Origin: Spirochaetia bacterium
GTDB taxonomy: Bacteria > Spirochaetota > Spirochaetia > WTKD01 > G963693115
Direction: 5' to 3'
Assembly: GCA_965226055.1 (NCBI GenBank)
Contig: CBDDCA010000006.1
Coordinates: forward strand, 288,001-352,000
Length of the DNA stretch: 64,000 nucleotides
Shown: positions 1-64,000 of the stretch, piece by piece
Numbering within the stretch: position 1 is the first letter of the stretch
Layout: the number at the start of each line of letters is the position of its first letter
Program-made: the position numbers and the translations under genes
The notes under the pieces: generated by a model
Told to the model about the DNA's origin: nothing
Database searches by the model: none
The model's input: only the letters and a program-made list of their open reading frames with translations

Positions 1-882
1 TGTACCACGTAAAAACTCCCGTGTTATATCGCTTCCATAGGCAAGATTTAAGAGACATACTCCCACCGCACTACTTACCGAATAGCGTCCACCAATATAA
101 TCATCAATAAAAAAAGAATCGAGGTAATCTTTTGATTGTGCTAAAGGACTTGTTTCAGAGGTTACACATACCATATGCTTTTTGGGATGTTTAATACCTG
201 CTTGTTGTAACCATTCTAACGCAAACTGAGCATTGGTAAGCGTTTCTTGTGTTGTCCCACTCTTTGAAACTAAAATAAACAATGTTGTTTCTGGATTAGC
301 AAACAATAATTGTTCTCCCGTATCATCAGGGTCAACATTACTTATAAACCCTACTTTTCGTATAGGAATATCTTTTCTTTTTGCGTATACATAGGAACGC
401 AAAGCAAGATATACAGCACGAGGGCCAAGATCTGAACCTCCTATTCCTATTTGAATAAAAGTATCAAAAGGTTTTCCTGTTTCTCCTACTATTTCTTGGG
501 CATGTACTTTTTTTGCAAAATTTTCACAAAGGCGTATCTGTTCGGCATAAAATTCATTATAATTTCTCCCTTCTTTTTGGACTACAGTGTCTAACTGTCC
601 ACGAAGAGCATGGTGTAATACCATACGCTGTTCGCCAGTGTTTACTATTTCCCCATTTACAAGCTGAGAAAACATTTCTTTGAGTTGTTGTTCTTCTGAC
701 AGAGCATAGAGTTGCTGAAGTATCTCATCGTTTACTCTTTTTGCAGAAAAATTATAGCGGTATCCAGCTCCTGCTACATCATATTGTTGAATACGTTTTG
801 CATCAAATTGTTCATAACTAAACAATGGCATATCACTTAACTTCTTAAAATTAGTACAATCATTTAAGTTCTTATTACTCAT
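1..882 (-). CDS. pgi: Glucose-6-phosphate isomerase, 3' end outside window (not in ORF track)
   Basis: Manual translation from ATG at 882: MSNKNLND...NTGEQRMVLHHASR...FIQIGIGGSDLGP...FILVSKSGTTQETL, all typical PGI motifs. Confidence 0.95.
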   Translation of the reverse strand, partial: MSNKNLNDCTNFKKLSDMPLFSYEQFDAKRIQQYDVAGAGYRYNFSAKRVNDEILQQLYALSEEQQLKEMFSQLVNGEIVNTGEQRMVLHHALRGQLDTVVQKEGRNYNEFYAEQIRLCENFAKKVHAQEIVGETGKPFDTFIQIGIGGSDLGPRAVYLALRSYVYAKRKDIPIRKVGFISNVDPDDTGEQLLFANPETTLFILVSKSGTTQETLTNAQFALEWLQQAGIKHPKKHMVCVTSETSPLAQSKDYLDSFFIDDYIGGRYSVSSAVGVCLLNLAYGSDITREFLRGT

Positions 883-1003
883 ATATTCAGTATAATAGAA
901 TTACTATATTTTATTTCAAATATCCTTTCGCATACCTAGTAACAATACTCCTATACCAGCTTAACCTATTAAAAAGTAAAAGGCACAGCACTAATACCGT
1001 AAA

Positions 1004-1043
1004 CTTAATACTATCTTAACAATTTTTTAATTATTATCTCATA
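1004..1043 (+). promoter_or_regulatory. Putative Pho box (PhoB/PhoP-type operator)
   Basis: Heptamers CTTAATA/CTTAACA/TTTAATT/TCTCATA at 1004, 1015, 1026 and 1037 (11-bp period) directly upstream of pstS, in an operon that encodes PhoB/PhoR. Confidence 0.6.
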
Positions 1044-1079
1044 TAGATACTCTATACTGTAAGAAAAAAAGGAGATACT

Positions 1080-2066
1080 ATGAAAAAATTTAGTTTCATA
1101 TTACTAATAGTGATAAGTACAATCACTATTGTACCCGTTTTTGCCAATGGCAATAAAGAAGAAGCAGATAGCTCTAATAATTGGGCAATAAAAAGAGAAG
1201 CACAGATCCCCGAAGTGAATGCAAGTAATGTACAAGGAAGCATCATTATTGCAGGAAGTTCTACTGTATTTCCTGTTGCTGAAAAACTTGCAGATATTTT
1301 TCGTGAAGACGGATATACAGGAAATATAAAAGTAGACAGTATTGGAAGTGGTGCTGGGTTTGAACGCTGGACAAAAGGAGAAACAGATATTGCTAATGCA
1401 AGTCGCCCTATTAAAGAAAAAGAAATAAACACTGCACAATCAATAGGAAGAGATCCTATTGGGTTTCTGATAGGAATTGACGCATTAGTAGTGATAGTAA
1501 ATCCTGAAAACGACTGGCTTAATGATGTGAGCATTGAAATGCTTGCAAAAATTTTTAGCTCTGATAAATGGAGTGATGTAAATCCAAGCTGGCCAAATGC
1601 TATGATTGAAAAATTTTCACCAGGAACTGATAGCGGTACATTTGATTACTTCGTAGAAGCTGTATTTGACAAAGATAAAGAACCACTACTCTCTGCAAAC
1701 TCACTCCAGCTTTCCGAAGATGACAATATTCTCTCAAGGGGGGTACAAAGCTCTAAATACGGTATTGGGTACTTTGGATATGCATACTACAATGAAGCAA
1801 AAGATACACTCAAAGCTATTAGTATTTCAGGAAGCGTGCCTTCCGAAAAAAGTGTATACGACAATACATACCCATTAGCACGCCCATTGTACATGTATTC
1901 TTCTGCTTCAATTATGCAAGAAAAACAACAAATAGCTGCATTTTTAGCGTATACATTGAATAATATAGAAAGCGTTATCACAGAAGTAGGATATTTTCCT
2001 GCACGTCAGGCTGATTATACTAACAGTAACAAAGCATGGATGCAAGCAATGGAAGGAAACTATTAA
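1080..2066 (+). CDS. pstS: Phosphate ABC transporter substrate-binding protein
   Basis: AGSSTVFP, GSGAG, DIANASR, DSGTFDYF, YPLARPLY motifs; signal peptide; GGAG RBS. Confidence 0.95.
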   Translation: MKKFSFILLIVISTITIVPVFANGNKEEADSSNNWAIKREAQIPEVNASNVQGSIIIAGSSTVFPVAEKLADIFREDGYTGNIKVDSIGSGAGFERWTKGETDIANASRPIKEKEINTAQSIGRDPIGFLIGIDALVVIVNPENDWLNDVSIEMLAKIFSSDKWSDVNPSWPNAMIEKFSPGTDSGTFDYFVEAVFDKDKEPLLSANSLQLSEDDNILSRGVQSSKYGIGYFGYAYYNEAKDTLKAISISGSVPSEKSVYDNTYPLARPLYMYSSASIMQEKQQIAAFLAYTLNNIESVITEVGYFPARQADYTNSNKAWMQAMEGNY

Positions 2067-2087
2067 AATAGTAACTATCGTATAACT

Positions 2088-3014
2088 ATGAAAATGCCAC
2101 GATTACAAGATAAAAATAAGTACCGTCATATCCCAAGAATACATGAACGAGGTATTGAATGGGTTCTTACCATATGTGGAGTACTCTCTATAATAATAAC
2201 AATAGCCATCGTGCTCTTTCTTGGCAAAGACGCTCTCCCGTTCTTTCAAGACGAAGAAGTTTCATTATGGGAATTTTTTACTTCGACATCGTGGCAACCT
2301 GCATTAGGACAGTTAGGCATACTTCCTTTGTTTAATGCAACATTACTTACTAGTTTTATAGCCTTACTTTTTGCTACGCCCATTGGTGTTTTTACTGCTA
2401 TATACTTAAGCGAGTTTGCCAGTACAAGAATACGAAACATACTAAAACCTATATTAGAAATGCTTGCAGGCATTCCTTCAATAGTATACGGGTTTTTTGC
2501 AGTAGTATTTGTTACCCCTTTACTTCGAACAATTATTGGAAGTGATGTAGTGAACATTTATAATAATCTTTCTGCAGGTTTAATGATGGGGGTACTCATA
2601 CTTCCAATTATTACTTCTATGGTAGAAGATTCTCTTCATGCCATACCAAACACATTACGGAGTGGAGCCTACGCCTTAGGAGCAACGAAATTTCAGACTG
2701 CAACACAGATCGTACTTCCTGCAGCATTTTCTGGAGTATCAGCAAGTATTATTATTGGATTATCGCGTGCCATAGGAGAAACTACTATAGCAGCCTTAGC
2801 TGCAGGAGCAGGAGCTAATTTCACCTTTAATCCATTTGAATCTGCCGAAACTATGACAGGCTATATTCTACGTATTAGCGGTGGAGATGTAAGCTATAAT
2901 ACTATAGACTATACCAGCATTTTTGCTATTGGCATTACATTATTTTTTATTACCCTTGGACTAAATATGTTAGGGCAGTATATCAGTAACAAATATAGAG
3001 AGGTATACGATTGA
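2088..3014 (+). CDS. pstC: Phosphate ABC transporter permease
   Basis: ELLAGIPSIVYG-like motif, GAYALGATK, SRAIGET; multiple TM helices. Confidence 0.95.
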   Translation: MKMPRLQDKNKYRHIPRIHERGIEWVLTICGVLSIIITIAIVLFLGKDALPFFQDEEVSLWEFFTSTSWQPALGQLGILPLFNATLLTSFIALLFATPIGVFTAIYLSEFASTRIRNILKPILEMLAGIPSIVYGFFAVVFVTPLLRTIIGSDVVNIYNNLSAGLMMGVLILPIITSMVEDSLHAIPNTLRSGAYALGATKFQTATQIVLPAAFSGVSASIIIGLSRAIGETTIAALAAGAGANFTFNPFESAETMTGYILRISGGDVSYNTIDYTSIFAIGITLFFITLGLNMLGQYISNKYREVYD

Positions 3015-4171
3015 TGAATCTTAAAACAGTAAAAGAAAAATTTCAAATACTCTGCTTATTTGCATCATCACTTTTTTCCATACTCATACTCATTACGCTT
3101 TTATTCCAAATTCTCAATGAGAATTTTGGATATGTAATGTACGAATACTCAATAGAAGAAAAAGAGCTTCTCAGCACACCATTGGAACAAGCCAGCAAAG
3201 AAGAGATGATTGTTCTCTTAAAAGAAACATTACGCCCTTCTTTACAACGAAATTTAACAGAAGACACAGCATTTGAAAACCAAACTATTGACACTTTACG
3301 CAACCATGTTCGTCAGTACATTCTGAAAGAAAAAATTGTCAAATCATGGTCACTCTATGATTCTATTACAAAAAAAGATGAAATCTTTGCACAAGCTACC
3401 AGTACTAAAAACCGAATAGTATTTCATTCTTGGCTAAACCCTAACTTCATAATTTCAAAACAAAGTACCGAAGCAAGTACAACAGGAATTCGAACTGCTA
3501 TACTTGGTACATTATGGGTTATTACGATTGCTGCTTTATTTTCTATTCCGTTTGGTGTTGCAACTGCAATATATCTGGAAGAATACGCAAAAAAAAATAT
3601 GCTCACAAACATTATTACCACCAATATTTATAATCTTGCAGGAGTTCCCTCTGTTATATATGGATTACTTGGACTAGCACTCTTTGTTCGTATTTTTGAA
3701 CCTATCACACAAGGAAGAACAATACTATCTGCTGGACTTACCTTAGGGCTTATGTGTTTACCTATGATAATCATCAACTCTCAAGAAGCCATTAAAGCTG
3801 TCCCTAACACCTTACGTTATTCTAGTTATGCACTTGGAGCAACAAAATGGCAAACCATCCTGTACCATGTACTTCCCTACTCTTTAGAACGCATTATTAC
3901 AGGCATTATACTTGCTCTTTCTCGAGCAATAGGAGAAACCGCTCCTCTTGTTATCATAGGGGCAGCAACATTTATCAGTGTAGATCCCAACAACATCTTT
4001 GCCAGCTTTACTGCATTACCCATTCAAATATATCAATGGGCATCACGCCCTCAACACATTTATTACAACACAAGCTCAGCAGCAATTATCGTATTACTTA
4101 TTCTCATTTTAATAGTAAACATTATTCCTATTAGTATACGAAATAGGCTGTCAAAAAAAGTAAAAATATAA
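3011..4171 (+). CDS. pstA: Phosphate ABC transporter permease
   Basis: AIYLEEY, NLAGVPSVIYG, SRAIGETAPL, LPIQIY. Confidence 0.95.
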   Translation: MMNLKTVKEKFQILCLFASSLFSILILITLLFQILNENFGYVMYEYSIEEKELLSTPLEQASKEEMIVLLKETLRPSLQRNLTEDTAFENQTIDTLRNHVRQYILKEKIVKSWSLYDSITKKDEIFAQATSTKNRIVFHSWLNPNFIISKQSTEASTTGIRTAILGTLWVITIAALFSIPFGVATAIYLEEYAKKNMLTNIITTNIYNLAGVPSVIYGLLGLALFVRIFEPITQGRTILSAGLTLGLMCLPMIIINSQEAIKAVPNTLRYSSYALGATKWQTILYHVLPYSLERIITGIILALSRAIGETAPLVIIGAATFISVDPNNIFASFTALPIQIYQWASRPQHIYYNTSSAAIIVLLILILIVNIIPISIRNRLSKKVKI

Positions 4172-4191
4172 GAGAATGAAAGTAGGACATT

Positions 4192-4977
4192 ATGAACACA
4201 AAAAATAACACCCTCTTACAAACAAAAAAACTCAATTTTTATTATAACTACGATAAAAAGAAACCTTCAAGTATGATACATGCACTTACAGATATTTCTC
4301 TTGAAATAGAGCACAACACAATCTGTGCACTTATAGGACCTTCTGGGTGTGGAAAGAGTACTTTCTTACGTTGTATAAACCGTATGAACGATCTCATCCC
4401 TCATACAAAAGCGGAAGGGGAAATTCTTGTAAAAGGAAAAAATATCTTTGATTCTGAAGTAGATCCAGTAGAAGTACGAAAAGAGATAGGAATGGTATTT
4501 CAAAAGCCCAATCCTTTTCCTAAAAGTATTTATGAAAATATAGCATGGGGGGCACGTATCAATGGTATCACTAAAAACCTTGATGAACTGGTAGAAAAAA
4601 ACCTTGTGAATGCTGGACTATGGGATGAAGTAAAAGATAAACTAAAATCAAGTGCACTCTCTCTATCAGGAGGACAACAACAACGACTTTGCATTGCTCG
4701 TACATTAGCAATAAATCCGCAAATAATTCTTATGGATGAACCAACATCGGCACTTGATCCCATATCAACGTCTGTAATTGAGAACTTGATTATTGAGCTA
4801 AGAAAATCTTATACTATAATTATAGTAACTCATAATATGCAACAGGCAGGAAGAATATCAGACGATACCGCATTTTTCCTTAATGGTGTCCTCATAGAAT
4901 GCGACAAAACAGCAGACATGTTTGTAAAACCCAAAAACATAAAAACAGAAGAATATATTACTGGCAAATTCGGATAA
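4192..4977 (+). CDS. pstB: Phosphate ABC transporter ATPase
   Basis: [41 protein letters not shown]. Confidence 0.97.
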
Positions 4978-4993
4978 ATTTATAGGAGATAAT

Positions 4994-5653
4994 ATGACAT
5001 TAATAAGAGAACATTTTAATCAAGCACAAAATGAAATAGAGAAACGCATCATTCGTTTTTCTTCAATGATATCAGATACATTACACAAAGCATTTAATAC
5101 AGTGCTAGCATTAGATTTATCAGAAGCGAAACAGATTATTGAACACGATAAACTAATTGATGAAGAACAACGTAAAATTGAAGAAGCATGTGTAAAAATA
5201 CTTGCAACGGAACAACCAGTGGCATCAGATTTACGGAGTTTAGTAGCATACATAAAAGAGCTTTCTCTGTATGAAAAAATTGGAGATTATGCAAAAAGTA
5301 TGTGCTTAAATACCGAGATGGTAACAAAACAGCTTATTGAAGAATATTCTCCTCATATCATTGCTCAACGAAAGGTAGTATTTGAAATGCTTGAAAGTAC
5401 TATTGAAGCTTTAGTAAAAAAAGACGCAAACTTAGCACGCGATACTGCTCAAAAAGATAATCAACTTGACAAAAATTACCGTGCCACACAAAGAGAGCTC
5501 CTTAAAAAACTTGATAACAATGATATACATCATGAAAGTATAGTTGCATTTATCAATATTATTAAATGTTTTGAAAGAATTGGAGACATGATAAGCATCA
5601 TTGACGAATTGATAGTATATGCTGTTAATGGCATACATGAAGACCTAAACTAA
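4994..5653 (+). CDS. phoU: Phosphate signalling complex protein PhoU
   Basis: QPVASDLR, EKIGD/ERIGD duplicated PhoU motifs; follows pstB. Confidence 0.93.
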   Translation: MTLIREHFNQAQNEIEKRIIRFSSMISDTLHKAFNTVLALDLSEAKQIIEHDKLIDEEQRKIEEACVKILATEQPVASDLRSLVAYIKELSLYEKIGDYAKSMCLNTEMVTKQLIEEYSPHIIAQRKVVFEMLESTIEALVKKDANLARDTAQKDNQLDKNYRATQRELLKKLDNNDIHHESIVAFINIIKCFERIGDMISIIDELIVYAVNGIHEDLN

Positions 5654-5667
5654 AAAGCTATTGTTGT

Positions 5668-6378
5668 ATGTCAGTGTCATCCCTGCCATCTGTTCTTATT
5701 GCTGATGATGATAAAGAAATATGTAAGCTTATTGAAATACTTATAAAGCCCATAAGTAGCACTACCACAATAACAAATACTGGAAAACAAACCTTACAAT
5801 GTATTGAAACATCTATACCAGATGTTATTATACTTGATCTCAGTTTTCCTGATCTTGACGGATTTTCAATTTGCTCATGGATTCGCAAGAATGAAACAAT
5901 ACCACAACCTATCATTATAGTACTTACCGCAAGAAATTCGGACAAAGATAAAATAAACAGCTTTGATATTGGTGCAGATGAATACATAAGCAAACCGTTT
6001 AGTCCAGCATTTCTTAGTAAAAGAATACATATGCTATGGCAACAAAAAAATAGTAGCAACAGTGCCACAACCAACACTACAAAGATTCAGTTTAATGAAA
6101 TCGTGCTTGATATAGAACAAAAAAGAGCATTTATCGAAGAGAGTGAAATATATCTTACCTTTATGGAATGGCAGATACTTTTATTATTTATGAAACATCC
6201 CGGAAAAGTATTATCACGTTCTTTCATTATCCAACATGTAAAAGGAGATAACTTTATTATATATGATAGAGTAATTGATGTTCATATTGTAGCATTACGA
6301 AAAAAATTAGGACACTTAAAATCATATATCTGCACAAAACGAAGTATGGGATATTATCTTGATAATACAAAAAAATAA
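5668..6378 (+). CDS. phoB: OmpR/PhoB-family response regulator
   Basis: Receiver domain (ADDD, ILDL, GADEYISKPF) plus winged helix (RVIDVHIVALRKKL, GYY); in pst operon. Confidence 0.85.
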   Translation: MSVSSLPSVLIADDDKEICKLIEILIKPISSTTTITNTGKQTLQCIETSIPDVIILDLSFPDLDGFSICSWIRKNETIPQPIIIVLTARNSDKDKINSFDIGADEYISKPFSPAFLSKRIHMLWQQKNSSNSATTNTTKIQFNEIVLDIEQKRAFIEESEIYLTFMEWQILLLFMKHPGKVLSRSFIIQHVKGDNFIIYDRVIDVHIVALRKKLGHLKSYICTKRSMGYYLDNTKK

Positions 6379-7411
6379 TAACAATACCCTCGATTATACA
6401 AACTATCTCAGCTTATTAAAAGCATCAAACTTTTTATCACCTTGGTGTATAATAAATAAAAATCTCACTATTGTAGAAGCACATCAAAAAATAACATCAT
6501 TTTCAAAGTTTGATACTGTAGTAGGACTTCATATTCTTCAAGCGTTTCTCAGTCATATATTAGAAGAACATCTTGAACAATTTCTTCTCACTGAAGAAAG
6601 AAGCAACACTATCGTAGTTCCAATCCATGAACAGCAATATCATATTGAAATATCAAAAATACAAAATAGCCCCTATATATTGCTTATATTTATGAAGCTA
6701 CAAGACAGTACACTTGATAAGAATGAAAAAACAGAGGAAATATTTATTCAAAATATATCACATGAATTACGTACTCCCCTTACTATTATATTAGGCTATA
6801 TTGAACACATTACCACCAATCAAACTACTGATACATTTAAGGAAGAACTGTACTGTATTCAACAACAAGGACATCGACTGCACAATATTATTGATGCTCT
6901 TACATACCTATACTTTCCTAAACATTTTCAACAACAAACACCTGACACATATGAAAACATTAACAATATCATTACAGAATTCTTAGGCACACAAATTACC
7001 AAAAAAAAGAAATCATATATTTCCTTTATTCAGTGTCAAAAAAACACACACATAAACATAAACAAAGTACTCTTATATATCGTTCTCTACAACCTTATTG
7101 ATAATGCTATAAAATTTTCTTCAAACGAACCGCATATCATCATTACTGCCAAAGATAAAAAAGATACCATAGTAGTATCAATACAAGACCAAGGAATGGG
7201 CATTCCAGAACATCTTCACGAAAAAATATTTGAACGATTTTATCGTGTTACTAGCACCGATCACCAAACAACACAAGGCTCAGGACTTGGACTGACAATA
7301 ACAAAAAAAATCATACAGACAATGAACAGTAGCATACAGCTACAGAGTGCTGTACACAAAGGAACTACTGTAATACTCACCTTTCCGAAAGACACTCATA
7401 AAAATGTATAG
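6359..7411 (+). CDS. phoR: Sensor histidine kinase, PhoR-like, no obvious TM segment
   Basis: SHELRTPL H-box, NLIDNAIKF, DQGMGI, FERFYR, GSGLGL. Confidence 0.8.
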   Translation: MIIQKNNNNTLDYTNYLSLLKASNFLSPWCIINKNLTIVEAHQKITSFSKFDTVVGLHILQAFLSHILEEHLEQFLLTEERSNTIVVPIHEQQYHIEISKIQNSPYILLIFMKLQDSTLDKNEKTEEIFIQNISHELRTPLTIILGYIEHITTNQTTDTFKEELYCIQQQGHRLHNIIDALTYLYFPKHFQQQTPDTYENINNIITEFLGTQITKKKKSYISFIQCQKNTHININKVLLYIVLYNLIDNAIKFSSNEPHIIITAKDKKDTIVVSIQDQGMGIPEHLHEKIFERFYRVTSTDHQTTQGSGLGLTITKKIIQTMNSSIQLQSAVHKGTTVILTFPKDTHKNV

Positions 7412-7429
7412 CTATCATTTTCTGTAGTG

Positions 7430-8734
7430 CTAAGGAATAATGTTACTTACAAGATAGTCTCTATTATACATGATAACTCTACCCAACTTATACTCTCTCC
7501 ATTTCACAAGAATAGGTTGAGGAACAATATTCTTTTCTTGCTCCAACTGTGTTACAGTGAACATCGTACTATCATATATAGTAGCTATTTCTAAACGCTC
7601 TTTGAGCATTGTTACTAAATTACCATCAACAGACCATAATTTTATTCTTGCATCCTTTCCTGCACTTGCAATACTATTGCTCTTTCCATTAAAAGCAACT
7701 GTCCATATACGATCATTATTATCCTTAATACTTCGTTCTAAAGTAGCATTTTTTACATTCCATATATTTATACTCTCATCAGCACTACTACTAATAATAT
7801 ACTTTGAATCAGCACTAAACCCAACAGCATATATATTTGAAGCATGTCCTTTTAGTACACGACTTGCTCGCAGTCCTTCTTTAGACGACTTTGCCTGTGC
7901 TAAGTCATCCAACGAGTATACTATTATCGTACAATCATCACTAGCACTTGCAAGATATTTTCCATCTGCACTAAACGCCAACGCATTGACATCTCCGTAA
8001 TGTCTTCTAAAGCTCTGTAAAGCAGTTATGTTTCTGTCTTGCTTTGCCATTTCTGTATTAAAAGGAACATTCCAAAATCGTACAATATTATCTGTACCAC
8101 CACTTGCAAGATATGTTCCGTCAGAACTATATGCTATAACATGTATCTCCTGTTGTGTCTGTAGCTCATCTATAAGCTGTGCATTCTCTACATCCCATAT
8201 ACGAATACTTCCATCTTTTCCCGCACTTGCAAGAGTATTTTCACTAGGATGAAATGCTATAGTATACCCCTCGTTCTGTGAGATAGTATGATTTTGTGAC
8301 TTATCCTGAAATTGAGCTTGAATTTGAGTAAGGATATTCCCTTTATTTGTTAGATCCCAAATAGTAATAGTACCATCAACACTCACACTTGCTACCAACG
8401 TTCCACTAGGACTATATAGTACTTGAGAAATAGCAGAGCTATGTCCTTCTAAACTACGAATAATCTGATAACTGTTTAGGTCCCATAGTTTGACTGTATT
8501 ATCTTTTGATCCACTCACAAGAAAATTACCACTAGGAGAAAATGCAATGCTAACAACATCATCACTATGAATGGGCTGTGGCTCTAACCTTTCTAAGCCT
8601 ACTTGTTGCATAAAATCAAGGGCTGACCCCTTCGCTACTTCCTGCTCTTCCTTATATGATGTACAGCTTGTTGCTACCAAGAGAACATAAAAAAAAGAGA
8701 TTATAAATATACACTGTAATAATTGCTGTTTCAT
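7430..8734 (-). CDS. WD40-repeat (beta-propeller) probable lipoprotein
   Basis: About 7 WD repeats (SGSKDNTVKLWD, SAGKDGSIRIWD and others); N-terminal hydrophobic stretch ending ATSC. Confidence 0.88.
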   Translation of the reverse strand: MKQQLLQCIFIISFFYVLLVATSCTSYKEEQEVAKGSALDFMQQVGLERLEPQPIHSDDVVSIAFSPSGNFLVSGSKDNTVKLWDLNSYQIIRSLEGHSSAISQVLYSPSGTLVASVSVDGTITIWDLTNKGNILTQIQAQFQDKSQNHTISQNEGYTIAFHPSENTLASAGKDGSIRIWDVENAQLIDELQTQQEIHVIAYSSDGTYLASGGTDNIVRFWNVPFNTEMAKQDRNITALQSFRRHYGDVNALAFSADGKYLASASDDCTIIVYSLDDLAQAKSSKEGLRASRVLKGHASNIYAVGFSADSKYIISSSADESINIWNVKNATLERSIKDNNDRIWTVAFNGKSNSIASAGKDARIKLWSVDGNLVTMLKERLEIATIYDSTMFTVTQLEQEKNIVPQPILVKWREYKLGRVIMYNRDYLVSNIIP

Positions 8735-8918
8735 GTAAATACACTATGAGTGTATTCTTATTATCTGCAATTTTAATCAAAAATTTTACTACTTTGATAA
8801 ATATATTAGTATTTATTTTCCTGCATGTATACAACATAAGTACTAGATACTCCTCTATAGCAGATACTTGCACCAATAATACAGATTTTATCAAATGTTC
8901 ATTATAAAACTCCTATTA

Positions 8919-11366
8919 TCAAATTCCCAGTGCATTCAACCTCAGTCTCTCTGTTGTAGTTTGTACAGTCTTTGCTTGATACCCCTTAAGCGGAATAAGA
9001 TTTTGGTGAATAGCATCCAATATAGTATGTTTAGTAGGAAAATACTCCAATTCCAAATCAGCAGGAGGCGTAATAAGATTTTTTGCACCAACAACAAAAG
9101 GAGGAGCATCTAAATAATCAAATACCACTGTACTAAGATTACTTGCTACAGTATGCATAAATGAACCTCTTTCCACTGCATCACTTACTAATAGTACCTT
9201 TCCTGTTTTTTTTACCGATTCTATAAGAATATCATATTGTAATGGATTTATAAAACGAAGATCAATAACATCTGATTCTATACCATGTTTTGTCGAGAGA
9301 TACTGTGATGCTTCCAATGCTGGATACAGAGTTGGCCCTACTGTAATAATACTAAGATGCTTTCCGTTTCTCCGCTGTACAGGAACACCCAATTCTACTG
9401 TATAATGCTCCTGTGGTACTCCCTGTGAATAAAACAGCTCTCCTTTACTATACAATTTTTGACTTTCAAAAAATATCACAGGGTTACTTGCACTCAATGC
9501 TGTAGCAAGCATCCCTTTTGCATCATAGGGAGTGACAGGATACATGACTTGTAACCCAGGTATGTGTGCCACAAGAGATGTCCAATCTTGTGAATGCTGT
9601 GGCCCATACTTAGTTCCCACTGATACACGCAGCACTAATGGCATTTGTAATGCTAACGCACTCATGCCTTGCCACTTTGACATCTGATTAAATACTTCAT
9701 CTCCAGCCCTCCCAAGAAAATCACAATACATAAGCTCCACTAATGCCCGTCCTCCACTGAGAGCATACCCTATAGCTGTACCAACAATAGCACTTTCTGC
9801 AATAGGAGGGTTAAACAATCTATGATATGGCAACGACTCAGTTAAGCCACGATAACACGCAAACGCTCCTCCCCAATCTCTATTTTCTTCTCCATATAAT
9901 ATCAACTTTGAATCAGTATATGCACTATGTAGCACAGCTTCAAATATCCCATCACGCAATGTATACACCTGAGATTCTGGATATGGTTTTTTTTGTTCAT
10001 CAAAAGCATAGCGTTTTTTACTTAATAGCTGTTTTACACGAGAATTTTCCTCTTGTGGAATACGTACTTCTGGTATATCATTTGTAGTGTATGCTTTTTG
10101 AGAAAACATTCTATTCTCAATAGCAGCAACAGTAACAAAAGGATTTTCCTCTGTACGAATAACAAGCTCAAGTGTCTTCTTTATTTTTATCATAACATCT
10201 TCATGAAAAGAAGAACATGCTTCTTCACTTACAATAGCATGAGATAGCAAATAATTAGCATACTCTATAATTGGATCTTTTTCCTTAAAGCTATCAATTT
10301 CCTCTTTTGTTCTATATGAAGAAACATCAGAAGAAGAATGACCTGAAATTCTATATGTAATCGTATCAAGCAAAACAGGCCCACGCCCTTGTAATAGAAT
10401 TTCTTTTTTTCTCCGCGTAGCATCAGCCACCGCTAATGGATTAAAGCCATCGACTCTTTCTGCATACATAGCATTTGCATTCACCCCCGATGCAATACGA
10501 GCCATAACCCCTATCCCCATAGTTTCCCCAACAGTTTGCCCTCCCATACCATAAAAATTATTAAAGATATTCATCAGATATGGCGGAGCTCCCTCTTTAT
10601 CCCAAAGACTATAGTACTGTTCCATTGAAGAAAACATAAGAGCTTCCCATACTGCTCCACATGCCATAGCAGCATCCCCTATATTTGCAATTACTATGCC
10701 CGGTGTATTATGTATTTTTTTATACAAAGCAGCCCCCAATGCAATAGTAGCACTGCCTCCCACTATAGCATTATTTGGCATACTTCCCAACGGAAAAAAG
10801 AATGCATGCATTGATCCTCCGATCCCTGCATTAAATCCATTTTCTCTTGCAAAAATTTCCGAAAGCAACCCATACAATACACAATATTCCGCAACATCAT
10901 ACATATTTTTTGCGAGCTTATGCTTTTCAACAATATGTAGCAGAGTACCTTCTCTATAATTCAAGAACAATGTATATAAATCATTTTCATTTAAGCCTCG
11001 AATAGCCGAAAAACATTTTGCTATAATCTCACCATGACTACGATGAGAACCAAAAATAATATCATTTTTTTCTAAAGCAAGACATTGTCCTACAGCAGCT
11101 GATTCCTGTCCAATAGATAAATGTACTGCCCCTCTATGAGTGTAGCGTATGTTCTGATATTCTCCCTTTGTTTTTATAGCACTAAGCATTTGCTCAAATT
11201 CTCGAATTATGAGCATATCATAATATACTCTTCTTAACCTTTCTCTCCCGTACCGTTCCAGTTCTCTATAAAAATGAGGTTGATACGCATTTATTGGAAT
11301 AGACGCAGACTCTAACACATCTGCTTTGCGTATTTCATCTTTTTGTAACAATATACTCTTTGGCAT
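8919..11366 (-). CDS. 2-oxoacid dehydrogenase E1, fused alpha/beta subunits (TPP-dependent)
   Basis: HLSIGQE, HRSHG, GGSMH, GDAA...N TPP motif, TYRISGHS; beta part PIAESAIVG, VELMYCDF, HSQ. Confidence 0.92.
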   Translation of the reverse strand: MPKSILLQKDEIRKADVLESASIPINAYQPHFYRELERYGRERLRRVYYDMLIIREFEQMLSAIKTKGEYQNIRYTHRGAVHLSIGQESAAVGQCLALEKNDIIFGSHRSHGEIIAKCFSAIRGLNENDLYTLFLNYREGTLLHIVEKHKLAKNMYDVAEYCVLYGLLSEIFARENGFNAGIGGSMHAFFFPLGSMPNNAIVGGSATIALGAALYKKIHNTPGIVIANIGDAAMACGAVWEALMFSSMEQYYSLWDKEGAPPYLMNIFNNFYGMGGQTVGETMGIGVMARIASGVNANAMYAERVDGFNPLAVADATRRKKEILLQGRGPVLLDTITYRISGHSSSDVSSYRTKEEIDSFKEKDPIIEYANYLLSHAIVSEEACSSFHEDVMIKIKKTLELVIRTEENPFVTVAAIENRMFSQKAYTTNDIPEVRIPQEENSRVKQLLSKKRYAFDEQKKPYPESQVYTLRDGIFEAVLHSAYTDSKLILYGEENRDWGGAFACYRGLTESLPYHRLFNPPIAESAIVGTAIGYALSGGRALVELMYCDFLGRAGDEVFNQMSKWQGMSALALQMPLVLRVSVGTKYGPQHSQDWTSLVAHIPGLQVMYPVTPYDAKGMLATALSASNPVIFFESQKLYSKGELFYSQGVPQEHYTVELGVPVQRRNGKHLSIITVGPTLYPALEASQYLSTKHGIESDVIDLRFINPLQYDILIESVKKTGKVLLVSDAVERGSFMHTVASNLSTVVFDYLDAPPFVVGAKNLITPPADLELEYFPTKHTILDAIHQNLIPLKGYQAKTVQTTTERLRLNALGI

Positions 11367-11472
11367 ACTTATTTATAGTGTATCATGTATTTTTATTGAA
11401 AAAAACTACTACTTGCACTCAATCTTCAATATTGTTAGGATACATACATTTTCACTTTCTTTTTGGCATCTC

Positions 11473-12282
11473 TCATACTACAGATGAAGGCGAAAAGTGA
11501 GCTATGGCTAACGATACTTTGTGTAAAAATCCAGCTGCTTGTACTTCATTATATGCTCTACTATCAAAAGAAAATGATAATGTCACATACGGCTTAAAAG
11601 ATACTCCCCCATCAGCTGTATATCTTGCCTGTGGCACAATAGGACTTATTCCTAATATGCCCGTCTGTGGAATAGTGAGAACAGGAGTATAGTGTTCTAT
11701 CCCATATGATCCAAAATTACTTATAGTAAATGTAGCTCCTTTAAGGGACTGTGCATCTATACTATTGTTTCTACACTTATGTATAAGAATTTTTGCATTC
11801 TGTGATATTTCGTTAAGAGACTGTGTATGTGCATTTCGTAACACTGGCATTAGTACCCCAGAAGGACTATTTACCATAAAAGAAAGATGTACCGAACTAT
11901 GCTCAACAATTTGGTTTCCATCTTCTCGCAAAGAATTTATAAAAGTACACTCTGCAAGCACACGAGAACAAATATACAAAAACATATCATTTAGAGTAAT
12001 AGTTTTATTCTGTGTTTTATATTGCTTATGGGATCGCTGAACAGATCTTGCATCTGCTGACATTGTTATTGTGCGCTGCTCAATGCTCCTTACCTGTTCT
12101 TGTTGCAATAAAAACGAACGAATAGTAGCTTCTTCTATCCTTAACAAAGAGTTCTGTTCAATATACAAGTGAAACAATGGGTAAAGGGAAACAAACTGTT
12201 CAAAACTCCACCCTCTTTGTGTAAGATAGCGTTTTGCTCGGGGACTTAGATGCACAGAAGGAAGAGTAGCTATTTCTGTCAT
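11473..12282 (-). CDS. Degenerate dihydrolipoamide acyltransferase (E2)-like protein
   Basis: SPRAKR peripheral-subunit-binding motif; GATFTISNFG...P...PQTGIL; no lipoyl domain; DHRxxDG replaced by DSRAYNE. Confidence 0.8.
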   Translation of the reverse strand: MTEIATLPSVHLSPRAKRYLTQRGWSFEQFVSLYPLFHLYIEQNSLLRIEEATIRSFLLQQEQVRSIEQRTITMSADARSVQRSHKQYKTQNKTITLNDMFLYICSRVLAECTFINSLREDGNQIVEHSSVHLSFMVNSPSGVLMPVLRNAHTQSLNEISQNAKILIHKCRNNSIDAQSLKGATFTISNFGSYGIEHYTPVLTIPQTGILGISPIVPQARYTADGGVSFKPYVTLSFSFDSRAYNEVQAAGFLHKVSLAIAHFSPSSVV

Positions 12283-12337
12283 ATATATTTGCTATTATAC
12301 ATTACTTTCACTTTCATATGTCTCTCTCCATTTATTA

Positions 12338-13294
12338 TCATATTGGTATCTTAATCCATGCTTGAGGCACATCTGTATCATTGATACTGTATCCTTCTTT
12401 TTCTTTAGAACTAATATACGGTAAAATTACTATCTTATCTTTATTTGTATTAAGCCATGCTCCCCACCAACTAAATGTACTACTTGCAATTATTTGATGC
12501 TTACATTTACTTAGCAAATATAAATCTTCATGTCCTTTTGAAAGTGAATTTCCGTCCATAATAGTAAAGGATATATGAGAGAAACGATGAGCTTGCCTTT
12601 TAACCCATGCAGGATCATCACTAAAGAAAAAATAATGTGGATGCTGTAATTTTTTCTGCATAATATGTATTGCAGCAAGATAATAATCTATACCTACCAA
12701 ATTGCCTATAGTAACAACATCTGTCCTACGAATATGAACTCCCACTGATTGCTTTTTACTCAATATGATGTTTTCGTATTTTAAAGAATAGCTGCCAAGT
12801 GGATTACGAAGGGTACATTGCTGAAGAATATCACTTCGATACTCTTCAAAAAATGTATGACATTGAAACCAACCATCAAGGTACACATTATTCCCCAGAC
12901 GAAATAAAGATTGTACATACTCATCTGGATACCCATATTTAACATGATGATTATTAAACGTTTTCAAACAATATATCTTTGTAAGATACCGTTTAAGAAA
13001 TAATGCTACTTTCATAGGAACATTCATTTTCCTTATAAGAGATAATAAAGCATGCACTCTCCTATAATATTTGTAAGAAGGTATTAGTAAGCAACCATAT
13101 TGAGCAATAATATTATATTCATCAAGAAAAAGAATACGAGCTTTTATACTGTTACCAGCAGAATCTTTCACAAAATAATCATAATCTAAAAAATCAAGAA
13201 CAACATAGGTATTATTTTTTCTTGCTAAGGCATAGGCTGTAGCGTATTGAAATAACTGATTACCAAGTCTCCCTTGTACTTTAACAGCTATCAT
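12338..13294 (-). CDS. Alpha-1,2-fucosyltransferase (GT11)
   Basis: GRLGNQLFQYA, GWFQ, VHIRRTD, FSDD, IIASSTFSWWGAWL. Confidence 0.92.
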   Translation of the reverse strand: MIAVKVQGRLGNQLFQYATAYALARKNNTYVVLDFLDYDYFVKDSAGNSIKARILFLDEYNIIAQYGCLLIPSYKYYRRVHALLSLIRKMNVPMKVALFLKRYLTKIYCLKTFNNHHVKYGYPDEYVQSLFRLGNNVYLDGWFQCHTFFEEYRSDILQQCTLRNPLGSYSLKYENIILSKKQSVGVHIRRTDVVTIGNLVGIDYYLAAIHIMQKKLQHPHYFFFSDDPAWVKRQAHRFSHISFTIMDGNSLSKGHEDLYLLSKCKHQIIASSTFSWWGAWLNTNKDKIVILPYISSKEKEGYSINDTDVPQAWIKIPI

Positions 13295-14240
13295 ATCTTA
13301 TACCATATTTATCCCTTCCATTGAGGACGTACCCCCCCCCCCCCAATTTCCACAGCATGCCTTTTACAATATTCTTAAAAGATTGATATAACGAAGGTTT
13401 CATTTTTTTCTGTAATAATTTCTCTGGTAAAAAATATTGATGAAAATAAAACCATACATCAAAAGGATGAGGAGGATCAATCATATGAAAATATTCGGGA
13501 TATCCAATGGCAAGACGAGCATATATATTTTGTTCTACTCCAATAAATGTACCATGAGAAGACATGTTATCCTTCAATGTATAGTAAAGATTATGTATTT
13601 TTAAGAGAATAGAGCTATGAATAAGAAATAAGCCTCCAACATGTTCTCTTGTTCGCAAGGTCAATGTAGCTATATTTTCTTTCTCCTTCGCATATTGTTG
13701 AACATCAAACCTTTGTTCTGTTTTTGTCATTACTACTTTATGGGGAGACATAGTAGTTACTTTTTCTACATCAGGCCACTGTCTAATTTCTCTTGGTTTC
13801 AAATCGTAATCATACCTACGCTTTCTTCCTCTAAACGCTCCAATATCCATCCACATAAACCACTGCGACCGAAACACATTTAACTCATACGCTTCTTTTA
13901 CAAAATGTAATTTTTCGTTCCATATAATATACAGCTCAGGATCATGTATATCTTTTTCTTTATTTTTTGCATGATGTTCTTGATACAATGCATAATGAGC
14001 ATACTCATGAAGCTGATGAAATTCTTTTATAATAACAACAGTATTTTCTTGATACTTTTTCCTTAATCGTAAAAAATAGGGAGCATGCTCTTTATCAGTA
14101 AATATAACGAGCGGGAGTTTCATATTACAGAGAAAATTTTTTATCCACTGTTTATACATATCATCACTATGTTTTGATTTCTTAAGACGATAATATGCAG
14201 TCACTATTGTGAGACTATTCTTAACAATACTTTCCTCCAA
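13281..14240 (-). CDS. HtrL/WlaTC-like glycosyltransferase, copy 1 (G13 tract near 3' end)
   Basis: TIVTAYY, LVIFTD, IWNEK..FV, N.F.S..F.WMDIG motifs; TTG start. Confidence 0.7.
   Translation of the reverse strand: MEESIVKNSLTIVTAYYRLKKSKHSDDMYKQWIKNFLCNMKLPLVIFTDKEHAPYFLRLRKKYQENTVVIIKEFHQLHEYAHYALYQEHHAKNKEKDIHDPELYIIWNEKLHFVKEAYELNVFRSQWFMWMDIGAFRGRKRRYDYDLKPREIRQWPDVEKVTTMSPHKVVMTKTEQRFDVQQYAKEKENIATLTLRTREHVGGLFLIHSSILLKIHNLYYTLKDNMSSHGTFIGVEQNIYARLAIGYPEYFHMIDPPHPFDVWFYFHQYFLPEKLLQKKMKPSLYQSFKNIVKGMLWKLGGGGYVLNGRDKYGIRYDSC
13332..13344 (-). repeat. Poly-G tract (G13)
   Basis: C13 on the + strand. Confidence 0.95.
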
Positions 14241-14294
14241 ACACTAGTACAAGTATATCATACTAGTACTATTTTTATTTAAGTCAACAATAAC

Positions 14295-14336
14295 GATCAC
14301 GAGTTCAAGGAGTAACTGCGACAAAGGAGCAAAAAA
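14295..14336 (+). mobile_element. Orphan IS30 left end (2 mismatches to 25031)
   Basis: GATCACGAGTTCAAGGAGTAACTGCGACAAAGGAGCAAAAAA vs GATCACGAGTTCAAGGATTAAATGCGACAAAGGAGCAAAAAA. Confidence 0.88.
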
Positions 14337-14364
14337 CATACTGTTACCTAATTTATGTGATCTA

Positions 14365-15369
14365 TCAAAAATAAGACAAGATGCCATTAGTATACAACAA
14401 AAATTCTATTTTATAAGCAAACTCTCTTTCCTTCCTTATTATTATTCCATTGGGGTGTACCCCCCCCCCCCCCAATTTCCACAGCATGCCTTTTACAATA
14501 TTCTTAAAAGATTGATACAACGAAGGCTTTATTTTTTTCTGTAATAATTTCTCTGGTAAAAAATATTGATGAAAATAAAACCATACATCAAAAGCATGAG
14601 AAGGATCAATCATATGAAAATATTCAGGATATCCAATGGCAAGACGAGCATATATATTTTGGTCTACTCCAATAAATGTACCATGAGAAAACATATTATC
14701 CTTCAATGTATAATAAAGATTATGTATTTTTAAGAGAATAGAGCTATGAATAAGAAATAAGCCTCCAACATGTTCTCTTGTTCGCAAGGTCAATGTAGCT
14801 ATATTTTCTTTCTCTTTCGCATATTGTTGAACATCAAACTCTTCCTCTGTTTTTATCATTACTGCTTTATGGGGAGACATAGTAGTTACTTTTTCTACAT
14901 CAGGCCACTGTCTAATTTCTCTTGGTTTCAAATCGTAATCATACCTACGCTTTCTTCCTCTAAACGCTCCAATATCCATCCACATAAACCACTGCGACCG
15001 AAACACATTTAACTCATACGCTTCTTTTACAAAATGTAATTTTTCGTTCCATATAATATACAGCTCAGGATCATGTATATCTTTTTGTATATCTTTTGCA
15101 TGATGTTCTTGATACAATGCATAATGAGCATACTCATGAAGCTGATGAAATTCTTTTATAATAACAACAGTATTTTCTTGATACTTTTTCCTTAATCGTA
15201 AAAAATAGGGAGCATGCTCTTTATCAGTAAATATAACGAGCGGGAGTTTCATATTACAGAGAAAATTTTTTATCCACTGTTTATACATATCATCACTATG
15301 TTTTGATTTCTTAAGACGATAATATGCAGTCACTATTGTGAGACTATTCTTAGCAATACTTTCCTCCAA
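14365..15369 (-). CDS. HtrL/WlaTC-like glycosyltransferase, copy 2 (G14 tract near 3' end)
   Basis: Near-identical to 13281..14240 up to the poly-G tract; different C-terminal tail. Confidence 0.7.
   Translation of the reverse strand: MEESIAKNSLTIVTAYYRLKKSKHSDDMYKQWIKNFLCNMKLPLVIFTDKEHAPYFLRLRKKYQENTVVIIKEFHQLHEYAHYALYQEHHAKDIQKDIHDPELYIIWNEKLHFVKEAYELNVFRSQWFMWMDIGAFRGRKRRYDYDLKPREIRQWPDVEKVTTMSPHKAVMIKTEEEFDVQQYAKEKENIATLTLRTREHVGGLFLIHSSILLKIHNLYYTLKDNMFSHGTFIGVDQNIYARLAIGYPEYFHMIDPSHAFDVWFYFHQYFLPEKLLQKKIKPSLYQSFKNIVKGMLWKLGGGGVHPNGIIIRKEREFAYKIEFLLYTNGILSYF
14460..14473 (-). repeat. Poly-G tract (G14)
   Basis: C14 on the + strand. Confidence 0.95.
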
Positions 15370-15433
15370 ACACTAGTACAAGTATATCATACTAGTACTA
15401 TTTTTATTTAAGTCAACAATAACGATACTATAC

Positions 15434-15461
15434 CAATAGCCCAAAATTATAAGGGCTATTG
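15434..15461 (-). terminator. Hairpin downstream of DUF4340-like gene
   Basis: CAATAGCCC-N10-GGGCTATTG. Confidence 0.5.
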
Positions 15462-15474
15462 ATATATGCAAGTA

Positions 15475-16500
15475 TTACTCTTCCACTAATACAGGAGGTG
15501 GTGTTTGTTCTGAGTCTTGAAACATAGCTTCTTCATTTTCTTCAGGTTCTTGAGCAAAAAAGTGATCATCATCAACAAGGAAACGATCTTCTACTGTCGA
15601 GTTATTAAGAATAAATGCAACAGTATCGCGTCCTCCTTTTGTTTTTGCATAATAGGTATCAGCAAAAAAGTATATATCTAATTCAAGAGCATCTCCTGAT
15701 TTTTGAGTTACTTTTATACTGATACTTTTTGTTTCTTCTTGCAATGCTACAGATGTAAGATCTTTCGCTTCTAAGAAAAACATATCTGTGAGATACTTTT
15801 CTGCAAGCACAGCATCAATCTTTTTATCAGAACCTACTAAACTCCATCCCTCATCGTTTCTTTCTAGTAGCATAGTACTTGACAACACTTTTGTCTTATC
15901 ATCATATCGTTGTATTTGATACTGAGATACATTTTCTACAGCATTATTACTAGGAAACAAACGAAGGTCTGCCCAATCCAGATAATCATACTGTAGGTAA
16001 GACACCATAGTATCATCTATTTGATATACAGAGGGACTATCATCAATTTGAGCAAAACTATTTGCTCCTGAAGCATCGCTCACTCGCAATGAAATCAGCT
16101 GGGATCCATCCTCTGCTGAAAGAACTAAGGAATACGCAGTATCGCCTAACTGATACTGTGATACATCTTTTGGATCTTTCGATACGAGCCTTCCTTTTTT
16201 TACCTTTGCTACTGTATTGAGGAACGATTGCACTATATCTTGATTTACAGGATAATTTTTTACATCCACATCCTCTTCTTCTCTTGTGAGCGTCCATATA
16301 TTGTTCAATTTTTTGAGAACAAATTTTTCGCTCGTACCAATTCCTTCTACATTAGCTATATCAACAGTACCAATAAGTGGCTGTGATACTTTTTTTCTCT
16401 GCTGTGATTGAGGCTTTGTTACTGTAGCTATGGTATACACTAGCACTAATATCACAAATATCACAGTGAGTATTACAATATTTTTTGTATTTTTAGTCAC
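15475..16500 (-). CDS. DUF4340-like membrane-anchored protein
   Basis: N-terminal TM, two repeated modules (LKKLNNIWTL / LERNDEGWSL), WADLRLF; last gene of a Gld-like ABC cluster. Confidence 0.7.
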   Translation of the reverse strand: MTKNTKNIVILTVIFVILVLVYTIATVTKPQSQQRKKVSQPLIGTVDIANVEGIGTSEKFVLKKLNNIWTLTREEEDVDVKNYPVNQDIVQSFLNTVAKVKKGRLVSKDPKDVSQYQLGDTAYSLVLSAEDGSQLISLRVSDASGANSFAQIDDSPSVYQIDDTMVSYLQYDYLDWADLRLFPSNNAVENVSQYQIQRYDDKTKVLSSTMLLERNDEGWSLVGSDKKIDAVLAEKYLTDMFFLEAKDLTSVALQEETKSISIKVTQKSGDALELDIYFFADTYYAKTKGGRDTVAFILNNSTVEDRFLVDDDHFFAQEPEENEEAMFQDSEQTPPPVLVEE

Positions 16501-16517
16501 AATTATTCTCCTTTATT

Positions 16518-18251
16518 TTAATATCGTCTCCGAGAAAGATTTCTTCTCATAAAAAGTACTACTGCCCCAACAATAACTATAAGTAAAGGGACAAAAAAGT
16601 TATTGATCAACTGAACAACAAACATATACCCTTCTTTTTTTGCTTCGTCTTGAATCTTATTTAACTGAAGATTACGTACATTCTTTGACTTTATCTGTAA
16701 TAACTCTACATCAGCACTTAACCATTCTGTTGAGTTAGATACAAAAGAAATATTATACTGTGCATTAGAAAATTGATAGAGAGGACTTATAAAATAATGA
16801 CTTCCCGCAGCAAGAAACCTTGCCTGTTCGGTACTTGATATATACTCTTCTATACTCTCCTCTGGGGTACTTATAATCCCTGCTTCTACTGCACTTGATA
16901 ATGGGCCATTAAATACAGAGATAAGATTATATTGTTTTGTATTCTCTTCATTTTTAGAAGTAAAAAATCCAGTGTTATCAGGAACTACATTAAAGCCGTT
17001 TCCTTGTGCATTAGGCCCTACTGTCCATCCATCTTCTGTAGTTTTCACTATATTTGTTACATAGTCTGCAACATCATCGCGAACAACTATTGGGCTTGTC
17101 CAATACATATCCAAGCCTGCAAAACGGTTTGTAATAGGATGATCTAAGGCAACATTTTGCTGAGCAATGGTAGGCCACATTGGATAACTTTGAAAAATAC
17201 TTACTCCTGCACCACCACTTAAAGGAATCTGCTTATTAAGAGAATCAAGTGCTATTTCATCTTTTATAGTAAGCCCATAACTCTCTATCATTTTATTAAG
17301 GACTGTGTCATTGGCTGTTGCAAATAAGCCTCTTTGTAAATCAACATTCGCTCTATCAACTGCAAAAAACACTCCTTTTCCTTGCATAACAAATTGGTCT
17401 ATACGATATGCTAACTCATTGGACACATCCTGATTTCCTAAAATATACAACACATCCACATCATCAGGAAACGGAGCATCATCTTTTTCTATTATTTTGA
17501 CTTCAAAATCTTGCTCAAGTATTTGTTGTATCACTTGCCTATTCTGTTGATCATCATAGTATGTATCAAGAAACAACACTCCAACAACACGTGCATCATC
17601 ATTATATGTTTCTACTATTTTTGATACTACTTGATACTCAATAATGGATGGTTCTAATGTAAAAGGGATAACACTGTTTCGTTCTTGATAAGAAATAACA
17701 ATGCCTGAATATACCACCGCAAAAGATGCCTCGTTCTTTTCAACAAACTGTATCTGTCTTGGTTCTAAGCCTTTTCCACGTAATTCTTCTTCGCTCAATG
17801 TTTCTGGATCAATCTCCTCTACAATAATACTCCCAGAACTCCGTGCTGCTATTTCTTGTAATGTATCAAGAATTTGCTGTGTTCCTTGTGCTTGCAGTTT
17901 TAATTTAGGACTAATATAATAATCTATGTATACAATATCCTCAAGGTCTCTTAGTATATCAATGGTCACCTGAGAGATTGAATATACTTTATTTTCTGTA
18001 GTATCAATACGAAAGGGAAATACCAACGAGTTTATTAGCACTAACACGATTACTGCAAAGAATACAATAGAAACAAACTGTTCCTTTGCTTTTTTCTGCC
18101 ATATCCCCCCTCCCTTAGCTCCTTTCTTTACTTTCTTCTGAGATACAGTAGAACTTTCTCCTTGAGATGCTGTATCTTTCTGAGTATCATCCTGTTGTGC
18201 TGGCACAGATGATACATTTTTTATATCTTCATTTCTTTCATCATTACTCAT
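16518..18251 (-). CDS. GldG-like ABC transporter accessory protein
   Basis: RIDTTENKVYSIS, IDQFVMQG, HPIT, N..F..N..EWL, C-terminal TM; start moved to ATG 18251 on GGAGG RBS. Confidence 0.85.
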   Translation of the reverse strand: MSNDERNEDIKNVSSVPAQQDDTQKDTASQGESSTVSQKKVKKGAKGGGIWQKKAKEQFVSIVFFAVIVLVLINSLVFPFRIDTTENKVYSISQVTIDILRDLEDIVYIDYYISPKLKLQAQGTQQILDTLQEIAARSSGSIIVEEIDPETLSEEELRGKGLEPRQIQFVEKNEASFAVVYSGIVISYQERNSVIPFTLEPSIIEYQVVSKIVETYNDDARVVGVLFLDTYYDDQQNRQVIQQILEQDFEVKIIEKDDAPFPDDVDVLYILGNQDVSNELAYRIDQFVMQGKGVFFAVDRANVDLQRGLFATANDTVLNKMIESYGLTIKDEIALDSLNKQIPLSGGAGVSIFQSYPMWPTIAQQNVALDHPITNRFAGLDMYWTSPIVVRDDVADYVTNIVKTTEDGWTVGPNAQGNGFNVVPDNTGFFTSKNEENTKQYNLISVFNGPLSSAVEAGIISTPEESIEEYISSTEQARFLAAGSHYFISPLYQFSNAQYNISFVSNSTEWLSADVELLQIKSKNVRNLQLNKIQDEAKKEGYMFVVQLINNFFVPLLIVIVGAVVLFMRRNLSRRRY

Positions 18252-18253
18252 GT

Positions 18254-18970
18254 CTACCTCCATTTTCTGTTAATAAGTACTTGTCTATTTAAAAATAAGA
18301 ATAGAGCCGATACTGCAAGATAATATATAACATCTCTCGTATCAATAAGCCCTTTTACAAAACTGTCAAGATGTGTGGGCAAAGCAATATAGTCTATAAG
18401 CTGTGCTAAAAAACGTGGCAAGGCAGGCAAATTTGGAAGATATGCTATAAGGGTAAGCAAAAAAAGCACAAGTGCAGTTAAAAGGAAATTAGATATTTGA
18501 TTTTTCGAAAGCGATGAGAGAAAACACCCAAGACTCACTTCGGTAGTAGTAAGCAGTATAATACCCAGATAGTTTGCAAAAAGTACGCCTAGCTCAAAAT
18601 CACCAAACGGCAACAACGATAGCGTAAGAATAGTATTTATTACAATCATCACAAGAAACAAGCTCAATGCCCCTAAAAACTTTCCTAACACTAACTGCCA
18701 TTCAGTAAAAGGAAGGGTAAGTAGTAATTCATCTGAACCCGTTTTTTTCTCTTCTGACCATGTACGCATCGTTACCGCTGGTACTACTATAATAAAAAAT
18801 ATAGGAATAATACTAAAAATAGTGCGAAAATCTGCCCTATTTTGCACAAAAAATGCTTGAAATTGAAATGTCCATAAAGAGACAATCAATGTAAAAAAGA
18901 AAATAAGAATATATGCAATGGGAGAGCTAAAATATTGTTTTAACTCTTTTTTTACTAATATAAATGTCAT
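18254..18970 (-). CDS. GldF-like ABC-2 permease
   Basis: KELKQYFSSPIAY, TMRTWSEEKKTGSDELLLTLP, KNQI, GLIDTRDVIYY; start moved to ATG 18970 on AGGAG RBS. Confidence 0.9.
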   Translation of the reverse strand: MTFILVKKELKQYFSSPIAYILIFFFTLIVSLWTFQFQAFFVQNRADFRTIFSIIPIFFIIVVPAVTMRTWSEEKKTGSDELLLTLPFTEWQLVLGKFLGALSLFLVMIVINTILTLSLLPFGDFELGVLFANYLGIILLTTTEVSLGCFLSSLSKNQISNFLLTALVLFLLTLIAYLPNLPALPRFLAQLIDYIALPTHLDSFVKGLIDTRDVIYYLAVSALFLFLNRQVLINRKWR

Positions 18971-18971
18971 G

Positions 18972-19913
18972 CTACTCTCCTGATTGTTTAGTAATTTTTT
19001 CAAAAATGGATTCAAGGCTGGTACTTTTTTGACTTAATTCCCGTAATCGGATACGCTCTTTACTTGCCCAATCAAAAAATATCTCACCTTTCATATACTC
19101 AGATAAACCAGTGATAATAACCTTCGTGGAATCATCTTTTTCTTCAACAATGTCTACTTTATTCACTCCCTCAACATTTCCTAGAGAAAGCACTGTTTCT
19201 TTAGGAACATTGCCTACCAACTCTAAGGAAAATATATCTTCTCCTTTTAGCTGATGAGATATTTCCTCACTTGTTCCTTCTGCTACAATTTTTCCTTCAT
19301 TTACAATAAGCACACGCTTACATAACACTTCAACTTCTTGTAGTATGTGAGTAGAGAGAATAACTGTTTTTGTTTCTCCTAGTTCTTGAATAACTTTCCG
19401 TATTTCTTTAATCTGATTTGGGTCTAGTCCTGATGTAGGTTCATCTAAAATAACTACTGCAGGATCATGGATAATAGCCTGTGCAAGCCCTACCCTTTGC
19501 CTCATTCCTTTTGAAAGACTGGAAATAGGTTTGTACACAAAATCACTAATACCACAACGCTGTATTCCCTTATCTATTGCAGCACCTAAGTCTACCGAAC
19601 TAATGCCTCTCGCTCTTCCAATAAACTGCAAGTACTCATACACGAGAAGATCTTCGTACAGTGGAGTAGTTTCGGGCAAATATCCGACTTGCGATTTTGT
19701 AAAAACAGTGTCTTCCACCACACTTTTTCCTGCTATCTTTACTGTTCCACTATGTGGATTATGATAGCCTGTTATCATTTTCATAATAGTAGTTTTTCCT
19801 GCCCCATTAGGACCAAGGAGACCCACTATTTCTCCTTCAGGTACAAAAAAACTTACATCTCTTACTGCTGTAAATGTATCATACCTTTTTGTTACATTTT
19901 TTAATTCAATCAT
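18972..19913 (-). CDS. GldA-like ABC transporter ATPase
   Basis: GPNGAGKTT, LSKGMRQRVGLAQA, DEPTSGLDPNQI, STHILQEV. Confidence 0.92.
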   Translation of the reverse strand: MIELKNVTKRYDTFTAVRDVSFFVPEGEIVGLLGPNGAGKTTIMKMITGYHNPHSGTVKIAGKSVVEDTVFTKSQVGYLPETTPLYEDLLVYEYLQFIGRARGISSVDLGAAIDKGIQRCGISDFVYKPISSLSKGMRQRVGLAQAIIHDPAVVILDEPTSGLDPNQIKEIRKVIQELGETKTVILSTHILQEVEVLCKRVLIVNEGKIVAEGTSEEISHQLKGEDIFSLELVGNVPKETVLSLGNVEGVNKVDIVEEKDDSTKVIITGLSEYMKGEIFFDWASKERIRLRELSQKSTSLESIFEKITKQSGE

Positions 19914-20085
19914 ATGATAGAAATCCTCCTAGTCAATAGAGTTAATATTGTGTAATGATCAACTATTTATTTAAACTTTACTCCAGTATACAAATATACT
20001 AAACACTATGCAAGAGTTACGGGGAATAATTTTTGGGGAAATTAGAGGGTACATTAGATAGTAGAACCATAAGTTTGTACTGTTT

Positions 20086-20949
20086 TTAATGAGAGATACT
20101 ATTAACTTTTAAACTATCTTTGAAAAATAATATTTCTTTTCCATTCTTAGTTTTATTAGCAAAATGTTTTAGAATAAAAGGTTTTCTATTTTTTACCCAA
20201 GAAAAATTTTCATTTATTTCCTCTTTATCATCATAAGAAACAATCCAAGAAAATTTTTTAATATTTTTAATTTTTTCACTTAAGATTTTATGCTGATCTT
20301 GTTTATAAAAGTTTAAGTATAAATCTTTTCCTTTATTAAAATAGGGAGGATCAAAATAAAATATTGTCTGCTTATTTTTTTCTTCTTTTTGAATTTTATC
20401 AATTAGTTCTAAAACATCTAGATTATGCAGAGTTATTTGTTCTTTATACCTTGCTATTAATTTGATTTTTTTTATTATTGTATCTTTATTGAATCTACAA
20501 TTTAATTTATATTTTCCTTTTTGTTTTAAGCCTCCAATAGGACCTCCTTTTAAAATTCCTGAAAAATTTGCCCTATTTAAAAATAATGTAGAAAAGCCTA
20601 CCTCTAATGATGAAAAATTTTGTATCTCTTTTTGTATTTCTTTTTGTTTTTTCCAATTTTCTATACTTATTTCTGTATCATGTATGAGTGTGCATAACTC
20701 ATCAGTTTTATTCAAAACACAATACCAAAAAGAATAAATAGATTTGTCTAAATCATTTAAAGTTATTTTTTTAAATTTATTTTCTAATAAAAGATATAAA
20801 CCAACTGAAGCTCCTCCACAAAAAGGCTCTACATAATGATCATTTATTTTATTATCAGTGCAAATTTGAGAAATAAATTTTGAAAGCCTATTCTTTCCTC
20901 CTGGATATCTTAATGGTGAATAAAATTTATTTTTAATCATTTTTACCAT
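20086..20949 (-). CDS. DNA adenine methyltransferase (Dam/D12 class)
   Basis: SPLRYPGGK, YVEPFCGGASV (motif I), DPPY (motif IV), WIVSYD. Confidence 0.9.
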   Translation of the reverse strand: MVKMIKNKFYSPLRYPGGKNRLSKFISQICTDNKINDHYVEPFCGGASVGLYLLLENKFKKITLNDLDKSIYSFWYCVLNKTDELCTLIHDTEISIENWKKQKEIQKEIQNFSSLEVGFSTLFLNRANFSGILKGGPIGGLKQKGKYKLNCRFNKDTIIKKIKLIARYKEQITLHNLDVLELIDKIQKEEKNKQTIFYFDPPYFNKGKDLYLNFYKQDQHKILSEKIKNIKKFSWIVSYDDKEEINENFSWVKNRKPFILKHFANKTKNGKEILFFKDSLKVNSISH

Positions 20950-22219
20950 AGTAATGCTTTAATATTTTCCCTACAATTTTAGAACACTGTAAAATATTTG
21001 TTTTATCATATTCAATATTTGCGTGAGCATATTTTGCTAATAACGATTCAAAATCAGAATTTTTTTTCAAAATGTCTGTGCCAATACTATTGAAATTTAA
21101 TTCTTTTTGATCTAACATATCAGATGCTTTAATTTCTTTCATAAATTCTCCAAAAACAGCATCATCACTTGCTCGTTTATCTCCCTCATTTTCAAAATAT
21201 TTTCTTCCAGCAGCCTCCATTATTAGTCTCAAAGACATACCTATAATAGGTAAGATATTTTTATCTCTTTTAAATGTTTCATAAATTTCATCTAGTATAC
21301 TATACAAATCATTAACTTTTCCTTTTTTTAGTTCTAATTTTTCTCCAAATAAAGTATCTACGATTGCTTTATCTCTAGGAGTTTTTCTTAGTTTTTTTTG
21401 TAAATTATTATCTTTTATCACATTCTTGCTACTCTGTTCTGTAAAATTTCTAATATTTAATTCTTTATCATCAATTAAAGGTTTTATTGATCCTCTATTT
21501 TTTCTTGTACTTATTTGTTTACTTTGAATCAATTGTATTAATTTTTCAAAAATTAATTGTAATTTTTCATCCTTTTCATATGAAGGATAAACACTCTCTA
21601 ATTTATTATTTGAATCAAAATAAAAACCTAATTTGTAAAAATTATCTACAGTCAAAATTTCTGTTTTAATAAAATTTTGATCTAGTGCTTTATAATTCTC
21701 ACTTATTAAATGTGTTGCTTCTTCAATTTTTAAAAATAAACTTTTTTCCTTTTTCAAATGATAATGATCAAAATAATCTTGTTGTAAAGCAGACCAAGTA
21801 TTATTTCTTATATTATCTGCTTGTATAATTGTTAATGCTGTTTTCTCATTACATAAAACACAAGAAATTTCTTTTAAGTTTACTAAATTTTTTGGTGGAC
21901 TAGATGGAAATAATTTTTTTTCTATTACAACAGACCATTGTGGATTTTGTAAATATTTTAATACTACTATTCTTTTATTACCATCATAAACAATATGTTT
22001 TTTATTTTTAAAAACAACAATTGGTAATTTATTAAGATGATAGAAATCTCCCATTTCTTCAATTAGCTTTGGAATATTCCATTTATCTCTATCATCCTTT
22101 ATGGCTTTTTTTATTATTTCTAAATCTCCAATATCTTCTCCAATTGGATCTCTTGGATTTTCAGTCCATAAATGTAATTCCGATATTTTTATCTCTTTGA
22201 TTTTTTGATCATCACCCAT
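20933..22219 (-). CDS. Hypothetical protein with ParB/Srx-like N-terminus and HEPN-like C-terminus
   Basis: LHLWTENPR...PIVV...VYDGNKRIVVLK; C-terminal LRLIMEA...KYAH; overlaps the MTase by 17 bp. Confidence 0.65.
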   Translation of the reverse strand: MGDDQKIKEIKISELHLWTENPRDPIGEDIGDLEIIKKAIKDDRDKWNIPKLIEEMGDFYHLNKLPIVVFKNKKHIVYDGNKRIVVLKYLQNPQWSVVIEKKLFPSSPPKNLVNLKEISCVLCNEKTALTIIQADNIRNNTWSALQQDYFDHYHLKKEKSLFLKIEEATHLISENYKALDQNFIKTEILTVDNFYKLGFYFDSNNKLESVYPSYEKDEKLQLIFEKLIQLIQSKQISTRKNRGSIKPLIDDKELNIRNFTEQSSKNVIKDNNLQKKLRKTPRDKAIVDTLFGEKLELKKGKVNDLYSILDEIYETFKRDKNILPIIGMSLRLIMEAAGRKYFENEGDKRASDDAVFGEFMKEIKASDMLDQKELNFNSIGTDILKKNSDFESLLAKYAHANIEYDKTNILQCSKIVGKILKHYYGKND

Positions 22220-22266
22220 ATATTTAATTCCTCCACCTCTCTTGCTTAATCTACTTAATAAGTATA

Positions 22267-23208
22267 CTAATCTTTCAATGGAATTGTAAACACTTGCCTT
22301 TCTCTACAACATACGAGTGAGTCGAATATATTTTTTGCTTCTTTTTCAATTTCTCCAATATCATTTAATGTATAACGAGGGCTAAAATGCAATAATGCAG
22401 CTTGGGTAACACCTCCACTTTCTTTCACCATTTGTGCAGCTTCCACCCCTGTTAAGTGTAATTTTTCTTTTGCTGCCTCCAAGTGTTCTTGCTTAAACAT
22501 TCCTTCAATAAACACTAAGTCTGAACCTGCCATTTCTTGCACAATATCGGGCGTTGGACGTGTATCGGTAACATATACAATTTTTCTTCCGCTCCGTGAA
22601 GCCCCTAATACTTGATGAGGATAGTATGTTTTTTCGTCAATGGTAATTGTTTCTCCTCGCTGTAATGTTGCCCAGTGGGGACCTCGCGGTATGTTCAGCT
22701 GCACTGCCTTTTCTACATCAAATCGGCCTGGCCTCTCATGTTCAATAAAAGAAAAACCCCATACTTTACGGGTATGTTTTCCGAGAAATGTTTTGATATG
22801 AAATTCATTTTTTTTGTGACAATATACTACAGACTGATTATCCAGTTCTTCTAAAATAACATACTCTATATCAAAGTTAATGTACATACCAAGACTACGC
22901 CTTGTAGCTTCAATAAACTCTCTCACTGCTGCAGGACATACAATAGTAAGAGGAATATCACGCCCTACCTGTGAAGAGAGCATCAACAGACCAGGCAATC
23001 CCGTAACATGATCAGCATGAGAATGACTAATACATACTACATTGATTTTTTTCCAGCTTACAGAAGCCTTACGTAAACTCAACTGCAAGCCTTCACCACA
23101 ATCAAACAATATCTCATCAGATCCACGTCTCAGCAATACAGACGACAAATGCCTTCGAGGAAGAGGCAGAGACCCACTTGTTCCCATTACAATAGCTTCG
23201 AGAATCAT
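22267..23208 (-). CDS. rnz: Ribonuclease Z
   Basis: MGTSG, FDCGEG, SHSHADH, GP-rich exosite, TDTRP, HFSPRY. Confidence 0.95.
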   Translation of the reverse strand: MILEAIVMGTSGSLPLPRRHLSSVLLRRGSDEILFDCGEGLQLSLRKASVSWKKINVVCISHSHADHVTGLPGLLMLSSQVGRDIPLTIVCPAAVREFIEATRRSLGMYINFDIEYVILEELDNQSVVYCHKKNEFHIKTFLGKHTRKVWGFSFIEHERPGRFDVEKAVQLNIPRGPHWATLQRGETITIDEKTYYPHQVLGASRSGRKIVYVTDTRPTPDIVQEMAGSDLVFIEGMFKQEHLEAAKEKLHLTGVEAAQMVKESGGVTQAALLHFSPRYTLNDIGEIEKEAKNIFDSLVCCRERQVFTIPLKD

Positions 23209-23224
23209 ATATATGTAACTATGA

Positions 23225-24445
23225 CTATACTTCTACTTCTTTTGAATAGTCTACAGAGTCCCACATAAAACCATGAATAGTATAAAATTCCTTGCGAAAT
23301 CCATGTATGTCTGTTTTTTCTTCAAGGTTAGTTTCATCTATTTGATTCCAAATATCCGCTACTTTCTTCTGAATATCGTCTCGCATTTCCCAATCATCCA
23401 TACGAATACGCTGATGTTCATCAGTACGAATACCTACATTAGTCGCATGCTCACTTCCGTATATTCTTTCACTAAAGAGTCTCCCCATTTGTTCTATGCA
23501 TCCTTCATGAATGCCTTCTTCTTTCATCACCTTATATAATATAGCAAGATACAAGGGAACGACAGGAATGACACTACTAGCTCGCGTTACTAACGCTTTA
23601 TTTACCGAAACATATGCTCGACCGAGTCCTGCTGACTGCATTGCAGTATCAAGCTCATGTGCAGTAGCTTCTAAATCTTCTTTTGCTTTGCCTATTGTTC
23701 CGCTTCTATATAGCTCCTTTGTTAGTTCAGGACCGATATATGAAAACGCAATATTGAAGGAATTTTCAGCCAATACCCCAGCTTTCATCAATGCCTCTGT
23801 CCATAGCTTCCAATCTTCTCCTCCCATCACTTTCACAGTGTGAGCAATCTCTTCCTCACTTGCAGGAGCAACATCAATATCATATAAAGAAGAATCAACT
23901 ATATTGATTGACTTTCCTACAAAATTGTTTCCTATCGGTTTTAATACCGAATTATATACTTCCCCTGTAGTAGGATCAATACGCTTTGGTGAAGCAAGGC
24001 TATAAATAACAAGATCTATCTTTCCCATTTCTTGCTGTATTACATCAATACACTGCTGTTTTATTTCATTACTAAATGCGTCACCATAAATGGAGTTACA
24101 CCAGAGCCCTGCTTGTTTTGCTTCCGCTTCAAAGGCATGCGTGTTATACCAGCCTACAGTAGCAGTTCGCTTTTTTGCAGGATTAGCAGGAGCTTCAAAG
24201 GCAACACTCAGTGTCTTTGCTCCATATCCAAATGCAGCAACAATACGCGAGGCTAAGCCATATCCTGCAGATCCTCCAAGAATCAGTACATTTTTCGGAG
24301 CATTACTGCTCTTATCTTGAATACTTTGTATGTGTTTTTTGACATACTCAATTTGTGATTGCACTAATTTTGTACACCCAGTTGGATGTGCATTTATACA
24401 GACATTTTTCATTATTTTTGGTGATACTATCATACTTTCTGCCAT
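23225..24445 (-). CDS. fabV: Enoyl-ACP reductase / trans-2-enoyl-CoA reductase
   Basis: NAHPTGC, GYGLASRI, YSLASP, VMGGEDW, SYIGP, HEGCIEQ. Confidence 0.95.
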   Translation of the reverse strand: MAESMIVSPKIMKNVCINAHPTGCTKLVQSQIEYVKKHIQSIQDKSSNAPKNVLILGGSAGYGLASRIVAAFGYGAKTLSVAFEAPANPAKKRTATVGWYNTHAFEAEAKQAGLWCNSIYGDAFSNEIKQQCIDVIQQEMGKIDLVIYSLASPKRIDPTTGEVYNSVLKPIGNNFVGKSINIVDSSLYDIDVAPASEEEIAHTVKVMGGEDWKLWTEALMKAGVLAENSFNIAFSYIGPELTKELYRSGTIGKAKEDLEATAHELDTAMQSAGLGRAYVSVNKALVTRASSVIPVVPLYLAILYKVMKEEGIHEGCIEQMGRLFSERIYGSEHATNVGIRTDEHQRIRMDDWEMRDDIQKKVADIWNQIDETNLEEKTDIHGFRKEFYTIHGFMWDSVDYSKEVEV

Positions 24446-24530
24446 ACTTACTCCTATTGATTAAAATATATTACATGGTATTTTACATTATATTAAAACA
24501 ATGGTATTGTTGCAGTAACTTATTATTGGG

Positions 24531-24583
24531 GATCACGAGTTCAAGGATTAAATGCGACAAAGGAGCAAAAAAAGTAAGAAAAA
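24531..24583 (+). mobile_element. Orphan IS30 left end, identical to 25031-25083
   Basis: 53-bp direct repeat exactly 500 bp upstream of the IS left end. Confidence 0.92.
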
Positions 24584-24723
24584 TAAAACAAAGCATATTT
24601 TTATTAGCTACTACATATAGTGTATATTTAGTATATAATTTTCAATTTAAGCACTAGAGAAATTTGCTTTATTTTTATATTAATGTTATACTAAATGCAG
24701 AATAATAAGAGAACAATAACATT

Positions 24724-24981
24724 ATGAGTGTACAAGTAAAAACTGATACAAAAGAAACTACTTTAATTTTAAATAATACCGATAAGGAAAATTTGGAAAG
24801 ATGTTTCTCGGAATGGAAATTCAAAGATTATCAAAGTCTTATGAGGTTCGTATCATCTATTTTAATTGAGAGCGAAGATAAAATAACAATAGGCATTAAG
24901 AAAAGTGGAGTGCTAAAAGAATTTTCACCAGCAGACCATTTAGTAAACGATGTCAGAACCTCAGAACAACCAAAAAAGTAG
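24724..24981 (+). CDS. Small hypothetical protein (possible RHH-type DNA binder)
   Basis: 85-aa ORF with beta-alpha-alpha-like pattern; lies between two IS left ends. Confidence 0.55.
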   Translation: MSVQVKTDTKETTLILNNTDKENLERCFSEWKFKDYQSLMRFVSSILIESEDKITIGIKKSGVLKEFSPADHLVNDVRTSEQPKK

Positions 24982-25051
24982 TGATAATTATATCACCGAT
25001 CAACAGTTAAAGGAATTTAATTATGTCACCGATCACGAGTTCAAGGATTAA
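24950..25051 (+). pseudogene. 5' fragment of a gene truncated by IS30
   Basis: MSEPQNNQKSSDNYITDQQLKEFNYVTD overlaps the upstream gene's end and runs into the IS left end, stopping inside it. Confidence 0.35.
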
Positions 25052-25089
25052 ATGCGACAAAGGAGCAAAAAAAGTAAGAAAAAATAAAA

Positions 25090-25141
25090 AAAGGAGACAC
25101 TCTATAATTGTATAAACGAAACAAATTAGGAGGTCTCCTTT
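25090..25141 (+). promoter_or_regulatory. RBS-sequestering stem upstream of transposase with internal -10 box
   Basis: AAAGGAGAC(A)CTC pairs with GAGGTCTCCTTT covering AGGAGG; TATAAT at 25103-08 inside the left arm. Confidence 0.65.
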
Positions 25142-26107
25142 ATGAGTATACCAAAAAACTCATTTCGTCATCTGACAGAGAAAGATCGTACTATTATCGC
25201 TACGCTCCGTCATGCAAAGTACAGTGTCAATGCTATAGCCAAACGCCTCAGTGTCCATCGCAGCACTGTCTATCGTGAAATACAACGCAATGGGGGCAAA
25301 CGTGTCTATAATGAAGTCATTGCTCACAGACGGGCAAGAAAACGATGGGAACAGAGTCATACAAAACACTCTGTTCTTTCTCATACTATTCGTACCTATA
25401 TCGTTTTTCACCTTATTTTCGATGGCTGGTCGCCCGAACAAATAGCAGGAAGGCTCAGTATTGATATGCCTCAGTATGCTATCAGTCATGAGACGATATA
25501 TCACTTTATTTACCGTTTCGCTCCTCATTTGACACAGTATCTGCGAAAACAGCACCAAACACGCAAAAAAAGAACCATATCTCACTCTTTTTCTGTTTCT
25601 CGTATCCCTCATCGTGTCTCAGTACACGAACGAGGCGATGTTTCTAATGAATATGGCCACTGGGAAGTAGATCTTGTTGGCTCTTCTTCAAAAGCTACTG
25701 TGCTTGCTTTAGTGGAAAAACATACCCGTTATGTTCTTTTTCATAAGATACCTGACAAAACTGCTCATACCGTACAGTATGGCATGCTCTTTGCTCTAAG
25801 GAACATACCACGCCATTTATGTAACAGTTTCACTTATGATAATGGGAGTGAATTTATGCTCCATACTGAAATAAATACACGCTTGAATGCTCGTTCTTAT
25901 TTTTGTACTCCTTACTGTGCTTGGGAAAAAGGATTAGTCGAACATTCTATTGGATTATTACGTCAGTACTTTCCTAAGAAGACTTTGTTTCATAGAGTCA
26001 AGCAAAGTGATATACTACAAGTACAAACGCTTATCAATCATAGACCACGAAAATGTCTTCATTTTTTGACCCCTGCTGAAGCCTTTTCTGTCGCATTTAG
26101 TCCTTGA
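25142..26107 (+). CDS. IS30-family transposase
   Basis: HTH (IAKRLSVHRSTVYREIQRN), WSPEQIAG, ISHETIY, GHWEVD, TYDNGSEF, PYCAWEKG..E, LRQYFPK, NHRPRK. Confidence 0.97.
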   Translation: MSIPKNSFRHLTEKDRTIIATLRHAKYSVNAIAKRLSVHRSTVYREIQRNGGKRVYNEVIAHRRARKRWEQSHTKHSVLSHTIRTYIVFHLIFDGWSPEQIAGRLSIDMPQYAISHETIYHFIYRFAPHLTQYLRKQHQTRKKRTISHSFSVSRIPHRVSVHERGDVSNEYGHWEVDLVGSSSKATVLALVEKHTRYVLFHKIPDKTAHTVQYGMLFALRNIPRHLCNSFTYDNGSEFMLHTEINTRLNARSYFCTPYCAWEKGLVEHSIGLLRQYFPKKTLFHRVKQSDILQVQTLINHRPRKCLHFLTPAEAFSVAFSP

Positions 26108-26114
26108 ATCCGCA

Positions 26115-26219
26115 CTTAGTACAGAAAATAATAAGGAAATGATAATTACTCTTATGGCTGATAAATTTGAAATTGCTAAAGACGCAATGACTTATCGTCT
26201 GGGATTACAAAATAAATAG
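26115..26219 (+). pseudogene. C-terminal relic resembling an ImmA/IrrE-family metallopeptidase
   Basis: LSTENNKEMIITLMADKFEIAKDAMTYRLGLQNK* resembles the terminal 'lA..F.vs..Am..RL' helix pair; abuts the IS right end. Confidence 0.5.
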
Positions 26220-26348
26220 CTTTTTTATGATAGCCTAAAAAACTCTCTGTAATTGCCCATCATAGCAATACTACAAAAATTTTAATTTTTTACTATAATA
26301 CTAGTGTATGATGATAACATACAATAATGAAACAAAAGGAGTATTTCT

Positions 26349-29300
26349 ATGAATGAAAATAGAGAGCTACAAAGTATGAAAAAAATCGGGGGGGGGGGGG
26401 GGTACACTCTCGATATAAGCAAAACCTAACTATACTAGTAGTGCTAGCAATGACTACCCTCGTACTTGTAGGATGTGCAGAGAGTAGCAACAATTCCTCA
26501 TCAGGCGGAGGGGGAAAACAGGTAACCCCGACACTCGCATCAGTGTCCAATGTGCAGATACAAGCAGCAAGCAACGATGGGACGCTCTCGTTACGCTGGC
26601 AAGCTCCCAGCGAAGCCACGCATGTAGTAGTAAAAGCTACATCAACTGCGCCAGCACAATCTATACAGGTGCGTGTTCCTGCAATAGAATATCGTGCATT
26701 GTTTCAACAAAACAGACCCTACACCCTCAGAGGCTTGCATGCCACTACCGATTATACAGTAGAGATAGAAGCACAAAAATCAGACTCAGAAGTATCACCA
26801 AAAACAACACGCTCTGTGACAACACTGATCGATGAAACTGCACCACAGGACACTTTTACACGGGTAGCAGTAGAGAAAGCACAAAACGATAGTATAAAGC
26901 TAACATGGGACAAAGCACTGCTATCGTCAGGCAAGACAGACATAGCCGAAGCCACAATACAGGTGATAGAAAGAACTACTAATGTAAGGGCAGAAGTATC
27001 AGTACAAGATGTAACACAAGGAGAGGTGAGCATTGCTGTCCCCACTATAGACGGCATAAGCTATGATATAGTAGTAGTATACAAAGATAGCAACGGTAAC
27101 GAAAGCACAGCAAAGCAAGCACTCAGAGGCATAGTGCCATCAGCACTCTCACAAACAGTAACGCCACTTTCCGCATCAGACCTTACAGTAACAGCAAACG
27201 ATAAAAGCAATAGCCCAGCCGATGAAAGCCTGCTTATTATGTGGGATGATAAAGATGACAGCTTTGACTTTTCAAACAAAAGCCTCCAAGTACGCGTTAT
27301 AGCAACCGCAACAAATACAGTAGTAGCAGAGGAGACAATAGACAAAGATACAAGTGCAACAAATGTCAGCGGAGCAAGTGCAGACAACCAAGAGTACGCC
27401 ACTGTGTATGTAGCAAAAGATGGCATAGCACTCACAAAACTCTATGGCACGCTTACCTACAAAGTAGAAGTGTATGTTTCTCAAAACGGAAAGTACTCCA
27501 CTGCAGTGTCAAAAGAACAAGCAACAACAGACAAAAGCACAGAGCCTGTAAGCAATGTAAGTGCCGTAGGAGGAGCAACAAGCATAGTAGTAGGCTGGCA
27601 AGCCCCCGATGTACGAGATTATGCAGGAGTGACTATAACAGTAACAGAAAAGGACAGCACAACAGCAGCAAAGACAGTGACAATAACAGAGAGAACAGTA
27701 CGCAACACACAGATAACAGACCTCAAAGCAACCACCGAGTATACAGTGGCAGTCGTATCAATGGACAGTGCAGGCAACAAAGGAACAGAAGCAACAGCCA
27801 CAGTCAGCACATCAGCAGATAGCACCGCCCCCGATGCAGTAACAAGCATACAAGCAAGCTATCCTTTTGTATCAGCAGCAAAGATAGGCACACAGATAAC
27901 ATGGACAGCACCCGATGCAGCAAAAGCAAAGAACAAAGACATAAAAGAATACAGCGTAAGCATAGCAGAAAAAGGCACAAGCACCACAGTACTGAGCGAG
28001 AAGAAAATACCCTATCCCACAAAGTCACTCTCTGTAGAAGAACTTGTGCAAGGCAAAACATATACCATAACAATACTCACGCTTGATTACTCAGAAAACA
28101 AAAGTAGCCAAGCCACAAAAGACATAACAACCCCCAACTCACTCACAGCTCCCTCAGAAGATCTCTTTCAAAGCAAGCCTACCCTTGACAAAACAGGAGC
28201 TATACAGATAAAAGCAACTTTTAAGAATGCTCCAAGCATAGGACGATACTACACCTTGCGTATGAAAGAGGGAGCTACCTTAATAGCAGAAAAAAGCATA
28301 ACAAACACAGCAATCACCATTAGCTTTGGGATAGCAGATGGCTTAGAAGTACCTAAGAGCCAAGCAAATGCCAAGAATTATCGCTTTGATTTTCTGCAAA
28401 TAGCAAATAACAGAGTAAGTCCAGTAACCGCACTGAGTGATGCAGTAGCAGTATACGATAGCACCTCGACAGCACCGCCCGCTCCCAAAGATGCAAAGCT
28501 CTCCGTAGAGTCAGTAACCCAAACAACTGCAAAAGCAGTCTATACATTTAGTGCAGGAGACATTACTGATACCAACAAAGCACCCAGCGGAAGCAAACTC
28601 ACACAGGCACAAATACAATACAAAGTATACATAGCAGCAGGAGACCACAGCACAAAAACACTAGACGAAATAAAAGCCCTTGCAGGAGTACAAACAAGAG
28701 AGCTAGCAGGAAACAGCACTCCATTAAAAGCAACATTTATAGGAACGAAAGGAGCAGACTATACCGCAGGGGTAGAAGCAATAAACAGCCTCAATCCATC
28801 ATATAGTACAGGAGCATCAGTAACAATAAAGAAAGCAACACTTACTGCTCCCCCAAGCACACCAAAAGTAACAACCTACACTAACAGTAATGCAGTGGTA
28901 TTTGCAGTGCCTACCACAGGAAGTAACAGCGGGAAAAAAGTCATAACAGTACAACTCAATGCCTCAGACATAGCAGGAGTGAGCAAGGCAAATGGCAATG
29001 CCCTTGAAGCGACAGACCTTGCCTACTATGTGCTATACCTCAAGAAAGAAGATAGCACAGGAAAGCCTGCCAGCGTATCAGCACTATGGGCAACAGAAAA
29101 GAGCAGTACAAGAGTGGCAAAATACACAAAAGCAACAGGAACAACTCAAGACACAATATCCATAGCAATAGTAGACAGCACCAGTGGAAGCAATGCAGGA
29201 GCCACACCCATAGAAACAGCAAAAGACTACTACATAGGAGTAAGGATAGTCAACACAACATCCCCCAATTACGATGCAACAAATAGCGACAAGCTCTTTC

Positions 29301-31156
29301 CTGCAGGCTTTTACACCGATGTAACAGAAATAAAGGAAATCTATACTTCCAAAGCAGTAGCACCCAGCCAGTCATTACTCACAGGAAAGCTGGTAGTATC
29401 ACAGTCAACAAATACTACAGGCACAATAAAGCTGGTACTTACCGAGCTAAATACATTTACAGGAGCAAAAGACTACGATGGCACAAACATAACAGCAAAT
29501 GACAAGCTAGTATACACAGTGTATGGCTTACAGAAAGACACCACTCCTACAGTAGCAGAAGTACTTGCAGGCAGAAAAGTAAACCTAGGCAGTGCAAGTA
29601 GCGGAGTGTACACAGTACCAGCTCTTGCCAGTTTAGGCTTATCTTCAGACACAGCACCAGTAGTAGCAATAAAAGGAGCGACAAAGTATTACTTTGTGGT
29701 AGAGGTAGCAATAAAAACAGACCCTAGCAAGAAAGTAGCATCCTCAACAGTAGCAAGCGTAACAACCGCATCGCAGGCGACCGCCCCCGCAGAAGTAAGC
29801 AGTATACAGACAAGAGTAGCCCAGACAGGCATGAGAGTATCGTGGACAGCCCCCAGCCTCAGTGCAAGCCACAAAGCAAATACAGGCGATGCCCTAACAG
29901 TAGCACAAGTATCGTACAAGGTATACAAAGTAGCTAAGGGAGGCAGTGCAAAAAGTGTAGCAGCAATAAAACAAGCAGACTCAAGTCCTACAACAGTAGC
30001 AGCAGGAACAACAAACACTACCCTGACAGGATTGACAAACGGAACGACCTACGAAATAGTAGTGCAAGCAGTAAACAGCACCGATGATACAAAAGCATCC
30101 ACTGGACTACGCCACGAGTTTGAAGCAAGAGGAATAGCTATAGGAAACACTAGCATAGTCTCAGCAGAAGTAGGCAAAACGCCAGCAATAAATATTACAA
30201 GAGTACTTACCAGTAACTCTGCCTTTACCTGTGATGCAAACATACTAGAGGCAGATGCAAAGAAGATAAAACAAGAAACAGGGCTAGCAGTATCGTTTGA
30301 TCAGAGTAGCAAAACAGTTACTATAACAGGCATAGCAAATAAGTCTAATATACGAGATACAGCCATTACTGAGTATAACTATGCTGTAGCACAGTGTACA
30401 ATAACCGCTTCAAAGAAAAAAGTGCCAGCCACCATCGTGATACAGACAGAGCTAAGAACAGCACCATCAGGAAAAGCAGAAGCCTATTACAGACCAACAA
30501 CAAAGGCACAGCTTCAAACTATTATCAGTGAAGAAAAGACAAGGCAAGGTTCAGGAGGAAACAGTAACCCTAGCCCCAACCTCAACATGATAGACACCAG
30601 TGCTATTACTGATATGAGCCAATTATTTCAGAATGATACTACTTTTAATGGAGATCTAACACAGTGGAATACCAGTAATGTAACGAGAATGAATGGTATG
30701 TTTACTGATGCAAGTGTTTTTAATCAAAATATAGGAGATTGGGATACAGGAGAAGTTATACATATAGGTAGTATGTTTTTTAGAGCAAGTGTTTTTAATC
30801 AAAATATAGGAAGCTGGAATATAAGTAAAGTTAAAAATATTGATAGTATGTTTGCTAGTGCCAGTGCTTTTAATCAAGACATAGGAAATTGGGACACAAG
30901 CAATGTTATTAATATGAGTACTACATTTTTGAGTGCAAGTGCCTTTAATCAAGACATAGGAAACTGGAATGTAAAGAATGTCGATTCTATAACTGGTATG
31001 TTTAACGGAGCTTCTACATTTGATCAAGATTTATCATCATGGATATTGTGTAAAGCAAGTCTCACTTTTTTGGAGTTCGAAAATTCGGCTATGGATGGAA
31101 AAACAGCAAAGTACCCGACAGTAAAGCGTCAAAGTGATCCAGCATGTACATCGTAA
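26349..31156 (+). CDS. Large surface lipoprotein with Fn3-like repeats and C-terminal DUF285/BspA-like repeats; frameshifted at G15 (long ORF 26441..31156)
   Basis: AAGGAG RBS plus ATG 26349; lipobox LVGC; repeated W.AP...Y.V...L...T.Y...V Fn3 patterns; FNQDIGNW repeats. Confidence 0.85.
26388..26402 (+). repeat. Poly-G tract (G15) in signal-peptide coding region
   Basis: ATC-G15-TACAC. Confidence 0.95.
30644..31042 (+). repeat. 75-bp (25-aa) DUF285-type tandem repeats
   Basis: FNxxxxxW units at 30644, 30719, 30794, 30869, 30944 and 31019. Confidence 0.9.
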
Positions 31157-31174
31157 CATAGAGAGAGATACATA

Positions 31175-31213
31175 CTTATGGCAAGAAAGGAAATACTCTT
31201 TTCTTGCCATAAG
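31175..31213 (+). terminator. Hairpin terminator after lipoprotein gene
   Basis: CTTATGGCAAGAAAGG-N7-CTTTTCTTGCCATAAG. Confidence 0.75.
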
Positions 31214-31334
31214 AGTATAAAATTCATAAAAACAAGCATCATCAATTTCTCCATACATGAAATTATAGACAATAATAAGGAATTATATGGTATACTAAAA
31301 AATATACACTGCAATTAGTTTATACCTATTATTT

Positions 31335-31907
31335 ATGCAACAGAAAGCATCTGCCACAGACACACAAGAACTACAGGACATTATCTCAGCATTAGATAAC
31401 GAACAATATAGAAATAGCTTTGGTCGTATAGTACGTAATCTTGAAGACATTAAAACATACACAAAAAAACTATATCTCAAAAATATGCTACAGATAGCAC
31501 TTTCACAAAACTATACATGCATAGATGAAGAAACATTTGCTCTTGCAGAAACACAAGAACACGATACACTGTCTTTAGCAATACGTTCTGGATCAGAATG
31601 TGGTGGCGTATACTATGCCCTGTTTCTAAAAAGCAAAAACTATACTCTCCCTGCATATCTTACACTAAAATCTTTCTGTGATACGACTATTCCTCGTATT
31701 ATTGGCTGTCATAGTCCCGAACAAATACCTTTCTTTTGGAATTACTTTAATCCCGCCATTAACTTTCTGTTCTTCTCCGATAACAACACTCTCTCCCTTC
31801 TTCATACACAATCACGACAAAAAATAGTTACGCAGCACTGGAAACAGTTACATCAGTTCTTACACACTATTACCGATGAAGTAAAGAAACATTTCACTCT
31901 ATTGTAA
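31335..31907 (+). CDS. Hypothetical protein
   Basis: 190-aa ORF filling the gap; no recognised motif. Confidence 0.6.
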   Translation: MQQKASATDTQELQDIISALDNEQYRNSFGRIVRNLEDIKTYTKKLYLKNMLQIALSQNYTCIDEETFALAETQEHDTLSLAIRSGSECGGVYYALFLKSKNYTLPAYLTLKSFCDTTIPRIIGCHSPEQIPFFWNYFNPAINFLFFSDNNTLSLLHTQSRQKIVTQHWKQLHQFLHTITDEVKKHFTLL

Positions 31908-31940
31908 GATTGTAAGCATAGCCTCTTATTATTCCTCATA

Positions 31941-32708
31941 TTAGTTATTATTAAACTCACGAAAAGAATCTATTTCTTTTTGAGTATATAATTCAGACAG
32001 AGGAGATATTTCTTCAATTTCAATAAAAGGGACTTTATATTGTAATTGCTCACGCCATACTCTCATATCCTTTACTGTTTCAAAATCTATGGTACGAACA
32101 ATCTTCATATGCTTTTTTTTATTTTGCTGTTCAAACTCCACCACTGCAAATTTTCCGCCCCCTATATACTGTATTTCTTGTCCTTCCTGTATGTCTTCAC
32201 AGGCTTGTACATATGCTATTGCCTCATCAAAACTCACATACTCATCGCTTGCTCCCTTGTTAAAGGCAGTCAATACTTCAGATATGGGCTTACCACTATC
32301 ACTAGACACTAGCTGTAAAGAAGTATCAGGAGACACAACATGAGGCACAGCTCCCTTAGGATAACTACGCGACTGAGGCACAGAAACAGGATTATCTTTT
32401 TGATACATTGTTTCGCTTGATATATGAGTAGCTTTTATCTTTGTCATACGTAACCCTGTTTGTACACCAGCAAGAACAATAGTAGTTTCCTTATTATGAG
32501 ATTGATTGCCGTGTGTACTTTTTGAATCTATCTTTTTATCTCCCTTTTTTGCTTTTTTTGTCAGCGACTGAGAAGACTGTTTGTTATATGCCGTAGCATT
32601 ACTATGCTGTTGCTTTGTATCATCATGTTTAGCAACATGCTTGCCTACACTTTTTTGGGTATTCTTCTTTTTTCCAAAAAAGCTATTGCGTATATGCTTT
32701 TTTTCCAT
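31941..32708 (-). CDS. Hypothetical protein, Lys-rich disordered N-terminus
   Basis: 255-aa ORF divergent from polA; C-terminal IQYIGGGKFAVV recalls a spirochaete conserved hypothetical protein (unverified). Confidence 0.7.
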   Translation of the reverse strand: MEKKHIRNSFFGKKKNTQKSVGKHVAKHDDTKQQHSNATAYNKQSSQSLTKKAKKGDKKIDSKSTHGNQSHNKETTIVLAGVQTGLRMTKIKATHISSETMYQKDNPVSVPQSRSYPKGAVPHVVSPDTSLQLVSSDSGKPISEVLTAFNKGASDEYVSFDEAIAYVQACEDIQEGQEIQYIGGGKFAVVEFEQQNKKKHMKIVRTIDFETVKDMRVWREQLQYKVPFIEIEEISPLSELYTQKEIDSFREFNNN

Positions 32709-32733
32709 GTATATAGTATAATTAAAATATACA

Positions 32734-35526
32734 ATGAGTACAACTCTATTTTTAGTTGATGGACATGGGCTTATTTTTCGTTCCTATTATGCTCATATTA
32801 AAAATCCATTACGAAATTCACAGGGACATAACACTTCAGCTATTTATGGTTTTTTTCAAAGCATAAAAAAAATCTTTACTGACTATGCTCCTTCAGATAT
32901 CGTAATTGCATTGGATTCACATGAGGCAGAACTTGAACGTAAAAAAGTATATCCAAACTACAAAGCAAATCGACAAAAAACTCCCGAAGATCTTAAAACA
33001 CAAATCGCTATTATCATAGACATCATTAAAGCTATGGAAATTCCTCATTTAAGCGTACTTGGACATGAAGCCGATGATATTATAGCTACCTTATCAAGAA
33101 AAAAGAGCAAAGACAACATAGCAAGTACCATAGTAAGCTCTGATAAAGATCTCTTTCAATTACTTGGAGATAATGTTTCTATATTACGTCCTACAAGTAA
33201 AAGCAGCGATTGGATACCGATAACTCCAGCATGGATTCAAGAAAACTATAATATTGAATATTCCCAAATTCATGACTATCTTGCTATTATTGGAGATAGT
33301 AGCGACAATATTCCGGGTGTTGCAGGATTAGGACCAAAAACAGCAGCAGCATTATTACAAAATTACAAAAATCTCGATGAAATATTTGCTAACATTAGCA
33401 ACTTAAAAGAAAGCTGGCGAAAAAAACTCGTGGATGCCAAAGAAATAGCACAATTAAGCTATGCACTTATTGCCTTACACTATGATGTTCCTATCCCTGA
33501 CAATTTTACTACCGCATATCCCGAATTATTATGGCATAAAGCTCATAGTATTTTTGAAAATAATGATATATCCAGTTTTCCCACAAAAAACCCACACGGT
33601 AGCACTTCCACACAAAACACCACTACTGCTTCGCCTAACGATACCGAAACACATAGTTCCACAGCATCATGTTCCGTTAGCATTATTGAAAAAACTGAAC
33701 AATTACAAGCAATAGTAAACACTGCGTTAGACAAAAACATCATAAGCATATATCCTGTGTATACAGGACATACCCCACATACTACCCTTACTGGACTTGC
33801 TCTTGCTTGTAGTGAACATCAAGCCTACTATCTTCCTTTCTCTTCATCAACAGGAGATAACGATACCAAGAAAGAGGAGCATGTTTCATATAACACATTG
33901 ATGGAAGATAGCACATCAAGAAAAACATGTATAGACCTATTACAATCGTTATTCAAAAGTAAGAAATGCGTACTTCTATTTCATGATGCAAAGCAAGCAC
34001 TCAATATACTGTACAGAGAAGGCTTTGAAAAAGCACATAATTACTTTCATCCAAAAAAGCACAGTTTTGCTATAGTAGATTGCATCATTGCAGCATGGCT
34101 TATTTCACCCGAAAATAATCAGTACGATATAGCATCATTATGTAACAAATACCTCCCTCAGCATCCTCTTACGAACTCTATACATACACTGTCTTTTCTG
34201 ACAGACAATACAGACGCTTCATCACTCGTACATAGTGCTGGCATTCATAGTGCCGTCCTCCTTGCTCTTTGGGATACACTTGCATTGCAATTACGACAAA
34301 ATAATATGTACGAAGAATATATATCCACCGAAACATATTTATGCTATATATTAAGCACAATAGAACAAAGTGGCATTGCTATCGATAGCCCCTACCTTAA
34401 AGAACTATCAGCACAGTTTGCACACACCCTTACTATTGTAGAAAAAGAAATATACAGTATGAGTGGCGAAGAATTTAATATCAATTCACCAAAACAAATG
34501 CAAGAAATACTCTTCGAAAAATTACAGTTACCAAAAACAAAAAAAACAAAAACAGGATACAGTACCGATGTACATGTACTTGAATATTTATCATCAATAC
34601 ATCCTCTTCCTGAAAAAATTCTCCATTTTCGACATATTAGCAAGCTAAAAAACACCTACTCTGATACCCTTCCTCAACAAATAAATACAGCTACACAGAG
34701 AATCCATACAACTCTTCATCAAAACGGAGCAGAGACAGGACGCTTATCAAGCACAAACCCTAATTTACAAAACATTCCTATCAAAGATCCTATAGGGCAA
34801 CAGCTGAGACACGCTTTTATCGCAAAAAAAGGATGGAAACTTATCAGTGCTGATTATTCACAAATAGAACTTGTAGTACTTGCACATCTTTCAAACGATA
34901 TAAACTTAATTGATGCTTTCCAAAAAAAACTGGACATACATACACGCACCGCTTCAATACTTTTTCAAATAGAAGAAAACAATGTTGATGAAACACAAAG
35001 GCGCATTGCAAAAAATATCAATTTTGGAGTAATTTATGGTATGTCTGCATTTCGTCTTTCAAACGAACTGAAAATATCTCAAAATTTAGCAAAAGAATTT
35101 ATAACGGCATACTTTAATGAATTTTCATCGGTAACAGAATACATAAACAACACTGTTAGTACCGCAGAAGAGCAAGGCTATACTACCACTATTCTTGGAA
35201 GAAGACGCTACTATGAAAATATCAACAGTAGTAACAAAAATCTCAAACACGCTGCTGAACGTATGGCAGTAAACAGTACTATACAAGGATCTGCAGCCGA
35301 TATTGTAAAACTTGCAATGATAAAAGTGCATGATGCACTTCAAAAGCAAGCGCTTTCAAGCAAAATCATATTACAAATACATGATGAGTTATTACTTGAA
35401 TGTCCTACACAAGAAGTAGACACAGTATTAGACTTACTCTATGAAATAATGCCAACGGCATATCCTCTCTCAGTACCTCTCTCTATCTCTGCAAAAGCAG
35501 GCAATAGCTGGGGTGAAATAAAGTAA
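32734..35526 (+). CDS. polA: DNA polymerase I
   Basis: 5'-3' exonuclease (LVDG, YKANR, EADD, GDSSDNIPGV); polymerase motifs TGRLSS.NPNLQNIP, DYSQIEL, AKNINFGVIYG, QIHDEL. Confidence 0.97.
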   Translation: MSTTLFLVDGHGLIFRSYYAHIKNPLRNSQGHNTSAIYGFFQSIKKIFTDYAPSDIVIALDSHEAELERKKVYPNYKANRQKTPEDLKTQIAIIIDIIKAMEIPHLSVLGHEADDIIATLSRKKSKDNIASTIVSSDKDLFQLLGDNVSILRPTSKSSDWIPITPAWIQENYNIEYSQIHDYLAIIGDSSDNIPGVAGLGPKTAAALLQNYKNLDEIFANISNLKESWRKKLVDAKEIAQLSYALIALHYDVPIPDNFTTAYPELLWHKAHSIFENNDISSFPTKNPHGSTSTQNTTTASPNDTETHSSTASCSVSIIEKTEQLQAIVNTALDKNIISIYPVYTGHTPHTTLTGLALACSEHQAYYLPFSSSTGDNDTKKEEHVSYNTLMEDSTSRKTCIDLLQSLFKSKKCVLLFHDAKQALNILYREGFEKAHNYFHPKKHSFAIVDCIIAAWLISPENNQYDIASLCNKYLPQHPLTNSIHTLSFLTDNTDASSLVHSAGIHSAVLLALWDTLALQLRQNNMYEEYISTETYLCYILSTIEQSGIAIDSPYLKELSAQFAHTLTIVEKEIYSMSGEEFNINSPKQMQEILFEKLQLPKTKKTKTGYSTDVHVLEYLSSIHPLPEKILHFRHISKLKNTYSDTLPQQINTATQRIHTTLHQNGAETGRLSSTNPNLQNIPIKDPIGQQLRHAFIAKKGWKLISADYSQIELVVLAHLSNDINLIDAFQKKLDIHTRTASILFQIEENNVDETQRRIAKNINFGVIYGMSAFRLSNELKISQNLAKEFITAYFNEFSSVTEYINNTVSTAEEQGYTTTILGRRRYYENINSSNKNLKHAAERMAVNSTIQGSAADIVKLAMIKVHDALQKQALSSKIILQIHDELLLECPTQEVDTVLDLLYEIMPTAYPLSVPLSISAKAGNSWGEIK

Positions 35527-36116
35527 TGATCATAGGGGTTACAGGAGGATATTGTGCAGGAAAAAATATGCTCTGTGAAACATTAAAAGAGCTTGGCATT
35601 ACAAGTATTGATGTAGATATCGTTGGACATGCTGCCTTACAAGCAAAAAAAGAAACAATAGTATCTCACTTTGGCAATACCATACTCACCAATAATGAAA
35701 ACATAGATAGAAAAAAACTAGGAAGCATAGTATTTTCCCACAAAAAACAATTAGCCACATTAGAATCTATCGTTCACCCTTGGATGCAACAATATATTCA
35801 TACATTCATACAAAATAATAGTAATTCACATATTACTATTAACGCAGCCCTTCTTTTTTATCTTAAGCTAAATATCTATTGCGATACAATAGTAATACTC
35901 AAAACCCCGTTCTTTGTACGCTTTTTTCGTGCATTACAACGAGATTCTCTTGGTGTTACAGCAACATTAAGACGATTTATGAACCAAAAACCGCTTCCTT
36001 CTCATAAAGTACTTAATCATACATCACATTATGCCGAAACTAAAATTGTAAGAAATAATACACAAATACAATCTTTTGTAGAAACCATAGGGAGAACAAT
36101 ACATGGAACAGTTTAG
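35526..36116 (+). CDS. coaE: Dephospho-CoA kinase
   Basis: IGVTGG..AGK, IDRKKLG..VF, LESIVHP; follows polA. Confidence 0.9.
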   Translation: MIIGVTGGYCAGKNMLCETLKELGITSIDVDIVGHAALQAKKETIVSHFGNTILTNNENIDRKKLGSIVFSHKKQLATLESIVHPWMQQYIHTFIQNNSNSHITINAALLFYLKLNIYCDTIVILKTPFFVRFFRALQRDSLGVTATLRRFMNQKPLPSHKVLNHTSHYAETKIVRNNTQIQSFVETIGRTIHGTV

Positions 36117-37356
36117 CAATAATAACAACACTCATCCACATATACAAACACAATCTCATACAAACAATCAACAGTATCATAACAATTATACTCCGTACCC
36201 TGCCTCTTCAAACAGTACGGATAATCACAATACTACCAACTATAATCCACAACAAAATGCACATGATTCCTATCATTATGCTCATACTCCTGTGGACAAT
36301 AGCATTAGCACTGTCCCTTCTGAAATACAACAACAAACATCTCAGATCCATACCCCTCCTATCAACAATATTCATGCCACCATACAACAAGAAAACAATA
36401 CCCCTCACAATCATGAGGAAATATATCCACAGAATGACCAACATACACAGCGTACAAACTATCAATATACAGCCCCCAACGGAAACACTCCCTATACTTC
36501 CCCTCCCTATGCTCCTAATGACAATCCTTCTGATAATTACAATGCGTATTCAAGCAATCAACATACAAAAGGTAAACACGATCAAAATCAAAGCAACAGC
36601 GCAACTCTCCCTCCAAATAGCAGTACATCAAATAATAAAACAGAACAATTTTTGTTATTTGCTCTTATCATAGCCATATCAATTACTGCCATCGTTATTG
36701 GTGTGGGATGGACCTTGTTTTATCCTAAACCTATCGCTGAAAAGACTGATAGCGTTGCTCCTACCACTGATGACGCATTATCAGAAGTGCAAAATACAAC
36801 AACAAATAAGAGTGAAAACCAAGATCTTGTTATTATTTACAGAGCAGATGAACAAAAAGTAAGTGATACATCTAATACACAGGCAACTACAACACAAAGC
36901 ACAAAAACCGAAACAATATCACGCAGTTCGGGTAGCACTCCCGCTTCTACAAAAAAAGTAGTAACAAAAAGCACTCCCGCTACCGCTACTCCTGTATCAG
37001 CAGTGAAAGCACAACCAACAGCACCAGCACAAACGAAAAACACTACAACAACAACTACCACTACAAAAACAACACCTACAGAGGCAGTGTCTGTTCCTTC
37101 TAAAGTACACATTGATACAAAATATTGGATACAAATTTTTTCTACAAACAACCGAGATAAAGCCAACAAAATTCAAGATGATCTAGACACTCAAGGCATA
37201 AAAACTATCATTGTTACAAAAAACATAAATAATAGCACTTTCTACCGTCTGAGAATAGGACCATACTATAACAAAGATGAAGGAAGTAAATTTTTAGAAT
37301 GGATACGCAGAGACAATAAGTATAAAGATGCGTATATTTCAGTAGAAAAAGGCTAA
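36103..37356 (+). CDS. SPOR-domain membrane protein (FtsN-like architecture)
   Basis: Long N/H/Q/T-rich N-terminus, one TM, T-rich linker, C-terminal YWIQ...YRLRIGPY. Confidence 0.88.
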   Translation: MEQFSNNNNTHPHIQTQSHTNNQQYHNNYTPYPASSNSTDNHNTTNYNPQQNAHDSYHYAHTPVDNSISTVPSEIQQQTSQIHTPPINNIHATIQQENNTPHNHEEIYPQNDQHTQRTNYQYTAPNGNTPYTSPPYAPNDNPSDNYNAYSSNQHTKGKHDQNQSNSATLPPNSSTSNNKTEQFLLFALIIAISITAIVIGVGWTLFYPKPIAEKTDSVAPTTDDALSEVQNTTTNKSENQDLVIIYRADEQKVSDTSNTQATTTQSTKTETISRSSGSTPASTKKVVTKSTPATATPVSAVKAQPTAPAQTKNTTTTTTTTKTTPTEAVSVPSKVHIDTKYWIQIFSTNNRDKANKIQDDLDTQGIKTIIVTKNINNSTFYRLRIGPYYNKDEGSKFLEWIRRDNKYKDAYISVEKG

Positions 37357-37397
37357 AAAAAGAGACAGGAAAAAGGACAAAAAAAGAACAGAGAGGT

Positions 37398-37994
37398 ACG
37401 CTTATCGCAGCAGGATGGATAACAGAAAAAAAAGAGACAGTACTTACAACACGAGTATTTGATGTTGAAAAAAAAGAGTGTTACAGAACAAACACCTCTT
37501 TAGAAAAACGCAGTACCGTAACAAAAGACGAGCTTGTTACGTTTCATACCATTCACTCTCATGATTTTGTACAATGTATTCCTCTTATATACCGTAACGA
37601 TCAGGCACATGTAGTACTTATTTCCCAGTATCGCTATGGGACAGAAAACTTTGTTCTTGAATTTCCCGGAGGCATAGTCGATGCAGGAGAAAGCCCTCAA
37701 GAAGCAGCATTTCGAGAATTACAAGAAGAAACAGGCTATAAAGCAAAATCATGTACCCTGCTACAAGCAGTATACTCAAACCCTGCTCTATTCAACAATA
37801 GCTCCTATATATTTGTTGCGGAAGAATTAAGCAACACAGGAGAAAAGCACCTTGATGAACATGAAGACACGGATATTTCCATCATGCCTCTTGCACAGCT
37901 CTTACGAGAACAAAGCAAACATAATTTTACGCATGGACTTATGGTTGCTGGATTGTACTGTCTTTTAGAGTACCTAAAGAAAATTACACTGTAA
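37398..37994 (+). CDS. NUDIX hydrolase (ADP-ribose pyrophosphatase-like); start codon uncertain; not in ORF track
   Basis: Manual translation: QYRYG...LEFPGGIVDAGESPQEAAFRELQEETGY...SNPA...HLDEHE; frame open 37326-37994. Confidence 0.88.
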   Translation, partial: TLIAAGWITEKKETVLTTRVFDVEKKECYRTNTSLEKRSTVTKDELVTFHTIHSHDFVQCIPLIYRNDQAHVVLISQYRYGTENFVLEFPGGIVDAGESPQEAAFRELQEETGYKAKSCTLLQAVYSNPALFNNSSYIFVAEELSNTGEKHLDEHEDTDISIMPLAQLLREQSKHNFTHGLMVAGLYCLLEYLKKITL

Positions 37995-38085
37995 TAGACA
38001 GAGCCTCACTGAGAATAAAATATACTATTACTACTGTAGCACTTATATCTATAATATGATACCACTATTATAGTATACTATATAT

Positions 38086-38772
38086 ATGATGAAATTTCTA
38101 TTATTCCTTTCAATCATGAGTATCCCTATAAGCATAGGCTTTGCTACAGACCCTCACCTCTTTTTAGGAGTTAGTACAGATACAGCATTTTTTGGAGGAA
38201 ATTCTACACTTGAAGATAGTACAGATAATACAGGGACAAAGATAAACAATATCACTCTGTCCAAAAGTGCTTCTTCTCGAGAACTAGGGGTAGGATTTTT
38301 AATAGGGTATCAGTTTATAGAAATGCTTGATGTATCCATTAGATTAGGGGGGCATAGTACACTCACCTCACAAGCTATCGGAAGCCAAAGACTTATATAT
38401 TTACAGAAAAATGCCCTTTCATTTGAAATAAATACAAAAGGAACATCATACATTCATAAAAATATAGGAATCTACGCACAAGCAGGAATAGGATTATCAT
38501 ACATATATCTTACTAGTGCAGGAGGTAGCGAAGACATCGACTTAGGACTACAATGGAATGATATAGGAGGATATGTCCTCATTGGATTAGGAAGCTCCTT
38601 ACGTATAGGAGAAACAAACAATCATCGTTTCAGTCTCGGCTTACAGAACAAGTTTATTTTTCAGGACAACAAACAGTACTCTATTAAAACAAACAATGGT
38701 GGCAAGATATTCACTTTTGGAGAAACACACTTTCTATTAGGACTTCATTTTGAGTACACCTATTTCCTGTAG
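38086..38772 (+). CDS. Outer-membrane beta-barrel protein (OmpA-TM-like)
   Basis: Signal peptide, alternating hydrophobic beta-strands, C-terminal FEYTYFL. Confidence 0.75.
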   Translation: MMKFLLFLSIMSIPISIGFATDPHLFLGVSTDTAFFGGNSTLEDSTDNTGTKINNITLSKSASSRELGVGFLIGYQFIEMLDVSIRLGGHSTLTSQAIGSQRLIYLQKNALSFEINTKGTSYIHKNIGIYAQAGIGLSYIYLTSAGGSEDIDLGLQWNDIGGYVLIGLGSSLRIGETNNHRFSLGLQNKFIFQDNKQYSIKTNNGGKIFTFGETHFLLGLHFEYTYFL

Positions 38773-38830
38773 AATGAAATTATATACGAAAGCATAAGAG
38801 TTTGTATTATCATTCATAGTACTATAATTT

Positions 38831-39109
38831 TCATTTACCTTTGAACTCTTCTAGTTTTGTTATCAACTCTTGAAAACTTTCATCGGTTGATATTTTATGT
38901 AAAGGTGAATTTTTACTTTTATCTATCATCTCTTCTAATTTAACTAATCCTAATACCATCAAGTCTATTATTGCCTCACTTGTCTTTGGCAATGAAGTAT
39001 TTAAACGCATTCTTTTTAGAATACGATAATCTTCCATCCTATTAAATAAACTATCTGGCATATTCATTACTATTCTTTGTCCTACTGTATTTTTTTGTGT
39101 TTGTTGCAT
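38831..39109 (-). CDS. Small protein, probable ribbon-helix-helix DNA binder
   Basis: RIVMNMPDSLFNRMEDY...SEAIIDLMVLGL; AGGAG RBS. Confidence 0.6.
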   Translation of the reverse strand: MQQTQKNTVGQRIVMNMPDSLFNRMEDYRILKRMRLNTSLPKTSEAIIDLMVLGLVKLEEMIDKSKNSPLHKISTDESFQELITKLEEFKGK

Positions 39110-39118
39110 TACATTCTC

Positions 39119-39358
39119 CTATCTTCCTAATATCATTAATACATTATCACCATCTTGAATAATTTTTTCTATACTATAGCCTTCAGACGAATGGTAGTTT
39201 AACCAATCAGATAAATTTACTGTGTATACATCAAAATTTTCTTCAAGAACTTCATTTATAGTAAATGTACTATCAGTATCATCTACTCCTTTAGGGTTTT
39301 TATATGTTTCCCATACCTTTGGGTTACTTAATTTTCCCCATATTGTTCTATACTGCAT
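39119..39358 (-). CDS. Small hypothetical protein (DUF4177-like C-terminus)
   Basis: WLNYHSSEGYSIEKI...LMILGR; AAGGAG RBS. Confidence 0.55.
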   Translation of the reverse strand: MQYRTIWGKLSNPKVWETYKNPKGVDDTDSTFTINEVLEENFDVYTVNLSDWLNYHSSEGYSIEKIIQDGDNVLMILGR

Positions 39359-39671
39359 AACATCTCCTTGTAGTTACTTTATTTTTTTTATGATTACTCA
39401 TTGCTTTAGAGCTGACATGGAGAACAAGCTAAGTCTCCCTTAATCCAATTATACAATACAGCATATACATTTGCTATTTATATACAATTAAATACAAATC
39501 AACAGTCACTCTTTTTTTGATAAATGAGAATAATTTTATAGCATAACTAGCCCATAAGATATTCATTATTTTTTGGTTTATATAATTACAGAAAGTATAT
39601 TTTTCATATCTATTTTTTCTTTTGTAACATTTAACTGAATCTATAGCTTGCAGAAACCCTTAATATTGCAA

Positions 39672-40196
39672 TTAACTATTAGAACCACAACAAATTTTAT
39701 ATTTTTTACCACTACCACAAATACATCTATCATTTCTACCAATATTTTTTATAGAATCATAAAATTCTTTGATACCTTCTATTCCATGAGACCATTCCCC
39801 CCAAGGAGGAACTTCATTATATTGTTCATAATATGCTTGCCAAACAAAAAAAGGACAAACAAAACATCTAATAAAATCTGATAATTTTTTTTGTTCTGGC
39901 ATAGATAATTCTAAACAACAACTACCATCATCATATATATGTCTATCGGCTATTTTTTCTATTCTATTCCCTGTTTCATATACTTTCCTATTTGCACAGT
40001 CTATTTTTATCTCATAAACATCTTTAACAAAAGTATTTTGATATCTTTGTTTATTGTTTTGATCTGGGTTATGAATTAATTTTTTACCATCATATACAGC
40101 ACAAACATTAATCTCACCTTTTACAAAATTTCCCTCAAGATATAAGTTAGGAAATTGTTTTTGTATATTTTCAATATCTATCTCCATATAATTCAT
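39672..40196 (-). CDS. Prokaryotic E2-like protein with C-terminal SEC-C motif (CBASS ancillary)
   Basis: HIYDDGSCCL (E2-like H...G..C), PWGEWSHG..GI.E.Y, GRNDRCICGSGKKYKICC. Confidence 0.75.
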   Translation of the reverse strand: MNYMEIDIENIQKQFPNLYLEGNFVKGEINVCAVYDGKKLIHNPDQNNKQRYQNTFVKDVYEIKIDCANRKVYETGNRIEKIADRHIYDDGSCCLELSMPEQKKLSDFIRCFVCPFFVWQAYYEQYNEVPPWGEWSHGIEGIKEFYDSIKNIGRNDRCICGSGKKYKICCGSNS

Positions 40197-40229
40197 GATT
40201 AACTGAAGTATTTACTGTTGTCTAGCTTA

Positions 40230-41153
40230 TCACCATAATATGGTGAAATATGGCTTGGTAGCACCTGATATAAATGGTATATTGTCATCTAATGTACCAA
40301 AATCATCCCCAAAAATTTCTCTCCATTTCTTAACGCTTTCATTATGATCATTGCTATTGTATGCTTCATTTATTTTATCTGTATACAGTTTTATCTTGTC
40401 TCGAAAATTTGAATATTTATCTTCATCCCAATGTCTATTGAAATCTTCATCATCTAATACAGGATTTTTTATAGTAGGCATATGTTCATTGTTTTGTAAA
40501 AAATCATTTAAGTTATTCATTATATGCTTCAAAGCAGTAGGTAAATCTGAAAATGAAACACTATCACTATCTTTAATTTGATTTCCTAAAAGAGTTGTCA
40601 ATAAAATGGACTTACAGCTAAAATTTGTTTTAATATCTCTCATATACTTGACTAATTTAATGACTTTCTTTAAATATCCTCCAGATTTTTCATTTTTTCC
40701 TATTAACCAATTCTTATAAGCAGTTCCATCCGTTATTTCAAATTCATTTTCCTTTTTATTACAAATATACTTTTTTTCTATACAAGGAACAATATCTAAA
40801 TGAAAGTCTCCGCTATAATCAATAGTTACACAGCGAGTTTTTCTTTTTACTATATCCTTATAGTTACCATCATCTTTAAATAGTTTATATATATTCTCTA
40901 TATATTCCTTTGCTTCCCAATCTAAATCTTCAATATAAACCATTATATCAGCATCAAAATCTTTCTCTTTTGGTGGCTTAATAATTGTCTTACTGCCATA
41001 AGAGCCTTGATTTTCTATTGCTTGATAACCCTCTAAATTATTTTCTAAAAACCCTTTAATACAGCCTACTCTCTTTTGAAGTGTCTCTAATCTAGTTTTA
41101 TTTAAATTTACTTTTTCTTCCATAAATTCATTAAAAAATTTTTCATGTTTCAT
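40230..41153 (-). CDS. cGAS/DncV-like nucleotidyltransferase (CD-NTase, SMODS plus AGS-C-like tail)
   Basis: QGSY...TIIKP...DFDAD, RCVTIDY...FHLDIVP, KSILLTTL, NPV..DEDFN.HW, WREIFGDDF. Confidence 0.9.
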   Translation of the reverse strand: MKHEKFFNEFMEEKVNLNKTRLETLQKRVGCIKGFLENNLEGYQAIENQGSYGSKTIIKPPKEKDFDADIMVYIEDLDWEAKEYIENIYKLFKDDGNYKDIVKRKTRCVTIDYSGDFHLDIVPCIEKKYICNKKENEFEITDGTAYKNWLIGKNEKSGGYLKKVIKLVKYMRDIKTNFSCKSILLTTLLGNQIKDSDSVSFSDLPTALKHIMNNLNDFLQNNEHMPTIKNPVLDDEDFNRHWDEDKYSNFRDKIKLYTDKINEAYNSNDHNESVKKWREIFGDDFGTLDDNIPFISGATKPYFTILW

Positions 41154-42079
41154 GATATATTCTCCTTATAGTTTAAGTTTAACATTTTTTTTATTTCATC
41201 TCTATGTTCTAAAAAGCATTTATCAGCAAATACTTTTAAATTATCCAATCCCTCTACTTTATCTATCTGATGATTTATAGAACTATTAACCCTCAAATAA
41301 TTATCTCCTAAAATAAGGCTACTCATATTTGTGGAAGACTGAGTAGATAATTGTAAAATATATTCTATCAAATTTCCTATTTTCCACCCATTTATAAATC
41401 CCCAACATTTTTTATTTTTATCATATTGTAAGTTAGTATCCCCTGTACCTATTGAAAGTATTTTTATATTCTCTATTTTTTTATTAAATTTTTTCTCTGT
41501 CATTGCTTCGGTTAAACCAATAATAGAAGGATTATTTGCCCATAACCCACCATCTGCTAATAAATATTTATTCTTCATTCTAAAAGGATTAAAATAAATT
41601 GGAGCAGAACAAGAAGATAAAACAGCCTCAGCTAATGGAGTAGTTGCATCTCTAACATATTCATCACTTGATGGATAGTTTGATTTATGAATATACACAG
41701 AACCATTCAGTACATCCGAAGCAATAATCATCAAAGGCTTATCTATCTTTCCTAATTCAATATCTCCAAAAGTTTTACTAAGTATTTTACCTAAATGTTT
41801 ATTATTGTACTTACTCCTAAATAAACCGCATCGAAATATTGTTTTATGAAATATTTTCTTTCCTTCTTCTTCATATATCTTTATCACTTCATCTAAGGAA
41901 ATATCTAGAGCAATAGCACTTGCCAATATTGACCCCGTGCTTGTTCCTACAATTAAATCAAAATACTCTTTTAACTTAATATCAAAACATTCTTCTATTT
42001 TTTTCAGAATAACAGCAGAGTATAAACCTCTTATTCCACCACCATCTAAAGACAAAATTTTAAATTTTTCACTCACCAT
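41150..42079 (-). CDS. capV: Patatin-like phospholipase, CBASS effector (CapV-like)
   Basis: DGGGIRG, GTSTG, SCSAP.YF, DGGLWANNP, LSIGTG; ATGA overlap with the CD-NTase. Confidence 0.88.
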   Translation of the reverse strand: MVSEKFKILSLDGGGIRGLYSAVILKKIEECFDIKLKEYFDLIVGTSTGSILASAIALDISLDEVIKIYEEEGKKIFHKTIFRCGLFRSKYNNKHLGKILSKTFGDIELGKIDKPLMIIASDVLNGSVYIHKSNYPSSDEYVRDATTPLAEAVLSSCSAPIYFNPFRMKNKYLLADGGLWANNPSIIGLTEAMTEKKFNKKIENIKILSIGTGDTNLQYDKNKKCWGFINGWKIGNLIEYILQLSTQSSTNMSSLILGDNYLRVNSSINHQIDKVEGLDNLKVFADKCFLEHRDEIKKMLNLNYKENIS

Positions 42080-42309
42080 AAATCCTATTTCTCTTAATTC
42101 TATTACAGCCTTTTTTTTCTGATAAAATTTCCTTTGCTCCTATATACATACTATCACACTTATTGTTTTTTTGTTAATATGTTTTTATTGTTTTTTAACA
42201 AAAGTTATTAATAACATTTATGCTTTGAAATCGTAACTCACACACTCATACTATTTCTGTTTTTGTAGTATACTATTACTATCTACTAACGAAAATAAAG
42301 GAGATTATT

Positions 42310-43785
42310 ATGCCGCTTAATTTTACTTCTAAAGTATTTAAGAAAGAAAAAGTTATCCTTGCTGATACCACAGAATATCTTGTTCCCGGAGGAAGATCAA
42401 AATTTGAACTTCTCGAAAAAGGGTTTGAAGGTATAAAACAAATTGGGGTTATTGGTTGGGGAAGTCAAGGTCCTGCTCAAGCTATGAATCTACGTGATTC
42501 TCTTGAACACACAAACATCAAAGTTGTACTTGGATTACGAAAAAACAGTACATCATGGAAAAAAGCAGAAAAAGCAAAGTTTACCACCGAAAGCGGTACG
42601 CTTGGAGAAATGTTTTCAGTCATCAAAAAAAGTGATTTGATTGTTCTCTTAATTTCTGATGCTGCTCAAGCAACCTTGTATAAAGAGATATTCAAGGCCA
42701 TTAAACCAAATGCTACCCTAGGACTTTCTCATGGTTTCTTACAAGTGTATTTACAAACACTAGGAGAAGAATTCCCTAAAAATATAAATGTAATTGGAGT
42801 ATGCCCAAAAGGTATGGGACCCTCAGTTAGACGCTTATATGAACAAGGAAAAAAAATAGATGGTGCTGGAATAAACACGAGCTTTGCTGTTCATCAAGAT
42901 GTAACAGGAAAAGCAACCGATTATGCTATTTCATGGGCAGTAGCCTTAGGAGCTCCGTTTAGCTTTTGTACTACGCTCAATAAAGAATGTTTATCTGACA
43001 TATACGGGGAACGTGGTATTTTACTTGGTGCTGTACATGGCATTGTCGAATCGCTGTATAGATATTTTGTTGATAAAGGGATGGAAAAAGACACCGCTTT
43101 CATTAACACAGTAGAAAGTATTACTGGTCCTATTTCACAAAAAATATCCCATGAAGGTATACTAGCTGTATACAAAAGCATGTCAGCTCAAGATAAAAAA
43201 GAATTTGAAAAAGCATATAACGCTAGCTACTTTATTGCAAAAGAAGTACTACAAGAAATCTATGACGAAGTGTCTTCAGGAAATGAAGTTCGTTCTGTAG
43301 TATATGCAATGAAAAGAATGGAAACATATCCTATGGGCATTATTGATAACACAGAAATGTGGACAAAAATAGGAAAAGAAGTACGTGCTAACAGACAAGA
43401 AGAAGCAATACCAATTCACCCTATTACCGCAGGTATTTATATTGCAACCATGATGGCACAAGTGGATATATTATATGAAAACAAGCATTCATATTCTGAG
43501 ATTGTCAACGAGTCTATCATTGAAGCAGTGGATTCACTCAACCCTTACATGCATTTTAAGGGAGTAAGTTACATGGTAGACAACTGTTCAACGACTGCTC
43601 GACTTGGTTCAAGAAAATGGGCTCCACGATTTGACTATATGTTATGTCAAAATACCTATGTGGAACTAGACGGAACTAAAGCTAAAAACTCAAAACCAAT
43701 TACAGCATTCAAAAATCATTCTGTTCACCAAGCAGTGGACACATTACTCAAATATCGTCCTAGCATAGACATTGCAGTAAAATAA
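42310..43785 (+). CDS. ilvC: Ketol-acid reductoisomerase, long plant-like form
   Basis: GVIGWGSQG, LISDAAQ, CPKGMGPSVRRLY, SDIYGERGIL, NESIIEAVDSLNP, NCSTTARLGSRKW. Confidence 0.95.
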   Translation: MPLNFTSKVFKKEKVILADTTEYLVPGGRSKFELLEKGFEGIKQIGVIGWGSQGPAQAMNLRDSLEHTNIKVVLGLRKNSTSWKKAEKAKFTTESGTLGEMFSVIKKSDLIVLLISDAAQATLYKEIFKAIKPNATLGLSHGFLQVYLQTLGEEFPKNINVIGVCPKGMGPSVRRLYEQGKKIDGAGINTSFAVHQDVTGKATDYAISWAVALGAPFSFCTTLNKECLSDIYGERGILLGAVHGIVESLYRYFVDKGMEKDTAFINTVESITGPISQKISHEGILAVYKSMSAQDKKEFEKAYNASYFIAKEVLQEIYDEVSSGNEVRSVVYAMKRMETYPMGIIDNTEMWTKIGKEVRANRQEEAIPIHPITAGIYIATMMAQVDILYENKHSYSEIVNESIIEAVDSLNPYMHFKGVSYMVDNCSTTARLGSRKWAPRFDYMLCQNTYVELDGTKAKNSKPITAFKNHSVHQAVDTLLKYRPSIDIAVK

Positions 43786-43792
43786 CCTCTCT

Positions 43793-43830
43793 TTGTACAT
43801 CTCATATACAATTATGTATGAGATGTACAA
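43793..43830. terminator. Long hairpin between convergent ilvC and crtI
   Basis: TTGTACATCTCATA...TATGAGATGTACAA. Confidence 0.75.
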
Positions 43831-43891
43831 TACTTTCATCGTCATAACTCATTATCATAGCCCGTCACTATAGCTATAGAGAAGCTATCAT

Positions 43892-45367
43892 TTAATTCAG
43901 AGACATATCCTGTAAAACACGATGTGCTGCAAGCTGACCAGAAATGGTAGCCATAGTTGTTCCTGTACCCGGAACAGTGTACTGTCCCGAAAAATAGAGG
44001 TTTTTTACCTTTTTCGAACGATTAGCTAAACGAAATAATGCTGTTTGTGATAAAGTCATTGCTAAACCAAAAGCGTTTCCCTTAAAAGCATTAAATATTG
44101 CTTTATATTCAGATTGACCCTCTATTTTTGAAAATACCGTTGATTCCTGTAAAGAACCTAAACACTGGCCTTGCATTCTTTGTGTTACATTTTCAATTAT
44201 TTTATTACGTTCCACTGGAGTATCAATAAGTCCCGGTGCTAATGGCACTAATGCAAACACAGATTGTACTCCTTTTGACATTGCACTCTCATCTGTTTTT
44301 GCAGGACAATGCACATAAAATAAAGGATTTTTTGGCCACTCTTTTGTTTTATACACTGCATCAATATGAGCATCCCAATCGCTATCAAAAAAGAAAGTAT
44401 GATGAGCAAAGCCTTCCATAGTATCTTTTACTCCTAAAAATACATTTAAGACAGCAGGAGACAAAGGTAGAGCGTTCCATTTTTTTACACTCATCTCACG
44501 TAAAGAAGGTTCTAAGAGAAACTGATCTACAAAATGTCTATCGGCATTTGCTACAACAACATCTGCTTGATAACTTCTCACTGCACTATGAACATAGCGA
44601 ATTTCTCTTGACTTTGTCTCAAGAGACTGCACCTCTTCATTACAACGAATTGTTACCCCCAACTCTCGACACACCTTTGCCATTGCAGTGGGAAGCATAG
44701 AAAATCCTCCACGAGGATACCATGTCCCTAAATTAAAATCAACATGATTAAGAATAGTATAGGCAGCAGGAATATTATAAGGACTTCCTCCTAAAAAAGT
44801 AGTAGGGTACGATAAAATCTTTTGTAATCGTGCATCATACGCTACTTTTCGTATTCGAGAATGATAATTTTTTAATAGCGTCCCCAAAGAATAAAACCGA
44901 AGCACTTGCCACGCAATAGAGAATATATCTCGTCTCTTCCTAAAATTTTTATAAATAATATTCTGCATAAGATACCGATATTCCCGAGCAACTTCACTTA
45001 AAAAGAACTTTAAGCGTGTTCCTGCACCATGTTCTATTTTTTCAAATAGCTCAATAACCGCATTAACAGAACCAGGAACTTCTATACTTTCCCCATCATA
45101 TATGACTTTATACGCTGGATCAAGACGCTGTATATCATAAAATTGTTTTCTATCATACCCTAAGCCAGCAAACCAGTCATCAATTTCATCAGGCATAAGA
45201 TACCAACTAGGACCTAAATCAAAGCGTACTCCTTGTTTTGTCCATTGATGTACTCTTCCTCCCACCCATGAGTTCTTTTCTACTATGGTAACATCGACTC
45301 CATTTTTTGCCAGATAGGCTGCAGCCGATAAGCCACCTAACCCAGCTCCAATAATAATAGCTTTCAT
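43892..45367 (-). CDS. crtI: Phytoene desaturase-family FAD oxidoreductase
   Basis: IIGAGLGGL, EKN..VGGR, FDLGPSWYLMP, GTWYPRGG, HHTFFF, GNAFGL, NLYFSGQYTVPGTG. Confidence 0.88.
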   Translation of the reverse strand: MKAIIIGAGLGGLSAAAYLAKNGVDVTIVEKNSWVGGRVHQWTKQGVRFDLGPSWYLMPDEIDDWFAGLGYDRKQFYDIQRLDPAYKVIYDGESIEVPGSVNAVIELFEKIEHGAGTRLKFFLSEVAREYRYLMQNIIYKNFRKRRDIFSIAWQVLRFYSLGTLLKNYHSRIRKVAYDARLQKILSYPTTFLGGSPYNIPAAYTILNHVDFNLGTWYPRGGFSMLPTAMAKVCRELGVTIRCNEEVQSLETKSREIRYVHSAVRSYQADVVVANADRHFVDQFLLEPSLREMSVKKWNALPLSPAVLNVFLGVKDTMEGFAHHTFFFDSDWDAHIDAVYKTKEWPKNPLFYVHCPAKTDESAMSKGVQSVFALVPLAPGLIDTPVERNKIIENVTQRMQGQCLGSLQESTVFSKIEGQSEYKAIFNAFKGNAFGLAMTLSQTALFRLANRSKKVKNLYFSGQYTVPGTGTTMATISGQLAAHRVLQDMSLN

Positions 45368-45429
45368 TACTATTATAAGGATAGCATATTTAGCATTATA
45401 TCTTTAGTACAATAGTGCCACTCCATTGG

Positions 45430-46209
45430 CTACTCAATAGCGAGCTTCTCCATTGTTATATCACCTTTTGTATCTATACTCAAATGACCAAAAAGCCCCT
45501 TTGCTTTTTCTAATGCTTCTTGTAACATAGCATCTTCTTTTTGCATTTCATCAGCCAGCGCTACCCCTGTTTCCAAAGATACTACCAAAGCACCTTTATG
45601 ATATATTTGTTCTAACTCTTGTCCATCATTAAAACTGCTTGACAACACTTTCTCTGCTACAAAAGAAAAATCTCGAAAAGCATTATCGCTTTGTTCAAAT
45701 ATCACTGGTAAGTTAGAAAGATTTATTGCTCGATACATCCGAAACACAAGATTATCTTCATATGTTTTACTGAGCGTATTAAATGTATTCAGTCCAGCTT
45801 GTACTTCTTTCACAGCATCCTCTATCATTCCCTCTTGTTGCGCTATGCCACCAAGCTGAAAATGTAAACGAGCAAGGGCAAGCTGTATATAAAAATCATC
45901 ACTGTTAGCAGTACTAAGATAGGTTTCTCCTACTTGGATAGCATGTTCTATTATTGCTTTATTCTTCCGCTTATCATTAAACGCATACTGCTCTTGTTCA
46001 CGAATAATACCAATAACAAACTTTCTTTGTACCATAGTATCACTTGCATTCTGTTCTACACTTGTTTTCAACTCTTTTGCTACAGGGGAAAGCGTCTCTT
46101 TTGACAACACTATCCGTAGTACCACAAACAATACAATCCCTACAACAATGGCGAGGAACACATATTTCTTAATTTTTCTTATGAGTATTTTCTTTTCTTT
46201 TTCTGTCAT
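45430..46209 (-). CDS. Membrane-anchored helical (TPR-like) protein
   Basis: N-terminal TM; RMYRAINLSNLPVIF; AAGGAG RBS. Confidence 0.65.
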   Translation of the reverse strand: MTEKEKKILIRKIKKYVFLAIVVGIVLFVVLRIVLSKETLSPVAKELKTSVEQNASDTMVQRKFVIGIIREQEQYAFNDKRKNKAIIEHAIQVGETYLSTANSDDFYIQLALARLHFQLGGIAQQEGMIEDAVKEVQAGLNTFNTLSKTYEDNLVFRMYRAINLSNLPVIFEQSDNAFRDFSFVAEKVLSSSFNDGQELEQIYHKGALVVSLETGVALADEMQKEDAMLQEALEKAKGLFGHLSIDTKGDITMEKLAIE

Positions 46210-46223
46210 ATAATCTCCTTATA

Positions 46224-47786
46224 TTAAAATAATAATTTACTGTATATTTGTATTGTAAAAACATCAGTGAGTTCAGTAAAAGCACCGCCTTCTATCCCAA
46301 AATTATACTGTAACTCTGTCCCTAAGGTTATCACTTCTATCCCTTCCCATTCAAAGCCACTTATCCATGAAAAAGTAGTATCAAAAGGGCTGTACACCAG
46401 TGTAGTTTCTATATTAAATCGCTGTGCAGAAAATCGAGAGAACACATCATCTCGTGATAACTGCAACAAAAAATACAGAGGACGAACACGAATTGGAGAA
46501 TACAAAAATAAACTATTTCCTATAAGCCCAGTGTACGAAGCTCGAAAAGGATTGTTCCTATTTTCCATATCCTTATAAAGCGCAGAAAGATCATCTCTAT
46601 ATACTTGCCAATCATCATTATTTAGCCCTTTTCCATTATAGTATGTTTCAAACAAGAGAGTAAAAAAACTGACACTATCAACAGTGAGCGTATACTGTAT
46701 CCCTACTACTCCTTCAACAAATATGCCCTCATCTGCTTCTTGTTTTATACTATATCTATCTACAGAAGTATCAGGAGACAGAGCTATTGTAGCATCCTTT
46801 TTTATTCTACGCAACTCATTCTTAAAACTCATACCCCACTCTGTATGAACAGTAATATCATCGTTCAATGTCGCTGATATATCAGCCCCAATAAAAGAAC
46901 TATCATCATAAAAATAAATGAGTGAAGGCACAAATGCATACCATTGTGCATAGCTTACCTTTCCTAAAAAAGAATGGTAAGGTCTATCAAATTCTCGAAA
47001 CCCAGTCTCTAACTTTGGCAAATACGCAAACTCAATAAACATAAGAGAAGTTGATATATTTGTAGAAAATTGCCATGCTCCTATTTCATCTTTACTGCCT
47101 ACTGGAAAATCAAACGCAGAAAATGGCATATCGCTGGAATAATCTGGTACTTGTAAACGCTTTACCCACGCAGTATATTCTCCTGGCTTATAGACAAGAG
47201 GGTTAGATGGATTAACAATAAACGCTGAACCTGAACGAAATTGAGATTTCCCTACCTTGAAATTCACCATATCTGCAATGCTAACATCAACAAAAGCCTC
47301 ATTGATTTCAAGCCCTAAAAATGTCTCAATATCAAACACATCACTCTTTGTATCCCATTCTTTATCCTTTCCTTCTAAAAACAAACGATAATCAAGAAGA
47401 AACTTAAACCAACGTTCAGCATTACGATATTGAATAAAACTGCCAAGCAACATTGTATTTTTGAGTGGAGTAACAAATATATGCTTATCTTTATTAAGAG
47501 AGCTTTCATTTCTTTGTACAGGGGTATAGAATAATCTCTCTTCTATAGAAAAACTGAGTAGCATAGTAGAAGAAGTGGCTGTTGGAGAAATAGTACTTAT
47601 TGTATCAATAGTATCAGTATCTGCTCTCTCTGAACTATCAAGTGTTTCACTATCGTTCTCTTCTTCTTGTTCCACAGAAAAAGAATCATCCAAGAAAGTA
47701 TCATCCAAAAACTCCTCTTGCGTATTTCCTATCCTTACAATAGTAACAAAAAACACTACAATGTATACACATATTTGCAATTTCAC
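46224..47786 (-). CDS. Putative outer-membrane beta-barrel protein
   Basis: Signal peptide, acidic linker, EINEAFVD...KVGK..F..G motif, C-terminal F. Confidence 0.7.
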   Translation of the reverse strand: MKLQICVYIVVFFVTIVRIGNTQEEFLDDTFLDDSFSVEQEEENDSETLDSSERADTDTIDTISTISPTATSSTMLLSFSIEERLFYTPVQRNESSLNKDKHIFVTPLKNTMLLGSFIQYRNAERWFKFLLDYRLFLEGKDKEWDTKSDVFDIETFLGLEINEAFVDVSIADMVNFKVGKSQFRSGSAFIVNPSNPLVYKPGEYTAWVKRLQVPDYSSDMPFSAFDFPVGSKDEIGAWQFSTNISTSLMFIEFAYLPKLETGFREFDRPYHSFLGKVSYAQWYAFVPSLIYFYDDSSFIGADISATLNDDITVHTEWGMSFKNELRRIKKDATIALSPDTSVDRYSIKQEADEGIFVEGVVGIQYTLTVDSVSFFTLLFETYYNGKGLNNDDWQVYRDDLSALYKDMENRNNPFRASYTGLIGNSLFLYSPIRVRPLYFLLQLSRDDVFSRFSAQRFNIETTLVYSPFDTTFSWISGFEWEGIEVITLGTELQYNFGIEGGAFTELTDVFTIQIYSKLLF

Positions 47787-47817
47787 AGTATCACCACATT
47801 ACTATTCTTATAATCTA

Positions 47818-48711
47818 TTAAAATTCCTTTATACGCTCTGGAGTATATAGAGCTGCATTGAGGGATTCATATAAAATATCATTTACCCGAATATAGGTAA
47901 CTGCACTCTTATTGATACCGTCTACTATTATCCATTCTCTGCTTAATGTTCTGTCTTGTACTTTTCCAAAATTACGATAATACATTGTTTTTAACAAACG
48001 CCCAGAACGACTATAAAATTCTGCTTTTATAGGCTTTTTACTTTTCTGTTCAATAAAATATTCGATTTTCTCATATGCTACTCCATTTTGCTTTTTTGCT
48101 AACACTACTTTATAGGCAGTAACATTTCCTATCGATTCAAAAGAGACTTCAGTAGGATCATAATATTCATTGTAGTTTGTATTAGACACATCAGCATATG
48201 AAGCCCCCCCAATCAATCGTTGAGAGGGAGAAATACGAATAGGGTTTCTTGTGCCAGGCTTAAAAAACCACATATTAAATTCTCGTTGTAATACTAAGGT
48301 ATTAACACTGGTACCTGACAAAAACTGTGAAATAACATAGCGAGAACGAGCATTGTCAATAGGATGTACATAGGTTTTTATATCAGTCTCATTTTTCACT
48401 TGCTTATCTATTGTTTCTTGTATGCTAAGCAGAAAAACAAAATCTTTCTTAATATTTCCTCTATATGTTTCAGATTTTGCAACAAGTGCCTTTGCTATTT
48501 GAAATTGAGCATCACTAAGAAGTTGACTTTGTACTATTCTCTCATACTTTTCTTCCACAAGCACAGACAGTTCATCAAAATCGGTATCATCCAATGTTTG
48601 AGAAAACAAAGAGAGATTACTTGTAATTCCTAACAACATCACACACATAACACATACATACACTTTTTTACTGTTATACCTTTGCTGTAAAAACAGACTA
48701 TTTTTGTTCAT
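47818..48711 (-). CDS. Outer-membrane lipoprotein-sorting (LolA-like) protein
   Basis: MWFFKPG..NPIRISPSQRLIG.ASY.D, AYEKI, EFYSRSGRLLK; start moved to ATG 48711 on AAGGAG RBS. Confidence 0.85.
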   Translation of the reverse strand: MNKNSLFLQQRYNSKKVYVCVMCVMLLGITSNLSLFSQTLDDTDFDELSVLVEEKYERIVQSQLLSDAQFQIAKALVAKSETYRGNIKKDFVFLLSIQETIDKQVKNETDIKTYVHPIDNARSRYVISQFLSGTSVNTLVLQREFNMWFFKPGTRNPIRISPSQRLIGGASYADVSNTNYNEYYDPTEVSFESIGNVTAYKVVLAKKQNGVAYEKIEYFIEQKSKKPIKAEFYSRSGRLLKTMYYRNFGKVQDRTLSREWIIVDGINKSAVTYIRVNDILYESLNAALYTPERIKEF

Positions 48712-48736
48712 ATATACTCCTTGTATATTGACTGTA

Positions 48737-50101
48737 CTACTGATTCTCACGGAGACAGTCAACTATTTTTAAGTTTGCTGCTCTACGAGCGGGGGTAAAG
48801 GAAGCAAGCAACACTGTACCAAAACAGATAAATATACTTTTTGCTATTAAAATATAATAATCAACATTATACTTTACTCTAATATCAAAAGGATAGGGAC
48901 GTGTAAAACCAGGGGGAGAATCTACTGTCAATCCAAGAGAAAACAGTGTATACGCTGTTATGTACACAATAGCCATACCAAGCAGCACACCAAATATTGC
49001 AAGGTACACTCCCTCAATGAGTACGAGAGAAATAAGACTTTTCCCTTTCAGTCCAATAGCCCGAAGAGTACCAAATTCAGAAAAACGTTCATAAACACTC
49101 ATAGTGACAGTGTTTAAGACCAAAAAGATAATAAGAATAAACAGAATAGTACTTACCACAGAATATATATTATTAAACAGTTGTCTTACCTGTAAGTAAT
49201 AGTCTGTCAACTCATCCCAACGATATACTCGTAATCCCCATTCTGGATGATTGGCAACAATACCCTGTATCTTTGCGTATACTGTATTTGTATCTCTCGT
49301 ATCATTCAACATGATTACTAGCTTGTTTACTCCTTTCACACTTAAAATTGATTGAGCAAACCCCACACTTGTTCTGAGTAATACATCTCCAAAATCACGA
49401 GAAAAAGTATCAACTATCCCTATTAATTCTGCATCCAGTACATCTATTCCACCAAAAGGAGTAGTAGAAAGTACCGTAACATAATCACCAATCTCAACTC
49501 CTAGTTGTGAAGCCAAGCCTTTTCCCAGCATCACCTCATCGTCTGCATCTGGATCAAGCTGAGCTCCTTCATTAATATCTAAGGTAGCGGTTATACTACT
49601 ATCCTCTGGTTCTCCTGCTATCCCTAGAAAATTGATACTCTTTTTTCCTGTTGGGCCAGTTACTATCCCGTTGAAATTAATTTCAGTAGTAATAAACTCT
49701 ACAGCTGTGTCTATATCTGGATCTTGCAATAATGTAGCTTCAATTTCTTCATACTCTTCAAACATATACTCCCCAGGAGAAGAACGACCTTTTTCAAAAA
49801 AATCTTCTTTCATAAGAATAATATGCCCCAACTCACTACGGATAGTAGTTTCACGAAGCCCTCTATATGTTTCTAAAAAATAATTTCCTAGTAAAATACT
49901 TCCAGCAACCGCACAGCCAATAGCCACAATAGTGATAATACTTCGTCTTGTGTTTCGAATAACATTTCGCAAGGCAAGCGTACTTTCTGTCCTTACACAT
50001 ATGGCACGTACTAAAAAATATATAAATGCTAATACTCCAATCCCTGCTAAAATCCACTCTATCCAAGTATTTTGTAATCCTAATACATTTGAATATTCCA
50101 T
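48737..50101 (-). CDS. ABC permease, MacB/LolC-E/FtsX type
   Basis: ALRNVIRNTRRS, periplasmic domain, NTVTMSVYERFSEFGTLRAIG, PARRAA. Confidence 0.9.
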   Translation of the reverse strand: MEYSNVLGLQNTWIEWILAGIGVLAFIYFLVRAICVRTESTLALRNVIRNTRRSIITIVAIGCAVAGSILLGNYFLETYRGLRETTIRSELGHIILMKEDFFEKGRSSPGEYMFEEYEEIEATLLQDPDIDTAVEFITTEINFNGIVTGPTGKKSINFLGIAGEPEDSSITATLDINEGAQLDPDADDEVMLGKGLASQLGVEIGDYVTVLSTTPFGGIDVLDAELIGIVDTFSRDFGDVLLRTSVGFAQSILSVKGVNKLVIMLNDTRDTNTVYAKIQGIVANHPEWGLRVYRWDELTDYYLQVRQLFNNIYSVVSTILFILIIFLVLNTVTMSVYERFSEFGTLRAIGLKGKSLISLVLIEGVYLAIFGVLLGMAIVYITAYTLFSLGLTVDSPPGFTRPYPFDIRVKYNVDYYILIAKSIFICFGTVLLASFTPARRAANLKIVDCLRENQ

Positions 50102-50811
50102 TATGCCCCCTTTAAGTACTGTATATCTTTTACTCCCCCATCCTCTAATTGATATATAGTATCCATATAATCAAAAAATCGAGGATCATGAGTAGCAAAC
50201 AAAAATGTAGTATGAAGTGTTTGTTGTAATGTTTTCATTAAGTCCATAATCTTAAATGTTGTCACTGTATCTAAATTAGCAGTAGGTTCATCCGCAATAA
50301 CAAGTACAGGATCTATAACAAGTGCTCTTGCAACAGCAACACGTTGTCGCTGCCCACCAGACAACTCTTTTGGTTTATGGTATATAAATTCACTCAATCC
50401 CACCTCTTCTGTCATATATTCAGCTTTTTCTTTTATCTCTTTTTTTGACATACCCCCTAACAAAGTAAGAGGATATGCAATATTTTCAAGAACATCAAGC
50501 ACAGGAATAAGATTAAAATTTTGAAAAATAAACCCTATATTATTTCCTCTAAACTGAGTCAATTCATCATCTGACATTGTACTCACATCTTTATCATCTA
50601 TAATAATCTTCCCTTCTGTAGGAGTATCTATTGTACCAATCATATTTAGCATGGTGGTTTTACCACAACCAGAAGGCCCAACAAGACTTACAATTTTTCT
50701 TTTTTCTACATGCAAATCTATCCCTTTTACTGCGTGTACCTGCACTTTTCCTAAAGTATAGGTTCGCTTTACATTGTGAGTACTTACGATATATTCTGAT
50801 TTTGTTTCCAC
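50101..50811 (-). CDS. ABC ATPase, LolD/MacB type
   Basis: GPSGCGKTT, IGFIFQNFNL, LSGGQRQRVAVARAL, ADEPTANLD, ATHD. Confidence 0.95.
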   Translation of the reverse strand: METKSEYIVSTHNVKRTYTLGKVQVHAVKGIDLHVEKRKIVSLVGPSGCGKTTMLNMIGTIDTPTEGKIIIDDKDVSTMSDDELTQFRGNNIGFIFQNFNLIPVLDVLENIAYPLTLLGGMSKKEIKEKAEYMTEEVGLSEFIYHKPKELSGGQRQRVAVARALVIDPVLVIADEPTANLDTVTTFKIMDLMKTLQQTLHTTFLFATHDPRFFDYMDTIYQLEDGGVKDIQYLKGA

Positions 50812-50812
50812 A

Positions 50813-51574
50813 TTATTCTCCTTGTATTTCTTTTAATTTAGTATCAACTTCCGTATAAAACAAAGGAGAATTTTTTGAATATTTCTTTGCAATTTCCATA
50901 TTCTTAATGGCAATTTTTATATCTCCTTTATTATGATAATACAGTCCATACGCATAAAACACATTTGCTATTATCAAAGGAGGAATATTATCTACTTTCT
51001 TAAATAATGACAACGCTGTCTTAAGACTTTTAGGTGCTTCTTTCGATACTTTAAGAAATGTTGGCACCACAGCAAACACTCTCCCTCTCAAAAAATAGAG
51101 ATACCCAAGCGTTAAATAATCTTTTTTATTCACTGCCTCAGCCTCTTGTATTGCCTCATCCAGCATCTCTTGCCCTTCTCCAAGCAATGTTACCTTTGGA
51201 AATGGATTAAAAGAGGTGAGCGATCCTGCTATCATAGCACGAGCCGATCCTTTATATGCAAGCATTACAGGAATTTGAAATTCAGCATTATTATCGTAGG
51301 CATTTGCGATAAAATCGTATGCTTCTCTTGCTATTTCTTCACTGTCTAAAAAAGAAGCTCGCCTAAACAACAATATCACTTTTGTTACAACGCTTGCAGT
51401 ATCGCTATCTGTGGGACTAATAGCTTCTACTTTCGCTAGCTCTTTTTCTACCATATCAAGAGGATATGCATGTTCATCTCTAAAAATATATGTATCAACA
51501 TATGTTTGACTAACGCCAGCAGAACACACCATTGTCAATACAATCAATACTAAATATAGTATTCTCTTATTCAT
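50813..51574 (-). CDS. Exported helical (TPR-like) protein
   Basis: Signal peptide; AYKGSARAM...NPFPK...G..MLDEAI...LRGRVFAVVPTFL; C-terminal TPR. Confidence 0.7.
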   Translation of the reverse strand: MNKRILYLVLIVLTMVCSAGVSQTYVDTYIFRDEHAYPLDMVEKELAKVEAISPTDSDTASVVTKVILLFRRASFLDSEEIAREAYDFIANAYDNNAEFQIPVMLAYKGSARAMIAGSLTSFNPFPKVTLLGEGQEMLDEAIQEAEAVNKKDYLTLGYLYFLRGRVFAVVPTFLKVSKEAPKSLKTALSLFKKVDNIPPLIIANVFYAYGLYYHNKGDIKIAIKNMEIAKKYSKNSPLFYTEVDTKLKEIQGE

Positions 51575-51626
51575 TACTATCTCCTTTTACCCAATAATTA
51601 TTATTATACTATCAAGTATATTTATA

Positions 51627-53405
51627 CTATCTGCGTGATATTACTTCAAAAGAAAAAGAAAGCGGAGGCCCATCAGGCTGATTTAATAACACTCCTCCAA
51701 TGGCAAAACTCGCTTTTGCCATTAAGTCAACTGGTGAGAAAAAATGAAACATGAGTCCCGTTCCTACTGAATGCCGAATATTCTCTTCAATCATATCTAC
51801 ACTATCAGCGGCAGAGCCTACATCATAAAAAGAAAAATTTTCAAGTGCAAAAATGCCAGATCTAAACAAACCGAGCCTATATTCAACGCTTCCCATAAAT
51901 CCTTTTTCTCCTATTGAAACGGTCTCATCATACGCACCTCTACGATAAAGATTGATAAACAGAGTATCATAAAAATAGTTATTCAAATTTACCTTAGCAA
52001 CAAAAGGATTTTTCTCAGATACAAGATTAGTTGCTACTCCTGTTTTTACACGAATTGCCTGATCTATCCCTAAAGTAAACCCAACCTGTGCCTCAAAAGT
52101 TCCTGCTACTATATCATAAAAATCCCCTACTGAAAACTCAGGAACAGTTGACTGCAATACCGTGCCTGCCATATATGGCAATTCAAAATCTATATAATGA
52201 TCATACATCTCAGTAGCACTAAAACTTTGCTTTATAGCTATCGTATTACGAGTATCAAGGGTATACATTCCTTGATTAGGAGCGGGTAATCCTACATGCT
52301 GTATTGCAGCAGTATCATTCTTTGAGTTTTCCAATGTGTAAGTACCCAGCGATCCTATAGCACTACTAAAACGAAAAGGAGCTATAGACACTCCTATATG
52401 TGGCATTATTCCGTACAGTAAGGAATTCCATTTTAACTTACTATCAAGCTGTGGCAACAACCAGTAGAACAATGTAGTAGCACCAAAGTCTAAAAATACT
52501 CTGGAATAAGAATCTTCTGTTGCTCCTACATTGACACCTTCATACACAATAAATTGTTCTACTCTATTAGCTCCAATATGATAGAATGTTCTCAGTCCTG
52601 TAGGATGACGAAGCCCAAAGCCTCCGTATGCATTTCCGCCTGTAAAATTGAACAGAAAGCCTTGTTTCACATTTACAAATACTTTTACTTTATGATGCCC
52701 CATTTCATCTTGTTCATCTAAATAAATATAATCTAAGGCACTTTCACTTACATAAAAATAAGGGGACTGCTTAATATTCTGTAAAGACAAATGCAAGGCA
52801 CGCTTCAAATCAAGTACACTCATACTATCACCTTTACGAAATATAACCTCTTTCATGGCTAGTTCGGGTTTTGTAACATTTTTACTTGGAGCAGAAGAAC
52901 GAGCTCCAGGATTAGTGTATGTCGTATTATCTATACTGAGCGTGATATTACTTATCACTACCATATCTGTATCAGCAAGCGATGAGGTATCCTCACTGTT
53001 TTCCTCTACTTCATCAATCAATTCCAAATCATCAAAAGAGAATTCCTCAATATCATCAAGTTCACTCAATGCATTTTCTTCCACTTCAATATCAGATTCC
53101 TGAGCAGATACTATGAAACTACCATACACATACAAAGCAGTAAACAAAAGCAGCATCCCTTTTCTGCTTCCTATGTTTCTCTTTTTTATTAGGAAAAAAG
53201 ACAAAGATAAAATAATAATTATAGAAATAAACATCATCATACATATAATAATAAAATTATCATTAAAAGTCAAGAACAAAAGCAAAAATCGTAAGATATT
53301 TTTCATAAAATATATAAAAATAGCATTTTCTACAAAAATAATACCAAAAAAAGCAACCTCAAAACAATAAAAATGAATAATAAGGTATTTTTTTATAAAA
53401 AACAT
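51627..53405 (-). CDS. Omp85/TamA-like outer-membrane protein (true start probably downstream, ~53157-53241)
   Basis: POTRA-like segment; C-terminal SVEYR...FYDVG...SVGTGL barrel strands; first ~55 codons resemble AT-rich intergenic DNA. Confidence 0.65.
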   Translation of the reverse strand: MFFIKKYLIIHFYCFEVAFFGIIFVENAIFIYFMKNILRFLLLFLTFNDNFIIICMMMFISIIIILSLSFFLIKKRNIGSRKGMLLLFTALYVYGSFIVSAQESDIEVEENALSELDDIEEFSFDDLELIDEVEENSEDTSSLADTDMVVISNITLSIDNTTYTNPGARSSAPSKNVTKPELAMKEVIFRKGDSMSVLDLKRALHLSLQNIKQSPYFYVSESALDYIYLDEQDEMGHHKVKVFVNVKQGFLFNFTGGNAYGGFGLRHPTGLRTFYHIGANRVEQFIVYEGVNVGATEDSYSRVFLDFGATTLFYWLLPQLDSKLKWNSLLYGIMPHIGVSIAPFRFSSAIGSLGTYTLENSKNDTAAIQHVGLPAPNQGMYTLDTRNTIAIKQSFSATEMYDHYIDFELPYMAGTVLQSTVPEFSVGDFYDIVAGTFEAQVGFTLGIDQAIRVKTGVATNLVSEKNPFVAKVNLNNYFYDTLFINLYRRGAYDETVSIGEKGFMGSVEYRLGLFRSGIFALENFSFYDVGSAADSVDMIEENIRHSVGTGLMFHFFSPVDLMAKASFAIGGVLLNQPDGPPLSFSFEVISRR

Positions 53406-53551
53406 ATAGTTAGTTTATTTACTAACTATATATTAAAGAGTAAATTAAAAAATTATAAAAAATATACTATGATTTGAAAAAATAATGCTTATACCTATTG
53501 TGTGATATAAAAATATGAGATACGATTATAGAGAGAAAACAAAGAGATTAT

Positions 53552-54748
53552 TTATTTTTGTTGAGAACTTCGGAAAAGCTGTGCTCTGCTAGCAATTAAT
53601 TTAGTATTTAATACTATTATTTCATTTTCCTTTATTGCAATAATTTCCTTAGTGAAAAGATCGTCAATAACAGAACTTGCTTTTCTTTCATCAACACCAA
53701 TTCTTACGAGAAAATCTGGTAGAGATAATCTAAGCGGAAATATTTTTTGTAAATCATATCCCGGTACTTTTTCCATAAACATTTGTAAGCCATCATATAT
53801 TTTTTCTTCTGCCGTTTTTAATGAAGCGTTGATAATCTGCCTATAGATAAACCATATTCTGTCTGCAAGTACTGTTGTAATTCTTGTAATAATTTTAGGG
53901 TTTCTTTGTACCAATAATGGAAATGTTTGATGATTTATCACCAATAACTCACTTTCGGATGTTGTAATGGCAGAGGCTGTCCTAGGTTTACTTTCCAGAA
54001 GTGCCATCTCCCCAAATAAGTCCCCTTTTTTTAACATTGCAAATATTAGTTCAGAATCATTAGAGATTTTACAAATCTTTACGTTTCCTTCTTGAATAAA
54101 GAACATTGTGTTCCCTTGCAATCCTTCCGCTACAACCATAGTGTTCTTTGGAATCTTTATTGTGCCAGAAGAGGCTTCTTTTACTGTTTTTTTCTGCTCT
54201 TCTGAGAGCTGCGAAATAATAGCATCATGACGTTCCATAGCCTTTTGTGAAAGAGGATTGTCTGGGTTTTGTTGTGCAAGATTAAAGTATGTAAAACAAG
54301 CACTCTGTATTTCTTCATTGGCATCATAATACGATGCTACATCAAACACATGTTGCAAGGAAGGAGCGGTATTTGTTGATTGAAATGATATTTTAGCTAA
54401 AATATGATCAAGAACGCGCATTTTATTTGAAAAGGATCTAATAAATTTCTCAACAAGCGAAGGTCTTTTTTGTATGAGAACATCAAACATATTTTTTTCA
54501 ATAGTTAAAATGACAACATCTGTCTTCGCTATAGCTGTTGATAAGCGCTTATATCCTGTTAATCCAGATTCAACTTCAAAAAAATCACCGGTATTTAGTA
54601 CTTCTCGTGAAAGATCTTTTACTGTAGAGATCCTAGTAAGTAATACCTGTCCTTCTTGAATAATATAGAAACTGCCATTACTTTTCTCACCTTCTACTAC
54701 AATGTATGAACCTTGATTATATCTTGTTGTTTTTACCGCTTCACTCAT
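53552..54748 (-). CDS. Dual cyclic-nucleotide-binding (Crp-like) protein with central TPR
   Basis: Two cNMP domains (FYIIQEG..GDFFE; FFIQEG..GDLFGEMALL..PRTASA). Confidence 0.88.
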   Translation of the reverse strand: MSEAVKTTRYNQGSYIVVEGEKSNGSFYIIQEGQVLLTRISTVKDLSREVLNTGDFFEVESGLTGYKRLSTAIAKTDVVILTIEKNMFDVLIQKRPSLVEKFIRSFSNKMRVLDHILAKISFQSTNTAPSLQHVFDVASYYDANEEIQSACFTYFNLAQQNPDNPLSQKAMERHDAIISQLSEEQKKTVKEASSGTIKIPKNTMVVAEGLQGNTMFFIQEGNVKICKISNDSELIFAMLKKGDLFGEMALLESKPRTASAITTSESELLVINHQTFPLLVQRNPKIITRITTVLADRIWFIYRQIINASLKTAEEKIYDGLQMFMEKVPGYDLQKIFPLRLSLPDFLVRIGVDERKASSVIDDLFTKEIIAIKENEIIVLNTKLIASRAQLFRSSQQK

Positions 54749-54810
54749 GAATTATTTATTGTTTCCCTTTGTTCTCTATACAAAATAATTATATATAGTA
54801 TTCTTTATAA

Positions 54811-56121
54811 TTAGCTTGTATACATAGGAAATCTACTTGTTAACTGGAGTACTGATTTTCCAACAGAATCAATAACACTTTGCTCTCCCTTACTAGACAC
54901 CACAGTAATGATATACTCAGCTATCTCCTGCATTTCTTTTTCTTTCATCCCTCTTGTTGTAAGTGCCTGAACACCAAAACGTATTCCTGAACATACAAAT
55001 GGTGATTCTGTATCAAAAGGAATACCATTTTTATTGGCAGTGATATTTGCATCATCAAGCCAGTTTCCTGCAGCTTTTCCAGTAACATTATATGACGATT
55101 TCACATCTGCTAACATGAGATGATTATCGGTTCCACCACTTACAATACGCATACCCCCGCTCTTTAAATGTTCGGCTAGCGCTTTTGCATTCTTTACTAT
55201 TTGTTGTTGATATGTCTTAAAATTTTCACTTAACGCCTCTTTAAATGAGACGGCTTTTGCTGCAATGATATGCATAAGTGGCCCACCTTGCAATCCAGGA
55301 ATTGTAGCAGAGTTAATAAGTGAAGAATATTTTTTTACTTTCCTTTCCGTTCCAACAGGATATTCCTTGTCTTTTCCTGCTAGTATTAAGCCTCCTCTTG
55401 CTCCCCTTAACGTTTTATGAGTGGTAGTAGTAACTACATCCGCATGCATAATAGGAGATGGATGCAACCCTGTTGCAACAAGTCCAGATATATGAGCTAT
55501 ATCTGCAAGAAGAAGCGCACCAACTTCTTTTGCTATATTTGCAAATTTTTCAAAATCAATAACACGAGAATAGGCAGAAGCTCCTGCTATAATCAGTTTC
55601 GGTCTGTGTTCTTTTGCTAAACGTAAAATTTCATCATAGTTCAATAGTTCTGTTTCTCTATCAACCCCATAATGTACTGCTTTGTATATTTTTCCCGTAA
55701 GACTCACACTTGATCCATGCGTGAGGTGTCCTCCATGTGCTAAATCCATCCCCATAATACAATCGCCTGCATTAAGAAATGCTGAGTATGCTGCTACATT
55801 TGCTGAACTTCCAGAATGAGGTTGTACATTCGCATACTCAGCACCGAAAAGCTTTTTTGCTCGTTCTATAGCAAGGTATTCAACTTGATCAATTACCTCA
55901 CAGCCACCGTAATAGCGATTACCATAATATCCTTCAGCATACTTATTGGTCAATACCGAAGATGCTGCTTCTAATACTGCCCGACTTACAAAATTTTCAC
56001 TGGCAATCATCTCCAGTTTATTTCGTTGACGCAGTTCTTCTTTATGTATAAGATCATATATTTCTGAATCAGCTTCAGATAATGGTAATTGTTTTTCATT
56101 ATATTTCTGGTGTATACTCAT
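54811..56121 (-). CDS. glyA: Serine hydroxymethyltransferase
   Basis: [36 protein letters not shown]. Confidence 0.98.
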
Positions 56122-56197
56122 AGTTCTATTATACAGTATTTTTACAATTTTTGTTCGTACAGTTGCAGAGAAACCACTACTACAATATCATAAATAT

Positions 56198-58150
56198 ATG
56201 TCTCTTACAACAACAGTGAGCTTGCTCTGTAAGCAACTGCAAGTAGATGCATGTTTCATACTGGGAAGTGATTTGCATGCACTTGAAAACCCCGTGTTTC
56301 CTTTTCACTTTCGACATATGTTGAGTGGATTTACAGGATCTGCAGGGACCCTTGTGTGTACTTCTACAGGAGAGCATATGCTGTTTTCCGATGGACGTTA
56401 CGAACAAGCATTACAGAGACAGAAATTACCGTATCATATCAGATCTGAGAGAGATTGGGATAGTCAAATGATGTGGCTGAGTCAACACAAAAACATTCAT
56501 AGAGTCGGACTGTGCAGCTATCAATGTAATCATACACAGTTCTCCTCTCTCCGTATGCTTGCAAAAAAAGCATCGTTCTTACTGATACCACTTTCATTAC
56601 AAAAGCTCATCATAGCAAGTATACACGCAAGTAGCAAATATGCACGCTATTACGAACACTATGACTATAGCCTAAAAAAAACTACACACTCCACAGAGAG
56701 TACTGTATGTATTCCATTACCCAAACAATTAGTACTGACTCATCCTCATAGTATTCATGACAGGACTGTAATTTCTAGCACTCTCTCACACAATACAATA
56801 AGCCCTCTACAGCGTATTATATCATTCTTACAGAAACAAAACCTTACGGCTTATTTTACTACTCAGCTCCATGAAATTGCATATCTTCTAGGGGTACGCG
56901 GAAACATGCAAGAGTATATGCTATTTCCTGCAATGATGCTTTTATGTATGGAACATCCTTTAGAACAGGAACATATAACCACAGATACCGTACAAAAGAT
57001 GAACATAAAGATAGTGCTATGGATACCACAAAAGATGCAACATACAAAAAATATACACATAATACAAAAACAGATACGGTTACAATTAAACACATCTATA
57101 CCACTCATTATTAAACACTATGAAGAAGCATTATATAATATGCCTGAACACATATACCCATTCTTCACACAAACATCATCGGTTGCTGTTGATACTTCTA
57201 TCGTACCCAGCGTGATATGTAACACTATGAATGTATCAAAGTATAAAAAAAATATAAAAAAAATTATATCTCCTATAAAAAAATGGCGTTCAATATATGC
57301 TCCTTCCCATATTCGTTCTCTTAAAAAAGTACTCACATTTGATACTATTGCCCTATTAGAAAGTGTTGCTCTTATGTACGCTCATTTACAACAAAACACT
57401 ACGATAACAGAATCTCAAGTAGAGGACTACCTATTACAATATAAAAAACAATGTCCTCAGTTTGTTCAATCTAGCTTTAACACTATAGCTGCTGTGGGCA
57501 AAAATAGCACACTGCCTCATTATAATCCAAACAAAAGCAGAAAAAAATTGTCTATACAACAACCTTTGCTCATTGACTGTGGTTCACACTATAGGTTTGG
57601 TACTACCGATATCACTCGAGTGTTTTACTTTGACAACAGCCCTCCACCCTTACTTGTAGAAGATTATACTCTTGTCTTAAAAGCTCATATTACCCTTGTA
57701 CTTTCACAGTTTTCCTCTCAAACAACAGGAAAAAAAATTGATGCAAAAATAAAGAAAGTATTTGCACACTATGAAAGAACATGTAACCACGGTATTGGAC
57801 ATGGAGTAGGATTTTGTAGCGATGTACATGACGGATATTTTACTATCGGACAACATTCATCAAGTACTCCTGCAGATTCTCTTGTACTGAGCAATGAACC
57901 AGGATATTATCGAATTGGGAAATGGGGCATACGACTTGAAAACCTCATAATGTCCCATATCAAAGATACAACCCTCACATTCTCAACTTTAACCTATTTT
58001 CCTTTTCAAGAAACCCTTATTGATAGATCTCTTCTTACAGTACAAGAGATACAATGGCTTGATACATACCAAAGAGCATGTAAAAAAAACTATATGCACA
58101 CTCTCAGTAAACGAGCAAAAGCATTTCTTACTATGCTGATACAGTGCTAG
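56198..58150 (+). CDS. Xaa-Pro aminopeptidase (M24B), divergent
   Basis: SGFTGSAG, DGRY, IDCGSHY..GTTDITR, HGIGHGVG, SNEPGYY, GIRLEN. Confidence 0.9.
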   Translation: MSLTTTVSLLCKQLQVDACFILGSDLHALENPVFPFHFRHMLSGFTGSAGTLVCTSTGEHMLFSDGRYEQALQRQKLPYHIRSERDWDSQMMWLSQHKNIHRVGLCSYQCNHTQFSSLRMLAKKASFLLIPLSLQKLIIASIHASSKYARYYEHYDYSLKKTTHSTESTVCIPLPKQLVLTHPHSIHDRTVISSTLSHNTISPLQRIISFLQKQNLTAYFTTQLHEIAYLLGVRGNMQEYMLFPAMMLLCMEHPLEQEHITTDTVQKMNIKIVLWIPQKMQHTKNIHIIQKQIRLQLNTSIPLIIKHYEEALYNMPEHIYPFFTQTSSVAVDTSIVPSVICNTMNVSKYKKNIKKIISPIKKWRSIYAPSHIRSLKKVLTFDTIALLESVALMYAHLQQNTTITESQVEDYLLQYKKQCPQFVQSSFNTIAAVGKNSTLPHYNPNKSRKKLSIQQPLLIDCGSHYRFGTTDITRVFYFDNSPPPLLVEDYTLVLKAHITLVLSQFSSQTTGKKIDAKIKKVFAHYERTCNHGIGHGVGFCSDVHDGYFTIGQHSSSTPADSLVLSNEPGYYRIGKWGIRLENLIMSHIKDTTLTFSTLTYFPFQETLIDRSLLTVQEIQWLDTYQRACKKNYMHTLSKRAKAFLTMLIQC

Positions 58151-58164
58151 TATAATTATTATAG

Positions 58165-59484
58165 TTATCGTACAGGAACGATGAAAGGATAGAGCTTTAC
58201 CTTTTCGAGCTTGAATTTTTCATATATTGCATCAACATTCAAGCCATCTCTCGGTGGTAGGTGTGGAGGGGCATCTCCTACTAAAAAGACAATACGTTCT
58301 TGTGATAACCATGTAAAATTTTCCGCAGCTACTTTCATTGCTTCATGCACTGATTCAGGCCAATCGCCTCCGTGTATTGCTCGTGCTACTCCTAATTTTT
58401 TCTGTAAAAGAGGAAGCTGACTTTTATCAATAAAGTTAATTTCACTAATTTCGTATTCATTATCATCTTTGTCTCTATAATATACAAGCCCCATTCTAAA
58501 ACTCCTATCACTTAGTTTACTTTGTAGCAAAGGAACAAGCGAAGACTTAACAGCAGTAATATCATCCCACATGCTCTTTGTTGTATCAAGAAGAACAATA
58601 ACATCTATAGACTTTTCTGGATCCACATCTTGCATAATAGCGACAATACTCTTAGGAATATCAATGCTTCTTTCTATAAATAGAGGGGTGGTATTCATTC
58701 TTTCTGCAATTTCAGTAAAAGCATCTACTGTTTCATCAGAATATCGCGAGGTATCTTGAAACAATAAGAGTTTAGAAAGTTCTCTATTAGTAGTAACAAT
58801 ATTATTATCTCTTGCTATACTCGTGTCAATATCTTCCTCTGCTTCTTCTCCTATTGGCAAAGTACCTATCACAGATGGAGGGGCACTAGGAACAGCTTTT
58901 GGTTTCACTAACTTCTCTATGAATGGTATTTCAGGAGGCTCTGCAACTGCATCTATTTTTCTAATATAAAAAGAATTATCTGCGTATTCTCCCGAATAAT
59001 CTGCGTAGGAATATTCAAATGTTCTAATGTTTATAACATTTGTGCCTCTTGTAAAATCAAGAGTTCCATTGCGAGTACTCTTATAGCCATATGTTACTTG
59101 GTATGGCAAAAATAATATAAATGCTTCTTGTAAGAATGTATCATCAAAAACAACACTACTATCAATAATAAAATAACCATCGCGTAATTGAATGTACTGC
59201 CCATTTAGTAAACGTCTCTCATCAGAGTTATAGATATTGTATTCAGATGTCTGTAATGCATAGGTATTAACATCTAAGTTAATGGGGTTTTCAGCAGATT
59301 CAGTAAGCATTACAGAACCAATGCCAGACTTAGCTCGTACATATATGAGTAAGCCTTCATCATTAGGACTTTCTTCTACTCTTACATCACTAGCACTTAA
59401 TAGTAGCTGAGGGGACACTTTTTGAGCAAACAATGTTGATATTATTCCTACTAGCAGTAAGGTACTTATTATTACAATCCTCAT
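58165..59484 (-). CDS. Exported VWA-domain protein
   Basis: Signal peptide; LLDTTKSM MIDAS, YYRD, GGDWPES, VGDAPPH. Confidence 0.85.
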   Translation of the reverse strand: MRIVIISTLLLVGIISTLFAQKVSPQLLLSASDVRVEESPNDEGLLIYVRAKSGIGSVMLTESAENPINLDVNTYALQTSEYNIYNSDERRLLNGQYIQLRDGYFIIDSSVVFDDTFLQEAFILFLPYQVTYGYKSTRNGTLDFTRGTNVINIRTFEYSYADYSGEYADNSFYIRKIDAVAEPPEIPFIEKLVKPKAVPSAPPSVIGTLPIGEEAEEDIDTSIARDNNIVTTNRELSKLLLFQDTSRYSDETVDAFTEIAERMNTTPLFIERSIDIPKSIVAIMQDVDPEKSIDVIVLLDTTKSMWDDITAVKSSLVPLLQSKLSDRSFRMGLVYYRDKDDNEYEISEINFIDKSQLPLLQKKLGVARAIHGGDWPESVHEAMKVAAENFTWLSQERIVFLVGDAPPHLPPRDGLNVDAIYEKFKLEKVKLYPFIVPVR

Positions 59485-59615
59485 CTGTATATCATTTTCG
59501 GCATATTTTTGACAAATAATTATGCATAATTAAAAATAAACAAGCATATTCTGTACATATAATATAGCTATAGTATCTTTTCCATAAAAAAGACATATTT
59601 TGTTATAATAAACAT

Positions 59616-61910
59616 ATGATATTAACAAATAACTATATTAGTAACTTTTATAATGAGTTACATCATAAATACAAGCAGCTACGAAACTTTCATCGTACTC
59701 CTCTCACTTTTGCAGAAAAGATATTACTTACTCATACATTTTCTGAGATACAAGAGAACGGTCCAGTACGAGGAAAAGAGCATGCATATTTTCGCCCTGA
59801 TAGAGTAATTATGCAAGATGCTACTGCTCAAATGGCATTGTTGCAATTTATGCAATCAAAACTAAAAAAAGTTACTTTACCAGCGAGTGTTCACTGTGAT
59901 CACCTTATTCTTGCAAAGCAAAATGCATTACTTGATTTAGATAATGCAAAAGTACAAAATAAAGAAATATATGATTTCTTACTGAGTGTATGCCAGAAAT
60001 ACGGACTTGATTTCTGGGAACCGGGAGCGGGCATTATTCATCAAGTAACCTTAGAAAACTATGCTCTTCCAGGCATGATGATTATTGGTACTGACTCGCA
60101 TACTCCAAATGCAGGGGGCATGGGAAGCATTGCAGTAGGAGTTGGTGGTGCTGATGCAGTTGATGCTCTTGTTGGTATGCCATGGGAACTGCTGATGCCT
60201 CGACTTATTGGAGTGAAGCTCACTGGCACCTTATCAAAATGGTGTTCCCCTAAAGATATTATCTTAAAACTTGCAGGAGAACTTACCGTAAAAGGAGGTA
60301 CAGGGTATATCATTGAATACTTTGGAGAAGGAGTACAATCGCTTTCTTGTACTGGGCGTGCAACTATAGGGAACATGGGGGCCGAAGTTGGTGCTACTAC
60401 CTCTCTCTTTCCTGTGGATAGCAATGTATTAGAATACCTTTCTCTCACTGATAGAGCAAAAGCAGCTGAGCTTGCTTCTCAATATAGTGATATATTACAG
60501 GCTGATGCTGAAGTAACACAAAACCCAAAAGATTTTTATGACAAAGTTATAGAGATACACCTTGATAGTTTAGAGCCTTTTATTAACGGTCCTTATTCAC
60601 CTGACAAAGCAACTCCTATTTCGGAATTTGCTGACTTTATACAAAAGAACAATTATCCTACAAAAGTAAGTGCTGCACTTATAGGATCTTGCACTAACTC
60701 TTCATATGAAGACCTTAGTCGTGTACATTCCCTCCTTGTACAAGCACAACAAAAACAATTACCACTACAATCTCCTCTATGGCTCTCTCCTGGATCAGAA
60801 AATATTTATGATATTATCAAAAACAATGGCTATCTTTCCTTATTTGAAAGTTTTGGTACAAATGTATTGGCAAATGCTTGTGGTCCTTGTATTGGTCAAT
60901 GGAAACGTACTGATATACAAGAAGAAGAAGCTAACTCTATTATCAATTCTTTTAATCGCAATTTTGCAAAACGTGCTGATGGTAACCCAAATACTCATTC
61001 ATTTGTAACTTCACCAGAAATTGTAACGGCTATGGCGTTATCTGGTACATTGCTTTTTAATCCACTTACTGATACAATAAAGAACAAACAGAATGAAGAT
61101 GTATTTCTTACCCCTCCTGGAACAGTAGCTCCTCCATCAAAGGAACTGTTACAGATGATATTCGGAAATAAACCGAAAGGCTTCATACCAGAACTCTCTG
61201 ACGAACAAACACAAAACAAAATTGAAGTAAATATAGCGAAAGATTCAGAGCGTCTTCAAGCACTTGCTCCGTTTGATGTTTGGGATGGCAAAGATTTTTC
61301 TCATCTTCATTTGCTCATTAAAGCAAAAGGAAAGTGTACTACCGATCACATATCAATGGCTGGTCCTTGGCTACGCTATCGTGGACACTTAGAAAATATA
61401 TCACGAAATCTTCTTATTGGAGCAGTAAATGCGTTCAATGATAAAACAAACTATATATACAATCCCATAAAACAAGAATATCAACAAGTGGAAAAAGTTA
61501 CCGCTGACTATAAAACAGCACATAAAAGCCTTATCATCGTTGGTGACGAAAACTATGGAGAAGGATCTTCTCGAGAGCATGCTGCTATGGAACCACGATT
61601 CATGGGAGTCAAAGTGGTGTTAGTAAAATCTTTTGCTCGTATTCATGAGACAAATCTAAAAAAACAGGGTATTCTTCCTTTATTGTTTATTGACAGTGCA
61701 GATTATGAAAAAATACAAGAACATGACATTATTGATGTGAGCGGGGTTAGTACTATCACTCCTAATTCCATCGTTAGCGTTACCTTGCATCATACCGATG
61801 GAAGTTCTGAATTGATTGAAACAAGGCATACCATGAACAATGCTCAAATAGAATGGTTCAAAAATGGTTCTGCTCTTAATGTAATAAAAAACACCTTACA
61901 GACACCATAA
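59616..61910 (+). CDS. Aconitate hydratase (mitochondrial-like type)
   Basis: RPDRV.MQDATAQMA, HCDH, DSHT, GSCTNSSYED, NACGPCIGQW, NRNF, GSSREHAA. Confidence 0.96.
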   Translation: MILTNNYISNFYNELHHKYKQLRNFHRTPLTFAEKILLTHTFSEIQENGPVRGKEHAYFRPDRVIMQDATAQMALLQFMQSKLKKVTLPASVHCDHLILAKQNALLDLDNAKVQNKEIYDFLLSVCQKYGLDFWEPGAGIIHQVTLENYALPGMMIIGTDSHTPNAGGMGSIAVGVGGADAVDALVGMPWELLMPRLIGVKLTGTLSKWCSPKDIILKLAGELTVKGGTGYIIEYFGEGVQSLSCTGRATIGNMGAEVGATTSLFPVDSNVLEYLSLTDRAKAAELASQYSDILQADAEVTQNPKDFYDKVIEIHLDSLEPFINGPYSPDKATPISEFADFIQKNNYPTKVSAALIGSCTNSSYEDLSRVHSLLVQAQQKQLPLQSPLWLSPGSENIYDIIKNNGYLSLFESFGTNVLANACGPCIGQWKRTDIQEEEANSIINSFNRNFAKRADGNPNTHSFVTSPEIVTAMALSGTLLFNPLTDTIKNKQNEDVFLTPPGTVAPPSKELLQMIFGNKPKGFIPELSDEQTQNKIEVNIAKDSERLQALAPFDVWDGKDFSHLHLLIKAKGKCTTDHISMAGPWLRYRGHLENISRNLLIGAVNAFNDKTNYIYNPIKQEYQQVEKVTADYKTAHKSLIIVGDENYGEGSSREHAAMEPRFMGVKVVLVKSFARIHETNLKKQGILPLLFIDSADYEKIQEHDIIDVSGVSTITPNSIVSVTLHHTDGSSELIETRHTMNNAQIEWFKNGSALNVIKNTLQTP

Positions 61911-61928
61911 TTTGTTATAATGGTGGTA

Positions 61929-62015
61929 GGAGAGGTGACCGAGTGGCTTAAGGAGCACGCTTGGAAAGCGTGTGTACTTGAAAAAGTACCGAGGGTTCGA
62001 ATCCCTCTCTCTCCG
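61929..62015 (+). tRNA. tRNA-Ser(GGA), CCA not encoded
   Basis: GGAGAGG/TCTCTCC acceptor stem, CACGC-TTGGAAA-GCGTG anticodon arm, long variable arm, GGTTCGAATCC. Confidence 0.95.
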
Positions 62016-62017
62016 TT

Positions 62018-62143
62018 GGGGCTTTTTAACGACTTGCCAGAGCATTGTTCGTTATACATATCAAATCCCGTCAGATCTGGAAAGAAGCAGCGGTAGATAT
62101 AGTGTAATGGTACAGTTGAATTCGGGCATGAGTTGAAAAGCTC
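62018..62143 (+). ncRNA. ffs: Signal recognition particle RNA (4.5S type)
   Basis: CCGTCAGATCTGGAAAGAAGCAGCGG domain-IV core; complementary ends; located just before dnaX. Confidence 0.88.
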
Positions 62144-62199
62144 TTTATTTTATAGTACGCTCATGTATATGATTTCTTATTATGATACCATAAATATAG

Positions 62200-63699
62200 A
62201 TGAAAGAACATGAAAGTACAGCCAATAAACTGAGACCACAAAAATTTAATGATTTAGTGGGACAAGAGTTCATAGTAAGCTCACTCTTGGGTTCTATAAA
62301 ATCAGATTCTATTGCAGGTAATGCATTTATTCTCAGCGGACCTAGAGGGGTAGGAAAAACATCTGCTGCTCGTCTTATAGCACTCGCGGTGAATCGCCCT
62401 GAAGGACAAGATATAAACAGCCTTGACTACAAAGGGAGCGATGAAATTCGTAAAGGCAATAGCCTTGATGTTATTGAAATAGATGGTGCATCGTATACAA
62501 GTGTCGAAAATGTTCGTAAAATACGTGAAGAGGTTATGTATGCTCCGTCACAATTTAGATACAAGGTATACATCATAGACGAAGTGCATATGTTATCAAA
62601 CAGTGCATTTAACGCATTATTAAAAACTATTGAAGAGCCTCCAGAATATGTTATATTTGTGTTTGCCACTACGGAGATAGACAAAGTTCCTCTCACTATA
62701 CGCTCTCGTTGTCAACGGTTTGCGTTTCATCTCATTCCTAACACTATTATCATGGATAAGTTACAGGAACTATGCAATGCTATCAATACAACGATTGAAT
62801 CTGCAGCATTGGAATGGATGGCAAAAGAAGCTCGCGGATCATTGCGTGATGCATATACCTTATTTGATCAAATACATGCTTTTTGTGGAAACAATATCAC
62901 CAAAGAAGCCATTGATACTAATCTAGGACTTACAGGAATACAATCGCTTAATGTTCTGTTTCAGCTATGTGTTAACGGCAAATACCGTGAAACCCAAGAG
63001 CATATTTTCGATTTACTTACACGTGGATGTACGACAGAAAAGATTTTGTTTGAGGCATGCGAGTATATACGCAATGTACTGCTTATTAAACATAGCATTG
63101 AACCTAAACTCCTTATTGGTTTTGATAAAGAACAGTTTGATGCAACAATATATGAGACTCTTAGTACCGAGCAGCTAGAACATGCACTGCAGTTGCTCCT
63201 TGATTGTTATCGGAGTTTACGATATTCTGTGGATCCTCAGTTTGAAGTTGAACTGGTGTTTCATCAGTTATGTAATATTAAAAATTATACAAATAACAAT
63301 ATGTTGGTACAGCAATTAAAAGAGTTATATACAAAATTACAGTTTCAAACACATGGCAATACACCTGATCATGATGTATCACATGAAACACCACCAGCTC
63401 CTACTGTCGATACTACTATTGATCCTGATATTAATCCCGATATTAATCCTATAGTTGAACAACAACACACTTCTGCAAGCAGACACGATACTAGCACTCA
63501 TACATCGCACACACATACTCCTGATACAGATCAACAGTCACAGCCTCATATAGCAACAGCACAAAAAAAATCAGAAGAAACACAGGCTTCCTCTCCTATC
63601 ACAAAAAAAAGTTCTTCAGTAGAAAGAGTATTAGAAATATTCGAAGGTTCAGAAGTTATTGAAGAAAATAATAAAAATACGGACAGAAACAATGAATAG
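62200..63699 (+). CDS. dnaX: DNA polymerase III gamma/tau
   Basis: RPQKF..LVGQ, GPRGVGKT, IIDEVHML, NALLKTIEEPP, SRC, GSLRDA. Confidence 0.96.
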   Translation: MKEHESTANKLRPQKFNDLVGQEFIVSSLLGSIKSDSIAGNAFILSGPRGVGKTSAARLIALAVNRPEGQDINSLDYKGSDEIRKGNSLDVIEIDGASYTSVENVRKIREEVMYAPSQFRYKVYIIDEVHMLSNSAFNALLKTIEEPPEYVIFVFATTEIDKVPLTIRSRCQRFAFHLIPNTIIMDKLQELCNAINTTIESAALEWMAKEARGSLRDAYTLFDQIHAFCGNNITKEAIDTNLGLTGIQSLNVLFQLCVNGKYRETQEHIFDLLTRGCTTEKILFEACEYIRNVLLIKHSIEPKLLIGFDKEQFDATIYETLSTEQLEHALQLLLDCYRSLRYSVDPQFEVELVFHQLCNIKNYTNNNMLVQQLKELYTKLQFQTHGNTPDHDVSHETPPAPTVDTTIDPDINPDINPIVEQQHTSASRHDTSTHTSHTHTPDTDQQSQPHIATAQKKSEETQASSPITKKSSSVERVLEIFEGSEVIEENNKNTDRNNE

Positions 63700-64000
63700 A
63701 ATACAACAGCTAAGTGAATTATTTGCTAAATTTCCTGGCATTGGAAAAAAAACAGCATTACGGTATGTGTACTTTTTGTTAAAACAACCATCGAAATTAA
63801 GCAAAAATCTTTCTACATTTCTTGAAAATTTGCATGAAGTAGTACATCCTTGCAAAGCCTGTGGGTATCTCTGTGAAACAGAGCTATGTGATATATGCAG
63901 TAACCCAAAAAGAAATAACAAACAACTATGTGTTGTTGCTCATTTACAAGATGTTTCTGCATTAGAAGATTGCCACAGTTTTTTTGGAGTATATCATATA
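63692..64000 (+). CDS. recR: Recombination protein RecR, 3' end outside window (not in ORF track)
   Basis: Manual translation MNRIQQL...FPGIGKKTALR...CKACGYL....CDIC...R...LCVV; follows dnaX. Confidence 0.93.
   Translation, partial: MNRIQQLSELFAKFPGIGKKTALRYVYFLLKQPSKLSKNLSTFLENLHEVVHPCKACGYLCETELCDICSNPKRNNKQLCVVAHLQDVSALEDCHSFFGVYHI

Follow-up and report, generated by a model that had tools for sequence, protein, structure and literature searches.

A type II-short CBASS operon with a SEC-C-tailed E2 and a phenylalanine at the cyclase's likely attachment site in a Spirochaetia bacterium

In the genome of a Spirochaetia bacterium, three co-directional genes on the minus strand constitute a CBASS operon of the type II-short ("E2-only") kind, a class that is already catalogued. 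The window examined, that is, the whole stretch of DNA that was analysed, spans 64,000 nucleotides, and the operon occupies less than 3 Kbp of it. The proteins encoded are a 309-aa phospholipase effector of the CapV-type patatin family (positions 41150-42079), a 307-aa CD-NTase/SMODS cyclase (40230-41153) and a 174-aa E2-like regulator with a C-terminal SEC-C motif (39672-40196; M4 offers a possible start for gene callers). According to the ORF coordinates, the patatin and cyclase genes overlap by 4 nt, and a 33-nt gap separates the cyclase and E2 genes. A sequence-only reading had described this arrangement as a compact CBASS comprising a patatin, a CD-NTase and a stand-alone E2 with SEC-C, all with intact catalytic motifs, and this classification proved right: the ORFs lie exactly where that reading placed them, the complete motif sets of the patatin, the cyclase and the E2 were found, and each of the three proteins matches its family at a level that chance could not explain. 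What is unusual at this locus is only a SEC-C tail without prior study and an odd residue at the likely attachment site of the cyclase. That the locus is a horizontally acquired type II-short CBASS operon acting by abortive infection, with the whole of the mechanism proposed below, is considered highly probable.

Several features place the operon in this class. In agreement with the sequence-only reading, neither an E1-like nor a JAB-like ORF occurs among the ORFs of at least 40 aa in the island that carries the operon (38785-42240). Within this island, the operon has the composition expected of E2-CBASS, and the E1-E2 fusion and JAB isopeptidase of type II systems with Cap2 and Cap3 are not found among the island ORFs, the E2 measuring only 174 aa. 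An effector gene is adjacent to the cyclase gene and overlaps it, activation of its product by a nucleotide being putative; the cyclase has the GS and DxD motifs and the third catalytic Asp; and the product of the third gene is a stand-alone E2 that combines a catalytic Cys with the UBC-type fold. The same gene order was found in a Poribacteria genome, with a patatin, a cyclase whose tail reads ...PSKFYAR and a 213-aa E2-SEC-C protein.

The effector carries the oxyanion motif DGGGIRG (residues 12-18), the GTSTG motif at residue 45 with nucleophile S47, and the DGG motif with D176. It is recognized by the Pfam Patatin family (3.5e-26), a PADLOC phospholipase effector model (2.8e-86) and NF041079 CBASS_lipase (246 bits, cut-off 200), and it matches solved CBASS cGAMP-activated phospholipases at 1e-36. 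The cyclase was likewise identified by Pfam SMODS (3e-30) and the PADLOC cyclase model PDLC00793 (7.1e-122), and its G50, S51, D67, D69 and D120 (HLDIVP) are invariant in the sequences of 53 relatives. In the AlphaFold2 model of this protein (pLDDT 92.7), the last helix (residues 270-281) is followed by a tail whose last two 10-residue blocks have a pLDDT of 52-53. Foldseek comparison of the model gave CdnC (7.6e-16) and CdnD (TM 0.84-0.85, rmsd 2.3-2.5 Å) as the best matches. A cyclase profile scored 99 bits against BcCdnD and 72 bits against SmCdnG of Serratia marcescens, where the match was confined to the N-terminal half. Among solved enzymes, BcCdnD, CdnD and CdnC thus come nearest, which is a statement about solved structures rather than an assignment to one of clades A-H, and both profile and predicted fold suggest that the cyclase is nearer to CdnD/CdnC than to CdnG. 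The C-terminal helix and three-stranded E2-recruiting sheet that characterize the clade G, CdnG-type enzymes are absent: SmCdnG has 407 aa and ends in this helix/beta-sheet recruiting module, whereas the cyclase described here has 307 aa and only a disordered tail. Because of this closeness to CdnD/CdnC, the analogy with Serratia that is drawn below crosses clades.

As a genome feature, the locus is an ordinary accessory defence island. The island (38785..42240, 3456 bases) comprises the operon and two small ORFs, and the AT-richness pointed out earlier was borne out by a GC content of 0.27 over this interval versus 0.355 in both flanks. This segment of about 3.5 kb is absent from a genome of the same genus (G001), which is collinear up to position 38784 and again from 42241, with 1366 different bases in place of the 3456. 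The two small ORFs had no match in Pfam, PADLOC or NCBIfam, and a 79-aa ORF had no homologue except itself. A scan for promoters and terminators was uninformative: it gave 32 promoter-like sites, where 25.9 +/- 4.6 would be expected, and it picked up nothing resembling a terminator. Identical sequence over 39600-42200 was recovered in contigs from three samples of one study, and a second study provided an identical 151-nt contig (40157-40307) spanning the cyclase tail.

In the third protein, Pfam sees only SEC-C, and its relatives are publicly annotated as "SEC-C metal-binding domain-containing protein". Such annotations could be read as indicating an unrelated SEC-C protein, with the operon reduced to a two-gene type I CBASS and a passenger. 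The E2 models of PADLOC, in contrast, cover residues 7-151 (PDLC00872, 2.3e-26). The active-site stretch H86...C93-C94-L95 (39915..39941, minus strand) combines an HPN-like His with the catalytic Cys; E74, H86, C94, L95 and H137 are invariant among 29 sequences, in which C93 is at least 90% conserved. The structural check that the sequence-only reading had itself set as a refuting test was passed, a UBC fold being present in the predicted model (pLDDT 83.2). Foldseek had returned no match in the PDB at E <= 0.001, the best being the Vps23 UEV domain at 0.39, so that a VIA-align wide search was needed for the E2 fold to be seen. Nearly all of the 50 rows shown by this search were E2, UEV or RWD chains, including the Tsg101 UEV domain (Z 7.6), the Serratia CBASS E2 (SmE2, 8hsb_B; Z 6.8, rmsd 3.4 Å over 113 residues), which ranked 2 of 48,161 chains, and Cap2 (7to3_A; Z 5.0), although every Z score was below 8 and hence "middling" by the tool's own grading. 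By sequence, SmE2 in the PDB was reached neither by the single E2 sequence nor by a 29-sequence profile, which matched SEC-C peptides only. The same domain also occurs fused to the cyclase, and in unrelated genomes the E2-like gene comes after the cyclase gene. With the fold, the invariant His and Cys and this genomic association all against it, a passenger gene is extremely improbable, and the third protein is treated here as an E2.

The family to which this E2 belongs is large, with 858 clusters at 50% identity (E <= 1e-10), and no protein name was on record for 8 of the 10 close homologues asked. Among the genomes of 60 relatives, a full-length match was found in one only (G000), and another (G009) had a partial match with 32% identity and one stop codon; all 60 gave some match to the E2, which was otherwise due only to the SEC-C of SecA-like frames of about 900 aa. 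In a contig search with the E2 alignment, the back-translated patterns mostly reflected the generic SEC-C motif. Of the 80 loci retained, one (L001) was a full-length relative, so that the search yielded no survey of operon contexts.

The best precedent for the way in which such a protein may act is the E2-CBASS of S. marcescens (SmCdnG and SmE2; PDB 8HSB/8YJY), which resembles the present operon in that a single E2, without E1 or JAB, accompanies the cyclase and its effector. In the work of Yan et al. (bioRxiv 10.1101/2022.05.25.493364), the E2 of E2-only CBASS is shown to be a Cys/His protease that trims the cyclase after a conserved Gly and forms first a thioester and then an isopeptide bond. 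More precisely, C101 and H87 of SmE2 are reported to cleave after G406 of the cyclase, giving a thioester and then an isopeptide to K159, with H152 as a modulator (bioRxiv 10.1101/2022.05.25.493364; PMC12948482). The UBC-type fold, the Cys and a pair of conserved His residues are common to both E2 proteins, which have 13% identity in the structural alignment. The invariant H86 and H137 of the present protein lie inside the predicted interface with the cyclase and are putative counterparts of H87 and H152, the two His residues behind the protease activity of SmE2.

This interface was obtained by predicting the complex of the cyclase, the E2 and zinc. The prediction scored 0.81, the best of three controls scoring 0.00. 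In the calibration, 58 of 80 solved complexes attained this mark, as did 2 of 110 mismatched pairs. The score may partly reflect likeness to the solved SmCdnG-SmE2 complex, and the run differed from the calibration in using its own alignments and a riding zinc. The runs agreed in at least 87% of contacts, with partner pLDDT of at least 87. On the cyclase side, the predicted interface comprises residues 1-6, 8, 268-270, 287 and 289-305; on the E2 side, it includes residues 37-45, 86, 88, 93-97, 110-116, 130, 132-135 and 137-138. A cyclase tail in the active site of the E2 is seen in Serratia and predicted here. By analogy, and as far as the model can be trusted, the tail would add a strand along E2 residues 39-44 and enter the active site formed by H86, C93/C94 and H137. 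The E2, as a Cys/His protease-ligase, would cleave the tail behind the small residue next to K-P-Y and hold the cyclase as a thioester, before passing it to a lysine on the E2 itself or on another cyclase, which may prime or activate nucleotide synthesis upon infection. The resulting signal, probably a cyclic di- or trinucleotide, would turn on the phospholipase, leading to destruction of the membrane and death of the infected cell. From docking to signalling, these steps are inferred from the Serratia system and from the predicted complex.

The tail that is predicted to dock into the E2 consists of 26 disordered residues (282-307; 40233..40310, minus strand). As the sequence-only reading had it, the cyclase ends in ...SGATKPYFTILW, here followed by two stop codons. 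That reading had further proposed that the tail must be processed, for example after Gly. Processing by the E2 is established chemistry rather than a new inference, since this protease-ligase activity was demonstrated in E2-only CBASS (Yan et al.), but a cut after G297 is unlikely because the G297 column is not conserved. The conserved element is instead K-P-Y followed by a small residue, a motif that may already be displayed in the tail logos of type II-short cyclases published by Ledvina et al. (Extended Data Fig. 8) or in the figures and supplements of Millman et al. Among the 120 cyclase homologues listed out of 1884, the residue after K-P-Y is small in 114 (A in 86, S in 18, C in 6, G in 4) and another one in 6, including L in two, R in one and K in one. 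The motif usually lies close to the C-terminus, with just one residue after it in 49 sequences and three in 41. In the present cyclase, it reads K300-P301-Y302-F303 (40245..40256, minus strand): the conserved Gly, or tolerated Ala, expected near the C-terminus of type II-short cyclases is replaced by F303, the sole Phe at this position among the 120 homologues listed.

The simplest origin for this residue is one TGC-to-TTC substitution from the Cys of the closest relatives, as the six KPYC sequences all fall within the seven closest relatives listed (60-69% identity). An old frameshift in the tail was also considered; behind a repeated CCATAT, translation in the other frame would give SPYYGDKLDNSKYFS, with its stop 2 nt ahead of the E2 start. 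It was ranked below the point change because that frame gives Tyr, and not a small residue, after K-P-Y. An assembly slip is excluded by the identical sequences from three samples of one study and from the 151-nt contig of the second.

At the position of SmCdnG equivalent to F303, Gly or Ala is tolerated and Val or Leu is not, bulky replacements abolishing the linkage (bioRxiv 10.1101/2022.05.25.493364), and this speaks against standard conjugation with a Phe. With a Phe where a small residue normally stands, conjugation may be weak, lost or shifted in this copy. The stronger proposal, in which the Phe disables conjugation in what is otherwise an E2-CBASS operon, leaving a cyclase that is either permanently unprimed, which would weaken the system, or independent of the E2, also draws on the uniqueness of this Phe and on its confirmation in two studies. 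We regard it as possible but doubtful. All three ORFs are intact with every catalytic residue kept, and sequencing runs of two studies contain the F303 allele without any change. The few listed relatives with L, R or K at this position suggest that the E2 pocket may tolerate more than that of SmE2; the predicted complex still threads the cyclase tail through the E2 up to residue 305; and the position of the cut in the K-P-Y clade is itself a presumed one. Assignment to type II-short CBASS stands on the other features of the operon, the doubtful point being whether the F303 copy conjugates.

The SEC-C zinc-knuckle motif occupies residues 154-171 of the E2 (RNDRCICGSGKKYKICCG; 39684..39737, minus strand), with its core CICGSGKKYKICC at residues 158-170. 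It was detected by Pfam PF02810 (4.5e-09; 36.4 bits, cut-off 20.4), metal binding being putative, and it matches the C-terminal zinc peptides of SecA and YchJ in the PDB (1SX0, 1OZB, 9L6B), with which it shares the CxCGSGKKYKxCC consensus, four metal ligands and basic residues. In contrast to SecA and YchJ, the motif sits here on a UBC-fold enzyme in a defence operon, and a link with the Sec pathway is not implied. The sequence-only reading had highlighted this motif, which is not peculiar to the operon: the members of a large, already catalogued E2 subfamily are normally built with a SEC-C fusion. The tail is present in 29 of 29 close E2 homologues, in which R154, N155, C158, C160, G161, K165, K167 and C169 are invariant, and in 139 of the 150 best E2 cluster representatives. 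Natural cyclase-E2-SEC-C fusions account for 13 of these 150 representatives and for 8 of the 120 cyclase homologues listed. Judged from these alignments, E2s of this subfamily carry the knuckle as a constant component. No discussion of a SEC-C tail on a CBASS E2 was found in the CBASS literature searched, and zinc is nowhere mentioned by Xiao et al. (PMC12948482). A paper combining CBASS/SMODS and SEC-C (PMC11381338) was set aside, as it deals with a different protein.

Our best guess, by comparison with the Lys-bearing tail of SmE2, is that SEC-C would serve as a structural or lysine-presenting C-terminal module. Alternatively, as the sequence-only reading had suggested, the knuckle could be a targeting or sensing device without a catalytic role, through binding of SecB, ribosomes or the membrane as in SecA, or through detection of redox or metal stress during infection by its cysteines and metal. 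The motif is a full SecA-type match that is invariant across the E2 subfamily. SecB and ribosomes are bound by the metal-binding domain of SecA, which can also carry iron (bioRxiv 10.1101/613315), and the solvent-exposed C-terminal Cys149/Cys150 of YchJ, beside a lysine run, are described as a ROS switch (PMC13377102). No E2 residue beyond 141 belongs to a confident interface with the cyclase in the predicted complex, which would leave the knuckle free for another partner; yet residues that the interface tool does not name are merely uncertain, and the pLDDT of the knuckle is only 56-72. In its targeting variant, this proposal has the knuckle bring the cyclase and its E2 close to the effector, which acts on the membrane. 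Operons whose effector is not a membrane one, for instance the HNH-like effector of locus L094, retain the motif just as well, and this disfavours a membrane-specific role. Targeting or sensing is on balance unlikely.

Comparison with known systems delineates what this operon shares and where it departs from them. A CapV-type patatin effector is common to the present operon and to the DncV-CapV system of Vibrio cholerae, a type II CBASS with Cap2 and Cap3, and it sets the operon apart from the Serratia E2-CBASS. With another such type II system, the CdnD-Cap2 of Enterobacter cloacae (PDB 7TO3), it shares the kind of cyclase, the fold being closest to CdnD (TM 0.82-0.85). In both type II systems with Cap2/Cap3 and, by analogy, the present operon, the cyclase would be regulated via its C-terminus. 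The former employ an E1 and a JAB, whereas none occurs in the island, where a stand-alone E2 is found that matches the E2 domain of Cap2 only at Z 5.0. As for the Serratia system, Y405-G406-E407 of SmCdnG and the K-P-Y-small motif have in common an aromatic and a small residue that are separated from the end of the protein by one or a few positions. SmCdnG is attached through a Gly, the position that Phe takes in the present cyclase and Ala, Ser, Cys or Gly in its relatives. SmE2 shows no match to SEC-C, being absent from the PDB chains that match the motif.

E2-only CBASS reduces the ubiquitin cascade to a minimal form with one enzyme, of which, to our knowledge, the Serratia CdnG branch alone has been studied so far. 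The branch represented here is large (858 clusters) and differs in the type of its cyclase, in the linear K-P-Y tail and in having a knuckle that is invariant. SEC-C E2s and short K-P-Y cyclases might even form a mechanistically distinct branch of E2-CBASS, with a linear strand-adding tail as the sole means of recognizing the cyclase, any small residue accepted after the aromatic one in place of Gly, and a zinc or iron knuckle that supplies acceptor lysines or ties the system to SecB, ribosomes or a redox-metal cue. This broader view is speculative and rather improbable at present; if true, the Phe variant would be a natural allele changing or blocking cyclase conjugation. The biochemistry of any member of the branch would tell whether its E2s, too, work as protease-ligases and what role the knuckle plays, and the F303 copy, in which Phe naturally takes the place of the presumed attachment residue, may offer a ready-made test allele.

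The operon comprises three closely spaced genes on the minus strand: a CapV-type patatin phospholipase effector of 309 aa (41150-42079), a CD-NTase cyclase of 307 aa (40230-41153) and an E2-like protein of 174 aa with a SEC-C motif (39672-40196). The patatin gene shares 4 nt with the cyclase gene, and a gap of 33 nt separates the cyclase from the E2; the ORF calls coincide exactly with the positions and shared strand given by the sequence-only reading. The patatin matches the Pfam Patatin family (3.5e-26), the PADLOC phospholipase effector (2.8e-86) and NCBIfam CBASS_lipase (246 bits, cut-off 200), has the motifs DGGGIRG, GTSTG and DGG, and finds its closest solved relatives among CBASS cGAMP-activated phospholipases (1e-36), a profile that identifies it as a CBASS-type phospholipase effector of the patatin family. 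The second product is identified as a CD-NTase by SMODS (3e-30) and PADLOC cyclase (7.1e-122) matches, with G50, S51, D67, D69 and D120 invariant in an alignment with 53 relatives. In Pfam, the third protein shows the SEC-C motif only (36.4 bits, cut-off 20.4), and its residues 7-151 match the PADLOC E2 models (2.3e-26). A cyclase and an effector accompanied by a lone E2, without E1 or JAB, define type II (short) CBASS, or E2-CBASS, a class for which published counts give 593-616 systems. Membership of the operon in this class is well supported.

The sequence-only reading would have been refuted by the lack of a UBC fold in the third protein; such a fold was sought and UBC-type matches were found, so that this refutation does not occur. 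A Foldseek search with its AlphaFold2 model (29-sequence alignment; mean pLDDT 83.2) gave no match at E ≤ 0.001. Exhaustive alignment of the model against 48,161 solved chains returned a list made up almost entirely of E2, UEV and RWD domains, headed by the Tsg101 UEV (Z 7.6) and including SmE2, the E2 of the studied Serratia marcescens system, from its complex with the cyclase SmCdnG (8hsb_B; Z 6.8, rmsd 3.4 Å, 113 residues aligned, model residues 1-137), as well as Cap2 of E. cloacae (Z 5.0), values that are middling according to the tool's own warning. Because of the uniformity of this list and the HMM match, rather than the Z values, sequence and model together identify the protein as an E2. 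Within its family alignment (29 sequences), E74, H86, C94, L95 and H137 are invariant, and this His/Cys/His set resembles H87, C101 and H152 of SmE2, described as essential by Yan et al. (bioRxiv 10.1101/2022.05.25.493364).

The C-terminal extension of this E2 is highly conserved. A CxC...CC knuckle occurs in all 29 homologues retrieved by word-indexed search, with R154, N155, C158, C160, G161, K165, K167 and C169 invariant. When 1.84 billion cluster representatives were searched with a profile, 858 clusters scored at E ≤ 1e-10, 65 of them at E ≤ 1e-30; among the 150 best representatives, 139 carry a CxC...C(C/H) motif, and several of the 11 others simply terminate before or within it. The motif is also kept in all 13 representatives of at least 450 aa, which are cyclase-E2-SEC-C fusions, and eight such fusions (510-537 aa) figure among the 120 best cyclase homologues. 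Judging from these homologues, members of this E2 branch normally carry the SEC-C tail. In contrast, SmE2 is not among the PDB chains matched by the SEC-C motif, and the studied E2 therefore lacks such a tail. Literature searches found no discussion of a SEC-C motif or of zinc in connection with CBASS E2 proteins, and the word "zinc" is absent from Xiao et al. (PMC12948482). One option is that the knuckle presents acceptor lysines, as the Lys-bearing C-terminal tail of SmE2 does. That it binds SecB, ribosomes or the membrane, or senses redox, seems unlikely, even if SEC-C motifs are described as acting in this manner in studies on SecA (bioRxiv 10.1101/613315) and YchJ (PMC13377102).

For the Serratia system, Yan et al. 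(bioRxiv 10.1101/2022.05.25.493364) describe an E2 that trims everything past a conserved Gly close to the C-terminus of the cyclase, carries the cyclase thioester-bound on its Cys, passes it to a Lys within the E2's own C-terminal tail, and assembles chains of cyclase by which cGAMP synthesis is activated. We consider it probable that the operon is an E2-only CBASS to which this mechanism can be carried over. By analogy, the cyclase tail would dock on the E2 and be cleaved after the residue following K-P-Y; a thioester and then an isopeptide would form, conjugation would prime the cyclase, and its nucleotide would switch on the phospholipase, leading to cell death. The proposal of the sequence-only reading that the tail must be processed thus fits the class, but it is not new, since the Serratia results had already established this chemistry.

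Among the 120 best cyclase homologues, the window's own protein included, the tail follows a K-P-Y pattern (K/R at -3 in 110, P at -2 in 107, Y at -1 in 97), and the next residue is small in 114 (A 86, S 18, C 6, G 4), followed in unfused homologues mostly by one (49 sequences) or three (41 sequences) further residues. This K-P-Y-small tail parallels Y405-G406-E407 of SmCdnG, whose Gly, according to Yan et al., tolerates Ala but not Val or Leu. The cut after a Gly suggested earlier is unlikely here, G297 not being a conserved column. At the small-residue position, the window's cyclase has F303, the sole Phe among the 120. All six sequences with Cys (KPYC) fall within its seven closest listed relatives (60-69% identity), and a single TGC-to-TTC change would explain the Phe. 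The tail sequence with Phe is genuine: one study yielded contigs from three samples that match the window without a difference over 39600-42200, and a run of a second study gave a 151-nt contig identical across 40157-40307, spanning the tail, although the assembly itself may derive from some of these runs. With Phe at the presumed attachment position, this copy may no longer conjugate, a reading that we regard as doubtful. Two copies of the hexamer CCATAT, 10 nt apart, lie in the final cyclase codons (40196-40262, minus strand); the frame after the second copy reads SPYYGDKLDNSKYFS, with a stop 2 nt ahead of the E2 start codon, and bears a faint likeness to the KPYCDKY tails of the closest relatives. 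This alternative frame may be an old frameshift trace or chance.

Cyclase-E2 binding, the first step of the Serratia-like mechanism, is supported by a predicted complex. Co-folding of cyclase, E2 and a zinc ion with custom alignments scored 0.81, a mark attained by 58 of the 80 solved complexes and by 2 of the 110 mismatched pairs used for calibration, against 0.00 for the best of three controls; the score may owe part of its value to likeness to SmCdnG-SmE2, since that complex is already solved. At least 87% of contacts agreed between runs, with partner pLDDT of at least 87. The predicted confident interface comprises cyclase residues 1-6, 8, 268-270, 287 and 289-305 and takes in the E2 active site (86, 88, 93-97, 137-138). 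Since the tightest predicted pairs join cyclase residues 291-298 to E2 residues 39-44 and 110-115, the model suggests that the tail adds as a strand to the E2. No E2 residue beyond 141 is named in the interface, unnamed residues being merely uncertain according to the tool, and the SEC-C knuckle is therefore not placed against the cyclase.

The cyclase itself differs from the majority type. According to Xiao et al. (PMC12948482), clade G accounts for 73.65% of E2-CBASS cyclases, which are long and recruit the E2 through a C-terminal helix and three-stranded sheet. In contrast, the window's enzyme has only 307 aa and, in a model of pLDDT 92.7, ends its last helix at 270-281, followed by a tail at pLDDT 52-53. 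By sequence profile, its closest solved enzyme is Bacillus cereus CdnD (9sa4, identified via PMC13424991; 99 bits), against 72 bits for SmCdnG, over the N-terminal half only, and 55 bits for CdnC. The fold search gave its best E-value with CdnC (7.6e-16) and its best superpositions with CdnD (TM 0.84-0.85, rmsd 2.3-2.5 Å). Both profile and model indicate a cyclase that is not of the studied CdnG kind.

The operon lies in an AT-rich island (27% GC, against 35.5% in either flank). A sister genome of the same genus aligns collinearly with the window on both sides of the island, through 38784 at 93.9% identity and from 42241 onward at 95.9%, with 1366 different bases in place of the window's 3456. 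Its slot (L100 10708-12073), between the OMP and ilvC genes, holds two ORFs (222 and 101 aa) that look by eye like a zinc-ribbon/DDE (IS) transposase split by a frameshift, and the site appears to be variable. At E ≤ 1e-20, 3 of 401 same-class genomes searched contain the cyclase, the window's own counted, and none of the five other genomes of its family does. Just inside the borders is a 26-nt imperfect inverted repeat (38789-38814 / 42201-42226; 73% complementary), which may be chance in AT-rich DNA. Downstream of the E2 and still within the island, two small minus-strand ORFs encode 79 aa (39119-39358), with no homologue found except itself, and 92 aa (38831-39109), for which weak hits point to repressors of the ribbon-helix-helix or MetJ-like kind (PHROG transcriptional repressor, E 0.0056; Atlas feature score 0.91). 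Outside the island, 36103-37356 (plus strand) encodes a 417-aa protein whose long N-terminal half is of low complexity and rich in N/Q/T/H; it has one predicted membrane span, and its C-terminal stretch looks SPOR-like by eye.

Related operons were found in other genomes. The gene order recurs in a Poribacteria genome, with a patatin, a cyclase ending in PSKFYAR and a 213-aa E2-SEC-C, behind an HTH/metallopeptidase pair, and another locus, L094, places an HNH-like protein and a fused HTH-peptidase beside the cyclase and E2-SEC-C; the effector that accompanies the E2-SEC-C module therefore varies. The HTH and HExxH metallopeptidase are separate in locus L001 (1187-2434) and fused in L094 (2687-3865). 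Those flanking these related operons resemble CapH/CapP regulators; the window's island has no such pair. The original observation was correct, and what it describes is an ordinary defence operon that is intact, was acquired horizontally and belongs to a catalogued class; the remaining interest lies in the unstudied SEC-C branch of E2-CBASS and in the Phe allele of the cyclase.
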